64,000 bases of DNA, from positions 2,112,597-2,176,596 of the forward strand of contig NW_003314273.1 of assembly GCF_000143415.4 (NCBI RefSeq). The letters are read 5' to 3'. Shown here piece by piece: positions 1 to 64,000 of the stretch. The notes under the pieces were generated by a model. The model made no database searches, had not been told where the DNA came from, and saw only the letters and a list, made by a program, of their open reading frames with translations. The DNA is from Selaginella moellendorffii. Its lineage: Eukaryota; Plantae; Lycopodiophyta. Position numbers and translations under genes: made by a program. How positions within the stretch are numbered: the first letter of the stretch is position 1; every line of letters begins with the position of its first letter.

Positions 1-409
1 ACGATGAACCGTGATCATCACTAGTGGTGCAGGGTGCAACATCGAGCACAGCAATGGCTGAAACAGAAGAAAGGAAAATGAGAGGAATAATAGCATGCCC
101 TGACGCACCAAGTTTGAAATCTTGACAGATTATCGTGAGTCCAATAAAAATTCATAGAAAATTTATTTTTCTCTTTTTAACCTGAACTTGAGCGAATCTA
201 CATTCAACTGGAGCATACGTCAAAAGCTTTCAAGGTAAAGTACCATCAAAAGCTGCGTCGCTTGTTCGTTCCCCGCTGGTCACCACGAATATCGATTCTC
301 CATTCTCGAATCTCGAAAGGAAGGACACCTTTTCAGGTCGCTCCATCGCTGGAGCAAACTTCCACCTATTCTGCTCTACTGAATTACTCTCGGTACGGCT
401 CTGATCCAT
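1..409 (-). CDS. Possible 5' part of a spliced gene running off the left edge; product unknown
   Basis: The minus strand reads MDQSRTESNSVEQNRWKFAPAMERPEKVSFLSRFENGESIFVVTSGERTSDAAFD, followed by plausible GT donors and pyrimidine-rich AG acceptors. No family motif recognised. Confidence 0.3.
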
Positions 410-2815
410 CCATCCTGAAGTAAAGAATTCTCTTTTTTCCTCCTCTTTTTTTTCTTTTTTTTTTTCTCTTGGAACATTCGTAATTAAAGTTTCTGGTAAG
501 TGATTCTGATCTTTTCTCTCAGTCTAGCAGCAGTGTTTGAAACTGATGGTCACACGCTCGCACTCATCCAATTCTGTGTTTGTTCTCTCAGTCGCAATTG
601 ACGCTTGCAAGATTGATTGCTTGCAGGGTGATTCGATTACATGCTCCAAAAAACCAGAAGATTTTATTGTTTGATCTTCTCGCAAGCTCTATCGAAGCAG
701 ACAAACTCCGGCTTTGCCCTCGTTCCTGAACTATAAAGACGAACCACATTAAGAAGATACTTATCAACCACGAATCGAGACCATTGACCATGAGAGAACC
801 AAAGAAAAGAAAAGATTTTGTTGTTTCATGGTCATTTGTATATTTTTCTGCGTTGACGTTGACGGTGGGTTGTAATTTGCAGGCATGGTTTATATTCCTT
901 GTTTGTGGTCCCCCAAGTATGTTTGTTTAAACTTCTTCTTTCCCTTTCTTGGACTTTTTGCTGGTGCTGGTGGGATAGTGTCTCGATCGAAATTGTTGCT
1001 TGGTTGGTTTGTTTGATGGATTGAATGGATTGCCTCCTTGTTTGTTTGTTGGCCGCGATTGTCTCTACAAAAACTAATCACTTTTTGCGTGATGGTTCCG
1101 AGATCATCGTTGGGATTTGCTTACTGAAGCTCCTGGTGGCCTCCAATCCTAGGATCGAGGCACGAGCCTTGGAATCCCAAAGTTGGGGGTTAAAACTCCT
1201 ATAGAAAAACTTCCAGAAAAACTGATCAATCACTGAAAAGCGAGGCCCCGTCCGTACTGGGTGTGCTAGAACTTGTCACAACTACGGCCACCTACAACAA
1301 CGCTCCAAGCACTTTAGAGAATTTTGAGAGAATATCGAGAATTTCCTGTGTTCTCTCAGGAGAGTGTGTCTGTGTGGGTGTCCCAGGCCATGACTGCACT
1401 CCAAGTGTGCAAATAGAAACTCCGGTCTTTTCGCTTAGTTGGTGTGTCAACCCACAAGGAAGACAATGAAACGACCAGATAACACAGAAAAATGTGTGTC
1501 CGTACACCTCTTTTTCTCTTTTTTCTTTGGTGTAAGCTATGGGATAGCTGCTGCTGCTACTCTACGAGGCTCAATCAAGCAGAGAGAGAGACATTCGCGT
1601 GAAATTTTAGGAGCCAGTTCTTTCGCTAGGAATTTGATTCCAATTGTCCTTGTTTGTAAGAAGCAATTTTTTAAGGCTCCCAACGTATGTTTAAGCTAAG
1701 AAAAGGTGGTCAAACGAGATCAAGTTTCTCATGCGCACATTAGCAGGTTGATCTATTAGAACAGTGGTTTGATGTTCTCTTTTTTTTCTCACTTTGTGTG
1801 ATTGTTGGTGTGATAGTGGTGGAATCCACGCGGAATTTTCTATAGGAATGTGTGAGTGGCGTCGATGATGCTTCTAGTAGAGATTTTTTTTCCCCTCTCT
1901 AGCTAGCGGATTGAATCCAGTGAGTGGAAACAAACAATTTTCTTTTGTTTGGTCTGTTAGATGGACTTCTTTGATACGGCATGCGGTCGGTGAATCGTTT
2001 TCATATTTCTAAACATTGTTAAATATTATAGTAATAAAGAAATAATATTTATAATATAATAGTAAGGTAAGAAAAACGTTAATTCTGGCGTTAAGCTGTC
2101 AAAGTTTAAAAGAGAGACCGCCGCCAAAAAAGCGCTGTCTGTGTGCATAGCAGTAGAAGAACCAATGGTAAAACTGGCGAGACAGTAACATACTGCTGTG
2201 GTAACAAGCGAAGACACGTTAACTTCACAGACAGGCTAGCTACACGTCTGGTTTTCCTAGCTACACCGATTGATTTTACCCATTCGGGTAAAATCGTCAG
2301 TCTCGAACGTACAATATACGTATTCTCAGCAAGAAAGCTGGCCGGCGGAGCCGAGTAAATACACAAGTCCTAGAAGAAAGTTTCCCTGGTGGGGTGAAAA
2401 ATCGTGTCCTTGAAAATCTACTTATTTCCCCAAGGACCTGTCCCTAGCAAAGTGCGCTCTTTGCGCAGGGGCCTTTAGCAAGAACAGCCTATAGATGCCT
2501 ATGAGAACCCTTATAGTTTTTATTTCATACAGCCTACTTGGTTTCTTCCAGGACTTCTCGTGCTTCCTTCCTTCCATTCCATTCTTTTTCTTCTCTTCTC
2601 TCTCGAATCGATCGATCGATCGGCCGATCTCTCCTCTCCTTCCCACGAAAATTAGCGAATCGGCGGTGATCATTGGCGCTGCGAGGAAGAATCGGCGAAG
2701 AATTCGCTCTCTTTCCTTCTCACCCCGGCGCGGCAAGGCGGGGATTTCTTTCCACTGTTCTTCGCCCGGGCATTGCAGCGATCGATCGTGAGCTGGGACG
2801 ACGACGAAGGAGATT

Positions 2816-3274
2816 ATGAGGAGCATGTACTCGATACTGAGCCCCGAGAGCAAAGATCGTCCCAAGATCCATGGCGACAAGAGCCCTAATCCCTCCTCCA
2901 AGGATCCCACCAGGAAGGCGGCGTCGGCGGCAGCGCAGAGGGCATCATCGAGCAGGAGAAAATGTAGGCGAGTGTTTAGGATCCGGATGCGCGTAGCAGC
3001 GCGCCTCCATTTCCTGGATCGGCTGCGCGAGATGTGCGTCCGCCTTGTTCTTGGCAGTGGGAGGAGCCGATGCCGCAATGTGTGTGACTCGCCCAAGCCC
3101 GATCAACAGCGCCATCGCCAGGCGCCGCCGCCGCCGCCGCCACACAAGCAGCAGCAGCAAGCAGCAGAGATTTGCGTGAGCCGGAGCTCCTACTGCGAGG
3201 ACGCGGTGTCGGAGTGCATCAAATTCATCAAGCAAACGGCGGTGGCCGCGGATTCCCGGTCCCTTATCTGCTGA
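2816..3274 (+). CDS. Small basic plant protein (152 aa), similar to the uncharacterised so-called 'josephin-like' small plant proteins
   Basis: GC-rich single-exon ORF with a basic amphipathic segment (LHFLDRLREMCVRLV) and a C-terminal YCEDAVSECIKFIK motif like the recalled family consensus 'EAIxDCIEF'. Confidence 0.5.
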   Translation: MRSMYSILSPESKDRPKIHGDKSPNPSSKDPTRKAASAAAQRASSSRRKCRRVFRIRMRVAARLHFLDRLREMCVRLVLGSGRSRCRNVCDSPKPDQQRHRQAPPPPPPHKQQQQAAEICVSRSSYCEDAVSECIKFIKQTAVAADSRSLIC

Positions 3275-3878
3275 TCGATCGATCGAGCAGCGCGCTCGCT
3301 GTTGCTGTTCCTCCTGTTCCTCGACGCAGAGAGGTTCGTCCTTTTTCGTGAGTTTGCCTGTAGATATTCCTCCCTATACGATGGAAATGTTTCCTTTTGG
3401 TGCTCTATAGCTCGCCAAAGAAGAAGAAGAAGAAGAAGAAGAACGAAAGAGAGAAAGAAAGAAAGAAAGAAAGAAAGAAGAGGAGTGGTGAAAGGATTGA
3501 AAGCTCGAGCTCGCTCGAGCTGTGATAAATTTGCATTAGATTTGCAGTGTCTCACGAGTCCTGTGACTGCTATAATTCTCGATTTGATTCAAAAGACTGG
3601 GCATTTGTGTGCATAAACGAAGAGCAAGAAAAAAAAAAGCTTTGGGTTTTGATGGGTGGGGAGGATCTTGCCTGAGAAGCATTTCCTCACATTTGAAATT
3701 ATTAATGAATTATGGTGTTTTTGTCGTGTTTTTTCCTCCTCTTTTCCTCATTCCTAGTAGTACTTGAAGGGTCGTTGCTTGGATTTTACTCATTCACTCA
3801 AGCATTCATTCATTCAATTCATCTCTCTCTTTTTTCTCCCTGGCAGTGTGGGCTGGTTAAATTTACCGGGAAGAAAAC

Positions 3879-3881
<3 letters not shown>

Positions 3882-3921
<40 letters not shown>
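3882..3921. repeat. (GA)n microsatellite
   Basis: Direct reading, about 20 GA units. Confidence 0.95.
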
Positions 3922-3923
<2 letters not shown>

Positions 3924-5113
3924 GTTGAGTCAGTCTCTTATCTCCTTGTTGTTGTTGTTGTGCTCTCTTGCATTGTGTGGGTGTTCCATAAATGGTGGAT
4001 CGTTTTCATTGCAGGAATGAGATTCACAAGGTTGGAGACGGGGATTGATTGCTGCTGTGTGAAGATGCTGTGGCTGTGGACACTCATACACTATACACAC
4101 ACAAACTACGCTTACACATCCCAGGAATTCCAGGGAGGGATTGAAGTTTGGAGCTCCAGTGTAGCTTTTTTGACATATTCTCTGGGCCGCTAGACACGCA
4201 CTAGTCAAGGAATGAATGCACGGGTCAGGAGATTTACTTATCTATTCAAGGGCTTCTCTTGACAATGTTTCTTTCTGTTTCCCCAGGAACAGCAACAGCG
4301 CTGGAGTTGGACGGCAAACGAGTCCCGTTTTCCTCCTCCTCACAGTAGTGTCGATTGGAATTCGGAGTTGCGAATGGCATCTTCTTCATGAGGACTTGGC
4401 TGGTGGTGGAGATGGAGATGGCGATGGAGTAAAAGTGGTGCCCTGGAAATAATGTTGAAAGTACTGTGGCTTGGTTTTATTGCTGGAAGACCATCTTTGC
4501 CAAAGAAACTATTGAAAAGGATGCGCGAAAAAGCAGTGTCGGCTTCCCATATTACCAAATTTCAAGGGGAACAAAATATTTATAGAAAGATGGTGGACTG
4601 GGAAGAAATTTCTTAAAAGCAATCAAGGACTGGCATCGTATCCGATTGCTTGGAACAGGAGTACTTAAGTTGTGGAGCGAAATCTCTTCCTTTTGCTCGC
4701 AAGCTTTGGTCCTTCCCCCATGCCCAAAACCATGACGAGGTAAAAGCTAGGAAGTGTCCCTTGGAACACAATTCCAAGAAAAACCATCATGAAGCGGAGG
4801 CTCCAAATCATGGAGCATCTACGCATTCCTCCATGATTAAATTCTATCGTTGCAAACCATCATCGTTACAACACAAATCCTCCATCTCCCAGATTTGCTT
4901 GATTTGCATCACACTAATTCCCGTAATGGAAGAACTCGAGCAGCATCTAAGCGGATTCTTGTGAGCTCCAGGGATGTTCTTGGCGCAGTTCCACATCTCT
5001 CTACGAACTATTGGGCATCGTCGTCCATGATCGATTGCAACAGTCTCACGTCTCTTAAGACGCAACTTTGGTAGTATCGAAACTAGGTATCGAAGGGAGG
5101 GCTTTCGCTGGAA

Positions 5114-7684
5114 ATGGCTTCCTGGGTAGTAGCATCACTGCCCGTCTTGGTTCTTCTTTTGTGGGCTGCCCTCCATCCAGCAAAAGTGACGCACTACAAA
5201 GGTACTTCTCGTTACTACTGGTTCTAGCTCGATGGTTCTCGATGGTGAAACCTTGATCCAGTTCTGGGTTTGAGAGGCAACGCTAGCAGTGAAGAAATTC
5301 AGGCTGCCTATACAGCGCGCAAGTCGCCATTGTAAGTTCATTCATTCCCTCAGTGGCTTCATCTCGTTTGAGACGTTTTTCGATATGCAGGGATACGAAG
5401 GTTCTCTCGCTCCTTTTCTTTTTTCCTCTTTTTATTTCTCGTGTTAATACAGGTTGATCATGCTTTTTACGTTCTATCGGATGCATATAGAAGGCGAGTT
5501 TACGATCACTTCGGCCTGGACAGCGTAGAGGTGATCTTGTGATTTTCATTTTTCTCGAAATGGTCTCGATGTTCGTTGCGGCAGTCAGAAGAAGCTGCTT
5601 TAGATACAGGTCCAATCCTTTCTCGCACATCGAGCCTCGACGATACGAACTTTAAGTCCGTTTTGGAGAGCACGACACCATGTTTGATTCAGATCTTCTC
5701 AGATGTCAACACTAGATCAAGGGAGTTCTCACCAGTGTGGGAAAGACTGGGTAATGCTTTGCGTGTTCGTGCTTTTTCCAGCCATGCTGTTCGTGATTCC
5801 AGCGGAAGTTCTCGAAGGCCAAGTTAATCTTTTGAGAGTCGAGCTAGGAGAAGTTCAACTCGCAAAGCTCTTGGCAGGAAAGAGGTGGATCAGACGCCAT
5901 GGTAAACACGTAAACCTCCTATTTTCTTTCATTTTCTTTCTTCAGGGATTCCATCTCTTGTTGCCAAGCCGCCGGGATGTAGGGAATTAAAATGCCTGAT
6001 TCGGTAAATTCATGAAGCCTTGTTCCGCTTTTTCTGACGAACACTGTAGGTACTCCAAAGGCCTCAGCTACGATTCTATACTGGACTGGATAGCAACGCT
6101 GCTTCTCGATCTTCCTCGTATTCGTTATTTTTCTTCTCAGAACTTGGTAGCCACAATTTTCACTAAAATCTAAAACAAGCACTGACTAAAGTCACGCAGA
6201 TACCCGAGTTCATTAAAAAATCTGGACCGCATAAGGTGCTGGTATAGTAGCATAAACAAAATCCTACGACACTAATCAAAATCTGCACTTCTTTTTAGGT
6301 GAAAGTTATTCTTTTTTCTGACACAGGAGAGCGTGCACTTCCATTCGTAAGAGAAGCGGCCAAGAAGTACTCCGAGTTTATGTCTTTTGGATGTGTTTTG
6401 TGGAGGCAAGAGGAAGCTTCGATTTGGAAAAGCCGGTATTTTTAGTGATAATCACGTGAATTGATTCATGCTTTTGCATGTGGAGCAGGCTTGGATTAGA
6501 GTTGGCACCGGCGGTAGTTTTTATCAAAGATCCTGGTGTCCAGCCCATAATTGTTTATGGTAAGAATCCTCTTTTCGGCAGCTTTGAGATGATTTCTTTC
6601 ACTTTGCAGGTAAATTGACCCGTGACTCCTTCATGGAAACTGTGGAAGAACATAAAGTTCATGGTAAGTACTACGTAGGCTCTTCTTCTTTTTGCTATCT
6701 TTTGAATTGCAATTTAATGTGCGCGCTTTTAGTTCTTCCTCAGCTGCGAAGCATCACGGCTTCCAAACTTGGATGTGATCCCGCAGACTTCTCTGCATCT
6801 GGAAAAGATGTCGAAACATGGTACTGCGTTGTGGTTGCTGGAAGGCCTGGTTTTCAGCTTGATCAACTCCGCAGTGTAAGATTTTTCTTTCTTGTTGTTT
6901 CTAGCTGACGAGTTTCTCATATTAGACGATGAGAATCGTGCAAGATGAGCTCGTAAGCGAGGACATTGATAGCCACAATTTTGCTGCTGCCACTGCATAC
7001 AAAGACAAGCGTTTGAGCCTATCATGGCTTGACGGCGAAATGCAAAAGGTGGATACTTATATAGCTCGCTGGTTAATTAATCCTCGTTTTTGTGCAGAAA
7101 TTTTGCTATTACTGCCTCCCTTCTGAAACCGTCCATGAGACTTGCGGGCCGAGGCAGTACCAAGAGCAAGACGTGGCAAGAATTTTTATGATACGTTTTA
7201 GAAGAGATCCAAACCATCAAAAGCCGGTGGTGAAGAGAATCAATACCTGGTGGCGTTTGGATGATGAGGAGCAAGATTTAGCATCGATGCTTATTGCTCC
7301 ATACAGTGGTGCAGATGAAATCTCGGAGGTTGGTTGGTTTCACTTGGAAAATCCAAGACTTCTTTCTCTTTTCTTCTCTCTTTTTTGCTATACCAAAGAG
7401 GTTTTCTGCAGGTTTTATCGTGGATTTCTAGTACTGTTCGTGACGGCGACACAAATGAAATTCCATTCTTTGTAAGTGTTGTGGTGTTTTGAAAGTTTGG
7501 AGAACTCTTGACTGTGGGATTTTGTTAGAATACTAAGTCGGTGCCTGCGTTAATACCCGAGGAGCAAGCAGTCTCGATGCTCTCTTCAACACGGAATGCT
7601 GCGAGTGGAATGAGGAGGAGATTGATAGACAAAGTGAACAGTCTGGTTGTGGATCTTATGGACTTCATCACAGATTGGTCATAA
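5114..7684 (+). CDS. Multi-exon secretory-pathway protein with an N-terminal J-like domain and thioredoxin-like folds (DNAJC16/At1g18700-like)
   Basis: ATG 5114 gives signal-like MASWVVASLPVLVLLLWAAL, then THYK|VLGLRGNASSEEIQAAY...|VDHAFYVLSDAYRRRVYDHFG (J-domain helices). Later exons give PCLIQIFS...FSPVWERL, LPQLRSITASKLGCD and LSWLDGEMQK|KFCYYCL. Many GT-AG introns; first in-frame stop at 7682-7684. Confidence 0.8.
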
Positions 7685-8271
7685 ACGATTACAAACTAGC
7701 ATACTTTCACAAAGTTTACAATCTTTTTTAAGATTGTTATCAAGAAATTTAAAGGATTATTTTAAAAAAATTTTTAAATTTTTTTTTAAAGAAAATGTTT
7801 ATGTCCATGATAATGGTAACTAAATAATTTATTAAGAATATAAATTTATATAAACCTTTTAAATAGTTTAAATATTGATATTATTCAGTTAAGACTATTA
7901 ATGTTATTGCTAATAGACTTGCTAACAATACTCAATTTTAGCTAATTTAATCCCAAAAAATGGTGCAATTGTTTTTAGATATGTTGTAAAGCTTAAAATA
8001 TTGAAGTTTACATCTTTGGACTCAATTATAATTAAAGTAATTTTTAATAATTACCTTATTCAATTTTTAATGATTTTATTTCACATAAATAACACATCCA
8101 AGTAAAATTTTTTTCACATACATTATTTTGAAAAAATAAAGGTTAATTTTACAAATACATATTATAACACCATAATATATTGCGAGCAAATCCGAGTTAT
8201 GCTCAATTAAAAAGAAATTTAGTTGTTAGTCTATGTTTAGTGTATCCTTGTCTATCAATGTTTTGCAATAT

Positions 8272-8281
8272 TATATATATA

Positions 8282-8357
<76 letters not shown>
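8272..8357. repeat. (TA)n microsatellite inside an AT-rich insertion-like block (~7690-8830)
   Basis: Direct reading. Confidence 0.95.
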
Positions 8358-8359
<2 letters not shown>

Positions 8360-8943
8360 TTTTATAAATATTAATGCATCATTCACATTGATTCTGAACA
8401 TATTGCAAAAACAGGAATTATAAAAGTTTAAATTACTTTTATTAATTTCTATAATTTTTAAAAAATTTATTTATACATTATTTAATTTATGAAATAGTAA
8501 TTTTTAATTTTTTTAATATTTATAAAAGGTTACAGATTACAGATTATATATTATTAACTTATGTTATGCACTGTTTTGCAAAACAAAAGAGTAATTTGTA
8601 TCTTAAAAAGAAAATTTAGTTCCTTCTAAATATTTTTTAATTGTTTATGTATATATTAATTTTTAATTAATTTTTATTTTCTCCTTTAGTTCAATCTTTA
8701 AAACCTTTTAAAAGAAACATCAACAATCATGCTTTATTAAATCAAGAGTTAGATAGTAAAATTACCTTTGGCAATATTTAACCTTATATTTTAGAAAAAT
8801 TAAGGGAAAACTAACTATATGAAAGTAGTGATGATGGCTATGACAAGGAGAAATGTCATTATGCAACAAGTAGTGCTACTTCAAGTAGACTTGTTACACG
8901 GAGAAATTTCTCTGAGAATTCATATCAACTCTCTTTCTAAGCA

Positions 8944-10166
8944 TTATTGGTTGTACAAAACTTTTGGTTCCATGCTAGAGGGAATGGCTGGCTGGATCCC
9001 TCCTGGGTTGAGAGGAAACAAGGCCCCATAGTAGCCATCCATTATGCTTGGGAGGTTGCAAGTGGACGACACTCCTGGAATCTAACACAAAAGAACAAGA
9101 CATTACTAGCAATCACAACTTGAACAGCGTGTAGGAACCTGGTATATCTGTCGCATGTAGCCATAAAGATTCGAAAACTCCGACAACTTTCGCTTGGAGC
9201 ACTTGAAAAGAATGTGGTAGACAGCATCAAACCTGTACAACGTCGTGAACAGCCGGATGTCTGCCAGAGTGAGCGAGTCGCCACACAAAAATCTCGAGCA
9301 CTGAAGGTGTTTCTCAACAGTTTCGAGTGCAGAGAAAAGGTTGTGAACAGCATGATCGTAAGCATTCTGGCTCTGAGCAAAACCACACCTAAGACACAAA
9401 GCGCGAGTCAGTGAGAGAGAGAGAGAGGAAAAAACACACCGAACCTGTATACACCATTGTTGATGTTGGCATAGACGAGTTGGTTCCAGCGGTCCATTTC
9501 CTGGCCGAGAGATGCCGGAGCTAGATCCAAGTGTTGGTTCTCTGCAAGCGCATTAAAGTCCGAGTTTAACATCGCGATAATGTCTGCGCTCTCGTTGTTC
9601 ACCACTGCTTTCCTGACACGATCCCACAGCATGGGAACCGTCGCTCGTCCCTGAAACCCCCCGCTGTTCATCCGATAAACATCTATCAGACGACTGCAGT
9701 TATGTGCCTTATCCGGGTATCTACCAGCCTCAAACTCCCACAGCCCCGACTTCCCTGGAAGAGCAAGCGAGATAGGAACCGCCGAGCCTAGTCCTTTGAG
9801 AGAGTGAACGATGAGTGCCCGGTGAGCCCACGGACAAACCGGCGACGCATACAGATGGTAGCGTCCGGCGTGCTCGACTGAAACCGGCTCCTCAAACCGG
9901 CCCCGAAACTGGCTCTCTGGCCTCCTGTACGTTCCATCGCCGGAATCTCGTGGAGCTAGCTGCTGCATCATAGTCCGCCATGCTAAGTTCCAGCCTTCAC
10001 GTACTGCTCCTATTACTATCTCCGATGGCAATCCTGCTGCTGCTGCGACTATGACCTGTGTCCGGTAAAGCTCTCTCTTTTGCTTCCTGTCATGATTCCT
10101 TGTAAACCCAGAAAAGCTGCGGCACTGTTCCTGCGCTACTGCTACAACCGGACATCCCAGTCCCAT
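8944..10166 (-). CDS. Glutathionyl-hydroquinone reductase (GHR/Xi-class GST, YqjG/ECM4 family), probably plastid-targeted
   Basis: GRYHLYASPVCPWAHR (CPWA active site), ATVPMLWD...VVNNESADII, NINNGVYR|CGFAQSQ, TLADIRLFTTLYRFDAVY and C-terminal LFPLNPGGIQP. Three exons; stop at 8944-8946. Confidence 0.92.
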
Positions 10167-10407
10167 TGCCGAATGGAATTCGAAGAAATGGACTAACCCA
10201 GGAGTGTACAGTTGAGCGCTGCTTACATTGATTGACAATACGACTTCTTCTTGTACAGGAAGCCTAGGACCCCCCGCAATCGAACACCAAAAAAATTAGT
10301 GCAGGGGGCTAAGCATCCATGATGGATCAGCATGGCATCAAAACTCGCCAGTCTGATCTCTTCTGTCCCACAAAATCAATAGAAAATCTTTGGGGCGTAC
10401 CAATCAA

Positions 10408-11075
10408 TCAGTCCAAGTCCAGAAACTCCATCCTCTTCCGCATCGTGCCCTTAAGCTCTGTAGCATCTTTTTCCGCCTTTTGAGCCTGCGAATAAAGCAA
10501 GAACACGCTACAGTTGCTACAAAAGCCAGGAGAAAAAAAAATAGATCTCACTCTTTTGATTTCGGCAGCTGACACTAAAACCATGTGGGCCGGCAAGTCT
10601 TTCTTCGTTTGGTCCTACGTTACGTGCTCGAGTCAAGACCACGAACCAAAAAAAACAAGGAAAGAGAAAGAGAACTATTTACCAGCTCGCCAACAAGCAC
10701 CACATTTTCCCCGCGGATAATGTACAGCCCAAGTGGAAGATCACAGTAGAGATCTCCCACAATGATCCTCTCCACAGCTTTCTCTAGCACAAGGTTAGCT
10801 GCACGAAGACAGCGAGAGAGTGAAAAAAAAATTAAAAAAATTCCAATCGAAACGATTGAGAGACTCGAAATAATCCACATACCAAACTGATCAAACGATC
10901 GCAGCGTTCCTACGAGCTTCCGACCGTCGCGGAGGATAACCAAAAGCTTCTCTGCTCAAGACGGAGAGATTGGAGAGATTTTCAATCTAAGCGCGCGCTG
11001 GATGCGAGAAAACTTACTGTCGAGATTATCTGCCAGAGATGTGGTGTGGAAGCTGTCGGGCGCAGCCCAAGACAT
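10408..11075 (-). CDS. LSM1: Sm-like protein LSM1
   Basis: MSWAAPD...SLADNLD|[23 protein letters not shown]|[39 protein letters not shown]|...[10 protein letters not shown], containing the Sm1/Sm2 motifs. Confidence 0.93.
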
Positions 11076-11209
11076 CGATCGAAGCGCGACGCTCCTGGCA
11101 GCAGCGCCGATTCATCCACGCGCCAAGAGCCCTAGCTAACTAGTCCCACAATAAAAAACCCTAGAACCACAATGGCATTTATTCTCACATTCTTCGTTTC
11201 CACAAACTC

Positions 11210-12760
11210 TCACTCTTCCATGTCTTCTTCTTCGTCTTCCTCGCCATTTTCGTCTTCCTCGAGCGTTAGATCTCCAAGGAGTTCTTCCAGAGGAACTTGA
11301 GGAAGCTCTCCATCCTCGTCCTCTCCAGCGATGGATGACGCCGCCACCGCTACCGGATTCTTAAACAGCGCGATCTTGGATCTCATCTCCGGGTCCTCCT
11401 CCAGCTCCTCCATAAACCTCTCGTACTCCACCGCCCTCTTGCTCTCCTCCTTGCCTCCGGTGCTCTCATCCACATCCATCTCCAAGCTCTTGAGCTTCCA
11501 CGGCCGCGCTTTGCCCCGCCTCTTCTGCCGCTTCTCTTCGTAGCTCTTCTTCACCAGCACCACCTCGGGCAGAACCAGTCCCCGGTACTTCTCCAGCTCC
11601 AGATCGTTGGTGTTGGCGCCGTAGAGATCGTAGCCGAGAGCATAGTCCCCGGGACGCAGCAAGTGCCCGAGATGAGTCCTCACGTTAAACATGGTGTCGT
11701 TCTTGCCAAAGTCGGAGCTCCTCACCACCTGTGCGTGGGCGAGAACGTACTTCTGGCTGCTGCTCTCGGCCGGAGAGTCGATCTCGATGTCAAGAACAAC
11801 GTACTCCACGAGCTGCCTGCTCGAGATCAAAGCCCTGTAAGGAACCCTCCAGTACTGCGACGCATCCACAAACGCGGAGCGTAGAGTCTGTGTGTCGAGC
11901 AGCATCAAAGTGTTGGAGACGCGAGTGCACAGCACCAGCGGGCCGATGTTCCCGAGCCCCGCGGCCACCTTCTGCGGGAGGCAGACCAGATCGTCCTTGC
12001 AAACCGGGCAGATCTCCACCGAGAACGTAAACTTGTAGTTGTACGAGTTGTTCTTGGTGTCGTGAGAGACCAGCTGCTTGTCATTCCTGCTCTTGACGGG
12101 CACTACGCTGCTAACGAAGTCCACGAACTTGAGCGCGTGGCTCCTGCTCGAGAAGAAGAAATCGATCCCTTCGTGCATCTGTTTGATGTTGATCGCCAGC
12201 GCCGCGGCGGCGTGCTTGAGGATGAGCTGCTCCAGGAAGAAGAAGGTCCGCTTGTGATCCACCTTCTGGCGGAGCTGGACGGCGGCGACCCACTGGTCCG
12301 GGTTGGCGGCGGCGCGCGAGCAAGCCTCGCACATATGATCCTGGACCACGAACTCCACCGTGTAGCTCTGCTCCAGGATGGCGCCGTGCATCACCTCCTT
12401 CTGGATCTTGAGCTTCACCTTGAGGCGCTTGGAGTGAGGCTCCGTCCACACGAATCCGGCGTCCACAAGGCGGACGCGGTTGAGATTCTTGAGCCGCTTG
12501 ATGCAAAAGGTGAGGAGCTCGCGGGATTCCAGCCCCGCCTTGATCCAGCAGCGCGGCGGCTGGAGGTAGCGCTCGCATTCCGGGCAGTAGAGGACCGTGA
12601 CGTGCTTCTGGAGGCCCTCGGTGATGTCTACCTGGGAGCGCAGGCACGAGACGCACATATTCGCTGGATTGGGCGCCATAGCCACGCCACACAAGCAGCA
12701 CAGCACCGTGCCCTGCGTCTGGGGGACGAGGAACGTACCATCGGTCGCCGCCATCGCCAT
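11210..12760 (-). CDS. NMD3: 60S ribosomal subunit export adaptor NMD3 (intronless, 516 aa)
   Basis: Four CxxC pairs, FVWTEPHSKRLK, VQLRQKVDHKRTFFFLEQLILKH, and C-terminal ELEEDPEMR plus a Leu-rich NES-like LEELLGDLTL. Confidence 0.96.
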   Translation of the reverse strand: MAMAATDGTFLVPQTQGTVLCCLCGVAMAPNPANMCVSCLRSQVDITEGLQKHVTVLYCPECERYLQPPRCWIKAGLESRELLTFCIKRLKNLNRVRLVDAGFVWTEPHSKRLKVKLKIQKEVMHGAILEQSYTVEFVVQDHMCEACSRAAANPDQWVAAVQLRQKVDHKRTFFFLEQLILKHAAAALAINIKQMHEGIDFFFSSRSHALKFVDFVSSVVPVKSRNDKQLVSHDTKNNSYNYKFTFSVEICPVCKDDLVCLPQKVAAGLGNIGPLVLCTRVSNTLMLLDTQTLRSAFVDASQYWRVPYRALISSRQLVEYVVLDIEIDSPAESSSQKYVLAHAQVVRSSDFGKNDTMFNVRTHLGHLLRPGDYALGYDLYGANTNDLELEKYRGLVLPEVVLVKKSYEEKRQKRRGKARPWKLKSLEMDVDESTGGKEESKRAVEYERFMEELEEDPEMRSKIALFKNPVAVAASSIAGEDEDGELPQVPLEELLGDLTLEEDENGEEDEEEDMEE

Positions 12761-12845
12761 CGCCGCCTCCCTCTCGCAAGAAGAAATGCGGACTAAAACC
12801 CTAGAGAAGGAATTTTAGGGTTCTTGTGGTCTTAAGGAAAATTTA

Positions 12846-15144
12846 ATGGCTTCTCAGCCGGGAGCGACGATTCCAGCGCCAGCGCCTGGAGCAGGGGCCG
12901 CGGCTCCAGCGCCGGCTCCTCCTCCAAAATCAGAGATCCTACAGCAGTGCAATCTCCCGGCGCTGAGGACGCGCATGCACGATTTGCAGGCCATTCTCAC
13001 CCGGATCACGCATTCGATCCACACGAATCCATCCTCGAAGTGGTGAGTCTCGTGTTGTGGTGTTTTGGGAAGGGATTTTCAGTGTTTTGTGGCCAGGGGA
13101 GACGTGCTGGGCCAGTTCTCGGTCGTGAACTTGGAGCTCATTAGCTTGGTGGAGGAGATCAAGCCGATACTGAGAGCCTTTGTGGTCTATCCCAAGAATG
13201 TGAGCGCCGGAATGGCACCGAGTAAGCTCTTAGCGTTTTCTTTGTGAAGGCGAAGAAAAAGCTCTCTTTTTTCTTTGCAGTTCTACCGATAATGCTCTCG
13301 TCCAAGCTTTTACCCGAGCTGGAAGCTGAGGAGATGGCCTTGAAAGAGCAAGTTTTGCAACCAATGTCGAATCTCCCGCTCCATGTCCAAACGGAGAAAC
13401 TCCAGGCAAGTTTGAAAAAGAGAAAGCTATGGAACTTGAACGATCGATCTCTGGGGTCTTTGCAGAAGCAAATAGAGCTGGTCCGATCTGTCTGTGATGC
13501 GGCAGAGAAGGTTTTATCCGACTCGAGAAAAGCTCTCGGGCTTGGAGCACGTCAAGGCTTGCCTCCACTCCCAACGATTGACAAGGCTGTTGCGGCCAAA
13601 ATCCTGGAACAGGAGAAGCTGCTTCATGCTGCCGCAAACTTTGGCGAAGGTTTGGTTTGGGGCTATGCTTTTCTATCTCGATAAGTCCCATTCCTCCAGG
13701 TCTCAGAATTTTACCGGAACAACGAAACGCTCCCGTCGTTCTACCACCTCATATCGCCTCGGCATTGGCATCCGCCGACGATGGTACCAGTCTTCTTTCT
13801 CTCTTGTTCCCATACCGTGTTTCTATACCGCTACAGGAAAAGGAGCTCCGATTATCGGTGGAATGCGACCGACGACTCCACAACAGGTCCGGCATTTCAT
13901 ATCGGTGTTCAAATGCGATCTTACCATGTTTTCGTCTTTAAAGATCATCGCAAACGCGACGATGAATGGAGCTCCAGCAGCAGCTGCCGCTCTGGCGGGA
14001 TTTGTGAACTCTCCAAGGCCCGGGGATCTGCAAGCTCAGCAACAGCAGCAGCAGCAGCAGCAACAACAACAACAACAGCAACAGCAGCTACTTATGCAAC
14101 AGCGAAATACTAAAGTCCAGCAGCTGCAAAAGCATTTCCACCAATTACGCCAGCCTACACCAGCTCTACAACAGGTCCAGTGTCTCTTCCTCCTTTTCTA
14201 AATCTGAAATCCATGACTTGGAGACTTCCAGATGCAAGTGGCGAACCAGGCAGGCAATCTCCCACAATCCGCGAAAATGCAGCAATTCTCACAGGTATCA
14301 AAGCATCCCTTTCTGAGCTCCTTTGCAGTTCTGAGAATCTTGCGATTTCAGAGCCACCTTCAAATGAATCAACAACAACAGCACGCTGCTCAACTCCATC
14401 AACACATGCACGTAAGCGACGAAAGACTTTGCTGATTTGCTAACAGAGAGATGGTGTCCCCCAGCTACAGCAAATGCATATACAACAGCTTCATAACAAC
14501 AACGCACAAATGCAGGGCCAGCCGCAACTGGCACAAGCAAATCAAATGCGTCCTCACTTGGCGAACTATGGAAACGCCCAAGCTTCACTTCTTTCTTCCA
14601 ATATGGTGCGCTTCTCTCTCTTTTAAACAAGCTTCCCTTCACGAAACTTAGATCGCGTTACTTTTCAGCAAGGACTCTCGCAACCGGGCTTGCAAAGGCT
14701 ACAGGTAATTTCCTTTCGTACTTTCCCATCTCGAGTTCTTACGAGTTCCATGTGTATGTTTCAAGTTCGGAGGAGGATTGGGAGGCGGCCATTCTCAGCG
14801 ACAGATTCTTCAGGACTCTTGTAAGCTCAGAAAATCTTTCGTGCTTAGCTCACCAGTGTAAAACTGCAGTGTACATGAGTGGAAATCAGTCAGCTGCGCC
14901 GCTTGGCTTGCCTCTACAGCAGCAAATGCCCGGACAGACAAACTACACCCTCATGAACCCCAACCAAAATCCGCTTCTCAGCCCATCGCCCAACACAATC
15001 CACAACAGCCTGCTCAACCAAGGACTTATGAATCCAAACGCTTTGGCTTTCAGGCAGCAGCAGCAACAGCAGCAACAACAGCAACAACAGCAGCAACAGC
15101 ACCAACACCAACAGCAGCAACAGCACCCTCCTCCAAATCAGTAA
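12846..15144 (+). CDS. MED8: Mediator complex subunit 8 (plant type, Gln-rich C-terminus)
   Basis: KW|GDVLGQFSVVNLELISLVEEIK...FVVYPKNV...|LPIMLSSKLLPELE matches the plant MED8 N-terminus. PolyQ tracts at ~14040-14090 and ~15053-15123. Internal exon boundaries are partly uncertain. Confidence 0.88.
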
Positions 15145-15215
15145 AGCACGAATGGAAAAGAAAAGCTACCAACAATGCAACGAGAGGATTGTCCAAAATG
15201 CGAGCTTACTTCTTG

Positions 15216-16130
15216 TTAGTCGAACTGCTGCCGGAGTTGCATCTCAGTCTCCGACTTCCAGGTTGCGTGACTCGACTGTCCTTTCATTCGCTTGCTCTTC
15301 TCCTTGTCCTTCACTTTGGGCGCTCTCTTCTTGTCGACTTGTTCCGGCTCGCTGTTGCGAGGACGGTCCCTGCAAACCGGGCACACCATCCGCCCCTCGG
15401 ACGACGTCTTTGGCACTCCGCACTGGACGCACATCCTGAATCACAGCGATGGATGGAGACTTTTAGAGCTGGAGAGAGCAAACTTTCATCTCACACACCT
15501 TAGAAGCTCGGCCGCGTCTTGTGCCGGAGGATTCTGCGGCTGGATCACTCTTGGCGTTGCTTCTCCAGCCGCTGACGCTGTTGCTTCGTTTGCTACAACA
15601 GCCTCGGTGCTGCTGCGAGCCACCAGCTGTGGTTTGGCCTCCACAACCGCTTCTACTCAAACAAAGATGAAAAGCTTGTTCTTGAGTGTTCTAAGACTCG
15701 AGAAAAGAGTGCCTTCTTACCAACAGGTTTCTTTTGCTGCTGCTGTTGCTGTTGCTCCAGCCTCTCGCTACTGATCGCGTGCTTGAGGAACTCCGGAGGG
15801 CCTGTAATCTGCGAAAACATCGATCTTTCAAGCTCTTCCAAGGGGAGAAATGCCTATTTGATCTTTACTCACCTCTGAGAAGGCCTCTTCTGGAGAAAGC
15901 AATGAAGAACTCGGCGCATTCGCTGCATCCTCTACCACTTCATCCTCTTGCAGCTGCCCTGGATCGTCGTGGCCGCCGCCATTCTGCTGGCGATGATAAT
16001 CTTCCTCACCTCCATTGCGGATTTCTTCCTCCTCGTCAGAGCTCTCCAGCAGCTCCGACCGCGCGGGCTCCTCCTCCGACGAGTAATCCACCAGCGCCAT
16101 CACGGATTCCACCAGCGCCATGGGCGGCAT
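15216..16130 (-). CDS. Conserved uncharacterised protein with acidic N-terminus, CxxC-CxxC zinc ribbon and C-terminal KGQSSHATWKSETEMQLRQQFD
   Basis: Three coding segments joined by GT-AG introns: MALVDYSS..., LLSPEEAFSE|ITGPPEFL, and CVQCGVPK...VCPVC. The C-terminal motif is recalled from plant proteins of unknown function. Confidence 0.75.
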
Positions 16131-16289
16131 CTACAAACCCTAATCTATGAGTGCGTGATTATGCGACGAATATCCGGCTAAGCGAGGGTTTAACAAATTT
16201 TAACGGTATTTTTACACCATTCCTTCCGCCACGACGCTCTTCCTCGAAAGTTTTGTTCTTCCCGCAACCAAAACTTCTCTCCCCCGCCG

Positions 16290-18235
16290 CTAGCTCCTCA
16301 ACGTCCATCGCCGCCCGCCCGTCTTGAAGCCAGCGCCGCCTTGATCGCTGCTCTCGCCGCTGCTCTCAGCACCACTTCCATACGAGGCCGAGTCCTTGAA
16401 CTTCTTTCTCAAGAGCCCGGTGTCGCTAACGCTGCCGCTGAGCAAAGGATCGTCGATTCCTCTCACGGCTCCCCCTAGCCCCTGCCTGATCCAAGCGTCG
16501 TCCTTGGACGCGTGAAGCCTCTTACTCCCTTTGCCGTCGCCGCTCCTGTGCCTACCGTGCCACGGGAGTTGCCCGGGCAACTGGTGGAACTTGTCGTGGA
16601 GAGTCTCGTTCAAGCGATTGATGCCTTTCTCCATCGGCTCCACGGCTTGAGAGACGGTGAACTTGACGTCGTGAACGATCTGCCGAGAGGAAGCGTCAGT
16701 ATAGCCAGCCAAGTTTTGATTTGTAACTTTCGAACCTGTTCGCCTCCGACCATGACAACGTCCTGCATGCTTTCTTTCAAGCTCGTGGCGACGTTCTCCA
16801 TCTCCGGGGGAAGGAAGCGGAGGATGGACCGTCGTTCGCTTTCCTTCACCTCGTCTGGATCCAGCGGCGAGTCCATCGAGGCGTAGTCAGAGAGGACAGC
16901 AACTGAGCGTTGCCCAAACTCGTTTATTTGTTGGTATGGCCTTGCTGGAAAACAGTATATGTGTGCAACAGCAGCTATAGCCATCTGCAAAACACAAACA
17001 TGGATCACAAACCAAACAAAAAGGGATCGTTCACCTCTATACAAATTATGAAATCCTGCAAGCTGGACTGCAGCTTAACTCCTTCGGGAGCAACACCTTT
17101 CGCGGCACCGGAACCAAAGAGCACTGCAATCGCTACACCTTGCCACCAGGTTGCGAAGACGATCGCCTTAAAGCAGATAAACTTCGAGAGGGGCTGGATG
17201 TGGTGAAGCTCATCTTTCGTCACGGCATAGAACTGAACCAAACAATACAGTGCCCATGTCTGGCTGAAGTTCAGTATCACAGTCACGTATGGATATCTGC
17301 GCAGCGATACTGATGAGAATCTAGAGTCACACCTACCGTTCAAAAGAAAGCCATACCCGTAATACCACTTGAACTCCCCCTCTCCATAAGCATCGAAAAC
17401 GTTTAAGAACAGAGATAGGAACGAGAGTGTGGTCTTCAAAATCATCTACATGGAGAAGACGAAAAGCCGTGAGTAGAGCACGGCAGAGAGATTATCTACC
17501 AAAGTACTTACATATTGAACTATGCCGAACTTCACGATGTGATAGAAATCCTGCCCAAGTGACCACGGCGTCAAACAACAGTTTAATGGAATAGGATGCT
17601 TGACAGCCGCTTTTCCGGAGGACCGACTTCGAACAAGAAGAGGTGTTCTCGGACCCGCTATAGCTTGCCTTTCCAGCATGTCCACAACTCGATCCTCGCC
17701 TCCTGCAATGCAGCAAAAAGAGATTACATATGCGTGCGAGTCTCGGAGCGAGAAAAGTTACCCAAGCAGGCAATAAGGTAGCAGCCGAAAGAATACAGTG
17801 CAAACGCTTCATAGCAATTCCGAAGGATGTCACACACGAGTGATAGCTCGTTATTCCACAGCGACACCAGCTACAAGGAAAGAAAATATCTACTCTAAAA
17901 TTGAAAGAAGAGAAAAACGAAAGCTTACCGATTCAACGGAGTAGACAGGAACCATGAAAATGATCCCGACCAGCCATTTTTGTTCCTGGATGGCGATTCT
18001 ATCAGCAACAATCCTAGCACACAGTCTAAGTTCTCACCTCGGGCTTGTTGTACGATGTGAGATGCTCGAAGATGAGAAACGTGGATAACGTGAGCGCGAT
18101 AAGAACAAAAATCCCGGCAACGATAACAGCCCACGTATGAATCGACGTCACGGCATCGTCGGGGCCGGGCGCAGCAGCAAGGATGAAACTACCGCCGACG
18201 TCGAGGCGATCGAGTAGCAATCCCCAAGACAGCAT
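16290..18235 (-). CDS. LAZ1/TMEM184 (DUF300, organic solute transporter alpha-like) membrane protein
   Basis: LIFEHLTSYNKPE|EQKWLVGIIFMVPVYS, KFGIVQY|MILK, YGEGEFKWYYG|YPY...FSQTWALYCLVQFY, PLSKFICFKAIVFATWWQG and LQDFIICIE|MAIAAVAH. Confidence 0.92.
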
Positions 18236-18553
18236 GATAATCCAATCGCTACGCGGCAGCCCCAGATTCTAGGCCAGCGCCACATGCCTGCTGCATTCTA
18301 GGGCAATCGGATGGAATTCCTGGCGGGCTGGAGGAGGAGATCCAAGGCGATCAGCTACAAGAACCCTAGAAGGAGAGAGCTTCCAGCTTACCGCGATTCA
18401 TACCGTCCTATTTACCGCCTGGCGCATCGCTCGACTGAAAATAGACCAATGCGTGGGAGATTTTAGGGTTTCTCGTCAGAGAAGCTATCCACGTAATGTG
18501 CACACGTGTTGGCAGGAGAGTAAAACGCGCAGCGCTCCCATTTGAGGGAGGTG

Positions 18554-19384
18554 TTATCTGTTGCTTGTTGTTTCGAATCTATGTTCTAGCTTGTAGATCC
18601 CCACGGACTCGGCGGCTTTCTCGTCGTATTCCACGAACTCTCCATCGCTCAGATCGATGTTGGAGAATCTCGTCCCGGAATTCTGGAAGGAAATCTGGAG
18701 TAGTGAGTGATCGATCGATCGAGCTCATAGAGCTAGAGCTAAATCTAAGTGAACTTTAGGAAACTTGGAAGAAAGAGCTAAATCTAAGTGATAACTCTAG
18801 AAATCTTGGGAGAAAGAGTGCGAAGTTACTGACCAGGCCCTCGGCTTCCCAAAGGCTGCTGCTGTTACACGAGAACTCCACGGGCTCCATGCCCCGGCAA
18901 TCGAAACACATGACCGGGACGAACTTGCCGGATTCGCTGTCTTCCAGAGTGTAAGGCTTGTTCTTGCCATCCACCAGCGAGATCGTCCCGGTTTTCTTGC
19001 AAAGTTTACACTGCATCAAGCGAGAAAGCCGATCAAATCCTTGAGAGACTTCTTCTCTTGCTCTGCCAAGAACAATCCAATCAAAGAAATTTCCACTGCT
19101 TACTTTCTGGACCAAGTTTGCAGTTCCCCGGCTGTTAGGAATCTCCACAACGTCTGCCGCCGAGACGCCACTGTGCTTCTCGCTCATCGTGCCACAGCTC
19201 CCACATTGGACCTGTTACACGAATCGATCGATCGATCGGAAAATCCCAAAAGGACTCGCGATCGGCTCAAGAATCTCGAAAATGCGACGCAAACCTTGAA
19301 GAAGAAGGTGAAATTCGGGCCCTGCGGCACCAGATTCGTGAGATTCTCGAGCTCCGCCTTGATCTTAAGAAGCAGGAACACCAT
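18554..19384 (-). CDS. CXXC-motif zinc-binding protein (DUF866/UPF0587, C1orf123-like), 4 exons
   Basis: MVFLLLKIKAELENLTNL...FFFK|VQCGSCG...SRGTANLVQK|CKLCKK...FDCRGMEPVEF...|SGTRFSNIDLSDGEFVEYDEKAAESVGI. Stop at 18554-18556. Confidence 0.92.
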
Positions 19385-19503
19385 CCCTAGCCCTTGCCCT
19401 AAAAACACAGAGCACAAAATCTTCGACCGTCCGATATAGGGCTCCTCGTTCTAGGGTTGTTCTTCGGCGGAGTGGAGGCGGCGGCTGACACTGGGCGGTC
19501 GCG

Positions 19504-20203
19504 ATGGGGCGCATGCACACACCCGGGTAAAAGCTCCTCCTCCTCCTCCTCGCGCTCGCGATCTCACCTCTCAAATCCTCTTCCAGAAAGGGTATTTCAT
19601 CCTCGGCTCTGCCTTACAAGAGAACGGCCCCGAGCTGGCTCAAAACCTCATCACAGGAGGTACTTCCATCGATTGAGCTGCAAGAAATCACTGAAATCGC
19701 CTTCCACAGGTTGAGGAGCAAATCTGCAAGCTTGCGAAGAAGGGTCTCACTCCTTCCCAGATCGGTGTAATCCTCCGGGATTCCCATGGCATCGCCCAGG
19801 TCAAAATGCTCACAGGCAGCAAAATCTTGCGCATTCTCAAAGGCCACGGTAAGCCAAATCTTTTTCTTCTTTTTCGTGTGCTCACTCGCGAAATTCGTTT
19901 CCAGGATTGGGCCCAGAGATCCCGGAAGACTTGTACTACCTGATCAAAAAGGCCGTGGCTGTTCGCAAGCATCTGGAGCGAAACCGGAAGGACAAGGACT
20001 CCAAGTTCCGCCTCATCCTCATCGAGAGCAGAGTCCACCGCCTCGCAAGATACTACAAGAGGACCAAGAAGCTCCCTCCAACCTGGAAGTAGTGAGTGTT
20101 CTTCTTTTCTCTCTCGTTCTAGTTCTAGCTCCAGAAACTTACGTTGATCTTACGTGTTGATCTTGGCAGTGAATCCGCAACCGCGAACACTTTGGTGGCT
20201 TAG
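19504..20203 (+). CDS. RPS13: 40S ribosomal protein S13 (uS15), 5 exons
   Basis: MGRMHTPG|[12 protein letters not shown]...[16 protein letters not shown]...[40 protein letters not shown]...[10 protein letters not shown]. Confidence 0.97.
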
Positions 20204-20219
20204 ACTCAAGCTTTAAAAG

Positions 20220-20493
20220 CGAGCTCGTCGACTGTGATCTTCGAGCTCTTCTGTTTTGGATTAGAGTTTTCATTTCGAACTAATCTTCTCAGGGCTTCCA
20301 AATTGTGATCTTTTGTATGAATGTAGGAAGAAACTTGCTAGAAGTATAAGGCATCCCAATCGTGGTGTGCCGAGCTCGTCGACAGTGATCTTCGAGCTCT
20401 TCTGTTTTGGATTAGAGTTTTTATCTCGAACTAAGATTCTCGTTTGTATGTAGGAAGAAACTTGCTAGAAGTATAAGGAATTCCAATCGTGGT
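20220..20493 (+). repeat. Two-copy tandem duplication (~150/125 bp) in the RPS13 3' region
   Basis: CGAGCTCGTCGACwGTGATCTTCGAGCTCTTCTGTTTTGGATTAGAG...TGTAGGAAGAAACTTGCTAGAAGTATAAGG...CCAATCGTGGT occurs at ~20220 and ~20371. Confidence 0.9.
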
Positions 20494-20903
20494 AATTAAT
20501 TTTACACACAATGCTGCTAAGTGTACATGGTTTCTTAATCTCTCTTTCATATGTATAGTACCCCTGAGGAGTCCAGGGATGGATTGGATAATTTGGATTG
20601 CAATCCAGTCCTCTAAAACTCCCCGGTAGTACGTCGAGCCACCGCAGCAGCAGCTACAAGAAGAAAAAAAGAAAGAACAGAAGAAAAGCAAGCCAGAAAT
20701 GAAGAGAACGAGACAAAAGCCGGACCACCTTCCACTTTTTCGTTCCATCTCGTGTTTGGATCTTCGCTGGATGGATGACTGCTTGATTGGTTGATTGATT
20801 GATGCTGGGAGTGTTGGTGTTGTTGATTCATCTTTGGTGTTGTCTAGAGTTGATGTTGAGTATCTATCGGATCGTCGACTGATCGTATCGCTTCGATGAT
20901 CTC

Positions 20904-22124
20904 CTACTTGGCTGCCTTCCTCGCAGCTTTCTTGGCGGGCGATCCAACTTTCTTTGCAACCTTCTTCGGAGCGCCGGCCTTCTTCGCCTTGGCCGCTGCC
21001 GGCACGGCTTTCGATTTGGATGCCCGCGTCGCGACCTTCTTCGCGGGAGATTTGGCCTTGGCCGGGCTCGTCTTGGCCTTTTTGGCAGCAGCAACCTTCT
21101 GCTTCTTCGCGGGAGAGGCCACCTTCTTGGCGGCGGAGCTCGACGCTGCTCGCTTCTTGGATGCCACTGTCGAGGCGAGCGCTGGCTGATCCGACGATGA
21201 AGCCGCCGCCGCCGCTGCTGCCGATGATCCCCTTCTCGTCACTGACTTCGCCGCAGCTGCCTTCTTCGCAACTGGTTTCTTCTTGATCACCTTGCTCGCC
21301 TTGAGGGATGCCGGAGTGGGGGAAGAGGTGGAAGCTACAGCTTTGCCTTTCCTCATCGGCTGCTGCTTCCTCGGAGAAGCTACAGCTTTGGGCTTCCTGG
21401 CCTTGGAAGCACCACTAACCTTCGCCACCTTCTTCTCCTTTGTCTCGGATGGTTTCTTCTTGGCAGCGGCCGCGACCTTCGGCTTGGGAGCTGGCGCTGC
21501 CTCCGCTGGAGCTGGCTTTGGAACGCCCGATCCAACCTTGAAGGAGCCTTTGATCTTCGTGAGCTTGCCCTTCTCGGTGAGGTTCCGGAGCTGGATGAGC
21601 AGCGTCTTCTTGTAAGTCGGGGGGAGCTCGTAATTGTCATCGAGAAACTTGGCGATGGCGTACTGGCTGGATCCACCCCTCTCCTTGAGCGTCGAGATGG
21701 CCTCCATTATCATCTGGAAAACAAAAGCGCGATCCATGAGCTCTAGAACACGATCCTCTTCTGCTCGTAACCAACCAAGAACATCTTTCTTGACGCTTAC
21801 CTCGAGATATGGCGGATGTGTGGATTGCGCTCTCGCCGCCCTCGGCTTGGGATTGCTCTTCGCCTTCGCCGCTACTGGCGCCTTAGCGGCCGCTGTGCTC
21901 GCCGCTGCCTTCTTCCGAGGAGTGGCCGCGGCCTTCTTCCCTTTCTTCCTTCCTTTCTTCGGCTTCTCTCCCTTGGCCGACGCATCCTCGCCATCGCCAG
22001 CGCCTTGCTCGCCCTCGCCGCTGGATTTCTCCTCTCCGGCCGCAGGAGGATCCACTGCTTCCGGCTCCGCCTCGGGGATTTCCTTCGCCTCCGCCGTCCC
22101 TACGGGAACCTCGGCCTCTGCCAT
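20904..22124 (-). CDS. Linker histone H1
   Basis: Globular domain THPPYLE|MIMEAISTLKERGGSSQYAIAKF...LLIQLRNLTEKGKLTKIKGSFKV and a K/A-rich tail with SPxK repeats. One in-frame intron at ~21714-21800. Confidence 0.95.
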   Translation of the reverse strand: MAEAEVPVGTAEAKEIPEAEPEAVDPPAAGEEKSSGEGEQGAGDGEDASAKGEKPKKGRKKGKKAAATPRKKAAASTAAAKAPVAAKAKSNPKPRAARAQSTHPPYLEVSVKKDVLGWLRAEEDRVLELMDRAFVFQMIMEAISTLKERGGSSQYAIAKFLDDNYELPPTYKKTLLIQLRNLTEKGKLTKIKGSFKVGSGVPKPAPAEAAPAPKPKVAAAAKKKPSETKEKKVAKVSGASKARKPKAVASPRKQQPMRKGKAVASTSSPTPASLKASKVIKKKPVAKKAAAAKSVTRRGSSAAAAAAASSSDQPALASTVASKKRAASSSAAKKVASPAKKQKVAAAKKAKTSPAKAKSPAKKVATRASKSKAVPAAAKAKKAGAPKKVAKKVGSPAKKAARKAAK

Positions 22125-22345
22125 CTCTCCAAAATATTTCGATCGATCGATCACACGAATGGAATGGAAACCTAGCCTCTGAGGAGAGACTGGAGAGCAA
22201 TTGATCGAACTAAACCTAGGCTAGACCTCTCTTCCTCCAAGAAACCTGGAAGCCGCGCGCGCGCTCGCGAAGTTAATCTCCAAGCTATGGCGTCTTGCTT
22301 TTCTCTCTTTTTTGTTTTTTAGAAGGCTTTGGTGACTGGCATTTG

Positions 22346-22372
22346 ATTGGCTGCCGGGGCCTGGCGCGGATC
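22346..22372. promoter_or_regulatory. Histone-gene promoter elements: CCAAT box and plant histone octamer CGCGGATC
   Basis: ATTGG at 22346-22350 and an exact CGCGGATC at 22365-22372, about 240 bp upstream of the H1 ATG. The octamer is an established plant histone S-phase element. Confidence 0.65.
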
Positions 22373-23189
22373 GAGCAAATTGAATTGAGGCCGTGCGATG
22401 TGACCCACAGCCAACGGTGGGGATCTTTTGTGGCCCTCGGATTGAAGGTTATGTGTTTTTTCTTTGAGTTTGCGCTGCGATTTCTCGGTGCAGGATTATC
22501 CGATTGACATGCCGATTGGTTTGATGGAAAGAGAATGATCTTGGCTTTGAAACGATGCCTGGATCTTCGGAATGTATGGAGTGCAGCTGCCGCAATTCTC
22601 CGATAAAGCGTGGGTGGTCAGGCTGAGAAGTGGTCCTCTGTTTTGAACCTTGAACCGGCGTGAGACGAATAGCAAATGTAGATCCGGCTGGAACGATCGG
22701 CTCCATAGCACTGAATGAATTTCAAATGACTTCTCAGCAAGTCCATTATCTATAACTTTAAGAACATGTTAAGGAAGATCAACGCATGTCCATTGGTTCC
22801 CACAGAAACTATCCATATTCACCTTTGTTATCACGCAGAGTGTAAAACTTCCTCAAGAGCACGCAAGAACATCTACAGCAAACCATAGCTGCTTGTTTCC
22901 TGAAAGTGCATCGGCAGGGTGGTGGCTAGCTCTTAGTTTCCTACTTTGGTTTGAGGGATTTAATTGGCAATCACCCAGTAACTCGCACAGCAGCATGTTA
23001 CAGGATGTCATCTAATGGCAGCACAAATTCCTTCTCCTAAGCTTTGTTTAATGAAGTTATATTCTATCTAGATTGCTTGCAACAAACTGTTCACAACACA
23101 ATTATCCTTAAATGAGCTGACTTTCTTGATCCACTAGATCAACATTGTGAAACTGTATGCAAATCAACATTTTGTTATATGGCCAGGTT

Positions 23190-24460
23190 AGGATGTAAAA
23201 ACTACAATATAGTGGTTTTCCCCGAGCTCTAGCTTGCTATCTTGTCTCTCCCTCCTCCAGTTGATGGTATACAGCATGTATGCTACATTCTCTGCTCTGT
23301 TTCCAGAAGGAATACATAGACTGTTCCCCATCCTGTGGTTTTGGGAATGGCATATAAATTCCCACTCCATGGAATAGTGACTGGCTGGCAATAGTGCATG
23401 TATGATTGGGGTCTTGATAGTCTATTGCTTCCAATTCTATTTCCATATTGTTTTGATCCAGTTTTGAAATATCTTAGAATTGAAATTTAATATATTATGA
23501 TCTGTTGTCTTTGGTTTATATACAAGCATAGATTTTATCTTTTTTGATTGCTGTTCTTTGCACATATACGTATGAAGCAGAAGCTACTGTACAGAGACAC
23601 AAAAGCTCTAGTGACATGAAGCTCTGCGACTTTTAACAAGGGCTCAAGAAGAAAAAAAGAAAAAAGTTATAGATATCAGCAAATTCTAAAGTCTAACTCT
23701 GATAAGATTTTATCTTTTGATTGCACCTTCGTGGCTAGCATCTCACTCTCCAAATTCGTGGTGGTGGATTGTGGAAGCCGGAACTCAATGATCATATCTG
23801 CCCTTAATGTCTGAGCCGGTTTAAAATTGTGGTTTCACTCAAAGAATAGTCACTATAATACTTGCCTTCGGCTGCAATGTATCTTGGGGCAAAAACTTTG
23901 TTCATTTTCGCGGAACTCACTTTGATGCCCGGGCAAATCCATGAAAATTTCCCTGGTAGGGGTAGTTCGTGGTGTTTCAGAGACGCTCACTTGTCCATGA
24001 CATTTTTCTAGTGTTTTAGAGTCTGGTTATACGCACGGGACATTTTTTCTCTGACCAAACAGACGCTCTGATGAAAACTAGATGGAAATTGAGCGAAGCT
24101 CCAACGCTATGATGTTACATTTGAGATGGTAATGCCGATTGATCGGCAACTTGCTCCCGAAAGTCGTCCAAGATCGCTTTCACGTCCGCGTCCTGCATCA
24201 GGAAGCATTGCCATGCATGCACGATATATATCAAGTAGGCATACATTGGTAAATATCGAGTGGATATTTTGGTTGGCCAATGGGTTGTGGACACAGCTGG
24301 ATGCTTGAGGGCTCATTGTCACTCTGGGTCACGCTAGCAGTGCTGGCCTCCGGCCGATTAAAATTCCAAATCAGGAATTCATGTTAGGATTCAATTGTGC
24401 TGGATTGCTAGTAGTTTTTCCTTCTGCATACTGCCTCTGATCGGCTCTAGAATAAAATGA
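23190..24460 (-). pseudogene. Possible decayed spliced gene fragments of unknown identity
   Basis: Short coding-like segments bounded by GT/AG (e.g. DADVKAILDDFREQVADQSALPSQ; MEIELEAIDYQDPNHTC...), interrupted by stops. Confidence 0.2.
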
Positions 24461-24934
24461 GAGATCACTTTGGAGATTTACAATGTTCTATTTTTCCCAC
24501 TCTCAGGATCGTCCAAGAGCTATGGCAGGAAATCAGTTTAGTCTCAAGATTCAGTAACAGTGGATTCCATTTTTTGTAGATTGAATTTTTCTCACAGCAG
24601 TTGTAGGAGGCAGTCTTGCTGCTCCATTGTGAAACAATTACAGCATCGTGGGGTGGCAGCCATGATAACGTAAGCTGGTTGAAATTCCAAAGCCTCTACC
24701 AAAGTAGAGGGGCAGAGATTGGTGGGAGGAGGTCTAGATTGATATGTCTAGAGGTTTTAGTGTAACTATGGGTAAATTTGTGAGTATAAAAGATCACTCA
24801 ATTTCTTGACATTGTTTACTAATTGAAGTTTTTGCATTAAAATAATTTACTATGGGAAATTTAGTGACACCTCTTTTTTTTTCCATAAAATTTTTAAGAT
24901 TGTGTTTTTGAGAATTACAGTGGGAAAATAGAGG

Positions 24935-27900
24935 TGTGAGGTCCAAATGTATGGCTACGATGTTATATACTAATATTAGCATAGTGGGATTTTAGTAGTT
25001 ATTAGATTGGTTTTAATCTGGACCACTCACTAATTAATATGTACATTTTCTGTATTCCCTTTCCATATTCCATACATTTACATTGGTGGAGGTGAAAAGC
25101 ACTTTTTATTGTCTTTAAAGAGTGCTTGGATTTAGGATTTTAGTTTAGATCTAATTTTTGTATTCTTTAAATCTAACTTTTTCCATTTCCTTTCTTTTAT
25201 TCTTTTCTTTCAGGATTTTTGTTTGGATCTAGCTTTTCCATTGTCTAGATTTCCCTTTCCTTCTAGTTTTTTTCTCATTTCTCTTTTTTTGCTTTTTCCT
25301 TTTCATTCATCTTCGTGGCAAAGTAGTAGTCTCATCCTCCTTTGATTCTAGAGTAGTAATTGGTACAATTGCTTGATACTATGTGATTGCAATTGAACAA
25401 ACAAACTTAGTTGATGGCGGCATTCACGATATGTGGTACAACTTCTCCTGCTCTTGGTGCCAATCCTCGCATCCAACTGAAGTTCTTTCATGGAAATCCT
25501 AAGGATGATGTATACTATTGATTCGATCATTTCATGGTGATTGCCACATATCATTCTTGGGATAATGTTTGACATTTGTATGAGTTTCCCATATGTCTTT
25601 AAAGGACAACACTACAGTGGTACAATAGTTTAAGCAACCACTCATGGGGATTGGAGTGTTCTTCCAAATGTCTTCAAACACACATTTGGATATACTGATG
25701 ATTGTGATGATGCTTTCCAACAATTGCATCATCTTTGTTAAAAGTCATCTGAGTCAGTGATGCAATTTGGCGTCTTTTTTGAAACCTCTTGCTTCATGTA
25801 GAGCCAAATATGTCAGAGTGGATCAAGTTAGGAATGTTGTGGCTAGCACTTTGTCAAGATTTTGTTGGACTTGTGCATGCACTTGTTTTAGCCACTCTTG
25901 ACAATGCTTTTCACTTGGCACAACATTATGAGACATCGCCTGTTCCACTTCTCATTGCACATCCTTCCATTCCATTTCTTGTGGGCGATGGTCTTGTTTC
26001 AATGGAAGTTGATGCTACTGTTGCTCAAGTCTAAGGACAAGGGCAAGGACATGGTCGTGGTTGTGACATTCACTACTGGGCATGTGATGAAGTTGGTTAT
26101 ACTTATTAGCGTTTGTCGGTATTTTCCAGACTAGTGACCTCCATTTCTTGGGTGTAGACCTTGGCGTTAACAACGTCCTGTTGGTGCTACTGTAGTGGAA
26201 GGTCTGGACACCGAGATGCATCTAGGAAACGAAGAGTCATGAGACTAATGGAGGGACCTTGCATGAATAAGTCAGTGACCCCTTTATATTTCTTTTGAGA
26301 GTATCATTACGGGGTTCACTTAGCACCAATTCATTAAGTGTTTACTTTCCAAATTCGTTTTTATAACAAGATGTCTCTTATTATTCTCTCCATGTTGGTT
26401 GAGGTTTGAGTTTATCTTGTATTGCTCGACCTGTTGCCACACATTGCCATTTACAGATATGTCGTATGGTGGAGCCAGTTTTCATTCTTTATAGTAACAA
26501 TTGTACACATGCATGTGCACGGGATGAGGCGGACCTGGTTGTGCATGTGGGCGACCTCAAGCTTGGATTGTAGTTATTGAGGGTGGTCCCGAGTCAAGCT
26601 TTTGACCTCATCCTTGGTATAGATTGGTTGCATCGTAATCATGCCAAGTGTGACTTTGAAGTTTTTCCCCCTTGTATTATACTTCCTTATATTTCATCTA
26701 TTCCTCTCACTTTCGTACCTCTTTGTCCCTCTTCTTCTACTTTTGTTTTGATTACTTTTGTCTCCCCACTATTTCCTTCTATGTTTCCATCTTGTTCTGC
26801 TCTTCCTTTTTCCAATCCCTTTGACAATCTTTGTATTGTAATAGTTGACCAGCTCATGAAAGAGTATGCCAACTTTTTTGAATTTGACCTATCATCTAGG
26901 GCCAAGATTGCCACATGCCATCCAATTCCAACTGGGGATGCTTGTCCAATCAAGGTTTCTGTTTGTTGTCGATCGCCCAAAGAGATCAAGATTTTACGTG
27001 CAAACGTCAAGAAGATGTTGGAAAAGGGTGTTATTCGAAAGTTGCAGAGTCCTTAGACATGTGAACTTAATTTTGTGATGAAGCCTGATGGGGGTATTCG
27101 TTTCTGTATTGACTATCATCCATCAAAAGAAGTGATGATCCCGGATATGTAACCTCTTCCTGACACTGTTGATCTTTTGGATCGTCTGGGGAGAAGTTGT
27201 TGGTTCACCAAGCTAGATCTTGCTTCTAGGTATTGGCAAGTACCGATGCCCAAAGAAGATATTCCTAAGACTGCTTTTCATACACCCTTTGGTTTGTATG
27301 AGTTTTTGGTGATGTTGTTTGGTTTGAACAATGCTCCAGCAATTTTCTAGCAAATGATGGACAAGGTTCTTTGCAATATGCCAAAGATGACTGTTGACTT
27401 CATTAATGATATCTTAATCCACTCAGAAGGGATATGGGAGGAACACATCTGTGATGTTTGTAAAGTGTTAGATCAGTTACGGGACGTGAGTTTAAAGTTG
27501 AAGCAGTCGAAGTGCGTGTTTGGGTCTAAGGACACGATTTATCTTGGGTACCGTATTTCTCGTGAGGGTTTGCAAGTTGATCATGACAAACTTGTGGCTA
27601 TTCTAAAGTTCTCTACTCTAAAGAATGTGAATGATATGCAACGATTCCTAGGCAAGGTGCAATATCTCGGTCATGTTGTGGATCATCTTTTTTATCACAC
27701 TGCACTGTTGTGAGCGTTGCTAAAGTCATTAACGTCATCTTTCATTTGGTCTCTAAATTGTGAGTGGGTGTTCATGGATCTCAAAGAGCTTTTGACAACT
27801 CCTCCAGTGTTAGCATATCTTAACTACACTTGACCTTTCATTTTGTATGTGGATGCTTCTGATATTGATCTTAAAGGTGTGTTGATGCAAGAAAGCCCGA

Positions 27901-29163
27901 GTGTGTTTGGTTAGTGCCATCCTATTATATATATAAGTTATACATTACAACCATTCTATATGGTTCTTAGATATTACTATAAGGTGATCATGCTGCCGTT
28001 ACTTCATTTTTGAAATGGAAGAACCCGGTTGGTTGTACTGCTCAGTGGGCTTTGAAGCTTAAGATATATGATTTTGATATTGTTCATCGCCTAGGAGTTC
28101 TATAGCTGATGTTGATACCCTTTCTCGAGCTCTTCCTCCTTCTTTGCTCTCTTCTCATATTTCTGATGAGCCTATTGTTCTAGCATCTGTAAATTTTCTA
28201 GATGAAGATTTTGTGCCATCAATGGTTGCTGTACTTAATATTTAGTATTCACAAGGTGCAACGCAGAACCTACTTTCTCTTGATGAAGTTCGTGAGGCTT
28301 AAAAGATTGAGTTGTGGATTCAAAGGTCTCAATAAGGGTTTGAAAATCATGTATCGCTTGTTGATAACTTGCCATTTTAGCATTTACATTCTCAATATCG
28401 CTTTGAAGACGGCCTTCTTTATTTTGTGGGAACGGATCATGGTGCCTTCAATCTTTATTCCACAGTTTCTCCATGTTTACTATGATTCTCTTGTTCTAAG
28501 TGGGCATATGGGACATCATCGTGTGACCAAGAAGTTGCATAAGTCTTTCTATTAGCCAAAGATGCAACACGATGTTATCCAGTATATGCGTAATTGTGTT
28601 TAGTGTCAAACTTGTAATACTCCCCCTCATGCTACGAAAGGACAGTTGGAGTCAATTACAATTTCCTGTCTATTTGAGTTGGTGGCATTTGATTTTATAG
28701 GACCTTTTCCATGATCTAAAGCTAGTAGGCAATGAGTATATTATTATTGTTTTTGACTATTTGATTCGTTAGGTGGAAGTTGGTGCTCTTGCTAGTGCCT
28801 CTGCAACTGTTGTTGGATACTTCCTCCTCAATCGAGTGGTGTTCCAGCATTCTTGTCCAAAGCGGATTCTTTGGATAATGGTCCNNNNNNNNNNNNNNNN
28901 NNNNNNNNNNNNNNNNNNNNNNNNNNNNNNNNNNNNNNNNNNNNNNNNNNNNNNNNNNNNNNNNNNNNNNNNNNNNNNNNNNNNTGATCCATATTATTAA
29001 CGGAGCTGAGTTTACCTTCGCAATTGCCACGAGCTACCGATGCTAGATCGTGGGATTAGTATTTGACGAGCATTCTTCCACTTGTTCAAGCGGAGTCTAC
29101 CGAACACTTAGACCACGTACAAGTGGGACAACAACGGCGCTACAACTCCCATCATTGTCCACC
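24935..29163 (+). mobile_element. Heavily decayed, 3'-truncated Ty3/Gypsy LTR retrotransposon (copy A)
   Basis: 5' LTR TG...CA at 24935-25082 and PBS TGGTGGAGGTGA. Remnants of gag, PR (ILGIDWL), RT (KLDLASRYWQVP, FINDILIHS), RNase H and integrase run colinear with copy B. Ends abruptly at the satellite. Confidence 0.9.
28885..28984. other. Assembly gap (100 N)
   Basis: Run of n characters. Confidence 0.99.
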
Positions 29164-29231
29164 TACATATATATACATACATACATACATACATACATAC
29201 ATACACATACATACATACATACATACATACA

Positions 29232-29267
<36 letters not shown>

Positions 29268-29506
29268 CATACATACATACATACATACATATACATATAC
29301 ATATACATACATACATACATACATATATATATACACATATACATATACATATACATATATATACATACATATATACATATATATATACATACATATACAT
29401 ATATACATATACATATATACATATACATATATATATATATATACATATATACATATACATATATATATACATATACATATATATACATATATATATACAT
29501 ATATAC

Positions 29507-29552
<46 letters not shown>

Positions 29553-29777
29553 ATATACATATACATATATATACATATATACATATACATATATATACAT
29601 ATATACATATACATATATACATATATACGTATATATATACATATATACATATATATATATACATATACATACATATACATATGTATATACATATACATAC
29701 ATATACATATGTATATACATATACATACATATACATATATACATATATATATATATGTATATACATATATATATGTA
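29164..29777. repeat. ~610-bp compound (TACA)n/(TATACA)n/(TA)n microsatellite
   Basis: Direct reading. It produces the spurious Y/I/H/T-rich ORFs in the track. Confidence 0.97.
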
Positions 29778-29952
29778 TGTGAGTGCTTGGAATATGGAAA
29801 AAGAATACAAAAATGTGCATATCAATTAGCCCAAAAACCCTAGCTTATATACAGAAGCGAGTGGTCCAAATTGAAACCAATCCGACGGCTACCAAAATCC
29901 CACTATGCTAATATTAGTATACGGCATCGTAACCGTACACTTGGCCCTCACA
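29778..29952 (-). repeat. 3' LTR of Gypsy copy B
   Basis: TGTGAG...CTCACA. Nine differences from the 5' LTR by manual count, all transitions. Confidence 0.95.
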
Positions 29953-32900
29953 TCATCCCCTCCTCTTGGGATAATGGAAGACCATCAGGGTTCTCTTGAA
30001 GATGGGCCGGGATCCAGAGGAACGTCAGGAGGAGGCATCGGTGGATCTGTAGGTGGTATTAACTCCTCCTGATCCCTTTGTATGAAGTGTTTCAGCCGCT
30101 GCACATGCACGATCTCTGGAGAATCGGCCTGCTGAATGTCATGCCGAACCTCATAAACTTGTGGTCCAACTTGCCGCAACACCCGATACGGTCTTTTCCA
30201 TTGCGCAAAATTTCCATATCCCCTTAGATAAACCACATACCGTAAGATGGGGAAAATGGACTAACACCAAATCATCCACTTTGTACTCCGCAAGTGGACA
30301 ATGATAGGAGTTGTAGCGCCGTTGTTGTCCCACTTGTACGCGGCCTAAGTGTTCGGCAAACTCTGCTCGAACAAGTGGAAGAATGCTCGTTAAATACTAA
30401 TCCCATGATCTAACATCGGCAGCACGTGGCAATCGCAAAGGTAAACCCAGCTCCATTGGTAATATTGGATCATAACCATATAGGAGTTTATATGGTGAAG
30501 CACCAACAGAACTCTGCACCCCTGTAACATATGCATACCGAAGAGATGGCAAATAACCATCCCAATCCGAATGCTGAAAGTTCACATACTTCGCAATCAT
30601 CCCTTTGAATGTCCGAACAAGCCGTTCCACCAGACCGTCTGATTGTGGATGATAAGCACTCGTGAAAGTGTGGCATATCCCCAATCAAAACGTCAAAACA
30701 TGAAATGCCTCAGCCATAAATGCAGGACCATTATCCGAAAAAAATCCCCACTGGACAAGAATGCTGGAACACCACTCGATTGAGGAGGAAGTATCCAACA
30801 GCAGTTGCAGAGGTGCCAGCAAGAGCACTAACTTCCACCCAACAAGTTAAGTAGTCAGAAGCAATAATAACATACTCATTGCTAGTAGTCGACCGTGGAA
30901 AAGGTCCCATAAGATCAAACGCCACTAACTCAAACGGACGGGAAACTACAATTGACTCCAACCGTCCTTCTGCAGCACGAGGGGGAGTATTACGAGTTTG
31001 GCACCAAACACAGCTACGCACATACTGAATAATATCATGTCGCATTTCCGGCCAATAGAAAGACCTGCGCAGCTTTTCGGTGACACGACGGTGTTCCATA
31101 TGCCCACCTAGAACAGAAGAATCATGGTAGGCATGGAGAAACCACGGAATAAACACCGAAGGCACCACCAGCCGTAAATGATCATCAGGATCCGTCCCCA
31201 CAAAATAAAGAAGGCCATATTCAAGACGATATTGAGACTGTAAATGCCGGAAAGGTAAGTCATCAGCAAGTGATGCAGGATTCTTAAACCCATCTCGAAG
31301 CCTTCGAATTCACGGCTCAATCTTTTGAGCCTCGCGAACCTTATCAAGAGAAGGTAGATCTTGCTCTGCCCCCTGTGGACACTGAACGTCAAGGACAGCA
31401 ACCACCGACGGCACAGAATCCTCATCTAGAAAATCCACAAATGCTGGAATAATAGGTTTGTCAGAAACATGAGAAGTGAGTGGAGAAGGAAGAGGAGCTC
31501 GAGAAAGGGCATCAGCATCAGCCATAGAACTCCCTGAGCAATGAACAACATCGAAATCATATATTTGAAGCTTCAAAGCCCATCGAGCCGTACGACCAAC
31601 CAGGTTCTTCCGTTTCAATAATGAAGTAACAGCAGCATGGTCACCTTTAAGTAATGTCCGAGAACCATGTAGATATGTATGAAGTTTCTCGAAACCCCAG
31701 ACTGCTGCTAAACACTCCTTCTCTGTCGTGGAGTAGTTCATCTTTGCTGGTTGTAATGTACGGCTTATGTATGCAATGGGATGGTGCTGACCAAGCACAC
31801 TAGAGCTCTCTTGCATCAACACACCTCCAAGACCAATGTCAGAAGCATCCATGCGCAAAATAAAAGGTCGAGTGTAGTCAGGATACGTCAATAGCTTAAT
31901 AGCTCTTTGAGATCCACGAACACCCACTCACAATCCGGAGATCAGATGAAAGATGACGTTGATGACTTCAGCAACGTTCGCAATGGTGTAGTGCGATCGA
32001 AAAGATGATCCACAAAACAACCAAGATACTGCACCTTACCCAAAAAGCATTGCACATCATTCACACATTTCGGAGTATGGAACTTTAGAATAGCCACAAG
32101 TTTGTCATGATCAACTTGCAAACCCTCACGAGAAATATGGTACCCAAGATAAGTTGTGTCCTTGGACCCAAACACGCACTTTGACCGCTTCAACTTTAAA
32201 CTCACATCCCGTAACTGATCCAACACTTTACAAACATCACAGATGTGTTCCTCCCATGTCCCTTTTGAGTGGATTAAGACATCATTAATGAAGTCAACAG
32301 TCACCTCTGGCATATCGCAAAGAACCTCGTCCATCATCCGCTGGAAAGTTGCTAGAGCATTGTTCAAACCAAACAGCATCACCAAAAACTCATACAAACC
32401 AAATGGTGTACGAAAAGTAGTCTTAGGAATATCTTCTTCGGCCATCGATACTTGCCAATACCCAGAAGCAAGATCTAGCTTGGTGAACCAACGACTTCAC
32501 CCCAGACGATCCAAGAGATCAGCAGTGTGAGGAAGAGGATACACATCTGGGATCGTCACTTTGTTTAACGGACGATAGTCGATGCAGAAACGAATACTCC
32601 CATCAGGTTTCGTCACAAGATGAGGTTCACATGCCCAAGGACTCCGCGACTTCCGAATAACACCCTTCTCTAGCATTTCCTTAACGTTTGCTCGTAAAAT
32701 CTTGATCTCCTTATGTGACTAACGACGAACATAAACCTTGATTAGACAAGCATCCCCGGTTGGAATCGGATGACATGTGGCAATCTTGGCCCCAGACGAT
32801 AGGTCAAATTCAAAGAGATCAGAATACTCCTTCATGAGCCAGTCAACTACTACAACACAAAGATCGTCGGAGGGATCGGAAAAGGGAAAAGCAAAACAAG

Positions 32901-34612
32901 ATGGAAACACAGAAGGAAAGAGTGGGGGAACAAAAGTAATGGAAGCAGAAGTAAAAGTAAAAGGACAAAGAGGTATGGAAGTGAGAGGAATAGATGAAAC
33001 ATAAGGAAGTATGAAATAAGGGGGACAAGCCTCAAAGTCATACTTGGCATGATTGCGCTACAACCAATCCATACCAAGAATGAAGTCAAAATCTTGACTC
33101 GGCACCACCCGCAACGACTGCAGCTCAAGCTCGAGATCGCCCACACGCACAACCAGGTCCACCTCATCCCGTGCATATGCATGTGTACGGCCGTTGCCAT
33201 AAAGAATGAAAACTGGTTCTGCCACATGACGCAAGTGTAGACGACAACGTGTGGCAACAGGTCGAGCAATAGAAGATAAACTCGAACCTGTATCAACCAA
33301 CACGGAGAGAATAATAGGAGACCTCTTGTTATAAAAACGAGCTTGGAAAGTAAACACTGGATGAACTGGTGCCGAGTGAACCCCGTGATGATACTCCCGA
33401 AAGAAAGATGGAGGGGTCACTGATTTATTCGCGCAAGGTCCCTCCGTTACTCGCGCGACTCCTCGTTTCCCGGATGCATCTCGATGTCCAGACCTTCCAC
33501 TGCAGCAGCACCCACGGGACGTTGCTGACGCCAAGGTCTCCACCCAGGAAATGGAGGTCGCCAATCCGGAAAACGACGGCAACACCGATAAATATGACCA
33601 ACTTCATCACACGCCCAGCAGCAAACATCACGGCCACGACCACGTCCTCGCGCTTGTCCTTGGACTCAAGCAGCAGCAGCATCAACCTCCATTGGAACAG
33701 GACCATCACCCATAGGAAGTGGAGCGAAAGGATGTGCAGCGAAAAGTGGAAGAGGCGACATTTCATAACGTTGTGCTAAGCGAAGAGCATCATCAAGGGT
33801 GGCAAGAGCAAGTGCATGCATAAGGCCGACAAGATCTTGACGAAGTGCTGGCCACAACATTCCTAGCTTGATCCGCTCCAACATATTTGGCTCCGCACGA
33901 AGCAAAAAACTTCGGAAACGAACGCCAAATTGCATCACCGACTCAGATGGCCCTTGGCGAAGACGATGCAATTGTTGGAAAGCATCATCACAATCATCGA
34001 CATGTCCGAAGATGCGTTTGAAGACGTCTGGGAGAACACTCCAATCCCCACGAGTGGCTGCGCTCAAACCATTGTACCACTGCAACGCCGTCCCTTGGAG
34101 ACATGTGGGAAATTCACGCAACTGTCGAGCATCATCCCAAGAATGATATGTGGCAATCACCGTGAAGTGATCGAACCAATGGTACACATCATCCCCAGGA
34201 TTCCCGCGAAAGAACTCTGGCCGAACACGAGGATTAGCACCAAGAGCAGAAGGAGTTGTACCACGTGCCGTGAACACTGCCATCAACTGAGTTTGGTTGT
34301 TCAATTGCAAGCACATAGCATCAAGCAATTGTACCAACTGCTGCTCTAGAGTCAAAGAAGGAGATTGTTGATCTACCATAAAGATGAACGAAAAAAAAAG
34401 AGCAAAAGAAGAGAAATGACAAAAAGCTATAAGGAAATGGTAGATCTAGACAACGCAAAAAGCTAAATCTAAACCAAAACCCTGAAAAGAAAGAACAAAA
34501 AAAAGGAAATGGAAAAAGTTAGATCTAAACGATACAAAAGTTAGATCTAAACCAAAATCCCAAATCCAAGCACTCCTCAGGGACAATCAAAGGTGCCCCT
34601 CACCTCCACCAA

Positions 34613-34787
34613 TGTGAGTGTTTGGAATATGAAAAGGGAATACAGAAATGTGCATATCAATTAGCCCAAAAACCCTAGCTTATATACAGGAGCGAGTGGT
34701 CCAGATTGAAACCAATCCGACGGCTACCAAAATCCCACTACGCTAATATTAGTATACGGCATTGTAACCGTACACTTGGCCCTCACA
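34613..34787 (-). repeat. 5' LTR of Gypsy copy B
   Basis: TGTGAG...CTCACA. On the minus strand it is followed by TTGGTGGAGGTGAGGGG (PBS). Confidence 0.95.
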
Positions 34788-34862
34788 CATATATATACAT
34801 ATACATATACATACATATATATATATATATACATACATGTATATATATATGTATATATACAT
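34788..34862. repeat. TA/TACA microsatellite abutting the 5' LTR
   Basis: Direct reading. Confidence 0.9.
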
Positions 34863-34919
34863 CCTAAAATAGTAGATTGGATGAATATTTTTTGTTTGCT
34901 TAGTGAGGTGGTAGTGGAT

Positions 34920-35412
34920 ATACCTAGAATATGCTTCAATATTCTAGGATCTTCCACAATCTAACGGTTGTTATTCATTTAGATTAATATTGTATTTATA
35001 ATTTATAAAACTTCCTAAATACTTTCTAGTATATTCTATTTTATTCTAGCTGATATAAGAGTAATCTTATGGTTATACATGTTTACAATTATAAACTTCC
35101 ATTTGATCAATTAGATTAATAACATTACTATTAAAAAAACCAAGCATTGTTGCATGCAATGAGTAGCAAATTATTCAAATTTAGAGAGATTTAGAAATTA
35201 AAAAGTTTAAGTGATATTGAACACATTTGCTATACATTTTATGCAGCAATTCTTACTTTGCTTAATAGTAGTGTCATTCCTATTTATTAATCTAATTTAT
35301 CAAATGGAAGTTTATAATTTATAAATACAAGATTAATCTCATTAGATATCAAGATGAATAAATGAATAATAACTGTTAACATATTTTAAAATATTCAAAA
35401 ATATTCTAAGCT
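34920..35412. mobile_element. AT-rich foldback/MITE-like element (long imperfect palindrome centred near 35195)
   Basis: AATTATAAACTTCCATTTGATCAATTAGATTAATAA (~35087) pairs with TTATTAATCTAATTTATCAAATGGAAGTTTATAATT (~35284). Further matching arms at ~35142/35215 and ~34962/35358. Confidence 0.75.
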
Positions 35413-35914
35413 TAAAAAAACCTAAAAATTAGAACTAATTTATCATGTCAAATGAAAACTTGTTATGTATATAAAATCAGTAAAGGAAAGGTAGAGGGTC
35501 TGGTGAAGTTTCTGCCTGCTCCATGATGTTATCTCAGAGCATTGAGCATATACAGCAGCGAGGTCAATTTTCCAGACAACAATCCAGAGGCGCCCACAGC
35601 CGCGAGCAAGCCACTGTGTGGCGGTGTGTGGCAAGGGCATCGAGCAAGAGGCTATGGAGATTGCGAAGAAGCTGTAGAGATACATTTTTTTACAAGCGGA
35701 GGAAGATTGTGGAATCATTCCGATCACGAGCCACAGATATTTGTGGAAGGATATTCTCGTGGGCATGAAATTAGCGGAGTAAATATTTTCCTGAATAGAT
35801 ATTGACAATGATTCCTCTCAAAGTCAAAATTTACGTATAGTTACGTAAGATCAAAGCTGCAACAGTTTGTATAGAAGTGATTCATTGAGCGAGGAAGTTT
35901 CGACTCCCAGGCTC

Positions 35915-37475
35915 ATGGGAATCACTATAGCGATCCTCGTGTGCTTGCTCGCGACCGCGGCGATCATCAAGTCACTGCTCGCAGGGAGATCGTCCAGACT
36001 CCCGCCCGGTCCAATCTCCTTCCCGGTGGTGGGATCTTTGCTCTCGCTCCGCCAGCCCCTCCACCGCCACTTCGCGCGCCTGGCCGATCGCTACGGCCCC
36101 ATCGTCTTCCTCAAGATCGGCATGGTTCCATACGTTATCGCCAACACCGCTCGCGCCGCCGAGTTCTTCCTCAAGATCCACGACGCCGAGTTCGCCAACC
36201 GCCCCCAGTCGGAGGAGTTCTTCCGGATCTTCAGCTTCGGCTGGAGCGACCTGGCCTTCCGCTCACCGGGGCCCGAGTGGAAGCTCATGCGCAAGATCTG
36301 CGCCACGAACCTCTTCAGCAACGCTATGCTCGCCACCAGCGCCCCCTACCGGCGATCGCAGCTCCAGTCCGCCATGGACGCCATCCTCGATCGATCACGG
36401 GGCGGCGAGCCCGTGAACTTGCGGACCCTCTTCGCCCGATACACGTCGGGGTCGCTGTGCCTGACGCTCTTCAGCGAGGAGTGTCCCGAGGTGGTGGAGA
36501 CGATCAACAACATGGCCGGGCAGGCGATCAACCTCAACATCGGCGAGATCATCCCGTCGCTCGACTGGATGGATCTCCACGGCGTCTACGCCAAGATGAG
36601 AGGCGAGATCATGCCCCGGATCAAGGCGCTGCTCGACGATCAAGTCCGGGAGCACCAGGAGCGCAAGAAGGCGGCGGGCGATGGGTTTGTCTGCCGCGAC
36701 TTTGTGGACGTTCTCATCTCCCTGGACGAGAGTGACAAGCTCTCGGACCAAGAGATCATCGGCCTCCTGTGTGTAAGTGATCACCATCCTTCTCGATCCT
36801 CTTCTCTGCGATATGACGATCGATCGAACTTTCTTCCAGGATATGGTGGGTGCCGGATTCAAAACCTCCATGGAGTCGATCGAGTGGTGCATGGCAGAAG
36901 TGATCAGTAAACCCGAGATCATGCGCAAGGCCCAAGAAGAACTGGATCAAATCATCGGGAGGGAGCGCGCGGTGGAAGAACACGATCTTCAAAACCTTCC
37001 ATTCATCCAGGCGATCCTCAAGGAGGCCCTCCGCCTCCACCCGGCGGTGCCCCTGGGAATGCCCCACTACAACCTCCGCCCCGTGGAGCTCGGCGATGGC
37101 CATGGCACCATAATCCCCGCCAAATGCAAACTCCTCGTCAATCTCTGGGCGGCGAACCGCGATCCAGCGCACTGGACAAGCCCCCACGAATTCCAGCCCG
37201 AGCGATTCCTGGGGACCAACATCTCGCCCGGGGGGCAGCACTTCCAGATCATCCCATTCTCCGCCGGGAGGAGGATGTGCGCTGGGTATGGCCTTGCCAT
37301 GCGCTCCCTCTTCTTCCTCCTCGCCAGCCTGCTACACGGATTCATCTGGAGCGAGATCTCGGACAATCCCATCGTACTGGAGGAATCGATCGGAACCATT
37401 TCGTGCCCACCTGCGAAGGACCTGATCGTCGCGGCGTCGCCCAGGATCGAGGAGCGAATTCTCGCTCAGTACTAA
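35915..37475 (+). CDS. Cytochrome P450 (A-type/CYP71-clan-like), 2 exons
   Basis: TM anchor, LPPGP hinge, WxxxR (WKLMRK), KEALR (ExxR), PERF and FSAGRRMCAG heme motif. Single intron at ~36773-36839, at the typical A-type position. Confidence 0.95.
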
Positions 37476-37699
37476 GAACCCTAATCTGGCAAGAGAATAT
37501 TCTGGCAAAAGCAATGGATATTCTAGTGTATCAAAGGGGTTTATCGAGGGTTTGATCCAAATGCTCTCGAATCAATGTCCGGTGCTCTGCGAAGATCAGC
37601 TCCTCGGTGCCTCCATTCTCAGCGGTGAGATTTCCTGGAGAAATTCTCGAAATATTTGGAGCTTGTAGCCACCCCCGCCTTCTTCCTTGCTCCTCCAGC

Positions 37700-38600
37700 G
37701 CCAGAGCTACTGGGAGACACGCGGAGCAACGCTCGATTGGTTCTCGAATTACTCCAGATTCGACTCGATTATCCGTTAGCAATTCCACAAATCTTCCCTT
37801 CCAAGGTTTTAATGGCTGTGTGTGGGAATTCAGGTACCAAGGTCTCAATGAGCGATGCCATAGAAAAGAATACTAATTCCAGGGATGTAAAACAGCAATG
37901 TCTAACGACATGGTGGAAGATGGCTAAGAAGAAATCGTCAACACCGATCTATCTTCGGTGGTGATTGACAACTTCAAAGCTAGATATGCTCACGTTCCTC
38001 AGCTCTCTTGTATCCTTGGGCTTGGTGATGTTACTTCTTTGCAGCAGCCATATCTTCCTTGACGAAACTTAAGACGTGGCAATAGATTCACGGGACATGA
38101 GTGCGTTTCAAGACTGTTCCTTTGATGCGGTCATTGACAAAGGTAACAAAGTAATAGTTTACTCTCAAGAGTCTCCTCTTACATTTTCTTTCTCTTTGTT
38201 TTTCAGGCCTGGCCGACGCCATGCTAGTAAGTGCTTGTGTCACCAAAAACATCCTTGTCTAATGCAATTTGCGTTCCTTCTTTCAGTGTGGAGTTGATCC
38301 GGCCGAAGGCGTTCTACACATGCTAAGAGAGACTTATCTCGCTTGCAGGATTTTGAGACCACAAGGAGTGTTTATGCTGGTAGGAAGAAAAAAACACTTC
38401 TATAGTTCCTGATCTATAAACATTCTCACTGCAGATCACATACAGCCACCCCGAAATACGAATGCCGGCGTTGCAGGAACCAGGATTGAAATGGTCCATC
38501 CTTCTGTACGCCTTGGGTATGTTTTGAGCTCAAAACGGGATAAGCTCACTCTGTGTGTTTTCTTCTCAGCCAAGCAAAGCCGTAATGGAAACCATTGAGG
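37700..38600 (+). pseudogene. SAM-dependent methyltransferase (EEF1AKMT4/METTL13-N-like) pseudogene
   Basis: Exons give VLMAVCGNS, MSNDMVEDG*EEIVNTDLSSVVI (TAA at 37925-37927), DMSAFQDCSFDAVIDKG|LADAML|CG, and RILRPQGVFML|ITYSHPEIR. Motif I Gly is changed and one intron donor appears deleted. Confidence 0.8.
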
Positions 38601-38821
38601 GAGTAACTCCAGATTCACTGCCCATTGACGAGCGCAACTGGTCTCAAGATTTTGGAATATATTTAATTAACTTTACTAGCTAAAAGTATTTATCTAACCA
38701 CATTTTAATCTAAGATACAATTAATTACCTTTTCCCTCACTACTATATAACAGCGAAAATGCTTGTGAGGGTTTATCACTTTCCATCCTCTCCAAGAGCG
38801 ATCAAGCAAGACCAATCGATC

Positions 38822-40141
38822 ATGGGAGTTCCTGGGTTTTTCGCCTGGCTCGTATCCAAGCATCCTCGGTGCGTGAGGGACGCGATTGATGGTGCCAAGA
38901 ACAATATTCTTCGCTACGACAACGCAAACTTGTACGTGGACCTCAACACCATCATCTGGGTCATCCTGGAAAGCCACGATTGCCCGCCCACCTTTGCCAC
39001 TTTTTACCAAGAGTTCCTCGACTCGCTCCGCAAGCTCGTCGCCATGGTGGCTCCGACCAAGCTCGTCTTCCTAGCCCTGGATGGAAGGCCTCCCACCCCC
39101 AAGCTCTTCAGCAAGCTCTTCAAGAAGCCGTGTCGCTACAATCGCGATGCTTCTCTCTCCTCCTTGTCCTCCTCGGAGGATGAGCTCGATTCCACCAAAG
39201 GTCAGAAAGGTGATCTCATCCCACGCAATCGCAAGGCCAAGATGGCGATGGTCCGCCATGGAACGCCTTTCATGAACGGGCTGGAGAGTGAACTGCGACG
39301 ATTTGTGGCAAGCATGATGCTGTCAAGTTCATATGATCATCGCTGGAGGAGATCAATGACTAGCTCGAGGCTCCAGTGGATCGTTTCCACGTCCGAGGAG
39401 GACGGGGAGGGCGAGCTCAAGATCTTCAACCACATACGGGCTCTGCCGTTCAACGCCCACGACTTCCACTGCGTGGTTGGACGCGACGCCGACTTGATCA
39501 TGCTGGCTCTCGCTAGCCCGCTCTCCAGGAAGATCAACATCGTCCGCCAGACGCCGAAGGACGGAGTGATGATTTACAAGCTCATCAGCATCGAGACGCT
39601 CGTGCGTGATTTCGAGGTGCAGATGGAAGAGCCGTGCTCCGTGCGGCTGCGGTCCACCATGAGGGATCTCGTGTTCCTATGCTTCCTTCTGGGGAACGAT
39701 TTCCTGCCCGGCCTGGAGGCGCTCACAATCCGAAACAATGGCATCGACAAGCTCCAGCAAACGTACATGGAGGTTTTCAGCGAGGCAGGGGAGTTTATAA
39801 TCAACTGTGATGGGCATGTCAACATGAGAGCGCTGGAGCGATTTCTATTGCATCTGCCGAAGCAACTAAGGACATCAAAGAAGTTAGAATCTAGTGTTGA
39901 GACGAGCATGATAATGTGGTCATCGTATATCAACATTCTAAGGTGGTGCGCAGACTATTATTTCAATGGAGTGGTGTTGGACGAGTCCTACTACTCGTGG
40001 GAGAATGCTCCAGCCATGGGAAGATTCATCAACTTCATGGGCACACACTCATGTGGCACGGTAAATTCAAGACCTCTACTCCCACCAGTTACTGCTACGA
40101 GCGTTCTTAACTTAAGACCTCAGTGGTTGAAATCTTGTTAA
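38822..40141 (+). CDS. Short intronless XRN-family 5'-3' exoribonuclease-like protein (439 aa)
   Basis: MGVPGFFAWL, NLYVDLN, FLALDG.P..K, GTPFM, GEGELKI, HCVVGRDADLIMLAL, DLVFLCFLLGNDFLP and W..DYYFNG. Confidence 0.88.
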   Translation: MGVPGFFAWLVSKHPRCVRDAIDGAKNNILRYDNANLYVDLNTIIWVILESHDCPPTFATFYQEFLDSLRKLVAMVAPTKLVFLALDGRPPTPKLFSKLFKKPCRYNRDASLSSLSSSEDELDSTKGQKGDLIPRNRKAKMAMVRHGTPFMNGLESELRRFVASMMLSSSYDHRWRRSMTSSRLQWIVSTSEEDGEGELKIFNHIRALPFNAHDFHCVVGRDADLIMLALASPLSRKINIVRQTPKDGVMIYKLISIETLVRDFEVQMEEPCSVRLRSTMRDLVFLCFLLGNDFLPGLEALTIRNNGIDKLQQTYMEVFSEAGEFIINCDGHVNMRALERFLLHLPKQLRTSKKLESSVETSMIMWSSYINILRWCADYYFNGVVLDESYYSWENAPAMGRFINFMGTHSCGTVNSRPLLPPVTATSVLNLRPQWLKSC

Positions 40142-40227
40142 TATCGTATGGAATGACTGTAAATTCTAGTGAGAGCAAAAGGGAAGATCGAACTTAGATC
40201 TTTAATACTAATATATGCATTTTAAAA

Positions 40228-40830
40228 TCACAAAGAGTTCCCAGTATGAGTCGGAGGAGCGACCAAGCAATCCAGCCGCCGGCTTCCTGCTATTGCAGAA
40301 GCTTCTACTTCTCGGCACGGGTCTTGGAGAAGAGTGGTGGCAACCTTGAGGTTCTTGACGGCCTGGATGGTCGTGCCTGGCACCTTGCTCACAAGCCCCA
40401 GCAGCACGTCCACCTTGCACCCCTGCTCGATGGTCAGCTCGATGCTCAGCCTGTGGAGCTCCTAATCGACGGCGGCAGCATGAGAATGTGCCATCTCCCA
40501 CGCTTGGATATGATCCCTGGTCTCGATGGAGCACCGCCGATCGAGTTGAGCGAGACGTTGAGCCGGTCCTGCCTGTAAGTCCGGACGTGTGAGGTAGAAG
40601 GCGTTGTGAGGGTCCGTCGTCACCTTTGCCTTGTCGTATCTAGAGTCGAGAGAGTCTGGCACGCCACCAGGAGCGTCGTCCAAGTCCGGTTGAAAAGGCA
40701 TGGTGTCGATGAGCTCCACGGCCTGGCCGAACAGCCCCGTCCGGCACATGGGATCCGTCAGGCAGTCGTAGTGAGCCAGCGTCGTTCTCACGCCATGATA
40801 GTCTTGGATCATGTTGGCGAAGTCAGGTGG
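40228..40830 (-). pseudogene. Decayed PLS-type PPR/E/DYW gene fragment (copy 1)
   Basis: HYDCLTDPMCRTGLFGQAVELIDTMPFQPD (PPR/E1 pattern) and LLGLVSKVPGTTIQAVKNLKV (DYW-domain pattern). Frameshifted. Confidence 0.75.
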
Positions 40831-40856
40831 ATGCCGCTTGATCACTTCCACCATCA

Positions 40857-41937
40857 TCATCCCGTTCTCGCTGAGAGGAGAGTCCCTGCCTTCTTAGCAA
40901 GTTTGCGGCATTTGAAAGCCGGATGATCACAGTAATGATCCACCGCCTCTGGTGCCTTCCTCTTGTTTCGAAGCAGCTCAAACCCCGAGTAGAATAGTCC
41001 TGTTTACAAGGAAAAGAGTTAGCCGATCACAGAAATCACGAAACAAACTTACTGTCAGGGAGAGTAAGTTCCCAGGGATTGAGAGGCGGATGATCACAGT
41101 AATGATCCACCACCGGCGGTGCCTTCCTCTTGTTTCCGAGCAGCTCAAACTCCCGGTAGAATAGCCCTGTTTACAAGGGAAAGAGTTAGCCGATCCCCCG
41201 TACAAATCAAGAAACAAACTTACTGTTACAGAGAGTAACTTTGAGGCGATCAAGAGGCGGGTGATCATAGTAATCCGGTGGTGCCTTCCTCTTGTTTCCA
41301 AGCAGCTCCACTCGATCATGGTAGAATAGCCCTGTTAGGAAAAGAGTTAGCCAATCCCTCAGAAATCACGAAAAAACTTACTGTTAGGGAAAGTATGTTT
41401 GCGGTAATCGAGAGGGCCGTGATCATGGTAATGATCCACCGCCGGAGGTGCCTTTCCAAGCAGCTCCACTGCGCCAAACTCCGGGTAGAATAGCCCTGTT
41501 TACAAAAAAAAGAGTTAGCCAGAAATCACGAAACCAGACGAGATCATGGGAACCTTGACCCAGCTCGGGCTTCCAGGAGAGCTCCTGTAGCTCCACCACC
41601 TTTTCATCGTCACAGCGTCCGATTTGCTGCCGCTCGGGCGGTTTGATGCAAAGCTGTTCGAGGGAGGATTCGTGCTGCGCCAAAAGAGAGCATTAACAGA
41701 AAAGGAAAGGAAGGGGAAAACGAGAAAGGAAGAAGAGCCATACCTTTTCCTGTGCAGCTTCCATTTCCTGAGCCTGCAAGAACGAGGAAAGAAATCTTGA
41801 GAAGAAGACCTAAAAAAACTTACCTGGATGAGAGAGTCCAAATCGTCCGGGAGCTCATCCTTGACATTCCACTCGGTGCATACAAAATCGAGAGCAAAAA
41901 TTATCTCCACAATCTGTAACATCTCCAGCAACACCAT
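40857..41937 (-). CDS. Predicted 7-exon ~247-aa protein with four exon-encoded tandem repeats; candidate repetitive peptide precursor
   Basis: Exons 41937-41824, 41773-41744, 41674-41554, 41495-41382, 41331-41224, 41166-41053 and 40999-40857. Six GT-AG introns of 50-69 nt; the spliced frame is open from ATG to TGA. Confidence 0.6.
40900..41535. repeat. Four ~160-170-bp tandem units, each one intron plus one exon
   Basis: Recurrent GATCAC/GATCCACC...GGTGCCTT...AGCAGCTC...GTAGAATAGyCCTGTT...AAAGAGTTAGCC...AAATCA...AAACTTACTGT. Confidence 0.92.
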
Positions 41938-42028
41938 CTTGGAGAGAGAGAGAGAGAGCGAGAACAAGCAAATACCTAAAGAGAGATTATTTTGTAGTCT
42001 GGAAGTTTAGGGCTTTGGACGATCGAGG

Positions 42029-42300
42029 CATGGTACTCACTGCGCTGGTCGACATGTATGGCGTCTCTGACTCGCTGGATTCCAAGAGGATGGCCTTCTG
42101 GACGGCCGTGATCTTCCCACGTGCATAGCACTCTACCTCACTGGTGATGTTGCATCTCCATCGTTTCGCGAAGATGGGAGAACACGCTCAAATCTCTTCC
42201 CACCTGCCAAGAACTTGGTGTCGTCATGACTGCCTCGCCGTGGCTCCACTTATGCCCAACGAGGGAACTCCCGTACTTCTCCAGCGTCGGGGCTCCGATA
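42029..42300 (+). pseudogene. PPR gene debris
   Basis: Reads LTALVDMYG and FWTAVI, typical PLS-PPR motif fragments; the frame is quickly lost. Confidence 0.45.
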
Positions 42301-42692
42301 CACAGTTTTGTAAATGTTTTAATAATCAAATTATAAAGATGTTTATAGTTTATAAACTTTCAAGTATATTCTATTTAATGTATATAATTTATAACATTCT
42401 TAAATACATATTGCATGTTTCATATAAGTTGATTTGTGTTTTGGTATGCCATTGGATACTGCCATTTATGACTGCTTCAGAAAACAGGTTAACACCAAAT
42501 ATTTCTGGCTCTTTGTTTTGCAACTTCAATTTTTGTAAACTCCCTCTCTTTGCATGGGAGGCAATGAAGTGCCACCATGAAAAGAGAGAGAGGGATGGGA
42601 GGAAGGAGAGCACGGGAGGCCTCCCATTAAACACCATCCTTCTCCACCTAGCTGGCAATGGTGTGGCATGATTACATAGCATTTCTCTCTGT

Positions 42693-42696
<4 letters not shown>

Positions 42697-42736
<40 letters not shown>
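42697..42736. repeat. (CT)n microsatellite
   Basis: Direct reading. Confidence 0.95.
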
Positions 42737-42739
<3 letters not shown>

Positions 42740-43189
42740 GTGCTGCCACACAACATTACTTCCAATCACTTTAACTTGGACCAAAGCCTCTTTCATAGGA
42801 CAGAGATGAGAGAAAAGAGGGTCTTGTCCTGGTATTTTCCTAGTCTTTTCCTTTGCATGCAATGCTAACCAGTGTGTAAGTATCTCTCCTTTTGCTTTGC
42901 TCATCTAGATTGGCGGATGTTGGGATACCCTTTTCTCTAAGGGGTTTGAGGTTCTTCTCTGGAATGGAAATGCTAGTCAACCCAAGCAGCAGCAGCAGCA
43001 GCAGCTAGGTTGGAAGTGGTCTTCTTTTTGCTCTCAAGGGGCAGCAACAATGATCATATGGAGGTTTCTATGAATTTGTGAAGCTCAGTGGTACTATTAG
43101 CTTTGGCATTATGGAATATGGGCATGCTCTTCATCTTTGCACAACCTGGAGCTAGTAACTATTGCTACATAGTCTTCTCCTCTTGGATC

Positions 43190-43350
43190 ATCCTTAGTCT
43201 TATTTTTCCAACGGATGCCTTGCAAGTTTTCAAGCACACTCTTGGGAATCCACCAGAACTTCACAGGTGGATAGGTGATGATCCTTGCTTAGTTTTGTCG
43301 TCATGGAGAGGAATCAAATGTGGTGGAGATAGCCATGCTATTGTCCCACT
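43190..43350 (+). pseudogene. Isolated LRR N-terminal cap (LRRNT_2) fragment of an LRR-RLK/RLP
   Basis: PTDALQVFKHTLGNPPELHRWIGDDPC...SWRGIKC matches the 'D..AL..FK......L..W....PC..W.GV.C' cap. No LRRs follow. Confidence 0.65.
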
Positions 43351-43639
43351 GTTCAAATTCTTTTTTTCTTCATGAAGAACAAATAATGGTAAAAAATGTT
43401 TCTAAACTCCAAAATGTCAAAGTGCCAATCAAAAGCTGAGAAAAACCATAGTCGTTGGATGGACAGATGCAGATGGGAGTGGAAAGAGAGAAATGCTATG
43501 TAATCACGAGTACTTACCCAATAAATGTTAGGTGGTTTACAAAGAAGTTTTATATTAGTGTTGATTATAAAAACAAAAGGATCTTGAGGAAGGAAGTGGC
43601 CTTTGTGTGTGGTGTTTTAAACTTTAATTCCAAGTCCAT

Positions 43640-45830
43640 GTGGTGATGTGCATCTTGATAAAGCCACATAAAGTTGTCCATGAGTGAAAATTGGGTGGGG
43701 CAAGTAAACTCCAACTCAGTCAAATGTCTGTCCTTGGCATTTGAAGATTGTTAAGTAGTAACCTAGATGAATTGGAAATTGTCTTTTGAACATTTTGAAT
43801 GGAATTTCTGTATTTAATGCTATTAGTGTGATATATGGGATAAAAACTTTTGTCCCTTTAAATTGCCTCATCACAATTTCACAATTTAAAACATTTGGTA
43901 ATGCATTTTTCAAGATGAGAAGTGTGTTGTTACATAATCCTATTGATGGACACAATTCTTTAGGAGGATAAGAATAACACCTTGTTTGAGAGAGAGTTTA
44001 TATGGTGGGAGACCAGAAGGTGTTATAGAATTTAGGAATTCTATTGGAAAGCTTTCAAGATATTTAGTGTTAACAAAATCAATGTTTTCATAAATATATG
44101 TATCATTTTGTAATTTAGAGACAATAGTGTTGTTAATTGCAAATGTGTCATTGTTAATTTTCTAAATAATCACCATAATTTATTCATTTTTACAAAACTT
44201 GAAACAATTTATGCCCTATATCCATGTGGAATGACTGAAAGTGTTTGTCTAAAGTCCCCACTAGTAATAACAATTATGCCACCAAAAGGTAATGATGTAT
44301 TTCTTAGGTCTCACAACACTTGATCAACAACAGTGAATACATGAATGTGAACCATATTTATTTTATCCCATAACAATGCATTAGTAGTTTTGATTCTTTT
44401 ACTTGCTTCACTATTAGCAGTTATAGTAGAAGTTGATGTTTTATTTATTGGAATAAAAAATTTAAAAGTAGTGTGTGAGGTTTGGTCATTATAAAGTAAA
44501 GTATTTGCAATTCCTATCCAAGCTATGTTAGCAACATTTATTTTTCTCAGTTGTAAAATATTTATAAGAGTGTTAAGAAGAATGTTTTACCAATACCACC
44601 AAGGCCATCAATGAAAATATATCGATTATGATCAATAAAAATATCATTAAAAATATTTAACTGTTCTTGATTAAATTGAGGAATATTTTGTTCAACATTT
44701 TGATATATTTGTGTTGAGTTGACAATATTTTCATCATCAAAATTTTCAAATGGGAAAAAATACGTGTTAGTTTTGATTAGTTTTGCCATGCATTCTCATT
44801 TTAATTTTTGTATCATGTAAAGCATATTCATAATGAAAAAATTGATTTTTTTTGCATGAAATCTTCACAAAGGAAGTCTTTAAATTTATCCCATAAGAAG
44901 TATAGATTTTTTGGAGTGCAAAAGATACAAAGTAATACAAATAATTGTCTTAATTGTGATGACATTATAAAAAAGTAAGTATTTTTTAAACATTTTTCCC
45001 ATTCAATATCATCAGCTATAAACCCCATTGCATTTGCAACTTGTTGAAATGTGTCATAATAAATATTATTAACTGTCTTGAGATCTTTGAAAGACGTAGC
45101 ACTTTTTTTATGAAATAAAATAAGATGTAAACGATATAATTCAACATTGGATGGCGATATAAAATACATTCACGACATGACATTTTTTATATGTCGAATT
45201 TGCCAATTATGAGTATGAGAGTTAAATGTATAATATAAAATGATTTCAGGATATATATATTGTTTAGCATTTAGGTCATTTATATTTAATTTAAACTATT
45301 TTTTCAACATCATACCATTTTGAGTAGCTTTTTGAAGTGTTATTGTTCAGAACTTTCTATAAAATAGACATCTTAAAAATTTGGAAGATGGATAGGAAAA
45401 TAGATTATAAAGGTTGAATGATCATGCATTTTAAATTTAAAGAGTCTCTATATTTGGCTCTAGAGTAGATACATAATATGTATTTAAAAAAGTTGAGATT
45501 TCATTCTAATTTAAAATATTGTCAGATTGTTGGGTTGCTGAATGGATTTCAATTGTAACACAATTATAATATTTATAAATATATTTAAATAAATATTTAA
45601 TACTTTTTATAGTAGCACAAATTTCAATATTAATATGAGCATTATATTTTTTACAAAGGTATTTATTATAAGGCACTACCCAATGATTATCAATATAGCA
45701 CCCAAGTTTTAGAAATATGCAGCCATTATCAAGGCTATAATAATTTAGATATCCATCAACACTAAAAGTAATTTTATAATTAAATTTTTTTGGATAACCT
45801 TTTACAGAAGTGCCATTTTCCATGCAAAGA
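43640..45830 (-). mobile_element. Decayed Helitron Rep/Pif1-helicase remnant
   Basis: Rep-like DNHWVVPYN..L..KYNAHINIEIC.....IKYLFKYIYK, then LRQLFV, Walker A IFIDGLGGIGKTF, and RQFPI...Y..TI.K.QGQTFD.VGVYL...[12 protein letters not shown]. Many stops; termini not located. Confidence 0.9.
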
Positions 45831-45882
45831 CTATTGGGTGTTTACTTGTTTCTAACAAGTGCTCTCTCTCTTGCTTTCCAAG

Positions 45883-46690
45883 ATGTTGTTTGAGCTACTA
45901 CAGATAGCAGAAATCGTGCTTGCCTGAATGTCAAGGATGAGCTCCCGAGCAATTTAGCTGCTCTAATTGAGGTGAGTTTTGGGGCTTCTTCTCAATCTCT
46001 CATTCCTGCTTTTAGGCTCAGGAAATTGAAGCTGCACAGGAAAAGGCTAGTGTTTCTCCTTTTCCTCTCTCATTTTCAGACTCTCCTCTCAGCGAGAACT
46101 GGATGATAATGATGGAAGTGATCAAGCGTCATCCACTTGAGATGCAGCAGGTCTTTAACTTCACCAACATCTATCATGGCATGAGCCTGGCGCTGGCTCA
46201 CTACGACTGCCTGGCGGATCCTGTGCCGGAAGGGGCTGCTCGGGCCAAGGACAGCATGCCTTTCGAGCCGGGCGTGGGTGATGCTCCTGGCGGCGTGCCA
46301 GACTCAATCAACTCTCTACTGGTGCAAGGCTCTGGCAATGAAGCCTCACAACACCAAGATCTACTTCGCGGATCATGTGTCCAGAAGGACAGGCTCAACG
46401 TCTCGGACAAGCTCAACTCAATCTAGCGTCAGGTCGGGCGGTGGACCCACGAGATCATGGCAGCTTATGCGACCAGGCTAAACATTGAGTTGACCATCGA
46501 GTGTAGGTGCAGAAGTACCACAGGCCATGCTGCTGAGGCACGCTGCCAGTCAAGAACCTCAAGTCTGCCACCACAATATCAACGTGAGGTTGAGTTCCAC
46601 CACATTGAGAAGGACATGCGTACAGTAGCAGGAAGCCCTCTTGATTGTTTGGCTCCTCCAACTCACATACTAGGAACTCTTTAGATGCAA
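45883..46690 (+). pseudogene. Inverted, broken paralog of the 41937 gene (exons 1-2) plus PPR-DYW fragment (copy 2)
   Basis: MLFELLQIAEIVLA / NVKDELPSNLAALIE|AQEIEAAQEK, then ACTCTCCTCTCAGCGAGAAC..ATGAT and LAHYDCLADP...MPFEP. Matches 41937-40228 on the opposite strand but lacks exon 3 and the repeats. Confidence 0.75.
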
Positions 46691-46707
46691 TTGAAAACTA
46701 TACTTGA

Positions 46708-47171
46708 ATATTCTCTATTTACAATTTTCTTATCAATGATATAAATTTATCTAAATATAGAGATTACTTTAACAATTTAAAATGTTAATTCTCATAATTA
46801 ATGAATTCTTTCATAAATTTAAATTTATATTGTGCTTGCTCGAGGTATAGAATAGGTATATTGATTGGGTTAAACTGTTGTTTATATACAAGAATGGATA
46901 GATTAGATTCAGTCCTAAATAGATAGTTTATATGCTATAGTATTACCTCGAGTAATACTATAGTGCGTATAAATTTTGGTCAATGATATAAATTTATCTA
47001 AATATAGAGATTACTTTAACACTTTAAAATGTTAATTCTCATAATTAATGAATTCTTTCATAAATTTAAATTTATATTGTGAGTGCTCGAGGTATACAAT
47101 AGGTATATTGATTGGGTTAAACATTCTCTATTTACAATTTTCTTAATAATGATATAAATTTATCTAAATAT
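46708..47171. repeat. Local AT-rich tandem duplication (~140-bp core in two copies plus a partial third)
   Basis: CAATGATATAAATTTATCTAAATATAGAGATTACTTTAAC...GATTGGGTTAAAC at ~46734 and ~46981, with a partial copy at ~47124. Confidence 0.88.
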
Positions 47172-47221
47172 CTGGTGGAGACAGGGCCTGGCCCCTTCTT
47201 CTTGTCCCAAGGCCAGCTGAC

Positions 47222-47325
<104 letters not shown>

Positions 47326-49016
47326 GGCAAGTTCATCTTAATATTGTGTTCTCCCTTCTCTTGGGAAGTAAACCATGCCATTACCATAAAGGCCAAAGGC
47401 AAATACTTCCACAATACTAAAGTGTGCATGTCATAGATTGACTTTCAAGATGTTTATCACATGTGATTACAAACCAAAGGTGGCTGATGATCTCACCTTG
47501 TAATACTTGAAACTTTGGGTGATATGGTCATGTTTATGGTTTTATGTGTTTTATTGTTTCTTATGAAGTTGAGCCCAATGTTATATGACACAAAGATCAC
47601 ATCTCAAAGCTTAAGAAAAGAGGGCATTGTATCAAGATGAGTTTACTGAGAAGTCTTTTATTGAGTCTTTCATTGTGGGTGAAACCTTTTGAGTTCATGA
47701 AAGCCAACCAAATAAAAGAATATGTAATATAATAGAGAATTATATATAATATAATATATGAAATATATTTCAAAATTCTAATAGAAGATACAATAGTGAT
47801 CTATCAAACCAAAATTAATTACTCTACTATTAAGTGGTATATTTATTAAGTTTGAAAGCTTAATTTAGACTAGTTGTAGCTATTGTGAAATGATTAAGCT
47901 TGTTATTATTGAGTCCTACTCTTACATTACTTAAAAGTTTAATAGTTTATCTTATAGATAAATCAATTTGTTGATAATAAACACTTGGGTCTTAAGGTCT
48001 TAACTAGGTCAAATATTTTCTCTAATTGCAAAGTGTAATTTATCTTGAAAAAAAGTAAAAAATTTAAAATGATTTCAAATGAAAAGCATAATGTATATAT
48101 ATATTTCATAATAATAATAATAAAATATATACCATTTTCATTTGAAGATAAAATAAAAAATTTCTAAATTTTTTAAATTTCAAAATAAATATTCTAAGTA
48201 TATCTTAATTCTTTAGAACAAACCAATATATCAACTCAAAGGTATTTAATTCTAAAGCATCTAGTTGTAGATAAGAAACAAGAAAGGAAAGAAAAGGTGG
48301 TGTAAAAGAATTTATTGTATTAGCAAATTAATTTAATTTCTATATTCTGAAGAATTAATCTCTCTTAGAAATTGAATTTCAAAAAACTTGTCTGTGATCA
48401 CATGGCTAAGGACTAGAAAATACAAAGAGGAAAATGAAGTACAATGAAGGGAAAGGAGAACATGAACAAGTTAGAGTAAGAATGTCAAGTATTAAATTGA
48501 AATGCAATAATTAATTGCTAATGGAAAATGAAGTGTTAAAAGTTGAAATAGAAATTTATTTTTTCATCCAAAATTTAATTTTGTTAACATATCTAACAAC
48601 CATCTTTTTGCTGTCACAGTAGCCCAGCAGAGAAAAAAACAATATCCAATAGTACAAATTGTTCCTACCAAAAATAATCGCTATTGTGATGGCAGCGTGG
48701 ACATAACCCATTTTATTATTCAAAGAAGGTCAAAGCACGATTAACTATGCTGCTATGATTCTATGTAATAAAGATTATCTTGTCTGCGTTGGTTATAGTG
48801 TTCTTGTTTTTGACTTATGACCTTATGATTTCTTCAAGATTGTTCCGATCAATGTCGGGACTTCACTCTCCTTTTTCTCTACCTTGAACTCCAAAAGTTT
48901 GTGCGTAGGAAGACTAAGAGAGTCCAAGGATCAATTTCTTGTCTGTTTGGATCCTGAAGCTTGAATAGCCTCTAATTGTGTCTCCCGGAGATCTTCTCTA
49001 GGGTTTGTTTCCGGCG

Positions 49017-51051
49017 ATGGCGTCTGAGAAGCGGCAACTGCAGGAGAATTCGGTGATACAAGTGTTTGGATTTGGGCGCTCCTGGACATTTGTGAATGGC
49101 GCGACTGCGGGAGAAGCCACCGACTTCGTGGCCCGTAGGCACAACAGAGCAGTGGAGGACGTAGCGATGGAGGACATTTCCTCGTCATCAGGAGGAGTGA
49201 TACTAGTCCGTGGGACGCAGCTAGTTGCAGGGCGCAGGTACGTTTTCATCCCCGTCGTCAAGCCCGTCACTGCTCCTAAACGAACGTTCGCAGTCGGGGG
49301 TATTGCTGATCCTGAGAAGCACTACTATTTGGCTCCAGACGTGGCCCTGCTGGTTTCCAAGCTCAAAGGTGGCAGATACTGCGTTCTCACAGGTGCTCGT
49401 CAAACTGGGAAGAGCACAATGGCGATGGCTTGCAAGGCGCAGCTGTCAATGGAACCAGGCTTCTGTGTTGTCTACTTGGACAAGGTGAATGCAGATGGAA
49501 TGACGAGCAAGAGTATGTTCTGGGGTCTGCTCTGGGATCATCTGCATGGCAAGTGTAGCCTGTTGTTTCCGGCCAAGCCTTCGGGAGAGCAGATATTCAC
49601 TGAGTGGAATTTCAAGTCGCTGTTTCTCAAGCAGAATCTGCCCCTCAAGGTGATCCTGATTGTGGACGAGGCTGATACGTTGCTGAGCGCTCCGCCTGAC
49701 TTCCTTGGCGATTTATTCAGCACTCTCAAGGGAATGAGAGACGACACAGACTACAACTTTAACGGTATCTTACTCGTTGGAGTTGAGACGGTCAAGGACT
49801 TCCTGGCACAGCAGCGTCATCATCGACGGAATACTGCTGCTGAACAGAACATCGTCTATACAGAGAGTCCTTCCCCCAGCAGGTACTCACCATTTTCACA
49901 TAGTTTCCTCGCGCAGCCAGGGAGGTTTGGAGTGGAACATGTGGAAGATCTGCTTCGGCAAGCAGAATCTGAGCGACCAGGAGTAAAAATCGCAGTGGAA
50001 AGGATTGCTACCTCTGTTATAGAGTTGACGGGTGGTCACAAAGGCATAGTTGGTTCGTGCTTGGACTACTTAGTGAATAATGAGCTGTGGAATAGCAGGC
50101 AGTGGATCGAGGAAGCAGAATCTGGCCAGCTTGTGAACTATGTCTTTGGGCAGCAAACTTTTGGTCGGATTCTCAAGTCTTTCAGAAGCCATGCAGCTGG
50201 CAAGCACTTCGACCTGCTTAAAACGTTCCTTGCTGCGAAAAGTCGTCACTGTGACGAAGAAATGGTGGTGCAACTGCGAAACCTCATTGCCGAAGGTGTA
50301 TTACAGTCACAGCCAGCAGCGGGCGGTGGCTATGATGTGCAAATTTCTTCACCGCTACTACGAGATGTTATATTTCGACGATGCGTCGTTACAAGCGACA
50401 GCGTCAACCCGCCACCAGATCCTTATGGGCTTGACCACTTATGGGTGATTATGGAGGCACTTAGGAGCTTCGATGGGGAATCAATGTGCAGGCCAGACTG
50501 CTTAAAGGCGACCGGAGAGATTTCCGAGTACTCGTTCCAGTTTGTGTTGTTTACCAGGCTCAAAGCCATTTTCAGGCAAGCGTACCCGTTCATGGACATT
50601 AAGGTCTTACCTGAATCCAAGCAAGCCGTCGAGTATTTGGAGAAGCGAGACACTCAGGTAGAGCGTTTCCAGTTTCTGTTTCATTCAGGTTGTGTGACTT
50701 ATTCTCCGTTTCCAGGAACGGGTTGACATATTAGTGCGAAACAACAACAATTTCACAAAATTCGCGTTTGAGCGAGTTGTCAATGATGATGTGGAAGGCC
50801 ACATGTTGAAGGCTGTGCGCTATGCTTCACAACACAGTGCGCTAGTGTTCGTTATCAATTTCACTATGGAAGATACACCTGAAATTCAAATTCCAGAGCA
50901 TGCCTCAGTAGTCTTCGTCTCGGTGCAGTTAAATCCAAATGGGAACCAAACATCAGCTAAAGTGACAATCGTAGACATCGATGGACCTCAACCGGTGATG
51001 GATTTAGAATTGACTAAGTGGGATGGTAAGATGTTGTTTGATCACATATAA
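49017..51051 (+). CDS. Crinkler/RHS (CR)-like protein: small N-terminal header, P-loop NTPase and C-terminal PD-(D/E)XK-like domain (~658 aa, 2 exons)
   Basis: Walker A GARQTGKS, Walker B VILIVDEAD, and TGGH (STAND GxP-like). The GT-AG intron at 50658-50715 joins the two track ORFs in frame to give EYSFQ...PE...ERVDILV...FAFERV...H...A.RY...VFVINF. Confidence 0.75.
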
Positions 51052-54000
51052 TACGAAGGCATGCTCGCTTCAAACACAAGAGTATTTGAAAGTTTGACAT
51101 TGAGGCAAGCAAACTAGTAGTTCACAAAGAGTTACCTTCATAAAACAATTCTTCTTTCTCCATTGCATCCATGACCATATTTCCTATGTCTGGTGCACCG
51201 TCTTCTAGCCATCGGATTATGCCAGTGACAGTGGCCGAGGATAATCTTGAGATGTCATTTCAATTTTCTGTGCAATTTTCTCCGCAAAATTACCAAAGAA
51301 GAATTCATATTAACCTTAGGATTAGTTAGTAATGTTACTGAAATTTTATAATTTTATTAAATTTCATAAATAATAAAATAAACAAGTGACTCATTTGAGA
51401 AGTGAGAAATAATTTAACCATATTTTTAGTTACTTCTAAGGTTATTGATGATTATATATTTTTCATCTCTTTGTATTTACTGAGGAGTATATTAACTATG
51501 ATAGAAATTAAACTTCAAACCTTTGCATTTTAACTTAATACTTATTATACATCATACTTAATCATATTTATAATCTTTCACCAACAGAGTTGGATATATC
51601 AAGGAGAATCTTTCTAAATTTTTATCTAATATTCTTAGTCTATAATTAATATACTTATCTTCTTTATGCCTAGGTCTTTTCATTTAGTAGTTAGCAATTA
51701 CAACCTAAATATATTCACTTCCATAAATCCCTAAAGTGTTAAAATAAATTTTTAAAGCTTATATTTTTAGTGGAAATTAATATTTTATATTCATTATAAC
51801 CACTTAAAATACATAGTGATGTATTTTAGTCTAAGTAACACCTTTGTTTTTCTCCATATGGCAAATAACATTTTTCATAATTTTTTTGATCTCTTCATTA
51901 TTATTTATTTTGATGGTAATCTTATCTTCTGTAAACAACTAAAAAGAACCACTTGAGAGATAATTCATTAAAGTTTAAATATAAAAGGAAATGGCTCATA
52001 AAGAAGCATGCACCCCATTTTTAATCGGTTAAAGGTTTTAAGGAATTTGAGTAATATTGGGTTGAGTGATCTTTTGGGAAGTTCAAATTCAAAAATTTAT
52101 ATATAGTATTATGGGTTTAACTCTGTTAGTTAGTTAAGAAAATTACACCACATGTTAACGTTAACATTTATTGGTTGGTTAGGGAAGTCTAATTACAAAA
52201 ATTTACTCAAATCTAACTCTATTAGTTGGTTAGGAAATTACATAATATATTGAGGTTGACATTTGGTAGTCTAGTATGCTCCATCAAGGTGAGTGTCAAA
52301 AGAGTGGGACTCTTAGAAGAGCTGTAATTTTTAACTTCTCAAAATGTTTTTCTAATCAAAATTTGATAGAGTTTTTGTGTTATATATTATTTCCTATATA
52401 ATATCATCATAAATTTTATCAAGTTTTTCACCATTTTTAAGTGGCAACACCTAACTTCTGTTTGTGATGTTCTTATTTTGTAAATTTTTATTAATGTTTC
52501 ATTTGAGACTTCTCTAAAATTACTTTTGCTTTGATATGACTCATTATAAAGAAAGCCCTTTTATGTGGTCTTCTACTGTTTAGACTTCTTTTGATCTATT
52601 AAAATTTACATTTACTTCTACTCCAATTCTCATATATTCAAATAATATAAAAATTTATTTTATTGAGGCAAATGCTTCACTCAATTATTTTCCAATCTCA
52701 TAAGTATATAACTATAAAAATCAATTATAATATTTTCAATAAAGAGTTACTTGTAATTATAAATCCTTTAAAACTTAGCATTATTTCCTTGAAGGTTATC
52801 CTCATATGACCACTATCTATAGTAATTACAAAAACTTCCAATACTAATCTTTAGTATACATCCTTAATTAACATCAAACTCAATAGTCCCAATCACCATT
52901 TTGTTTCTAGTTTATAATTATATATTGCATAGAGAATGTGAAAGTTAATACTCTTACTCAATATAATACTCTTGCATCCTCATATGGAAAACTCTATATT
53001 TGACCTTCAACATCAAACTCTCCATATTCCTCTCATTTTTAAATCAATTTCTTTCACAATTATTTACTCCTTTTAATTAATCTTTCAAGACACAAACTGA
53101 AGCAACTCATACAACTAATCTATTTATTCAAAAATCTTGGTAATCAAATTTTTTTAGTACATCTTTAATCCAATATAGTGATTATTGATTTCTACAATTT
53201 TTGGGATAGACTTTTTTATTAATATGCTCAATTATATATACTTGATGGCAAAATGTGATCATATGCTATCCAAAAATTCTAGCAGTAGGGCACTTTAGTG
53301 TTTGCAAAACATTAAAATAATCTAAAAATAGTTTCAGTGGCCCTATATGCATCATGTCGAAATACAATTGATAGTGAGCAACTGATTGAATTTATTTACA
53401 AGAAGAGTTTTCATCTTCATGTATTGCTAGATAATATTATTAGTAATTAGGGCTTCAATTTATTTCCATCTTTTGACATTAGTTTCTTTCCTTCTTTTGA
53501 GTTAAAAGAAAATTATCAAATTCTCATTATCCTTAAACTGATGGGTAATTAAAGTGTCTTGACTAGTATCTTTGATACTTTATTTCCTATTAATAAAATA
53601 ATTTTATTAACCTTCTTATTTTTTAATAATTCTTAACACTTTTCAATGCATCACTCTTCAAATCCCCATTAGTCATATTCATTTCTTTTAATAATTAATT
53701 TTACTGCTATTGCCTTGGATTCTCTTTATGAGGAAGTTCATCATTACATTTTTATACTCAATTTATTTATTACTATATTATTAATTATTCTTCTTAACCT
53801 TTTTTTTCTTTAATTGGATCAAAGGTTTGATTTTTTTGTGGTTATTAAAAGACCATATATCCTTACAATAAACTGGATTATCAATATCTGGGTCTTTTCA
53901 CTATGCTTTAAGGTTAATTATCAACTCAATCTTCCTACATCTATGAGTATATATATACTATTCTATATTTTTTTTATTAAAACCTTATTATACACATTTT

Positions 54001-54319
54001 GATCCCACACATTTTGATCCCATTATTATATACTCTTTTTTATCCCACCACCACCACTTCTAGAGGTTATTAGTAGTGCCTAGGGTTTGAGGTTGTTGCC
54101 ATCCTTGATCACAAACTTTATTACCTTAGCTTTCTCTTAGTGATTGTACTTAGAAGCATATTTTTCATTTTGCTCATGCTTTTAAATTTGTTATAATTTT
54201 CAATTAATGATATCCATTTAAACCTTGTACTACACCATTTTCGTTTTTTATATCAAAAGGGGATGGTGTTATATATTTGTCATTTCTCTATATTTATTGA
54301 GGAGTATATAAACTATTAT

Positions 54320-54352
54320 TGACCATGGTGGGAATCGAACCTCAAACTTTTA
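54320..54352 (-). other. tRNA-like B-box fragment (possible SINE remnant)
   Basis: The minus strand reads TTTGAGGTTCGATTCCCACCATGGTCA (GGTTCGAnTCC consensus). No cloverleaf or A-box found. Confidence 0.35.
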
Positions 54353-55079
54353 ATCATAGAATTTGACCTCAAGATCTAGATTTTTAGATTAGTTTAGGGT
54401 TAGACCAAATTGGTTTTCAAAACCTCTATAAAAATGAGGTTTTAAGTATTTTATATTTAGAATGTTCAACATAAATCCATTTTTTGTATAATTTTTTTTT
54501 CTACACCTATAGTAATTTTATCATCTTTCCTTTTCTTTATGACAAACTCTTGACAACTAAATATAAATCTCTTGTGATTTTGTACTACCAAATTTGATAT
54601 TAAGGAGCATCCAATTGGAAGCATTTGACCACAATCAATGAATGTAAATTAAACTTTACTTATTTTAATCTTCATTTTTTTACAAAAATATCCCACCATA
54701 CGTATAGTTATTACATTTTTTTAAAGATATATTCAGAAAAAATAGTAAAATTTTAAAATAACCTCATATAAAATCACAATATAAATATATAGATTTCATC
54801 ATGATAAAAAATTGTTAAAATAAATCAAAGATATCTATATTTTAGAATAAATATTCTAAGTATATATTAATACTTTTAGAATGAAACTGAGAGGAGTACA
54901 AAAGACTCAAGAGTATATAAAGAAGAAGAAAATGATATGAAAAGGGGCCTCCTATTAAAATATTATTTCACCCTTCCTTTATAATGTCTCTCTTTTGTTT
55001 TTTCCGTTAACACACTTCTGCCAACTCTCTATCCTATCCATTACCTCCTACCACCCACCCAGTTGCACCGAACACACGC

Positions 55080-56550
55080 TCTAATTTTTTTTAACATGGC
55101 CAATGCCTCTAACACTTAACTAAATTCATGTCCCTAAATTCTGTGTGCTAAATTTGTTCAAATGGCCTAATGAAATTTATGATGCTTATTAACCAAAAAG
55201 GTTTCATAATTTTTTCATAATCAAGCATAAGGGTAATACATCAATCTCTAGAGGTAAATAATCAAATTAGCTTCAAGATGTAAGAATTCCATGAAAATGA
55301 CTTTTTTTATGTGGATAAATTATATTGGAATTTGTTTATATCAAAGGAAACTAAATCTCTTATTTCTAGATAGTGAGAGGAGAAGAGGTGATGGGGTAGA
55401 TTTTTGGAAATTTTCCAATAAAAGATATTGAAATGACCTTTTTATCATTAATCAGGTATTTTATTTAATAATAAAATTTAATTACTAACTTCTGAACATG
55501 TGTATTAGTGTGAATATTTAAACAATATGCTCATAAATTTTTATCATTCTCACTGAATTTACATTCACGTCAGAACCTAGAAGTAGATCAAGTCAGAATT
55601 TTAATAGGGTTGCTTTTACAATTTTTGGTCAAACAATTTTATAAATGGCTTTATTAGTGTAGATTTATATTATTATAGAGAGCATTGTGATAAGAATGGG
55701 ATTCCTTGTCATTATCAACTTGATCCAACTGAAGGAAAATTATTATTTCCTCAGAAGCTTTCAGTAAATATTCAACAAGGTGATTTATATAAATTAAACA
55801 TCAAATTAGATTTAGAATAAATATATATAGATTGTGGAAAGAAAAAAAATCCTCAAATGAACTTTATTGTTGAAATGACTTTCTAACTATGTAGAATATA
55901 AAAAATTAAAATATGAAGTACCAACTTACAAACTTACAAAGTGTATATATTTGGAAGAACACAAATCCTGAAAAAGTATTTTTCTGTCAAAAAGGTGATA
56001 TAGATAAAAATTCATTTGCTAACTGTCTCTTCCCATTCATTTTGAAAATACTTGATAAAAGCACATTTATTTAGAAATTCCATCCATAAAATATTTGATA
56101 AATTACCTAATCTCAACTTATGGTTTGTTCTTGAATTTTTTCTCATAGCCAAACAATTTGATTGTGGCATTCCATGAGCTATACTCTCGTTGAAAAAACA
56201 TTATGCTCACAATTAAATAATAGATTAAGCACTTCACCAATTTACTGCCAAGGTTCTGATTTATTAGTTATTGAAATCATGAATACTAAAAGTTAATTTA
56301 TAGTGCAATTATTAAAACAAGAAACATTAACAACTCCCATGTAAAATTTGATAAAGATGATACTTACAAATATTAATATACAGCCCTCTTCAAATCCAAC
56401 TATATGTTGTGTGTTATACTTGCAATGCATTCAATTTAATGAAATTTGGCTAAATGTTAAACCAGTCCCCTCATAGAACAAATTTAAAGCAAGTGTTGAC
56501 ATTTTATTTAGAGTTTTAAGATCCACTGGCCATGTTGAAAAAAAATTAAG
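55080..56550. mobile_element. Non-autonomous TIR-type DNA element candidate (AT-rich, non-coding)
   Basis: TAATTTTTTTTAACATGGCCA (~55082) is inverted relative to TGGCCATGTTGAAAAAAAATTA (~56527). A second arm pairs TAAATTTGTTC (~55149) with GAACAAATTTA (~56477). Confidence 0.5.
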
Positions 56551-56807
56551 CATGCAGGCAGGTGAGAGACTGCAGGTTAATGTCAGGGATTAAACGATTA
56601 TCAACTGCAACGCAATAAACGATTGCCAGCTGGAATGCAATAATTAGTTGCTAGTGAAGAATCTTCATTGTTTAAAAGAAACTTATCTTTTTCATAAGAA
56701 AGGGAAAAACAATTAAGGTTTAAAAAGCTTGCCGCTATTCAAACTTCCATAACCTAATTTTGTTCTATCCATGTAAAATAATCTTATGTTGTGGAACAGT
56801 CATTATC

Positions 56808-59285
56808 CTAGTCTCTTCCAGGAGGACTATGAAACGATTTCCTGGACTCCGCCACAAACCATGGCCGATCTTTGACAGGCTTCTTCGACTCCTCCACAAC
56901 GCTGGCAGATTGAGCGCTGCAAATCGATCCCAGCAGTGTCGGGCATGGCCCTTGTTGTTCCGCTCGCATACTAGCATTTGGGGGAGAACCTCCGGCTGGC
57001 CTTCGTAGATTTGGCGACAAGGACGACGAAGGCGAGGAGCCGGGTGATGCAAACGGAGTAGCAAACGGCGTGCTAGTCGACACTCGATTCTGGAACGAGA
57101 TCGTGTGAATCTTCCGAGCTGTTGGTAACGCTGCGTTTGTTTTTGATCCCAGTTGGCTTCCGCTGCTGTCTTGGTTCCTCTTTGTCATGTCCGCTATGTA
57201 CAGCACGTCGTCAATCCGAGAGAGAATGCTGTATGCCAGACTCTCCAAAACTCTCGAGTAGCTCTCGAGAATTGCCTGGCCAACATCCTGTTGCAAACGA
57301 AGTAGGAGTAATTTATACAATCGGCTCCATAAAAGAAAGAACAGACCTTGTTGTACTGGATCTTGTTGACGTCCAACACTGTTTGTGGCAGTCCCGGAAA
57401 TCTCTGCCTCAGGCATAGAAGAAGGCTGTCAGCTCTCTCGATCAACAACTGCCTTTTGTCTCCACACTCGGCCACCAAGTCCCTCACTTTCAACCATGAG
57501 TATCTCGAACTGCCGTTGCTTTTGCTTTTGCCTTCCTTGTGAGAGCCGGACGACTCCTTTTTTCTCCAGATGTGCAAAGCCGACTGGATGCGGTTTGCAA
57601 CCTCCAAAGCACTGTGCTCCGTGGACAAGTCTAGAGACGAGAGGAGTGCGTCTGGAGAAAAGTGTTCTTGCCTCAGACCATAGTATATTGTATCTCCCAG
57701 ATTCGCTCGCGCGCTCTACGACACACATGGAGCAATAAAATCTTTTGCGTCAAGTCGCTAAAGTTGAAAACACCAGGCACCAAACCACCAACTATGATAA
57801 ATGAAAGAAAAGAAAGAAGTTACCTTTGGAAGAGAGTCCCAGTAAACGTCGGGTACTTGCATCTCCGAAAGGACCTGCTCGTTGATCGCCATGGCTGCCT
57901 TGAGGATCTGGTTCGTGCAATCCCGCTGATTCTGTAACGCCTTACGGGACTTCTCCGAGAGACCACCCGTAGGAATCTTCGGGACCGGCAGCCACCACTT
58001 ATCCTCCTCCCTCTTTGTAGCCACGGATTTTTGCTGCTGGTTCTTGGATGAAATATCTACCGACACTCCTTGGTCCACATACCAAAAGTCAGTCTCCTTG
58101 TAGCTGTCGAGTGCCTCCTGTGAGAGACAAAAGAAGTAGCGACCTGAACCATTTTTGTGAAACTCAATGTGACGAACAAACTGGGATCTTGATGAGTATG
58201 GCCGAGGATGACCTTACCAGTAGCATCGCGTCCAGCTTCCGAAGAGCTGGTAGATTGATATGAAGGTCCGAGCGCGGCCTGCTGATCATGACCTTTACGA
58301 AAACAATGAGATAAACAACAATGCGTTAGTTTATATGATCCATCATAATGGCGACAAAAATCTGCACACGCACACTCACCTCTAGACTGGTACCATCTGT
58401 GACGCTGTGAAAAGATGGAACGAACTCCACAATGTGATCGCAGACCGAGAGAATCCAATTCATCTCTCTTTGCCAAAGTAACTTACGTTCATGGGACAAA
58501 GGCTCCAATCTCCAAAGCTCGCCAAACACCGAAGCTATAGAAGAGAGAAGAATTAAAACTTACACAAGGAAAAATAAAAGAAAGAAACGAGGAACACACA
58601 CGTACCAGCGAGATTGGTGAGCGCATTGGAGATTGCCAGAGCCGTGCAAACTCCTTTGCCACTGCCGGACATGTCCTCTCCAAGAAGTAGCTTGGAGAAT
58701 CGTTCTTTCATCATCTCAATCTCTTTGAAAGAAGGAAAAATAGAAGAAAGAACCATCAGAAAAAACGTAGAAGAGATTCTCGGGAGAGAAAGCAACCGAT
58801 CGAGATCACATACCTGGCGTTTTATTCTTCGCCATCGCGGCAGATCTTCCATCGCTCCATCCGACGTTGCTGCTCTCGGCGGATCTCGGCGAGGAGGGCA
58901 TCACGACCGCGGCGGTGCCGAAATATCCGAGCTCCTCGCGAGAATTCGGCACCGGCGAGAGCTTGAGATGGCTGCGCTGGTGGCGGCCGAGCGGCCAGCC
59001 TAGCGGCGAGCGCTCATCGTCGTCGGAGCTGCTGACCTCGTTGCTGAGAATCTGGCGCTCGCAGATCAAATCGATGGGGCTGCCTGCCAGGTCGGCGTCG
59101 TAGCGATCATGCGAGCTCCGGCTCAATCCATCGATGCTGGTCGTGCAGCTCGCCCTGTCGATGCTGTGCTGCTCCTCGTAGCTGAAGATCGCGCTGTCGG
59201 ATCGAATCAAGAGCCCCTTGGCCTTGTCCATGCCTGAAATCTCATCAATCTCATCAAATTCTTCCCTGTTGCTCCTCCAATTCAT
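56808..59285 (-). CDS. Rop guanine nucleotide exchange factor (PRONE domain)
   Basis: [95 protein letters not shown]|[18 protein letters not shown]. Start codon uncertain (59285 or 59231). Confidence 0.95.
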
Positions 59286-59567
59286 CCATGCACCAGCTCC
59301 AATGCCGGCGATTCCACCCCAGCGATTCCAACGAGACGAGGAGAACAGAGCGTTAAGGGAGGAGAAAGAGCGGCCATGGCGGCACCTATCACTGTTTACC
59401 ACGTGGCGGCGCATTCCATTCCGGAAAGAAAGACATCAAGGGGCCTACATCCAACGGCTGGGAGTTCGCAAATCTATGTAGAGTAAATAGCAAAAGTAAG
59501 AAAGTAATAAGTAATTATTCGATGCAAAAGTCTTTGATTTTATTTTAGGGTTCTAAGGAGGAAGGCG

Positions 59568-60979
59568 ATGGCGCCCGTGGCGCCGCCTGCGTTCGAGGAG
59601 GCTGCGCACTGCGCTATCTGTGGCTGCGGCTTTGGCACATTCAAGCGCCGGGTAAGTCTGCTGGATTTCCTTGATTCTCGAGCTAGAAATTCGTAATTGA
59701 TCGCATTTTCGTGCACAGCATCACTGTCGCGCTTGCGGGAGAACTCTGTGCAACGAGCACTCTTCGAATCAGATGGTAAGAGCTCGATCGCCACTTTTCC
59801 TCCATTGTTTGTTCTTTTCTGTGAATGACGATAAAAGTGTAGGCTCTTCCACAATTTGGCTTGCACGGGCCAGTGAGGGTCTGCAAGGATTGCTTCACAG
59901 CAGGCGACACGAGGCAAGCATTTTCTTTTGATTTTCTTCAAGTGTACGTTTGCTTGACGTTTCTCTACTTTTTAATCCAGTGTTCCAGCCTTAGAAGAGG
60001 GTGATGGAGTCGTTACAAGGGAGCCGTCTGAGAATGACTCGTTGGTGCCGGAGTTTTCTAGTCTCAATCTCAACGAGGCCACGGTACCAGCTACAGTTCC
60101 CGCCAATGAGTCGACTTCCACAGTTCCCACGTTTGAATGCAAGTGTGGAATGCCTCTTTGCATCTGCAGCGCTCCAGAACCAGAAGCACCAAAGGTATGT
60201 CTTTTTCCACAATGCTTTTGACGATTGCCTTATCGCGATAAGACCAGGTCTCGCCTCAAGTCTCACAATCAGCCAGTAGTTCCAGAAGCAAGAAAACGGC
60301 CACCACATCTCTTCCAACAAGGCAAGATCAACCTCGACCTTTGCCTGTGAAACAATCTCCAAGGTAACTTGAGGCAAGCTGGAGAAGTGCGACTAACCAA
60401 TACTTATATCACAGCTTATTTTTCACGGGTGGACAAAGCGTCAAGGCCGAGGATCATGCCCCCTGTCGAAGTTACGATATCAGCGGCGAGGTATTTTAAT
60501 AATATTGTACGTACTTTTTCCTTATGAATGTTTTATTCACTCAACTGTGATTGAAAGGGAATACGGGAGGCCATTAAGAACGGGGATGCAGGTGCTGTAC
60601 AGAATCTCCTTTCCAAAGTAAGATGCCATTTCAATCTGATTTCTTGTTTGATAGTTTCAAAACTTGCAAGGGCGTGGATGCCAAATACACGGATAAGCAA
60701 GGCATGTCACTGCTGCACTTGGTAATGCACGTTGTTTTTCTCAATTTTCTTCTTGACTTAACGACTTTTTTTCAGGCAGCCGTGTTTAACTTGACAGAGA
60801 TAGCCTTCATGCTTTTGGACTCTGGAGCAGATGCCTATTCCAGAAACTTGCAGGGTACCAATGTACAATCTTTACTGTTAGCTAGCTGCCTAAAAACCGA
60901 TCGTGCAGGAGAGACACCCTTGGACTGCGCGCAAACGACTTTACAACTAAAGCTCCTGGAAAAGCTCGCAAGAAGTTGA
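59568..60979 (+). CDS. FYVE zinc-finger protein with C-terminal ankyrin repeats
   Basis: CAICGCGFGTFKRR|HHCRACGRTLC...VRVCKDC (FYVE) and GIREAIKNGD...DKQGMSLLHL|AAVFN...|GETPLDCA (ANK). Confidence 0.9.
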
Positions 60980-61114
60980 AAGGCATTTGATTTAAAAGAG
61001 AACAATCGTACGCCAGAGAAATAATAAGGTAGCTCTGTTTACCTCATTTCATCTTTCAACTTTTATTTGTGAAAAAGCCGGTGTTAGATCTACAAACTTT
61101 GCTTCTTCTACTGC

Positions 61115-63343
61115 CTAGGCGAATTCCAGAGGAAACCATCTGCTTTGGCTCCTCCAGAGCGATCGAATAACAGGAAGCAGTCCAAGCAGAGCTAGCTGGA
61201 TCCGATCAGTGCTATTCACCTTGATCGATATCTGTCCGGTTCCTCGATTGTTGGCGTTGCCGCGCACCACCATCGCCGTTCCACCCAAGTGGATTTGCGA
61301 GTGTAAGTTGATTCCATATGCAATATCCTTTGCTGTCCAGTTCATGACTGACAATCCCAGCGTGCAGTTTGTTCGATCCACGGGATAGTCGGGCCCGACC
61401 ACCGTCGCTTCCATGATCGCTCCGTAAGCTTTGTCACCCCGGGTGAGTGAAGTAGCCCCGCTCATCAGGATCTTTGCTCGCTTTCCTATCACCACCTTGT
61501 CTTCCAGTCTCACTCCGACCACCGCGTTCTCTCCGACCATTGTGACCCCCATTCCCGCCAGCGTCTTGTTACACTCGTGGTTCTTGAACGTCGTCCCTCC
61601 CCACAGGCTGTAGCAAACGTCCCTTCCCACCGTCTGGATGTCGAGCCCTCCGGTAGAAACTCTGTTGGGTCCGTGCTTGATTGCTGCTGAGCCATCGAAA
61701 GTTACGTGGTACTCTTTCTTGTCCATGACGATCTGTCCCGAGACTGACACTGGGATGTTCTTAGCGAGGTGGAAAGATCTGTCCAAGTTGGCGGAGTTGA
61801 ACCCGTTCTCGTGATCCCACCGCGAGTCGAGCACCGGGCGGACATTCCAGGACGCATCATCGACGTAGCGGTACCGGTGGCTTGGATCGTCCGAGCTGAA
61901 GCTCGTCGGGAGCGCGAAGTCGGGGGAGATCCCGGGGGCCATGTCGCGGTGCTGCTGCTGCTCGTCCTCGCCGTCCTCCACGCCCCTGTTCTTCATCTCC
62001 CGCCACCTCCGGCACTGCGTCTTCCACAGCTTCCGCTTGAACAGCTTCTCCCGCAGCGCGAGCTCCTCGAAGTACGACTGCCGGTTGTCCTCGTCCAGAG
62101 CGTCCAGTTCGTCCTGGAGCAGCCGGCGGAAAGGTGGCAGCTGATCAAACTCGGCCTCTCCATCCTCGTCCTCGTCCGGATCCACCTCGCCATACTCCTC
62201 CTCGTCCGGCTGCTGGACCTCGGATCGAGCCTGCAGCATCGACGCCAGCAGCACCGGCATTGGCGAGCCACTCCGCCGCTCGCACAGCCTCGTCAGCGGC
62301 ATGCTCTCCGGGAGCTTGAGGTACGTGTTGGCCTCGGCCAGGATCCGGGCCGAGAAGCACAGCAACAGGAGCTCGGGCCGCCACACCATCCCGTTTGGAA
62401 GAACTCTCTCGCCGGCTCGGTTGGTTCGACACGCCGGGTGGTTCTCGATGAGCGTCACCGGGTTGAGCAGCCGGGTATCGCCCACGGCCGATCGGACAGT
62501 CTGCTGGAACATCCGGGTTCTCTGGCCAACGTAAGAATCATACCGTAGCGGAAAACCATCGGGTCCATCGGGTGGCGACGAAGCTCCGTGCGTCAAGACG
62601 ATGATCGCGTTGAACCAGATGGCCGGGCCGAAGCGATCGCCAATGTAGCGCATGAGCGCCGCGTCCTTGCTCTGGGAATCCAAGCGATCCACGTAGAGGA
62701 CAATGTCGGGTGGGTTCCTGCGAATGCAGCGCTTGATCGAGGCCACCACGCGCTCGTTGTAGCGCCGGTCGGCCATGCTCGCGGAGAGCCCCGGCGTGTC
62801 GATCACTCTCATCCGGATCCCCTTCATGGTTCCATCGATCACTTCCACCTTGTTGGTGCCGCTGGAGAAGGCGCTGGTGCTCGCCATGGGCTTGCCGAAG
62901 ATGGAGTTGACGGTGGCGCTCTTGCCCACCCCGGATTTGCCCAGGAGCAAGACGGTGCAGCAGAAATCCAGCTCCTCGTCGCGCGAGGAGGCCTCCTCCT
63001 CCATCGCCACCGCGCAGGCCTTGTCGTAGCCGCTGGTGCTGTTGCGCATCTTGCCGCCCTTGAGCTGCTCCGCGAGGGCGAAGCGGTAGAGGACTTGCGC
63101 GGCAATGCCATTGTCCGCGGATTGGCCCAGGCGGTGGACGAGGCGCACGAACTTGACGCGGATGTCCTGGAGCTTCTCGCACAGGATCCTCGTCTTCTCT
63201 TCGGTGTTACCTTGCGTGATGGATCGGACGATGCCGGCGAGCTTGGACGTGACGGAGGAGGGCGCCTGGGAGACCGCTGCTGCCGATGCCGCCGCGGCTG
63301 GGGCGGACAATGGCGCTACCAGTGCCCTGTCCGCGGCCTCCAT
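61115..63343 (-). CDS. TOC159-family chloroplast import receptor GTPase without an acidic domain (Toc90-like architecture), intronless
   Basis: LLGKSGVGKSATVNSIFG, VIDTPGL, PPDIVLYVDRLD, ENHPACRTNRAGERVLPNG and the M-domain motif VRPVLDSRWDHENG. Confidence 0.93.
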   Translation of the reverse strand: MEAADRALVAPLSAPAAAASAAAVSQAPSSVTSKLAGIVRSITQGNTEEKTRILCEKLQDIRVKFVRLVHRLGQSADNGIAAQVLYRFALAEQLKGGKMRNSTSGYDKACAVAMEEEASSRDEELDFCCTVLLLGKSGVGKSATVNSIFGKPMASTSAFSSGTNKVEVIDGTMKGIRMRVIDTPGLSASMADRRYNERVVASIKRCIRRNPPDIVLYVDRLDSQSKDAALMRYIGDRFGPAIWFNAIIVLTHGASSPPDGPDGFPLRYDSYVGQRTRMFQQTVRSAVGDTRLLNPVTLIENHPACRTNRAGERVLPNGMVWRPELLLLCFSARILAEANTYLKLPESMPLTRLCERRSGSPMPVLLASMLQARSEVQQPDEEEYGEVDPDEDEDGEAEFDQLPPFRRLLQDELDALDEDNRQSYFEELALREKLFKRKLWKTQCRRWREMKNRGVEDGEDEQQQHRDMAPGISPDFALPTSFSSDDPSHRYRYVDDASWNVRPVLDSRWDHENGFNSANLDRSFHLAKNIPVSVSGQIVMDKKEYHVTFDGSAAIKHGPNRVSTGGLDIQTVGRDVCYSLWGGTTFKNHECNKTLAGMGVTMVGENAVVGVRLEDKVVIGKRAKILMSGATSLTRGDKAYGAIMEATVVGPDYPVDRTNCTLGLSVMNWTAKDIAYGINLHSQIHLGGTAMVVRGNANNRGTGQISIKVNSTDRIQLALLGLLPVIRSLWRSQSRWFPLEFA

Positions 63344-63815
63344 TGGATCCGGTGGGAGAGACCCGCTAGAACCCTAAAACATTGGTTCCTCGCATTGCCT
63401 GGGAAAATATCTCGCGGTGCTTTCCTCGCCACGTCTTGGATAAGGTAGATATTTTTATGAAGAATGTTAAATGGATTTACTTTTATAATTATTCTAGTAT
63501 ATTCTGTAAGAGTTGAAAAACTGGAATAAACATGAAAAAATATTTTGGAATGCAAAAGTAACTTGTGCTAGAAAATAAGCCAATCATACAAAAAAACACT
63601 TGCCATAGCTATAATTATATAAAACATGTTTAAGTAAATCCATTTTGAAATGGATTTACTTCTATAGTCATTCGAGCATATTCTGTAAGAGTTATAAACC
63701 CTATTTGTTGACCAACACAAACTTACGAAGATCCTTCCATCTGGTCCGAGCCTCACAAATTCAACTGGGATCTCGTGGATTTGATTCCAACAACTGAAAG
63801 AAACACACAACATCA

Positions 63816-64000
63816 CTAGACCTCGATGTCGTATACGCGGCGAGCCAGGAGCTTGGCCATGGAAGATGTTTCACACTCCTTGTTGTGCTCAAGGAAGCGT
63901 TCCTTGAACTCCTCGTCGTCAGTGGGCACCGCAGCCAGGCTTGCTGCAATCTCTTCCAGTGACATCCCGCGGTTGTCCAGGAAGCCCCGCCGCAATCTCG
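63816..64000 (-). CDS. 3' end of a gene entering from the right edge; product unknown
   Basis: GC-rich open frame RLRRGFLDNRGMSLEEIAASLAAVPTDDEEFKERFLEHNKECETSSMAKLLARRVYDIEV*. Confidence 0.55.
   Translation of the reverse strand, partial: RLRRGFLDNRGMSLEEIAASLAAVPTDDEEFKERFLEHNKECETSSMAKLLARRVYDIEV

What the first reader, a model, noticed from the sequence alone, without database searches (positions are those of the whole stretch)
40857..41937. Hidden 7-exon gene built from tandem phase-1 exons, each starting with an LFYxxx motif: candidate repetitive peptide (RiPP-like) precursor
Seen: the apparent ~165-bp tandem repeat is four intron+exon units with intact splice sites. The internal exon lengths (114, 108, 114 nt) are all multiples of 3 despite indels. 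The spliced protein is MVLLEMLQIVEIIFALDFVCTEWNVKDELPDDLDSLIQ-AQEMEAAQEK-HESS...ELGQ, then G-LFYPEF-GAVELLGKAPPAVDHYHDHGPLDYRKHTFPN / R-LFYHDR-VELLGNKRKAPPDYYDHPPLDRLKVTLCN / R-LFYREF-ELLGNKRKAPPVVDHYCDHPPLNPWELTLPD / R-LFYSGF-ELLRNKRKAPEAVDHYCDHPAFKCRK... The ORF track misses it entirely. Knowledge (recalled, needs checking): plant burpitide/cyclopeptide-alkaloid precursors have tandem repeats with short Tyr-containing cores, and the Selaginella kraussiana selanine cores are of the VLFYPSY type. Inference: a hydrophobic N-terminus, invariant LFY with variable following residues, KRK basic sites and a conserved His/Asp/Tyr spacer fit a stand-alone precursor whose copy number grows by exon duplication. 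A His/Cys metal-binding repeat protein is an alternative reading. No BURP domain is present in this window.
Basis: partly seen in the sequence, partly recalled or inferred. Interest (0 to 1): 0.78.

Follow-up and report, generated by a model that had tools for sequence, protein, structure and literature searches.

The report
Annotated spikemoss orphan repeat-exon gene copy
The seven-exon gene with four tandem exon-plus-intron units is real in the sequence, but it is an already annotated, frameshifted and apparently silent copy of a multi-copy gene family found only in the spikemoss Selaginella moellendorffii, and nothing tested supports the idea that it makes ring-shaped peptides.

Summary
The exon model is exact: seven minus-strand exons, all GT..AG, 247 aa, with four ~165-bp exon+intron units. 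It is not hidden.

It belongs to a species-restricted family of at least nine annotated loci. Each has a conserved 88-aa N-terminal module, 3-4 phase-1 repeat exons, and a last exon carrying a decayed PPR motif. The LFY frame is the conserved one. All unit-exon length variants are multiples of 3, introns are not, and the other frames carry stops in paralogs. Constraint on the units is weak (dN/dS about 0.6-0.8).

The RNA that confirms the unit junctions comes from a paralog (LOC9653972) with genomic 31-bp and 150-bp deletions. No read carried the window copy's own alleles. The window copy has a 1-nt deletion that cuts off the tail.

The RiPP reading fails the tests made:
- The N-terminus is not signal-peptide-like.
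- The leader motif is absent.
- No BURP gene lies near any of six loci.
- LFY is lost in some paralog units.

No relatives were found outside this species. Function is unknown, and the locus is of low interest.

The parts
41938..42017 (-). 5' untranslated leader with a (CT)n tract just upstream of the ATG
   Evidence: The paralog's RNA contig reaches 42017. TRF finds a GA/CT dinucleotide run at 41942-41963.
41824..41937 (-). Exon 1 (114 nt): ATG and the start of the conserved N-terminal module (MVLLEMLQIVEIIF...)
   Evidence: Conserved in the paralogs. dN/dS for exons 1-3 against the L001 paralog is 0.34.
41744..41773 (-). Exon 2 (30 nt, AQEMEAAQEK)
   Evidence: Also present in the second window copy and in all paralogs.
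41554..41674 (-). Exon 3 (121 nt); it sets phase 1 for the repeat exons. It has no RNA depth in runs X1 and X21, because the expressed paralog lacks it in its genome.
   Evidence: 150-bp genomic deletion in L007.
41382..41495 (-). Repeat exon U1 (114 nt, phase 1-1), G-LFYPEF...
   Evidence: The junction 41330>41381 is seen in RNA.
41224..41331 (-). Repeat exon U2 (108 nt, phase 1-1), R-LFYHDR...
   Evidence: The junctions 41330>41381 and 41165>41223 are seen in RNA.
41053..41166 (-). Repeat exon U3 (114 nt, phase 1-1), R-LFYREF...
   Evidence: The junctions 41165>41223 and 40998>41052 are seen in RNA.
40857..40999 (-). Coding part of the last exon: repeat unit U4 (R-LFYSGF...) fused without an intron to the ancestral last exon. 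In this copy it ends at TGA 40859-40857.
40883..40886 (-). Site of the 1-nt deletion (GGG here, GGGG in L003, L004 and L007). It shifts the LFY frame out of the tail ORF and creates the early stop.
   Evidence: The frame of the L001 paralog agrees with GGGG.
40462..40860 (-). 132-codon tail ORF, a relic of one PPR motif (…HYDCLTDPMCRTGLFGQAVELIDTMP…). In this copy it is out of frame with the gene.
   Evidence: PDB phmmer: synthetic PPR-DYW 9kfx_A, E=3e-4, single stretch. Pfam PPR_1 scores only E=0.055 on the intact paralog P0014. Among the copies there are 0 synonymous and 11 nonsynonymous differences, plus indels that are not multiples of 3.
40228..40413 (-). Possible DYW-domain remnant in another frame (…PGTTIQAVKNLKVATT…). 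It lies in the 3' untranslated part, and the transcript ends near 40244.
   Evidence: Weak evidence: the resemblance is by eye to a recalled DYW consensus, and DWY1 7w86 scores only E=0.92. Pfam finds nothing.
45884..46690 (+). Second, decayed copy of the family. It has exon 1 with a 22-nt frameshifting deletion, intron 1, exon 2 and then directly the tail, with no exon 3 and no repeat units.
   Evidence: It is closest to the L001-type paralog (83.6%).

Best explanation
This is SELMODRAFT_410361, one copy of a Selaginella moellendorffii-restricted, segmentally amplified family of orphan genes. Each locus sits beside a truncated XRN-like gene (beside an XRN-homologous stretch at L001), and most also beside a P450 gene. 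The family's intact form (382 aa, SELMODRAFT_405946) has three parts. The first is an 88-aa acidic, helical N-terminal module encoded by three exons. The second is 3-4 repeat units of 32-39 aa, each encoded by its own symmetric phase-1 exon. The third is a last exon that carries a decayed pentatricopeptide (PPR) motif. The repeat array arose and changes size by tandem duplication or deletion of a ~165-bp exon+intron cassette. Because the exons are phase 1-1 and their lengths are multiples of 3, any number of units keeps the frame (shown). The LFY frame is the one maintained across paralogs (shown). The units evolve almost neutrally at the amino-acid level, and AlphaFold2 gave no confident fold for them. 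I infer that they act as a disordered basic, His/Asp/Pro-rich linker, not as a folded domain or a peptide-precursor array. The window's own copy has a 1-nt deletion that ends the ORF at 247 aa before the tail. No copy-specific RNA was seen for it in the runs read, so it is most likely a decaying or silent member. Most other close copies also carry lesions. What the protein does in the intact members is not known.
For: Identity: window 30462-51937 is 100% identical to GL377577.1, and EFJ29664.1 equals the model over 224 aa and contains the tail ORF. Family: only S. moellendorffii proteins were found, with the unit profile over 1.84e9 representatives and with word searches; accessions are. The same seven exons (114/30/121/114/108/114/545) occur in L003. 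Frame: unit exon lengths are 114, 108, 114, 117, 96, 102, 90 and 99, all multiples of 3, whereas intron lengths are 58, 50, 57, 53, 52, 68, 54 and 51. The alternative frame has stops in L001, L002 and L003, and the third frame has stops everywhere. Selection: exons 1-3 give dN/dS 0.34 against L001, the units 0.82 and the tail 0.82. Among the four close copies the units show 7 synonymous and 14 nonsynonymous differences in the LFY frame, against 2/18 and 4/15 in the other frames. Lesions: a 1-nt deletion shared with L002; 31-bp and 150-bp deletions in L007; breaks in L004. RNA: the unit junctions are used, all diagnostic tail sites in X21 read as L007 (0 of 12-13 reads match the window), and exon 3 depth is about 0 in X1 and X21. 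AlphaFold2 gives mean pLDDT 30 with no secondary structure in the units.
Against: No protein-level evidence exists. Unit dN/dS near 1 and the many broken copies also fit a non-coding or dying family. The structure model rests on six sequences, so it says little. Only four runs were laid, about 12% of the one raw-read run was read, and reads on the unit exons cannot be assigned to a copy, so low expression of this copy is not excluded. RefSeq models of the close copies (288, 219 and 115 aa) do not use the N-terminal module in frame with the units.
Confidence: 0.6

Rival explanations
1. The whole family is transcribed junk. On this view the loci are chimeric pseudogene or lncRNA loci, carried along in a segmental duplication with the XRN-like and P450 genes, and no protein from them matters.
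For: Four of six close copies carry frame-breaking lesions. The expressed copy has lost exon 3 and part of exon 1. The tail shows 0 synonymous and 11 nonsynonymous differences. Unit dN/dS is 0.8-1.0. There is no Pfam hit, no fold and no relatives outside the species.
Against: Exons 1-3 give dN/dS 0.34 between subfamilies that are 76% identical in DNA. All eight unit-exon length variants are multiples of 3, while neighbouring introns and the tail are not. The LFY frame is open in the four units of each of four loci examined (window, L001, L002, L003), while L004 is broken within unit 4; the other frames are not open across paralogs. RefSeq's L001-type models are single ORFs through all parts.
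Confidence: 0.27
2. One reading: a stand-alone RiPP (burpitide-like) precursor. Its LFYxxx cores would be cross-linked by a BURP cyclase encoded elsewhere and released at the KRK sites.
For: xLxYxxF matches the selanine scaffold xLxYxxY/F of SkrBURP from S. kraussiana (PMC11253845; bioRxiv 10.64898/2026.01.20.700549). The architecture is multi-core-like. The residue after LFY varies among near-identical copies: R, P or W in unit 3. Earlier scan notes report BURP genes elsewhere in this genome (not tested here).
Against: The N-terminus is not signal-peptide-like and there is no Ax6YWx7PMP leader, although both features accompany most described precursors (PMC10107690). There is no BURP signature in the window and no BURP gene in the 3-10 kb of flank fetched around six loci. 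LFY is lost from 1-2 of 4 units in the paralogs whose ORFs look healthiest. The putative recognition part is not more constrained than the core. This copy is frameshifted and silent in the runs read. The unit profile hits no BURP protein.
Confidence: 0.03
3. The units form a metal-binding repeat protein. On this view the function lies in the conserved (C/H/Y)DHPPL(D/N) and DHY residues, which would bind Cu or Zn.
For: The D-H pair, Pro and Leu of this motif are invariant in all units that align across six proteins, and K-A-P precedes it.
Against: There is no match to any solved structure or Pfam family. The Cys/His at the flanking positions varies (H, Y, C). Overall dN/dS in this segment is about 1. 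No fold is predicted.
Confidence: 0.1

Closest known systems
SELMODRAFT_405946 (EFJ34920.1, D8R061) and its S. moellendorffii paralogs, all annotated as hypothetical or uncharacterized proteins
   Same: It has the same seven exons, the same frame and the same units. The window's gene is itself EFJ29664.1.
   Different: The window copy has a 1-nt deletion that removes the 130-aa tail from the ORF. JGI's model hid this with an artificial 41-nt intron.
SkrBURP of Selaginella kraussiana (fused burpitide cyclase; cores VLFYPSY, ILLYPSY, FLLYPY; selanines A and B)
   Same: Both come from the genus Selaginella. Both have repeated short motifs with Leu-x-Tyr and an aromatic residue three positions later (xLxYxx[YF]).
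   Different: The window gene has no BURP domain, no secretion signal and no detectable sequence relationship. Its units are 32-39 aa, each in its own exon, and the motif is not conserved across the family.
Stand-alone burpitide precursors (ArbA2 or 'organ specific protein' type, PF10950; Lima et al. 2023, PMC10107690)
   Same: Both are stand-alone repeat proteins with a Tyr in each repeat.
   Different: The window gene lacks the signal peptide, the Ax6YWx7PMP leader, a PF10950 match and a neighbouring BURP gene.
PLS-class PPR-DYW RNA-editing factors
   Same: The last exon keeps one recognisable PPR motif of the type that precedes the E/DYW extension, and perhaps a DYW remnant further 3'.
   Different: Only a relic remains. 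It has no PPR array and no intact deaminase domain, it evolves without constraint, and it is out of frame in this copy. The repeat units themselves are not PPR-like (shuffle test p=0.2-0.5; no PDB hit).
Tandem exon duplication of symmetric phase 1-1 exons, the classical exon-shuffling rule (my own knowledge)
   Same: The exon+intron cassettes are duplicated in tandem, with phase 1-1 and lengths that are multiples of 3, so copy number can change without breaking the frame.
   Different: Here this occurs in a very young, species-restricted gene with almost neutral unit evolution, not in an extracellular module protein.

Membership tests
Stand-alone (split) burpitide precursor peptides | N-terminal signal sequence for the secretory pathway | tested here: not met
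   The first 25 aa have 0 Lys/Arg and 4 Asp/Glu inside the hydrophobic stretch. The segment is among the most conserved parts of the family, with an invariant Glu. It is internal in the RefSeq model P0003 and is predicted as a helix. SignalP itself could not be run.
Stand-alone (split) burpitide precursor peptides | Conserved leader motif Ax6YWx7PMP after the signal peptide (PMC10107690) | tested here: not met
   A regular-expression search of the 247-aa model found no YW, no PMP and no A-x6-YW.
Stand-alone (split) burpitide precursor peptides | Alternating recognition sequence and core with a fully conserved Tyr (or Trp) in every core | tested here: inconclusive
   The Tyr of LFY is present in 4 of 4 units here. 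In the paralogs the motif is missing from unit 2 of P0003 (acceptor shift after a deletion) and from units 2 and 3 of P0006. The 'recognition' segment has pN/pS of about 1.0, against about 0.55 for the LFY segment.
Stand-alone (split) burpitide precursor peptides | Genomic co-localisation with a BURP cyclase (seen for about 58% of known precursors) | tested here: not met
   No CH-x8-12-CH motif occurs in any of the six frames of the window. The neighbours at L001, L002, L003, L004, L006 and L007 include XRN-like, P450, F-box/SnoaL, kinase and AFG1 genes, and no BURP.
Stand-alone (split) burpitide precursor peptides | Pfam PF10950 (organ specific protein) or homology to known precursors | tested here: not met
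   Pfam gives no hit for any exon or for the full-length paralogs. The profile search returns only the family itself.
Stand-alone (split) burpitide precursor peptides | A cross-linked (-2 Da) peptide product | not testable with these tools
   This needs LC-MS/MS of plant extracts or in vitro reconstitution.
Fused burpitide cyclases (SkrBURP type) | C-terminal BURP domain (PF03181) with four Cys-His motifs | tested here: not met
   There is no Pfam hit and no CH-spacing motif in the window.
PPR proteins (applies to the last exon only) | 35-aa helical-hairpin PPR motifs in tandem | tested here: inconclusive
   One motif is recognisable: PDB synthetic PPR-DYW at E=3e-4, and designer PPRs with summed E=7e-20. 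Pfam PPR_1 scores E=0.055, below the cut-off. There is a single motif, not an array.
S. moellendorffii orphan family typified by SELMODRAFT_405946 | The same N-terminal module, phase-1 repeat exons and PPR-relic last exon, beside an XRN-like gene | tested here: met
   The DNA is 100% identical to the locus of EFJ29664.1. Nucleotide identity is 93-97% to L002, L003 and L004 and 76-78% to L001.

The most novel reading that the evidence does not exclude
The LFY-type units of the intact family members could be substrates of a trans-acting tyrosine cross-linking enzyme (a BURP cyclase or another oxidase) encoded elsewhere in the S. moellendorffii genome. That would make this a leaderless precursor class not linked to a BURP gene, which diversifies by exon-cassette duplication. 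A milder version is that the family is a very young translated gene, assembled from de novo exons plus a PPR gene's 3' end, and caught while it expands and decays.
Probability: 0.04. Interest if true: 0.75.

Novelty: new member of a known kind. Interest (0 to 1): 0.2.

Why it matters
As found, it matters little. The gene is already in GenBank as a hypothetical protein, this copy is damaged and silent in the data read, and the natural-product idea fails its tests. The family is a tidy small example of how symmetric phase-1 exon+intron cassettes let a young, species-restricted gene change repeat number without losing its frame. It also shows how reads from near-identical paralogs can mimic alternative splicing: the apparent exon skipping and the '31-nt intron' are genomic deletions in another copy. 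Finally, it flags that two JGI models (EFJ29664.1, EFJ10071.1) bridge a frameshift with an artificial intron.

Tried and rejected
(1) Exon 3 as a skipped cassette exon, and a non-canonical 31-nt intron. Rejected: both are genomic deletions (150 bp and 31 bp) in paralog L007, the source of the RNA contigs.

(2) Dual coding, with the second open frame ('GYST…ITMIT') used when exon 3 is absent. In this copy the frame is open more often than synonymous shuffles predict (0.003). It carries stops in L001, L002 and L003, and it shows 2 synonymous against 18 nonsynonymous differences. Rejected.

(3) The units as degenerate PPR motifs. The unit profile gives no PDB hit at E<=10, although designer PPR chains would amplify a weak signal. 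Smith-Waterman scores against the tail are no better than shuffles, p=0.2-0.5. Rejected.

(4) P0004, the only hit outside Selaginella: 930 aa, from an ENA assembly, with 35-aa repeats containing HKRKAPEVTSYW. It matches only profile positions 12-22 and is an intron-less repeat in an unrelated protein. I treated it as a chance or convergent short motif.

(5) Pfam on every exon, on the tail and on the full-length paralogs found nothing above threshold.

(6) AlphaFold2 on the six-sequence alignment gave pLDDT 30, so no fold search was made.

(7) A literature search for the locus names found no paper.

(8) A look-up of earlier scan findings by sequence was blank.

Procedure note: the joined spliced protein was never sent to a database search. 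Searches used single exons by reference or public protein ids. Exons were joined only inside local scripts, for translation, ORF listing and a tblastn against the window itself.

Full report
**What is in the sequence**

On the minus strand an ATG at 41937 opens a seven-exon model. The exons are:
- exon 1: 41937-41824
- exon 2: 41773-41744
- exon 3: 41674-41554
- exon 4: 41495-41382
- exon 5: 41331-41224
- exon 6: 41166-41053
- exon 7: 40999-40857

Exon lengths are 114, 30, 121, 114, 108, 114 and 143 nt. Every intron (50, 69, 58, 50, 57 and 53 nt) has GT..AG borders. Exons 4 to 7 are entered in phase 1.

Tandem Repeats Finder sees the array as period 167, three copies, 79% matches. The four units align with invariant LFY, ELL, KAP and DH. 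A second frame ('GYST…WSCLETRGRH…ITMIT') is also open through all four units in this copy.

**Identity of the locus**

A profile of the four units was searched against 1.84 billion representative proteins. It returned three proteins: two Selaginella moellendorffii proteins, and one unrelated repeat protein that matches only 11 profile positions. Word searches and cluster look-ups then gave the whole family, all from S. moellendorffii.

It also contains the window's downstream ORF exactly. Its locus, GL377577.1:2143058-2164533 of GCA_000143415.2, is 100% identical to window 30462-51937. The gene is therefore not hidden. It has been in GenBank as a hypothetical protein, with the same exons and the same frame. 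No paper in the searchable library mentions these locus names.

**The family**

The close ('main-type') copies are:
- SELMODRAFT_405946 (L003, 382 aa)
- 438889 = LOC9653972 (L007)
- 410361 (the window)
- 427481 (L004)
- 427485 (L002)
- 427493

They share 93-97% nucleotide identity.

A second subfamily is 76-78% identical in DNA. It comprises LOC112341887 (L001, 413 aa), LOC112341840 and 423038.

Every main-type locus fetched lies next to a truncated XRN-like gene, and four of the five also next to a P450 gene (the called-gene table for L002 lists only the P450). The L001-type locus instead carries stretches homologous to the window's P450-to-XRN-upstream region. The family therefore spread by segmental duplication.

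The window holds a further decayed copy on the plus strand at 45884-46690. It has exon 1 with a 22-nt frameshifting deletion, exon 2, and then directly the last exon, with no exon 3 and no units.

The difference is that the last exon runs on for 545 nt, giving 382 aa.

**The tail**

Downstream of the window's stop codon, a 132-codon ORF (40462-40860) lies in another frame. Its residues 14-60 match PPR motifs. A synthetic PPR-DYW protein scores E=3e-4 in a single stretch, and designer PPR chains score higher by summing their repeats. Pfam PPR_1 stays below threshold on the intact paralog (E=0.055).

Further 3', a stretch in yet another frame looks by eye like a recalled DYW-domain consensus. 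The statistics are weak (E=0.92; no Pfam hit), so I treat this as a lead only.

In L003, L004, L007 and the L001 subfamily the LFY frame continues into this ORF ('…KKAGDSPLSENGMMMVEV…'). The window and L002 share a 1-nt deletion (GGGG to GGG at 40883-40886) that breaks the connection and gives the early stop. JGI's models for these two loci bridge the frameshift with an artificial short intron.

**Which frame is real, and how constrained is it**

Unit exon lengths across the copies are 114, 108, 114, 117, 96, 102, 90 and 99 nt. All are multiples of 3. The introns between them are 58, 50, 57, 53, 52, 68, 54 and 51 nt, and the tail carries indels of 10, 5, 5 and 14 nt. With at least six independent exon length changes, the chance of all being multiples of 3 is about (1/3)^6, or roughly 0.001.

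The alternative open frame has stops in L001, L002 and L003. The third frame has stops in every unit.

Among the four close copies the units show 7 synonymous and 14 nonsynonymous differences in the LFY frame. The other two frames show 2/18 and 4/15.

Between the window and L001, dN/dS is as follows:

| Region | dN/dS | Detail |
|---|---|---|
| Exons 1-3 | 0.34 | pS 0.31, pN 0.12 |
| Units | 0.82 | |
| Tail | 0.82 | |

Within the window's own four units the pooled pN/pS is 1.34. Introns are as similar to each other as the exons, or more so.

The LFY frame is therefore the conserved one, and the N-terminal module is under purifying selection. The units keep only their frame and a few residues: KAP, DH, P-L and LTLP.

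AlphaFold2 on the six-sequence alignment gives mean pLDDT 30, with helices only at the N-terminus and the far C-terminus. That alignment is shallow, so this is weak support for disorder.

**RNA**

Four runs were laid on 40000-42500. The raw-read run X21 is stranded and places the RNA on the minus strand.

The junctions of introns 4, 5 and 6 are present in all four runs (3, 7 and 1 reads in X21). At first sight the transcripts also skip exon 3, lack 31 nt of exon 1, carry an extra C at 40883, and differ at 19 sites in the tail.

Fetching the locus of EFJ34919.1 / XP_024525011.1 (LOC9653972, L007) showed that every one of these differences is genomic there. It has a 31-bp deletion in exon 1, a 150-bp deletion that removes exon 3, the GGGG state and the same substitutions. 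Its unit exons are identical to the window's.

The RNA therefore proves that these exon junctions are used, but in the paralog. At six diagnostic tail sites, 0 of 12-13 X21 reads carry the window's base. Exon 3 has no depth in X1 and almost none in X21. Exon-3-containing contigs in X2 and X9 carry the substitutions of the L001 subfamily, including a junction to 'G-LLYPEFDDH' that matches XP_024518603.1.

Only about 12% of X21 was read and only four runs were laid. 'Silent' here means 'not seen'.

**The RiPP reading**

SkrBURP of S. kraussiana carries VLFYPSY, ILLYPSY and FLLYPY cores. The selanine scaffold is xLxYxxY, and engineered xLxYxxF cores give the monocycle (PMC11253845; bioRxiv 10.64898/2026.01.20.700549). 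Three of the four units here fit xLxYxxF.

The features that accompany known precursors are absent (PMC10107690):
- **Signal peptide.** The N-terminus has four acidic and no basic residues in its first 25 aa. It is among the most conserved parts of the family and is internal in one RefSeq paralog model.
- **Leader motif.** There is no Ax6YWx7PMP.
- **Family membership.** There is no Pfam PF10950 or BURP hit.
- **BURP neighbourhood.** No CH-x8-12-CH motif occurs in any frame of the 64-kb window. No BURP gene lies in the 3-10 kb of flank fetched at six family loci.
- **Conservation of LFY.** In the paralogs with the healthiest ORFs it becomes LLY, is removed together with its acceptor site (L001 unit 2), or is deleted ('RLEIGG', P0006 unit 3).
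- **Core versus spacer.** The presumed recognition segment is not more constrained than the presumed core.

Earlier notes of this scan report split BURP/precursor cassettes elsewhere in this genome. I did not test them, and they do not bear on this locus beyond showing that cyclases exist in the species. I put the RiPP reading at about 3%.

**Verdict**

The finding is a correct piece of gene-structure reading applied to an already annotated, species-restricted orphan gene. This particular copy is frameshifted and was not seen to be expressed.

The best-supported account is a young chimeric family made of an N-terminal module, exon-cassette repeats and a PPR-gene relic. It is weakly constrained and partly decaying.

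The joined spliced protein was not sent to any database search. Exons were searched singly by reference, and full-length comparisons used public protein ids. Exons were joined only in local scripts.

Noticed in passing
window 45884-46690 (+): This is a second, strongly decayed copy of the same family. Exon 1 has a 22-nt deletion that creates a stop, exon 2 is followed by a GC 'donor', and the tail then follows directly. Exon 3 and all repeat units are missing (an ~810-bp deletion relative to L001). Its tail ORF is nevertheless called as a 104-aa gene in the public annotation.
   Followed up: yes
window 38759-40141 (+); also L003 11799-13109, L004 11771-13147, L006 11797-13179, L007 4239-5942: A single-exon, truncated XRN 5'-3' exoribonuclease-like gene (XRN_N plus the start of XRN_M, 436-504 aa) lies tail-to-tail with each of these four family copies. 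A P450 gene lies beyond it. This marks a block that has been segmentally duplicated several times.
   Followed up: partly
L007 (GL377569.1:2799279-2806504) compared with window 41541-41690 and 41834-41864: Reads from a paralog carrying 150-bp and 31-bp genomic deletions, when laid on this copy, look exactly like exon skipping and a non-canonical intron. This is a trap for splice calls in this duplicated, two-haplotype assembly.
   Followed up: yes
L002 9226-9266 and the equivalent place in the window's GenBank model (near window 40890-40930): JGI gene models EFJ10071.1 and EFJ29664.1 jump over the 1-nt frameshift with an artificial ~41-nt intron ('…VDHYC|RDSPLSENG…'). The deposited proteins are therefore not what the DNA encodes.
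   Followed up: partly
window 40886-41495 (-), frame of exon nucleotide 1: A second frame stays open through all four units in this copy. Only 0.3% of synonymous-codon permutations keep it open. It is closed by stops in L001, L002 and L003, so it looks like chance plus shared ancestry of the units.
   Followed up: yes
L005 3001-5793 (ENA assembly ERZ25074135, 3.8-Mb contig): This is the only hit to the unit profile outside Selaginella. It is a 930-aa intron-less ORF with at least 11 tandem 35-aa repeats ('…SHLHKRKAPEVTSYWSVFEEVAAELGPLSYPLRLL…') behind a region that looks to me like a nucleoside-diphosphate-kinase domain. The organism is unknown. The match is probably a coincidental KRKAPE motif.
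   Followed up: partly
window 49005-50726 (+): A 573-aa ORF in the AT-rich repeat island has only a weak AAA_22 match (E=8.7e-5, below the Pfam cut-off).
   Followed up: no
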